From a virus (lineage: Duplodnaviria > Heunggongvirae > Uroviricota > Caudoviricetes), in IMG/VR virus record IMGVR_UViG_2663763286_000026: a DNA stretch of 4,367 nt. One strand, 5' to 3'. The translations under genes were made by a program, and so were the position numbers. Positions 1 to 4,367 of this stretch are shown piece by piece; within the stretch, counting starts at the first letter, position 1; each line of letters opens with the position of its first letter. The notes under the pieces are model-generated. The model did no database searches and was not told where the DNA came from. It was given only the letters and a program-made list of their open reading frames with translations.

Positions 1-1236
1 CTATGATAACCGCGCATTCAACATGGCTATCTGTTCGTCGTTCATGTCATCAATCCACATACCGTAAATTTCATACACCATCTGCGCAGTTTCATGCCCC
101 ATTTGGCTGGCTATAAATGCCGGGTTCGCTCCTGCCGTCAACAGCCAGCAGGCAAAAGTATGCCGCGTATGGTACGGATTACGGCGGCGAATACCAGCAC
201 GTTTTACTGCTGCATTCCACCTTGCCCCCAAACTGCTTACCGAGTAATAAGGTTTTTGTTTTCCGTTACACACCCTGGGCATGAAAACAAAATGCAGTTT
301 TTGCTTTTCGGTTCTGCCGTACTCCCGATGATAAAAGGTGATTTCGCTTTTGCGATGATGCCCGGTCAGTTTGTATTGCTCCTTCAGTGCTTCAAGAGCA
401 GGCTGCAGTAGTGTTACTGTCCGGATCCCGGCATTTGTTTTTGGGGGACCGAACATATCAAGTATCGTCAGGTTTCTTCTGACATTCACTATTCCCTTTT
501 CGAGATCCACATCCTCCCACGCCAGAGCTGCCAGTTCCCCGTGACGAAGTCCTGAGTAAACTGCAAATTTCCACATGTTCTGGCTCTGTCCTTTTTCACT
601 TTCCATTAATGCATTGAATTCTGTTTTAGATAACGGATCAGGCTTTATTCTGTTTCGCTGTAATTTTTTTACTCCTTCAAATGGTTTGGTTGATATAAAT
701 CCCGACTGATACGCAAAACGTAACAGCGAACAGAGCAGGGCGATATAGTTATCAACTGTGCGCACGGTTCTTCCTTTTTTGTTGGATCTTGGATTATCCA
801 GGTAAAGCGTTTCTCCATGCAGCAGTTCATTCCGGTAGTTTAAGATATCGCTATAACGAATATGTGATATCAGGGTACTTTCACAAATTATTATTCTGAG
901 TGTTTTTAATTGTGATTTCGTTTTCTTCATTGTGTTTGTTGTTAACTCTGTCTCTTTAATTTTTGTCCAGATATCACAAAGCTCTCCGAACGTTTTTATG
1001 ACTCTCGTTGTCACCATTTTTGCCCCAGTGCTGGACTGGGGAAAACGTCTTAAATACTCAAATTCACCGGAGTTTATTTCATGAACTATCAGCGCTCTTA
1101 AATTTCCGGCCTTTTTAATATTACTGTTTGTAATCTCCCAGCCTTTTAATGTTTCCCGACATCGTTTTCCTCGAAACATGAACCAGATGCGAATGTATCT
1201 ACCTCTAATCTCGACACCTGTTGGTAATTTAGACAT
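1..1236 (-). CDS. intR: Tyrosine site-specific recombinase (phage integrase), Rac prophage IntR-like, 411 aa
   Basis: Complete 411-codon ORF on minus strand (ATG = revcomp of 1234-1236, stop = revcomp of 1-3). C-terminal region carries tyrosine-recombinase hallmarks (H-T-R-H motif in ...NPYHTRHTFAC..., then ...QMGHETAQMVYEIYG... with the candidate catalytic Tyr). Lies immediately downstream of an excisionase-like gene (xis stop TGA, 1 nt, int ATG). Protein recognised from memory as Rac IntR; not verified by search. Confidence 0.9.
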   Translation of the reverse strand: MSKLPTGVEIRGRYIRIWFMFRGKRCRETLKGWEITNSNIKKAGNLRALIVHEINSGEFEYLRRFPQSSTGAKMVTTRVIKTFGELCDIWTKIKETELTTNTMKKTKSQLKTLRIIICESTLISHIRYSDILNYRNELLHGETLYLDNPRSNKKGRTVRTVDNYIALLCSLLRFAYQSGFISTKPFEGVKKLQRNRIKPDPLSKTEFNALMESEKGQSQNMWKFAVYSGLRHGELAALAWEDVDLEKGIVNVRRNLTILDMFGPPKTNAGIRTVTLLQPALEALKEQYKLTGHHRKSEITFYHREYGRTEKQKLHFVFMPRVCNGKQKPYYSVSSLGARWNAAVKRAGIRRRNPYHTRHTFACWLLTAGANPAFIASQMGHETAQMVYEIYGMWIDDMNDEQIAMLNARLS

Positions 1237-1237
1237 A

Positions 1238-1453
1238 TCATGAGTCTTTGATAAACTGATTTATCTTTGGATAGTTGTACCAGATAATCCCTCGTTTGCT
1301 GTCTGGCTTACCTAAAGGAGATACTCGTTTGAAGTGGAAGCCCTCCACCCAACAGTTCTGGCGGTATGCTTCAATTTGTCTGGCCCCCAGACCAGTGCGA
1401 AGCATCAGGCCGTATTCAACCATCCACTCTTCATTAAAGATTACTTGTGCCAT
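1238..1453 (-). CDS. xisR: Excisionase-like recombination directionality factor (YdaQ/XisR-like), 71 aa
   Basis: [19 protein letters not shown]...[11 protein letters not shown] at revcomp 1451-1453 is preceded by GAGGTGATGCG (SD-like AGAGGTG, about 6-nt spacer). The 79-aa form in the ORF track begins at a TTG without SD. Position directly upstream of and 1 nt from the integrase start is typical of xis-int pairs. Confidence 0.75.
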
Positions 1454-1504
1454 CGCATCACCTCTGGCAGGCGCCAATGTTAGACTGAAATTGACGCCCG
1501 ATGT

Positions 1505-1520
1505 TGATTATTAATAATCA
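1505..1520. promoter_or_regulatory. 16-bp perfect palindrome TGATTATTAATAATCA in the xis upstream intergenic region; candidate operator or promoter element
   Basis: Read directly: 1505-1520 is its own reverse complement. It sits 52-67 nt upstream of the xis ATG in the only sizeable intergenic gap of the operon (1454-1552). It contains AATAAT (-10-like) on both strands; a -35-like TTGACG at 1491-1496 lies 16 nt upstream on the plus strand. Confidence 0.35.
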
Positions 1521-1552
1521 GCTATGAAGTTTTAATTTGAATACAATGCAAT

Positions 1553-1741
1553 TCACGAGGACTGAAGTTTCTCGCAATTAAAATTTATCAGTTTTACTTT
1601 CTGCTCTCTGGAAACGCCTGCTTCTTTTTTACCTGAGAGCATTTTTTCGCATTCTGATTTCGTTAGTTTAGATTTTGAATATCTTGTCCAGTTAGTAGGA
1701 GTGCCACCTTCCTTTTCAATAGTGGCGGTAATTTTATACAT
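1553..1741 (-). CDS. ydaC: Small Rac-prophage protein, YdaC-like; 62 aa from the SD-supported ATG (longer 86-aa form possible)
   Basis: ORF ending at stop revcomp 1553-1555. ATG at revcomp 1739-1741 is preceded by AACGGAGGTGTTC (strong SD GGAGGTG, 5-nt spacer). This ATG overlaps the last codons of ralR (ATGTATAA), suggesting translational coupling. The upstream ATG at 1813 has no SD. Identity as ydaC is from memory of Rac gene order and sequence; start codon uncertain. Confidence 0.6.
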   Translation of the reverse strand: MYKITATIEKEGGTPTNWTRYSKSKLTKSECEKMLSGKKEAGVSREQKVKLINFNCEKLQSS

Positions 1742-1928
1742 GAACACCTCCGTTATTATTTCCAGTGGTTCGTTTATTCCATCTTTCGAGTGCTTCTTTT
1801 TCACTTCCACCATAACCGGTTCGGGATTCGCATCCGTTACACTTCGCTCGGTAATATCCTGAAATGACTTTCACCGTTACTGATGGACAACCACAAAATG
1901 GACATGGTTTAACATTGTCATATCTCAT
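1734..1928 (-). CDS. ralR: Restriction-alleviation protein Lar / RalR (also described as a type I toxin with DNase activity), 64 aa
   Basis: ORF MRYDNVKPCPFCGCPSVTVKVISGYYRAKCNGCESRTGYGGSEKEALERWNKRTTGNNNGGVHV, with Cys cluster C9/C12/C14 ... C30/C33 (zinc-ribbon-like). Recognised from memory as K-12 Lar/RalR. Start taken as the ATG at revcomp 1926-1928 (64 aa); the preceding sequence GAGAAAAATT is only a weak SD. Located between recT and ydaC as in Rac. Confidence 0.75.
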   Translation of the reverse strand: MRYDNVKPCPFCGCPSVTVKVISGYYRAKCNGCESRTGYGGSEKEALERWNKRTTGNNNGGVHV

Positions 1929-1956
1929 AATTTTTCTCATAAAAAATATTTCAAGT

Positions 1957-1977
1957 TGGCGGTGCATTACACCGCCA
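1957..1977 (-). other. Perfect 8-bp stem / 5-nt loop hairpin in the recT-ralR intergenic spacer
   Basis: 1957-1964 TGGCGGTG pairs with 1970-1977 CACCGCCA; loop CATTA. On the minus-strand transcript it lies 8 nt after the recT stop. A U6 run follows only about 10 nt after the stem, so it does not look like a canonical intrinsic terminator. Confidence 0.3.
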
Positions 1978-1984
1978 GGCTGAA

Positions 1985-2794
1985 TTATTCCTCTGAATTA
2001 TCGATTACACTGTATTCCCCGGTTAATACAGAGGAATCTGCAGGATCGATTGTCAGTGGTTCCTTTTCATCCATTGATACTGCACGCTGGATCTCAATTG
2101 ATACGGGCAGATATTTGAACAGGCGACGAATAGCCGTTTTCTTTGCCATTTCTTCCCAGTGAGTTACCCACGGCCCGTTATTACCAGCTTTACTCAGGCT
2201 GCGCACCAGCTCAATCTGTTTGCGCGTCATAACTTCAAACTGAGTACCTCCGTCTTTCAGTCTTGCGACAGCATAGACGTGGGTAACCGGGGCATCTTCG
2301 TTTTCTCCCGGGCGGTGTATTAACTTTTCATCAAGGCCAAATTCGAAGCTAAACTCGTCACCTTCACGGACAACACGGGCTGACAGGCTGGCGATTTGAC
2401 CAGAACGGCGAGCCAGATCAATCATGCCGCGATAGCCAATGATTAGCTGAACGTTCTTTTTACCGCTCTTTTCGTTTTTATTACCAAAAGGCAGTAAATA
2501 TGCATGACCGAGGGCGCTACCTGGCTCAAGTCCGAGCTGTGAACACTGTACGATCGCACTGACAAAACTCATAGTGTCACAGTTTCCTAACGCCGGAACT
2601 TTACGAATTTCTGTGGTGGCGATACGGATCATACGTTCAGCCGTCATATGGCGTGGAAGAGCTGCTGCCAGTTGCTCTTTCATTGATGGCTGGTTAATAA
2701 AACTAATCACGTCGCTATTTTTAACTGCTGCTGGTGCACGGTTTCCCTGAGTTTTTTGCAGATCGGCTTTTGCGATTGGTGGTTGCTTAGTCAT
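1985..2794 (-). CDS. recT: RecT single-strand annealing protein (recombinase), 269 aa
   Basis: [32 protein letters not shown]...VIDNSEE, recognised from memory as RecT. ATG at revcomp 2792-2794 is preceded by GCTAAGGAATATGCAA (SD AAGGA, about 7-nt spacer). The start overlaps the recE stop by 8 nt (ATGACTAA). The 288-aa form in the ORF track is an upstream in-frame extension without SD. Confidence 0.92.
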
Positions 2795-4240
2795 TTGCAT
2801 ATTCCTTAGCCCAGCGGGGCAGTGATAATGTCTTAATAGCTGGCCATTCATCGGTATTCAGGCAGTCAGACAGGGTTCGCAGATTGCGGTGATATTCCTG
2901 TTGACCTGCCAGTTTTGCTTCTTCGCCCATCATGAAAATTTCAACCGGATAACGTCCGCATTCAATAGTTGTGCTGGCAACCAGAAAAACGAAAGTTGGC
3001 TGCACTCCAAACTGTGCTTCATAACCGTCACTGTAGAATGCATCCTGAACGTGATAGCGGTAGTCGTAATAAGCGGTTTTGAATCGTTGAATATCCGCCG
3101 TAGTTTTCACGTCCATGATCCAGTGAAATTCAGGGATAATTTTGTCCGGACGGCACCGACACAAAATTCCTGTTTCAGGATCTTCCCAGTAAATTGATGA
3201 TTCAGCGTGTCCGGCGCTTTCAACAAGCCATTGCCCCAGCGGCAAAGCCATAACGCTTTGATACATGAGTTCAATTTTCCGGCCTTCTTCCGCAGTGATA
3301 ACTGTTTTTCCTGTGCTTGCGCATTCCATCAGAAACGCTTTCTCTTCTTCTTTTCCGGCGTTTGTACGGCGGTTAAATTCAGGTGCTACGATAAAGCGGT
3401 TACTGAATTCTTCCGGTTCAAGTACCCGGCAGTGGAAAGCGGTTCCTAAATCGAGCGTTTTTGTCTTTGTGGTGTCAACGGGGGCATTTTTACGCCACAA
3501 ATATAGTGCCGGAGTATCAGCAATGTCATCGAGCTGAGACTTACTGACACCGGGACCCGCGTGGTAATTCTCATTCGAAATTCCGTAATAAATACCTGGC
3601 TCTATGTCTTCTACGATTACGGGATCTGCGACTTCGCCAGTTTCATCACTGCAATCGCGATGCGGATCGCTGCCAGCATTCTCATTGTGCGGATGTTCAG
3701 CGCCTTCCATTTCCTCCGGATCATTTTCCTTAGCTTCAACCTGACTCTCTTCATCGAATGTTTCCTGGTATGTTGCGTCGCCCATCACCGCACCACAGTC
3801 AGGGCAGTTATCCCCGCCAGTCTGGCCGCAGGCATTGCAGGCTATTTCCGGTTCCTGTTGCACTACTGGCTCAGGTTGATTCATATCCGGGCTGGTTTTT
3901 TCCGTTTCTGGCTGGTTCTGGTACACACAATCGCGAGTCTGGATCCCCTTTACCCATTTCGGATCGTTCGGGTCGCTAATTCCGTCAACAAATTCACCAC
4001 GTGATGCAGCAAGCAATTTATCGGCATCGACAGGATCTTTTGATGGAATGTTTTTCCGGGCTTCATGGAGTTCTGCCCGCAGTTCCTGATATTTCGCATC
4101 AATAGAATTTACCTGTGACTGAGCATCCAGCGGCTGCGTGTCCTGATGATGTTCAGTTGCGTCCGGTTCCATTGTTTCAGCCTCTCCCTGTTCAACTGCC
4201 GTTGTTCCAGATGGTTGCGGTTTTTCTTCATCATCCTGTT
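2787..4240 (-). CDS. recE: recE (exodeoxyribonuclease VIII) 3' portion, about 484 codons, 5'-truncated by an IS insertion; gene fragment, possibly pseudogene
   Basis: Translation from ...[26 protein letters not shown]... to ...[13 protein letters not shown] matches RecE central and C-terminal regions from memory (full-length RecE is 866 aa). The 500-codon ORF in the track begins at an ATG (revcomp 4287-4289) that lies inside IS-derived sequence and has no SD, so the native 5' end is absent. Stop at revcomp 2787-2789. Confidence 0.8.
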
Positions 4241-4255
4241 TGAGGTAGCCTGAGT

Positions 4256-4284
4256 TTAACGGACACTCCTTCCTGAAATAGAAT
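4256..4284 (+). promoter_or_regulatory. Candidate inward-reading transposase promoter in the IS left end (-35 TTAACG 4256-4261, 17-nt spacer, -10 TAGAAT 4279-4284)
   Basis: Hexamers read directly from the sequence; position upstream of the orfA SD and ATG is consistent with IS3-family organisation. Not experimentally supported. Confidence 0.25.
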
Positions 4285-4304
4285 GGCATCAGAAGGAGCT
4301 AATA

Positions 4305-4367
4305 ATGAGCAGAAAAACCCAACGTTACTCTAAAGAGTTCAAAGCCGAAGCTGTCAGAACGGTTCTT
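4305..4367 (+). CDS. IS3-family transposase OrfA (helix-turn-helix N-terminus), first 21 codons only; truncated by the window edge
   Basis: ATG at 4305-4307 preceded by GAAGGAG with a 6-nt spacer. Translation MSRKTQRYSKEFKAEAVRTVL is open to the end of the window. It is absent from the ORF track only because it runs off the window. Confidence 0.65.
   Translation, partial: MSRKTQRYSKEFKAEAVRTVL

What the first reader, a model, noticed from the sequence alone, without database searches (positions are those of the whole stretch)
1553..1984. ralR(lar)-ydaC module: anti-restriction and type I toxin locus where an antisense sRNA is expected on the plus strand
Lar/RalR is known to alleviate EcoKI-type restriction and has also been described as a DNase toxin controlled by an Hfq-dependent antisense sRNA (RalA) encoded on the opposite strand in this neighbourhood. 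ralR and ydaC are intact and overlap by 8 nt, but I cannot place the sRNA from sequence alone. Plus-strand candidates are weak: the TTGACG/AATAAT pair at 1491-1518 would start a transcript near 1525 running antisense through ydaC toward ralR, and no convincing plus-strand intrinsic terminator is evident between 1690 and 1990. Because the IS insertion alters the upstream operon, the toxin/antitoxin balance may differ from K-12.
Basis: partly seen in the sequence, partly recalled or inferred. Interest (0 to 1): 0.45.

Follow-up and report, generated by a model that had tools for sequence, protein, structure and literature searches.

The report
Known RalR/RalA toxin-antitoxin locus of Rac
This is the already described RalR toxin / RalA small-RNA antitoxin module of the Rac prophage; the "missing" small RNA lies on the plus strand at 1557-1735, identical to the E. 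coli K-12 gene, so the finding is correct but ordinary.

Summary
The window is the left end of the Rac prophage, collinear with E. coli K-12 (18 SNPs) up to an IS600 insertion in recE.

It is a full-length Rfam RalA match (225 bits, threshold 170) and 179/179 identical to K-12 ralA. It lies antisense to ydaC, not to ralR. Its 16-nt seed (1619-1634) and the ralR target (1791-1806) are both unchanged.

K-12 dRNA-seq puts the start at window 1554, seven bases after a TACAAT -10 box.

Beyond the literature:
- ydaC (DUF1187) is clearly under protein-level purifying selection.
- RalA's structure shows no covariation.
- The seed is confined to E. coli Rac-type alleles, with one natural compensatory change, and is deleted in about 2% of carrier genomes.

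Verdict: already known, low interest.

The parts
1557..1735 (+). ralA, the small RNA antitoxin (179 nt). The K-12 dRNA-seq start corresponds to window 1554.
   Evidence: Rfam RF02694 match of 225.1 bits against a gathering score of 170, model positions 1-179. It is 179/179 identical to K-12 b4714. 5' ends come from PMC4041452, PMC7967276 text and its supplement.
1542..1547 (+). Probable -10 box of ralA. It reads TACAAT here and TATAAT in alleles L002, L004, L005 and L014. There is no good -35.
   Evidence: It lies 7 nt upstream of the dRNA-seq start (1554) and 10 nt upstream of the primer-extension end (1557). It is conserved in all 11 alleles aligned. Assigning it as the -10 box is an inference.
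1619..1634 (+). RalA 16-nt seed TGCTTCTTTTTTACCT (RalA nt 63-78). The perfect 11-nt core is 1619-1629.
   Evidence: Position and sequence match the published repeat. The core is invariant or compensated in 10 of 11 alleles.
1791..1806 (-). Target of RalA inside the ralR coding region (mRNA nt 123-138, codons G41-A46).
   Evidence: An 11-nt perfect complement is reached by 1.3-2.7% of shuffles. There is a natural compensatory change in allele L014 and a G.U wobble in L015/L016.
1734..1928 (-). ralR (lar): a 64-aa zinc-ribbon protein of the Lar family, reported as a DNase toxin. It carries A21V relative to K-12.
   Evidence: NCBIfam NF007260 RalR equivalog 163.4 bits (cut-off 113) and TIGR03655 54.9 bits. 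Pfam PF14354 52.8 bits. Translation.
1553..1741 (-). ydaC/rcbA (DUF1187), 62 aa. It is a protein-coding gene that contains ralA entirely on its opposite strand. Its GGAGGTG Shine-Dalgarno sequence lies at 1745-1751.
   Evidence: Pfam PF06688 132 bits. dN/dS is 0-0.09 among E. coli alleles and 0.15-0.2 in the distant comparisons where dS could be estimated (saturated in the rest). Relatives occur without any Lar gene.
1702..1735 (+). Published (predicted) RalA terminator: 6-bp stem UGCCAC/GUGGCG, 14-nt loop, then GUAAUUUU.
   Evidence: It was predicted by folding only, in PMC4041452. The centroid energy is -6.8 kcal/mol, z = -0.29 against shuffles. The terminator scan does not call it. The stem is broken in alleles L015/L016.
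1950..1984 (.). Very stable hairpin between the recT stop and the ralR start (core GGCGGTG/CACCGCC, 1958-1976). On the minus strand it is followed by AUAUUUUUU, so it looks like a terminator.
   Evidence: Energy is -18.7 kcal/mol on the plus strand (z = -4.3) and -20.8 on the minus strand (z = -5.8). The stem is invariant in two allele types whose loops and flanks differ. Its function is not established.
1491..1518 (+). It is present but not supported as the ralA promoter.
   Evidence: The scan hit matches 10 of 12 positions. No start site is reported near 1525. The -35 reads CTGGCG in L004/L005.
4241..4367 (+). Left end of IS600 inserted in recE (after about codon 382 of 866). Its orfA starts at 4305 and reads away from recE.
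   Evidence: Collinearity with K-12 ends at 4241/4242. BLAST places this stretch on annotated IS600 transposase genes.

Best explanation
The interval is the RalR/RalA type I toxin-antitoxin module of the Rac prophage, essentially the K-12 allele.

What is shown here:
- ralR (1734-1928, minus) encodes a 64-aa Lar-family zinc-ribbon protein.
- ralA (1557-1735, plus) lies wholly inside the opposite strand of the downstream gene ydaC/rcbA and is identical to the K-12 gene.
- RalA nt 63-78 (window 1619-1634) can pair with ralR mRNA codons 41-46 (window 1791-1806): 11 contiguous Watson-Crick pairs, then a G.U and two further pairs.
- ydaC is itself a selected protein-coding gene.

What is taken from the literature on the K-12 allele:
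- RalR over-production is toxic and the purified protein cuts DNA.
- RalA neutralises RalR in trans. This needs the 16-nt match and Hfq, and it lowers RalR protein without lowering ralR mRNA.

What is inferred:
- RalA starts at 1554-1557 from a weak promoter with a TACAAT -10 box at 1542-1547 and is made at very low levels.
- Its 3' end at 1735 is only a prediction.
- The IS600 insertion in recE probably cuts ralR off from the Rac early-left promoter, which would lower toxin transcription rather than raise it.
For: - RalA placement: Rfam RalA 225.1 bits, full length, and 179/179 identity to K-12 b4714 at collinear coordinates.
- RalR identity: equivalog NF007260 163.4 bits against a cut-off of 113, and Pfam Lar family.
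- Seed and target are present and unchanged. A perfect 11-nt core is reached by only 1.3-2.7% of shuffles.
- Natural variation at seed position 1 keeps pairing: U-A in most alleles, A-U with both sides changed in L014, U.G in L015/L016. This agrees with the published loss of function of the T63C mutant and the rescue by matched M1 mutations.
- 5' end: K-12 dRNA-seq start 1413553 equals window 1554. Primer extension and exRNA 5' ends (GAGGACTGAAGT) equal 1557.
- Mechanism: RalR protein falls while its mRNA does not.
- Operon context: ralR is assembled with kilR-ydaE-racC-recE-recT.
Against: - RalA's folding energy is no better than shuffles (z = -0.26).
- None of the 48 Rfam pairs shows a compensatory change in 8 alleles. 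Eight variable pairs simply break.
- The terminator is weak, is not called by the scan, and is broken in some alleles.
- No RalA 3' end appears in a genome-wide 3'-end data set.
- The published 5' end was mapped on RNA from an over-expression plasmid.
- The pairing site lies 120 nt inside the coding region, which is unusual for a translational block.
- About 33 of about 1,900 carrier genomes lack the seed through a 12-nt in-frame deletion. The one such allele read here (L017) keeps a RalR identical to K-12.
- Citrobacter-type RalR/DUF1187 pairs have no seed.
- RalR here carries A21V, which has not been tested.
Confidence: 0.88

Rival explanations
1. The plus-strand transcript is mainly, or was originally, a cis-antisense RNA of a real protein gene, ydaC/rcbA (DUF1187). 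On this reading, control of RalR through a short seed is a recent, lineage-restricted and largely dispensable side activity that shows up mostly under over-expression.
For: - ydaC is under strong purifying selection: 7 synonymous against 0 non-synonymous changes versus L002, dN/dS 0-0.09 in E. coli and 0.15-0.2 in the distant comparisons where dS could be estimated (saturated in the rest).
- It has a strong GGAGGTG ribosome-binding site.
- DUF1187 genes occur without any Lar gene in the Klebsiella-like and Symbiopectobacterium loci.
- The RalA covariance model scores only 24-36 bits on those relatives, with many broken pairs.
- No seed exists in the Citrobacter-type Lar+DUF1187 pair: the longest complement is 8 nt, reached by 46% of shuffles.
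- There is no structural covariation in RalA.
- The seed-deleting allele is in frame and persists in about 2% of carrier genomes.
Against: - In the published dual-plasmid experiment, RalA neutralises a ralR construct that lacks ydaC.
- In the published ralR-ralA plasmid, start-codon and nonsense mutations of ydaC did not remove protection.
- Matched seed mutations restore protection.
- A natural compensatory change occurs at seed position 1.
- The two readings do not exclude each other.
Confidence: 0.2
2. One reading: the sRNA starts near 1525 from the TTGACG-16-AATAAT promoter (1491-1518). The 1557 end would then be a processing product or an artefact of the plasmid.
For: - It is the best consensus match on the plus strand (10 of 12).
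- The plasmid used for primer extension carried only window 1532-1928, so this site was absent from it.
Against: - Chromosomal dRNA-seq in K-12 places the primary start at the equivalent of 1554, with nothing listed near 1525.
- Native exRNA fragments begin with GAGGACTGAAGT, which is 1557.
- The -35 is lost (CTGGCG) in L004/L005, where the module sits next to a different integrase and excisionase, while 1503-1556 stays conserved.
Confidence: 0.06
3. The plus-strand transcript does not stop at 1735. It reads through ralR to the strong hairpin at 1950-1984, giving an RNA of about 430 nt that is a true cis-antisense partner of the whole ralR mRNA.
For: - The annotated terminator is weak, at -6.8 kcal/mol (z = -0.29), with a 14-nt loop and only four U residues placed after GUAA. 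The scan does not call it.
- The 1950-1984 hairpin is exceptionally stable on the plus strand (-18.7 kcal/mol, z = -4.3) and is followed by UUAUUCCUCU.
Against: - The authors report strand-specific qRT-PCR fragments consistent with the 179-nt length.
- The seed mutation and rescue data would be hard to explain if there were 195 nt of perfect complementarity.
- The tail after the hairpin is U-poor.
Confidence: 0.1
4. RalR's natural role is restriction alleviation and modification enhancement (Lar), as originally described. On this reading, toxicity is an over-expression effect, and the locus is an anti-restriction gene with an incidental antisense RNA.
For: - RalR belongs to the Lar restriction-alleviation family: PF14354 at 52.8 bits and TIGR03655 at 54.9 bits.
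- It sits in the early-left recombination operon next to recET, like lambda ral.
- Seed-less alleles with a RalR identical to K-12 persist.
- King and Murray 1995 is cited in PMC4041452.
Against: PMC4041452 reports that RalR did not inhibit restriction-modification in their assays. It also reports that purified RalR, but not the K52Q mutant, cleaves DNA.
Confidence: 0.2

Closest known systems
RalR/RalA type I toxin-antitoxin system of E. coli K-12 Rac prophage (Guo et al. 2014, PMC4041452; ralR b1348, ralA b4714, Rfam RF02694)
   Same: - Gene order and coordinates are the same, collinear with NC_000913.3 from 1412000.
- ralA is identical at 179 of 179 nt.
- The 16-nt seed and its target are identical.
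- The -10 box is the same.
- The 8-nt ralR/ydaC overlap is the same.
   Different: - RalR carries A21V.
- YdaC is 62 aa instead of 69 aa. The 1555 SNP restores the stop codon found in most alleles, 2 nt upstream of RalA +1.
- recE is interrupted by IS600 about 2.3 kb upstream of ralR.
Divergent or trans-acting type I systems with short complementarity (TisB/IstR-1, ShoB/OhsC, ZorO/OrzO)
   Same: The antitoxin RNA is encoded next to the toxin gene, not opposite it, and relies on a short imperfect match of 16-21 nt.
   Different: - The RalR toxin is a soluble zinc-ribbon DNase, not a small membrane peptide.
- The pairing site is deep inside the coding region, not in the 5' UTR.
- The antitoxin gene lies entirely antisense to another conserved protein gene.
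Lar / lambda Ral restriction-alleviation proteins (PF14354, TIGR03655)
   Same: RalR matches the Lar family models above threshold and sits at the same early-left position in a lambdoid prophage.
   Different: - Lambda Ral is only about 24% identical (PMC4041452).
- The published K-12 work found DNase toxicity rather than restriction alleviation.

Membership tests
Rfam RF02694 RalA sRNA | Covariance-model score at or above the curated gathering score (170 bits) over the full model | tested here: met
   225.1 bits, E = 7e-55, model positions 1-179 at window 1557-1735 (+). Identical to K-12 b4714.
Rfam RF02694 RalA sRNA | Conserved secondary structure supported by covariation | tested here: not met
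   None of the 48 pairs shows changes on both sides in 8 distinct alleles. Eight variable pairs break and 2 wobble. MFE z = -0.26. The divergence sampled is small, so this is weak evidence against.
Rfam RF02694 RalA sRNA | Own promoter and defined 5' end | tested here: met
   A TACAAT/TATAAT -10 box at 1542-1547 is conserved in 11 alleles. It is correctly spaced for the K-12 dRNA-seq start (window 1554) and the primer-extension and exRNA end at 1557. No good -35 is present. Transcription in this strain was not tested.
Rfam RF02694 RalA sRNA | Rho-independent terminator at the 3' end | tested here: inconclusive
   The published hairpin is present (1702-1727 plus UUUU at 1732-1735). Its energy is only -6.8 kcal/mol (z = -0.29). 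The scan does not call it. It is broken in L015/L016. It was never mapped experimentally.
Type I toxin-antitoxin system | Protein toxin gene of the described family | tested here: met
   NCBIfam NF007260 RalR equivalog 163.4 bits against a cut-off of 113. One substitution (A21V) relative to K-12.
Type I toxin-antitoxin system | RNA antitoxin able to base-pair with the toxin mRNA | tested here: met
   The 16-nt match has an 11-nt perfect core, 1619-1634 against 1791-1806. Chance probability is 0.013-0.027. Natural A-U and U.G variants at position 1 keep pairing.
Type I toxin-antitoxin system | Toxin over-production is toxic and the RNA neutralises it; Hfq dependence | not testable with these tools
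   Shown only for the K-12 allele in PMC4041452. The V21 allele has not been tested.
Lar restriction-alleviation family (PF14354 / TIGR03655) | Profile score above the curated cut-off | tested here: met
   PF14354 52.8 bits (cut-off 28.6). TIGR03655 54.9 bits (cut-off 39.6).
DUF1187 (PF06688) protein, RcbA/YdaC | Profile score above cut-off, and evolutionary signature of a translated gene | tested here: met
   PF06688 132.2 bits. dN/dS is 0-0.09 among E. coli alleles and 0.15-0.2 in the distant comparisons where dS could be estimated (saturated in the rest), with third-position excess. The natural 12-nt deletion is in frame. AF2 model pLDDT 80.
IS600 (IS3 family) | Sequence identity to annotated IS600 copies, with a terminal TG | tested here: met
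   Window 4242-4367 aligns to features annotated as IS3-like element IS600 family transposase in thousands of E. coli records. Collinearity with K-12 recE ends at 4241/4242. Only the left 127 nt lie in the window.

The most novel reading that the evidence does not exclude
YdaC/RcbA (DUF1187) is a real, selected protein and the older partner of the Lar-type protein RalR, for example a protein modulator or inhibitor of its DNase activity. This would explain the reported reduction in double-strand breaks. On this reading the RalA seed is a recent, E. coli-specific and dispensable overlay on the antisense strand of that gene. The locus would then be a three-component sense/antisense module, not a simple type I pair.
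Probability: 0.12. Interest if true: 0.5.

Novelty: already known. Interest (0 to 1): 0.15.

Why it matters
For the finding itself, little: it re-identifies a published and annotated toxin-antitoxin locus and places the sRNA exactly where K-12 has it.

The side results have modest value for annotation and for how this system is described:
- The RalA boundaries in databases rest on a 5' end mapped from a plasmid and a 3' end that was only predicted.
- Natural alleles exist that have lost the seed. The one read here (L017) keeps RalR identical to K-12. This bears on whether the module acts as an addiction system at native expression levels.

Tried and rejected
- Whole-length RNA duplex folding of RalA against ralR mRNA gave unrealistic end-to-end duplexes and was dropped in favour of longest-complement statistics. 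A first version of that script timed out.
- The source strain could not be identified. No complete E. coli genome has the IS600/recE junction. The exact 500-aa fusion ORF is not on record. A 37-nt junction pattern found nothing in the species-representative genomes. The closest 2.6-kb matches (a metagenome bin and Shigella flexneri) still differ by 5-8 bases.
- The supplements of Adams et al. 2021 contain no entry for ralA, rcbA or ralR, so no RalA 3' end was found there. No paper in the library combines RalA with RIL-seq.
- PDB sequence search with RalR gave only spurious zinc-ribbon-like hits.
- The promoter-like site TTGAAA-16-AATTAT (1954-1927, minus) was considered as a ralR promoter. It was rejected because its predicted start falls inside the ORF.

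Full report
**What the window is**

The 4,367-base window is the left end of the Rac prophage. It aligns without gaps to E. coli K-12 MG1655 (NC_000913.3) from position 1412000, with only 18 substitutions up to window 4241. The genes are:
- intR, 1-1236 (-)
- xisR, 1238-1453 (-)
- ydaC/rcbA, 1553-1741 (-)
- ralR, 1734-1928 (-)
- recT, 1985-2794 (-)
- the 3' 1.45 kb of recE, 2787-4241 (-)

From 4241/4242 the sequence is the left end of IS600. About 1,900 of 5,426 complete E. coli genomes carry the ralR-ydaC interval at 90% identity or more, and 19 listed genomes match window 1400-2100 exactly.

**Checking the observation**

- ralR and ydaC are intact and overlap by 8 nt.
- TTGACG-16-AATAAT at 1491-1518 is the only plus-strand promoter-like hit in 1400-2100.
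- The same scan finds no intrinsic terminator.
- An IS interrupts recE upstream.

The interval differs from K-12 at three positions.
- 1555 T>A creates the TGA stop that makes YdaC 62 aa instead of 69 aa. Seven of the ten other alleles I aligned have the A, so the K-12 extension is the minority form.
- 1752 is silent in ralR.
- 1867 gives RalR A21V, at a position that is A, V or D in natural alleles.

**Placing the sRNA**

- Rfam's RalA model (RF02694) matches window 1557-1735 on the plus strand at 225.1 bits, against a gathering score of 170, over all 179 model positions.
- The stretch is 179/179 identical to the annotated K-12 ralA gene, b4714, at the collinear position.
- RalA therefore lies inside the opposite strand of ydaC and overlaps ralR only at its stop codon (1734-1735).
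- The published 16-nt repeat is RalA nt 63-78, window 1619-1634 (TGCTTCTTTTTTACCT).
- Its partner in ralR mRNA is nt 123-138, window 1791-1806, codons G41-A46.
- The duplex has 11 contiguous Watson-Crick pairs, then a G.U, two more pairs, a mismatch and a final pair.

**Promoter and ends**

- A re-analysis of the K-12 dRNA-seq data lists the ralA primary start at 1413553, which is window 1554 (supplement of PMC7967276).
- Primer extension (PMC4041452) and native extracellular RNA fragments beginning GAGGACTGAAGT put the 5' end at 1557.
- A TACAAT hexamer at 1542-1547 sits exactly 7 nt upstream of 1554. It is conserved in all 11 alleles aligned and reads TATAAT in four of them.
- No good -35 is present. 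[quoted passage not shown]
Positions 1503-1556 stay conserved there.

The primer-extension RNA came from a plasmid that carried only window 1532-1928, so that experiment could not have seen a start at 1525. The chromosomal dRNA-seq result is what argues against it.

- The 3' end at 1735 was never mapped. It was inferred from a folded hairpin.
- That hairpin has a 6-bp stem (1702-1707 with 1722-1727) and a 14-nt loop, followed by GUAAUUUU. Its energy is -6.8 kcal/mol (z = -0.29; 76 of 200 shuffles fold as well).
- A genome-wide 3'-end data set has no ralA entry.
- In alleles L015/L016 the stem is broken by a change that is synonymous in ydaC.

**How it most likely works**

The mechanism comes from the K-12 literature, PMC4041452.
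- RalR over-production is toxic, and the purified protein, but not the K52Q mutant, cuts DNA.
- RalA supplied in trans neutralises RalR.
- Single seed mutations (T63C, G64C) weaken protection, and four seed mutations abolish it.
- Matching mutations in ralR restore protection.
- Hfq is required.
- RalR protein falls while ralR mRNA does not.

All the sequence elements this mechanism needs are present and unchanged in the window. The toxicity of the V21 allele, and whether ralA is transcribed in this strain, are inferred and not shown.

**Is the seed more than chance?**

- An 11-nt perfect complement between RalA and the ralR message is reached by 1.8% (coding region only) or 2.7% (with leader) of dinucleotide shuffles, and by 1.3% of codon-order shuffles of ydaC. 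This is suggestive but not strong on its own.
- Natural variation adds support. Allele L014 has U63A in RalA together with the matching A>U in the ralR target.
- L015/L016 have A>G in the target, giving U.G. No allele changes the interior of the core.
- Positions 13 and 16 of the "16-nt" match vary without compensation, so the selected unit is the 11-12-nt core.

**What goes beyond the literature**

1. ydaC behaves as a protein-coding gene.
 - Among E. coli alleles, substitutions are almost all synonymous in its frame: 7 synonymous against 0 non-synonymous, 5 against 2, and 6 against 1, giving dN/dS of 0-0.09.
 - Against relatives of 59-67% amino-acid identity, synonymous sites are saturated while dN is about 0.25.
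 - It has a GGAGGTG ribosome-binding site 5 nt before the ATG.
 - It matches DUF1187 at 132 bits.
 - DUF1187 genes occur without any Lar gene next to a Dam-type methylase (L010-L012), in a Klebsiella-like locus (L006), and in several copies in Symbiopectobacterium.

2. RalA's structure is not supported by evolution or thermodynamics.
 - The MFE z-score is -0.26.
 - No Rfam pair has changes on both sides across 8 alleles, and eight variable pairs simply break.
 - Only 24-36 bits are scored on the antisense strand of diverged DUF1187 genes.

3. The seed is lineage-restricted and can be lost.
 - Citrobacter-type RalR (111 bits to the RalR equivalog) sits beside DUF1187 with no complementarity beyond chance: 8 nt, reached by 46% of shuffles.
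 - About 33 of about 1,900 E. coli genomes carry a 12-nt in-frame deletion that removes the core. In the one such allele read here (L017), RalR is identical to K-12.

**The IS600 insertion**

- In K-12, transcript assembly joins ralR to kilR-ydaE-racC-recE-recT, and joins rcbA to xisR-intR.
- Here IS600 sits after about codon 382 of recE, with its own orfA reading away from recE.
- No outward promoter facing recE is predicted in the IS end.
- The likely effect is a polar block between the Rac early-left promoter and recE'-recT-ralR. That means less toxin message, not more. This is inference only.

**Verdict**

The finding is correct and the element is real, but it is the already described and annotated RalR/RalA locus in nearly its K-12 form. 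Interest is low. The modest added value lies in the evidence that ralA overlaps a genuinely coding gene, and in the weak support for its published 3' end and structure.

Noticed in passing
window 1950-1984 (core 1958-1976): A very stable hairpin lies between the recT stop and the ralR start. Its energy is -18.7 kcal/mol on the plus strand and -20.8 on the minus strand (z = -4.3 and -5.8). On the minus strand it is followed by AUAUUUUUU, so it may terminate recET transcripts before ralR or form the 5' stem of a ralR mRNA. The stem is invariant in two allele types whose loops (CATTA or AGGCTA) and flanks differ.
   Followed up: partly
window 2787-4367: IS600 is inserted in recE after about codon 382 of 866. 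A 500-codon ORF (2787-4289, minus) begins with 16 IS-derived codons fused in frame to the C-terminal part of recE. This exact junction and ORF were found in no complete E. coli genome, species-representative genome or gene catalogue searched.
   Followed up: partly
window 1553-1555; L001 3532-3555: The 69-aa K-12 RcbA is the minority form. Seven of the ten other alleles aligned, like this window, have a TGA at 1553-1555 and encode 62 aa. The SNP lies 2 nt upstream of RalA +1, at +2 of the dRNA-seq start.
   Followed up: yes
L017 (E. coli M8, NZ_CP010191.1) 178-344; equivalent to window 1615-1626: A natural 12-nt in-frame deletion removes the RalA seed core and four YdaC codons. In L017, the one such allele read, RalR stays identical to K-12. 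About 33 complete E. coli genomes from mice, humans and rodents carry the deletion.
   Followed up: partly
L014 (PP818812.1, 'Actinobacillus phage vB_Apl-pPE4') and L020 ('Roseburia' MAG contig): Records attributed to non-enterobacterial hosts carry a Rac-type ralR-ydaC-ralA module at 91-99% identity to E. coli. This probably reflects mis-assignment or contamination of those records. L014 is also the allele with the compensatory seed change.
   Followed up: no
L026-L033 (Symbiopectobacterium genomes): DUF1187 genes are present in several copies per genome, some of them degraded, and none has a Lar gene directly upstream.
   Followed up: no
L015/L016 355-549: In these alleles ralR begins with TTG instead of ATG. 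The RalA terminator stem is broken in the same alleles.
   Followed up: no
window 1454-1556: The xisR-ydaC spacer holds divergent starts. K-12 dRNA-seq lists xisR starts equivalent to window 1468 and 1474 on the minus strand, 86 nt from the ralA start.
   Followed up: no

Follow-up and report, generated by a model that had tools for sequence, protein, structure and literature searches.

A Rac-type recE gene split by IS600: probably a silent remnant with latent coding capacity for RecE nuclease and RecT

Introduction

Can a recE gene that has lost its 5' part to an insertion sequence still give rise to a working, shortened RecE when its 3' part remains next to an intact recT? This question was raised by a window of 4,367 nt, the whole stretch of DNA analysed here. 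Starting at the integrase end, it covers the left arm of a Rac-type cryptic prophage. A first reading of the sequence alone had proposed that the remaining recE fragment is possibly expressible as an N-terminally truncated protein. It relied on two statements on the known system. The first, that the N-terminus of RecE is dispensable for RecET recombination, agrees with reviews: C-terminal fragments E564, E588 and E606 are active exonucleases, the nuclease domain (564-866) can genetically replace full-length RecE, and the full-length protein is superior in linear-linear recombination only (PMC11611040, PMC11257833, PMC11610958). In linear-linear recombination the short forms are reported to be poorer. 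The second statement, that recE of K-12 is silent unless activated by sbcA mutations, is given in the same way by reviews, according to which these mutations trigger its expression (PMC10956419, PMC9504249). Here we followed up whether the fragment has retained a complete nuclease, a plausible translation start and a source of transcription, and how often such alleles occur.

Results

The coordinates of all features are collected in Table 1. From position 1 up to the boundary at 4240/4241, where the identity to Rac stops, the window was 100% identical to many E. coli genomes with an intact recE of 866 codons. The gene order was intR-xisR-DUF1187 gene-ralR/RalA-recT-recE; the DUF1187 gene is presumably the one called ydaC in K-12. 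One draft assembly, GCA_000617785.1, carried the exact IS600/recE junction on contig JHMZ01000053.1, identical at all 4,367 positions. Beyond the intR side this contig continued with a PF01171 (ATP_bind_3) gene, a DEAD/DbpA helicase gene and a CorA-family gene, which match the ttcA, dbpA and zntB that RefSeq annotates at this locus, so that the order of the Rac left arm adjoining ttcA was found here as well.

Table 1. Features of the window, with the basis of each assignment
Feature	Position	Strand	Basis
intR	1-1236	minus	Pfam and RefSeq annotation of identical DNA
xisR	1238-1453	minus	Pfam and RefSeq annotation of identical DNA
DUF1187 gene	1553-1741	minus	Pfam and RefSeq annotation of identical DNA
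ralR	1734-1928	minus	Pfam and RefSeq annotation of identical DNA
recT, intact, 269 aa	1985-2794	minus	PF03837, DNA identity, own AAGGA Shine-Dalgarno (SD) motif
recE 3' fragment (RecE residues 383-866)	2787-4240	minus	484/484 identity, 3H4R, PF12684, invariant catalytic columns
Complete PD-(D/E)XK nuclease domain, RecE 606-866	about 3572-2790	minus	inside recE fragment
Sigma-70-like site ATGACA-18-TATATT	3500-3529	minus	10/12 matches, score 10.7; consensus match only
Candidate internal start, ORF Met40 = RecE M406, 461-aa product	4170-4172	minus	sequence, SD energy and gene callers
SD-like GGGAGAGG	4181-4188	minus	8-nt spacer to ATG 4172
16 IS600-derived codons opening the ORF	4242-4289	minus	frame reaches ATG 4289-4287, without SD
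IS600 left end (IS3 family)	4241-4367	plus	identical to annotated IS600; window ends inside element
Inward promoter-like site at IS600 end	4256-4284	plus	promoter scans; sole site at this end
IS600 orfA start ATG	4305	plus	sequence

The minus-strand open reading frame at 2787-4289 encoded 500 amino acids, 16 of them from the insertion sequence and the remainder RecE 383-866. Its residues 17-500 were identical to those of an intact 866-aa RecE allele in all 484 positions, in agreement with the sequence-only reading, which had counted about 484 C-terminal codons including the nuclease region. The crystallised nuclease domain (PDB 3H4R, residues 606-866) matched ORF residues 239-500 with E=8.5e-181, with differences at two native positions, and Pfam family PF12684 matched residues 249-484 with E=1.3e-28. 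The catalytic residues P747-D748 and D759-V760-K761 were kept (D382, D393 and K395 in ORF numbering), and the columns of D748, D759 and K761 showed no variation in an alignment of 18 homologues. The N-terminal Exonuc_VIII domain PF06630 of the full-length architecture had no Pfam match in the ORF. Since RecE 383-866 alone is left and this domain is absent from the matches, we regard the ORF as a gene fragment and not as a complete recE. The fragment had no signs of decay, an intactness that is uninformative if the insertion is recent.

The adjoining recT was, as had also been read from the letters, intact and overlapping the recE stop codon. The product of this full-length ORF matched PF03837 (E=1.2e-55), next to the exonuclease gene as expected of a RecT, and the DNA of the region was 100% identical to genomes in which a recT of 269 aa is annotated. 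The start codon of recT (2794-2792) and the TAA of recE (2789-2787) lie within an overlap of 8 nt, and the SD motif of recT pairs with the anti-SD sequence at −6.0 kcal/mol.

On the other side of the junction, the inverted repeat begins with TGAGGTAGCC, and all bases of the window from 4241 onwards were identical to the left end of a 1264-bp element that is annotated as IS600 in two bovine E. coli genomes. This identity included the terminal inverted repeat as well as the beginning of orfA. As orfA starts on the plus strand, the transposase gene is directed away from recE. The promoter scans found only the inward promoter-like site at this end, which bears out what had been claimed for it.

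The earlier reading had pointed to two possible translation starts, namely the first ATG of the frame, described as IS-derived and lacking an SD, and the internal ATG at codon 40, preceded by an SD at a spacing of about 8 nt. To rank them, pairing with the 3' end of 16S rRNA was scored for the nine in-frame ATG, GTG and TTG codons upstream of the nuclease domain. Both descriptions were exact. The IS-derived ATG gave +1.3 kcal/mol, i.e. no pairing. The internal codon, RecE M406, is preceded by AACAGGGAGAGGCTGAAACA, which contains GGGAGAGG at 4188-4181; its pairing energy of −8.2 kcal/mol was the best of the nine and within the top 2.4% of ORF positions. The SD-ATG pair is thus real but statistically unremarkable, because nine starts were tested and one SD this strong would be found among them by chance in about 1 of 5 cases. 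Gene callers in public assemblies also begin a 461-aa product at the M406 codon, and on these two grounds M406 is the most plausible translation start.

This start was not made by the insertion. The DNA is 100% identical in intact alleles, so that the SD-ATG pair predates the insertion and forms part of ordinary recE coding sequence. In an alignment of homologues, residue 406 was valine in most other RecE alleles, and we see no sign that selection shaped the M406 start. Gene calls at the same codon in Salmonella and in another E. coli product had suggested a conserved internal start; this idea was dropped in view of the prevailing valine and of the Salmonella gene, where an in-frame stop lies upstream and is followed by a GTG start at codon 406 that lacks a good SD. 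A look-up of the other E. coli product returned no record.

Transcription was addressed by two scans. A consensus scan of the minus strand from the ATG to the end of the window and over the complete IS600 found no sigma-70-like site with at least 9/12 matches, a kind of scan that is blind to weak or non-sigma-70 promoters. A position-weight scan was run on a composite of the window with a full IS600, allowing spacers of 15-19 nt and extended −10 elements. Its best upstream candidate on the minus strand, CTGACA-19-TAGAGT (4357-4327), had 9/12 matches and scored 7.9; shuffled sequences of the same length (about 1.3 kb) reached a mean best score of 9.7 (sd 1.7), above the observed value. A hybrid promoter across the IS/recE junction was considered as well and rejected, no candidate with a −10 element between 4241 and 4173 scoring above 4.7. 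Within the window itself, the minus strand had its best sigma-70 match at 3500-3529. As this site is located within the sequence coding for the nuclease, a transcript from it could serve recT but could not yield an intact RecE. A search of the IS600 minus strand found no strong intrinsic terminator, and two weak candidates compared with 1.5 expected; read-through from beyond the element could therefore occur.

Of the proposal that an N-truncated RecE is possibly expressible, the coding side stood, with nuclease domain, recT and start codon all kept; the side of transcription did not gain support, as no leftward promoter in the junction or in a full IS600 exceeded chance. On this evidence, transcription of the fragment is somewhat unlikely. 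A reporter study of IS3-family elements calls for some caution. In that study, two of five ends lacking a predicted outward promoter still drove expression, and ten of ten tested ends gained promoters by single point mutations; outward promoters were estimated for at least 26% of the elements in the family (PMC12095673). Following these findings, weak expression or a recent activation would be possible.

The allele was very rare. Its exact IS600/recE junction occurred in 0 of 5,426 complete RefSeq E. coli genomes and in none of the GTDB collection with one genome per species, and a look-up of the 500-aa product in a public collection gave no record. The 461-aa product starting at M406, by comparison, was present in 26 blocks of the public collection. 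Other contigs that were read with this product carried an IS1 after RecE codon 352, at a distance of 162 nt upstream of M406. Its insAB genes read in the same direction as recE, and the junction was found in 2-4 of the 5,426 complete genomes. In two bovine strains (2 of 5,426 genomes) an independent IS600 had inserted in the same orientation 44 bp closer to M406. This was a simple insertion of 1264 bp with a 3-bp target-site duplication, AAC, as verified in one of the strains. Beyond the element, both strains had the 5' half of recE and racC-kilR in one contiguous piece. The NCBI pipeline (PGAP) labels the equivalent IS600-split fragments of these two strains as pseudogenes.

When RecE 383-866 was used as a protein query, many more N-terminally shortened products came up. 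One of 332 aa, starting at M535, had 643 member sequences and was located behind an IS end, which we take to be IS186-like. In one deletion allele, a cI-like repressor gene was closely followed by a 7-aa leader fused to RecE 411-866, and an internal deletion allele joined RecE 1-137 to 407-866. Breaks in recE that leave the nuclease domain and recT in place have thus arisen repeatedly, each allele being rare and lineage-restricted. We also considered whether three IS insertions within about 135 nt mark a selected hot spot. This was put aside, as the search with the 461-aa product is biased towards this interval and the alleles are very rare.

Discussion

The fragment is probably a silent, recently made pseudogene remnant that has retained latent coding capacity, in the ordinary course of decay of a cryptic prophage. 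A copy of IS600 most likely transposed into Rac recE and split the gene between codons 382 and 383, in the orientation in which the transposase gene reads away from the 3' piece. The frame of this downstream piece by accident runs on for another 16 codons within the IS end. The piece encodes RecE 383-866 with its complete toroidal nuclease domain, followed by the translationally overlapping, intact recT, and translation could begin at the pre-existing M406 with its good Shine-Dalgarno sequence. The predicted 461-aa product very probably is an active 5'-3' exonuclease able to work with RecT, judging from the activity reported in reviews for the C-terminal RecE constructs, all of which it contains. 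The limiting step would be transcription: a leftward promoter was undetected in the left end or body of IS600, and the early promoter of the prophage, if still present beyond the element, would be separated from the fragment by some 1.2-1.26 kb of untranslated antisense IS RNA. Rho-dependent polarity is expected on such RNA. It is the combination of this expected polarity across IS600 with the missing leftward promoter that makes a silent remnant the most likely state. At best, the fragment could be expressed conditionally.

Such conditional expression by read-through is the main competitor of the silent remnant, and we consider it rather unlikely. Upon derepression of Rac, an early leftward transcript would cross IS600 in antisense direction, and M406 and then recT would be translated. 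The product, to which we attach the same limited likelihood, would be an active short RecE together with RecT, able to recombine linear with circular DNA and poor in recombining two linear molecules. Several observations are in line with this reading: M406 has the best SD of the frame, recT overlaps the recE stop and is preceded by an SD of its own, RecE fragments from the C-terminal side are active, and the minus strand of IS600 is devoid of convincing intrinsic terminators. In addition, the bovine strains show that recE can be split by an IS600 with its 5' half and racC-kilR still contiguous on the far side. For the present allele, however, the window and JHMZ01000053.1 both end inside IS600, short of that far side. 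Furthermore, about 1.2 kb of untranslated RNA past a premature stop should, on general grounds, trigger Rho-dependent termination.

Expression of RecT without a functional RecE, from the promoter-like site at 3529-3500, would be compatible with the other explanations but appears improbable. The site is the best minus-strand sigma-70 match in the window, and recT brings its own SD. Its score of 10.7, however, differs by no more than about one sd from the best match to be expected in a shuffled sequence of 1.3 kb. Intact Rac alleles share this site, among them alleles of the kind that stay silent in K-12 unless an sbcA mutation activates them.

We give least credit to a constitutive leftward promoter, complete or hybrid, that would be provided by IS600 and would transcribe recE(406-866)-recT as in a natural sbcA-like activation: IS3-family ends often carry or readily evolve outward promoters (PMC12095673), a second, independent IS600 lies only 44 bp away in the same orientation and a weak candidate (CTGACA-19-TAGAGT) exists, but this candidate, with its spacer of 19 nt, falls short of the mean best score of shuffled sequence, the consensus scan is empty for the minus strand of the whole element, and the end that abuts recE is the left one, with the inward native promoter, whereas the outward-facing −35 of the junction promoter is described at the right end (PMC12095673). 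That the lineage would thereby have gained a RecA-independent recombination pathway is just as hard to credit, and the rarity of both IS600 alleles (0 and 2 of 5,426 genomes) gives no sign of spread under selection. The wider proposal, in which IS600 acts as a natural sbcA-like mutation and a weak outward or read-through transcript together with M406 yields constitutive or inducible RecE(406-866) and RecT, is likewise highly improbable. A related reading would have M406 serve in intact recE too, as the start of a short isoform that consists of the nuclease part alone.

The window resembles the recE-recT region of K-12 Rac in its genes, their order, the stop/start overlap and the neighbours intR, xisR, ralR/RalA and ttcA; it is unlike it in that recE is split by IS600 and codons 383-866 alone are joined to recT. 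From the sbcA-activated K-12 operon it differs in the activating promoter, which was not found in the scans of the window and IS600. The engineered forms E564, E588 and E602/E606 as well as structure 3H4R are all contained in the natural fragment, together with the catalytic residues. The natural fragment has some 180-220 additional residues of acidic linker (from 383 or 406 to 587) and is devoid of the engineered promoter of ET recombineering constructs. Our literature search, which covered mainly reviews, found no test of exactly 406-866 or 383-866.

Deletions and transposon insertions of the sbcA8 type, studied in the Clark laboratory in the 1980s, are said to have led to expressed C-terminal RecE fusions with demonstrated activity; in these alleles, a promoter and a translated leader were reportedly fused upstream of C-terminal recE. 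The window resembles them in the loss of the N-terminal part of recE and in a foreign leader peptide that continues in frame into the C-terminal part. Here, however, the leader stems from the IS end and comes with neither SD nor promoter. The deletion allele with RecE 411-866 and the 7-aa leader is the closer natural analogue of sbcA8-type alleles. There is also a likeness to activating insertions of IS3-family elements, since the window has an element of this family directly upstream of a potentially functional ORF. In contrast to the ends with outward or hybrid promoters, the abutting end is the left one with its inward transposase promoter, and no outward signature was found.

In conclusion, Rac recET, its activation by sbcA mutations and the activity of C-terminal RecE fragments are known already, and the present allele is a new but unremarkable member of this group. 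As the evidence stands, Rac-type recE has repeatedly been broken by IS elements or deletions that spared the nuclease domain and recT, which is mildly interesting for prophage domestication and not new biology. Only a demonstration of expression would lend the allele more than low significance. Were the fragment expressed, a lineage of wild E. coli would possess an active phage-type recombinase of the RecET kind that is independent of RecA, its recombination with incoming linear DNA and phage genomes could rise, and the allele would be a natural counterpart to the laboratory sbcA alleles and recombineering constructs.

Results and discussion

A natural recE deletion allele, found at two loci (L015 and L016), resembled the laboratory sbcA8-type fusions. 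Its short leader started with GTG, and a gene for a cI-like HTH repressor lay 243 nt upstream on the same strand, separated from the RecE fusion by AT-rich operator-like repeats (GTACTTTA / AAAGTAC). As an expressible short RecE, this allele is a better candidate than the window's own IS600-truncated allele.

Gene calls that start at codon 406, the candidate internal start in the window's recE fragment, were considered as proof of a genuine start and rejected. In the interrupted Salmonella recE (L017) the gene caller resumed at the GTG equivalent to this codon and no good SD was found before that GTG; calls at codon 406 are therefore no evidence of a genuine start.

Coordinates of the features in the window and in further recE loci
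Feature	Location	Strand	Details
RalA antitoxin sRNA	window 1557-1735	+	Rfam RF02694, 225 bits, full length
Sigma-70-like site ATGACA-18-TATATT	window 3500-3529	-	10/12 consensus matches
CxxC-x8-CxxC motif	window about 3794-3844	-	RecE 515-531
Independent IS600 in recE	L001 10196-11459; also L002		window-equivalent position 4197
IS1 in recE, after RecE codon 352	L004-L008, L010, L011		IS1 end 162 nt upstream of M406 codon
IS-type terminal repeat ...CCCTTAAGTTAGCGCTTATG	L012 1-143		precedes M535-start RecE product
Natural recE deletion allele	L015 2339-4392; L016 1238-3291		RecE 411-866 fused to 7-aa leader
Salmonella recE homologue with in-frame stop	L017 2280-2540		

Within the window, the top sigma-70-like match on the minus strand fell in the stretch of recE that encodes the nuclease. 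A predicted transcript from this site would start at about codon 631 of RecE, and recT is the only gene that it could serve. The linker bearing the CxxC-x8-CxxC motif was still present in the window's RecE fragment; in the alignment of alleles the motif was kept in E. coli but missing from Salmonella and Raoultella, and it may form a small zinc ribbon. RalA is an already known Rac element, antisense to the DUF1187 gene and extending to the 3' end of ralR.

Insertions into recE were recurrent. The second IS600, carried by two bovine E. coli strains, lay 44 bp from the window's insertion site in the same orientation and was accompanied by a 3-bp duplication (AAC); in strain 88_1577 the IS600 in recE was additionally nested or duplicated. 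A CCTGTT motif occurred close to both IS600 target sites, which may point to a local preference in targeting.

At all seven loci with IS1 in recE, insAB ran in the same direction as the 3' fragment of recE. Two of them (L004 and L005) also carried another IS1 and genes for phage morphogenesis further upstream, which suggests that this prophage was rearranged by IS1.

The 332-aa RecE product from M535 formed a protein cluster (P0088) of 643 member sequences. The terminal repeat preceding it in L012 is presumably of IS186 type; if it truly is, this would be a fourth IS family splitting recE.

Follow-up and report, generated by a model that had tools for sequence, protein, structure and literature searches.

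Probable simple insertion of IS600 into the Rac prophage gene recE at the end of an Escherichia coli draft contig

In the Rac prophage of Escherichia coli K-12 MG1655, recE is intact and encodes the 866 amino acids of exonuclease VIII, and the genes are arranged in the order intR-xisR-rcbA-ralR/RalA-recT-recE 3′. The recET pair (b1350/b1349) is reportedly activated by sbcA mutations and is silent in K-12 without them. IS600, a member of the IS3 family, was first described in Shigella sonnei. [quoted passage not shown] IS600 has also inserted into recE itself, in the bovine strains 95_0274 and 88_1577 (NZ_CP074785.1 and NZ_CP074804.1), at recE nt ca. 1192. There, the insertion proved to be simple and flanked by a 3-bp AAC duplication, and recE 5′, racC, ydaE, and kilR resume straight after the element. 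Here, we analyzed a stretch of 4,367 nt (the window, referred to as such below), which shares with the bovine strains the element, its orientation, and the target gene and with the O121:H19 case the disruption of a gene by IS600 placed opposite to it. It differs from the former in being a separate event, 44 bp away from theirs (which falls between window-equivalent positions 4196 and 4197), with flanking Rac sequence that is 99.2% identical, and from the latter in that excision of the element is not known for the recE allele.

A six-frame list of open reading frames (ORFs) gave a string of genes on the minus strand of the window, namely, an integrase (1 to 1236), an excisionase, a DUF1187/rcbA-like ORF, ralR, recT, and a long ORF, an order common to the window and to canonical Rac. 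The corresponding region of K-12 MG1655 (NC_000913.3, 1412000 to 1416240) aligned to positions 1 to 4241 at 99.58% and without gaps, and the identity over the part running from intR to recE (1 to 4240) was 99.6%, again with zero gaps. On this alignment, the window departs structurally from canonical Rac nowhere except at 4241, in agreement with an earlier note on this DNA, in which an IS at about that position had been singled out as the main structural departure. The gene recT (1985 to 2794, minus strand) was intact, with 269 aa; besides its colinearity with K-12 and its place in the ORF list, it was an exact match to RECT_ECOLI and was assigned to PF03837 in the gene calls of contigs identical to the window. 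Rac synteny was also evident from the 8-nt overlap of the recT start (2794) with the recE stop codon (2787), the same as in K-12, and from the genes intR-ttcA-dbpA-zntB that follow in the identical contigs.

Some features of this part of the window deserve mention in their own right. The antitoxin small RNA RalA was complete (1557 to 1735, plus strand; Rfam RF02694, 225 bits versus a gathering score of 170) and lies antisense to the rcbA/ralR region, so the RalR/RalA type I toxin-antitoxin pair of Rac appears to be intact. An in-frame ATG upstream makes the mechanically called ralR ORF (1734 to 1967) longer than its annotated counterpart in K-12, at 77 versus 64 aa. The 18 mismatches to K-12 were scattered across positions 1 to 4241, while strain 472 (NZ_CP018245.1) was 100% identical to the window over 2700 to 4241, with all of its 66 mismatches falling in 1 to 2699. 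Together, these patterns suggest that Rac alleles are recombination mosaics.

The minus-strand reading frame of recE had its stop codon at 2787 and was open as far as 4240, as the continuous RecE-like frame described in the earlier note implied. This 3′ part (2787 to 4240) is 1,454 nt long and begins with nt 1148 of the 2,601 nt of the gene, in phase 1 of codon 383, and ends with nt 2601, thus covering residues 383 to 866. Mapping of the breakpoint placed it between recE nt 1147 and 1148, which leaves 382 codons plus 1 nt missing from the window, where about 380 had been estimated. Homology to recE ended at 4241 both in K-12 and in numerous E. coli genomes with 100% identity over 2700 to 4241, and positions 4241 to 4300 are not native recE sequence in these relatives. 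Given that base 4241 (T) is compatible with both recE and the IS, the junction was set between 4240 and 4241. The C-terminal PD-(D/E)XK nuclease domain was wholly retained. Residues 17 to 500 of the 500-aa ORF corresponded to K-12 RecE 383 to 866 at 99.2%, the product of the 3′ part matched PF12684 (1.3e-28), and ORF residues 239 to 500 matched the structure PDB 3H4R, “Exodeoxyribonuclease 8” (8.5e-181). The N-terminal Exonuc_VIII region (PF06630) and the full length of 866 aa are absent, as the frame ends at the codon 383 junction. Judged from its sequence, recE in the window is a disrupted gene, split at codon 383, as opposed to the intact gene of MG1655.

The frame happens to continue by chance for 16 extra codons into the IS left end (4241 to 4289, minus strand), yielding a mechanical ORF of 500 aa (2787 to 4289) whose start ATG, at 4289, lies inside the IS and lacks an upstream ribosome-binding site. 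We rejected this hybrid as a real gene. Its exact product had no match in a gene-position index or in a collection of 15 billion proteins, and it is called nowhere; gene callers start instead at the internal ATG corresponding to RecE Met406 (4170 to 4172, minus strand), which is preceded by GGAGAGG. The orphaned C-terminal fragment called from this Met406 start, of 461 aa, was present in the 24 contigs examined.

The remainder of the window (4241 to 4367, plus strand) was identical in 127 of 127 positions to copies annotated as “IS3-like element IS600 family transposase,” a match far beyond chance. Thus, the IS3-family element proposed in the earlier note can be named as IS600, and each of the left-end hallmarks listed there has its counterpart in this element. 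The IS begins with TGAGGTAGCC, which contains the terminal TG (TGAGG) and starts the left inverted repeat; a ribosome-binding site, AAGGAG, is located at 4293 to 4298, and the ATG of orfA is at 4305 to 4307. The ORF starting there is indeed that of a transposase gene, since its 21 codons within the window (MSRKTQRYSKEFKAEAVRTVL) are identical to the N terminus of IS600 OrfA. This 21-aa stub scored 20.7 bits versus a PF01527 cutoff of 24.1. In a complete IS600 copy taken from strain 95_0274 (L002, 7498 to 8761), which is 1,264 bp long and the first 127 bases of which are those held by the window, the full OrfA matched PF01527 HTH_Tnp_1 (1.5e-20) and OrfB matched PF00665 rve (3.5e-26), with an A7G slippery site at nt 316 for the −1 frameshift between orfA and orfB. 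This full copy also showed the terminal TG..CA, the right end (…CACCTCA), and the imperfect inverted repeats, while the window shows the left end only; for this locus, the right end is represented by the 15 IS-encoded residues of the junction protein described below. From the nucleotide identity, terminus, left inverted repeat, ribosome-binding site, and OrfA N terminus to the inferred 3-bp duplication, no difference from IS600 was detected. An IS600 copy matching the 127-nt stretch was present in 3,004 of the 5,426 complete E. coli genomes, and only the insertion site, found in none of these 5,426, is unusual.

Exact look-up of the 461-aa fragment led to contigs of which two carried the identical recE/IS600 junction, JXWD01000041.1 (GCA_000948825.1) and JHMZ01000053.1 (GCA_000617785.1), the latter from the Shiga-toxin E. 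coli O177:NM strain 2010C-4558 (PMC4125765). The window was 100% identical to the terminal 4,367 bases of JXWD01000041.1 and to bases 96 to 4462 of JHMZ01000053.1, which reaches 222 nt into IS600 (222/222 identical). The window stops inside the IS because both draft contigs break within the multicopy IS600. One of its edges coincides exactly with the intR stop codon and the other with the physical end of JXWD01000041.1, meaning that a gene boundary sets one limit of the window and the contig end the other. The IS part of exactly 127 nt up to that end corresponds to the k-mer overhang that assemblers typically leave at a repeat. One of the NCBI names for the shared 461-aa fragment was “exodeoxyribonuclease 8 [Shigella sonnei].”

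Beyond the contig ends, the other side of the element was approached through the protein that a simple insertion should generate. We built the right-junction product from recE nt 1 to 1150 followed by the reverse complement of the IS600 right end, in four allelic versions. The predicted product consists of RecE 1 to 383 plus LRCTGNSGHYHLFFF (15 IS residues), with a stop 47 nt inside the IS, i.e., 398 aa. Exactly this protein exists in NCBI (EYY99549.1 and EGP6269716.1; three contigs, the longest of 7.4 kb), the matching version of the four being the one with the recE 5′ allele of strains 88_1577 and 95_0274, and it carries the N-terminal Exonuc_VIII domain (PF06630, 1.2e-98). The native sequence at the site reads CCTGTT/TTCC. 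The window keeps recE from nt 1148 onward, while the protein needs nt 1 to 1150, so that nt 1148 to 1150 (AAC, or GTT on the plus strand) occur on both sides, the right one being known as protein only. We infer from this that GTT at 4238 to 4240 is the left copy of a 3-bp target-site duplication, in line with the native sequence, the neighboring-site case, and the 3-nt target reported for IS600 (PMC9397093). The accession of the 461-aa C-terminal fragment, EYZ03787.1, is 4,238 numbers from EYY99549.1, a spacing compatible with one genome of ca. 5,000 genes in the same 2014 submission batch. Based on this proximity and on parsimony, we infer that both junctions occur in one genome with a complete IS600 between them. 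BLAST searches of 5,426 complete RefSeq E. coli genomes with a 90-nt left-junction query retrieved the junction in none, and a constructed 89-nt right-junction query likewise gave 0 of 5,426 complete E. coli genomes, its only full-coverage matches being the two neighboring-site strains, joined from two pieces. Among the GTDB species-representative genomes, no exact match to the left junction turned up (0 matches), and a repeat search around the junction yielded nothing meaningful.

With high confidence, therefore, given that the exact complementary junction protein exists, we consider this a simple insertion of IS600 in Rac recE at GTT, with a 3-bp duplication, that splits the gene in two and displaces recE 5′, racC, and the rest of Rac by 1,264 bp instead of causing their loss. 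A full-length IS600 (1,264 bp) would have transposed into recE at the target GTT (recE nt 1148 to 1150), the staggered cut leading to the duplication of 3 bp, and the right junction would read ...CCAGTACACCTCA-GTT-TTCCTTCTTCTGTTACTCG... into recE 5′ and racC. The transposase genes are oriented away from the recE 3′ part and recT. Two products are predicted, one with 383 RecE residues plus 15 codons of the IS right end (398 aa, with the Exonuc_VIII domain) and another comprising residues 383 to 866, which has the complete nuclease domain and has lost its own start codon. The 3′ fragment would now lie 1.26 kb farther from any upstream Rac promoter.

An IS600-mediated deletion or rearrangement, by which unrelated DNA would lie beyond the IS and recE 5′, racC, and upstream Rac would have been lost or moved, would fit the fact that neither the window nor the two contigs identical to it extend past the IS, so that the far side was not read directly. 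Rearrangements of this kind do occur where an IS interrupts recE. In another sequence (L006), unrelated genes, and not recE 5′, come after the IS1 that stands beside the recE 3′ part. However, an adjacent deletion would destroy the very junction between recE nt 1150 and the IS600 right end that is found exactly, as a fusion protein, in NCBI, with one of the 398-aa accessions close to that of the C-terminal fragment, and we regard such a deletion as quite unlikely. The earlier note had left displacement and deletion as alternatives under a title that spoke of the 5′ part being removed. Removal holds within the window; as to the genome, the junction protein favors displacement. The exact 127 nt at a contig end, matching a typical k-mer overlap at a repeat boundary, might also be read as a chimeric contig end arising from repeat collapse, with recE intact in the organism. 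The chance of such an artifact is practically negligible, however, as the same junction appears in two independent assemblies with different overhangs (127 versus 222 nt), the join falls at the exact first base of IS600, and a matching right junction with the 3-bp duplication exists (as protein), while chimeras would come without signatures of transposition.

Under a simple insertion, full-length exonuclease VIII would no longer be made. Expression of the recE fragment and recT would need antisense read-through of the IS and reinitiation, e.g., at Met406, and that of recT is probably reduced by polarity. The only promoter-like site detected in 3900 to 4367 was on the plus strand (4256 to 4284) and points into the IS. 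The minus strand showed two weak hairpins resembling terminators, no more than shuffled sequences give. Contrary to a loss, the allele might represent a gain of function of the sbcA type, in which a truncated active RecE (e.g., 406 to 866) would be expressed with RecT. In recombineering, C-terminal parts of RecE are functional together with RecT, and recE can be activated by Tn5 insertions that lie upstream of it, both of which would speak for this reading. Since the entire crystallized nuclease domain and a good internal start (GGAG-ATG at 4172) are intact, a truncated RecE/RecT pair could conceivably be activated in an sbcA-like manner, but no finding here supports it. The transposase promoter points away from the recE 3′ part and recT, no outward promoter-like site toward them was detected on the minus strand of either the IS part of the window or the whole IS600 copy, and the ATG at 4289 is devoid of a ribosome-binding site. 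We hold a gain of function to be very improbable. Similarly, the insertion is very unlikely to represent a selectable or reversible state of Rac, whether by IEE-aided excision restoring recE or by an expressed RecE(406-866)/RecT altering recombination. As to a simple insertion with loss of exonuclease VIII, its phenotypic cost is likely small, given that Rac recET is activated by sbcA mutations and otherwise silent.

In all, we are dealing with a commonplace pseudogene, created by an IS and lying where a draft contig ends. Annotated public genomes already contain the element, the target gene, the type of event, and the sister insertion 44 bp away, and both recE fragments are already listed by NCBI as “exodeoxyribonuclease 8”; only the insertion site is particular to this case. 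Its value is in annotation, with little importance beyond it. A 461- to 500-aa ORF annotated as “PD-(D/E)XK nuclease” would be recognized as a recE pseudogene fragment and the short transposase stub as an IS600 truncated where the contig ends. The rare junction could mark a lineage of O177:NM-related strains. Strains carrying it are probably impaired in RecET-dependent recombination of the Rac prophage with incoming lambdoid phages.

Other IS insertions were seen in the same part of recE. The 88_1577 site (L001, 7498 to ca. 9990) carries a tandem array of a truncated IS600 start, a complete IS600, and another member of the IS3 family. Several genomes and gut metagenome contigs (L004 to L008) have IS1 at recE nt ca. 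1051 to 1062, ca. 90 bp upstream of the IS600 site, and two additional sequences (L010 and L011) end ca. 12 nt beyond this IS1 point. The 5′ part of recE was found after IS1 in L004 and L005, while in L006 (9126 to 9823), unrelated genes replace it, which suggests an IS1-mediated rearrangement. Overall, three independent IS breaks (IS600 twice and IS1) fall between recE nt 1051 and 1194, ca. 140 nt just upstream of the nuclease domain, a clustering that might point to selection for loss of just the N-terminal half of RecE. The claim of an IS hot spot at nt 1051 to 1194 was rejected, as the searches themselves select for breaks upstream of Met406 or for IS600 beside the recE 3′ part.

Truncated RecE pieces of many lengths were present in the databases. 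The 398-aa protein belongs to a cluster of 168 members made up of truncated N-terminal pieces (337 to 434 aa), and the C-terminal ones include fragments of 387 (121 contigs), 521, 655, and 829 aa. Such a variety of truncations indicates that, in assemblies of E. coli and Shigella, recE is very frequently either broken or interrupted by the end of a contig.
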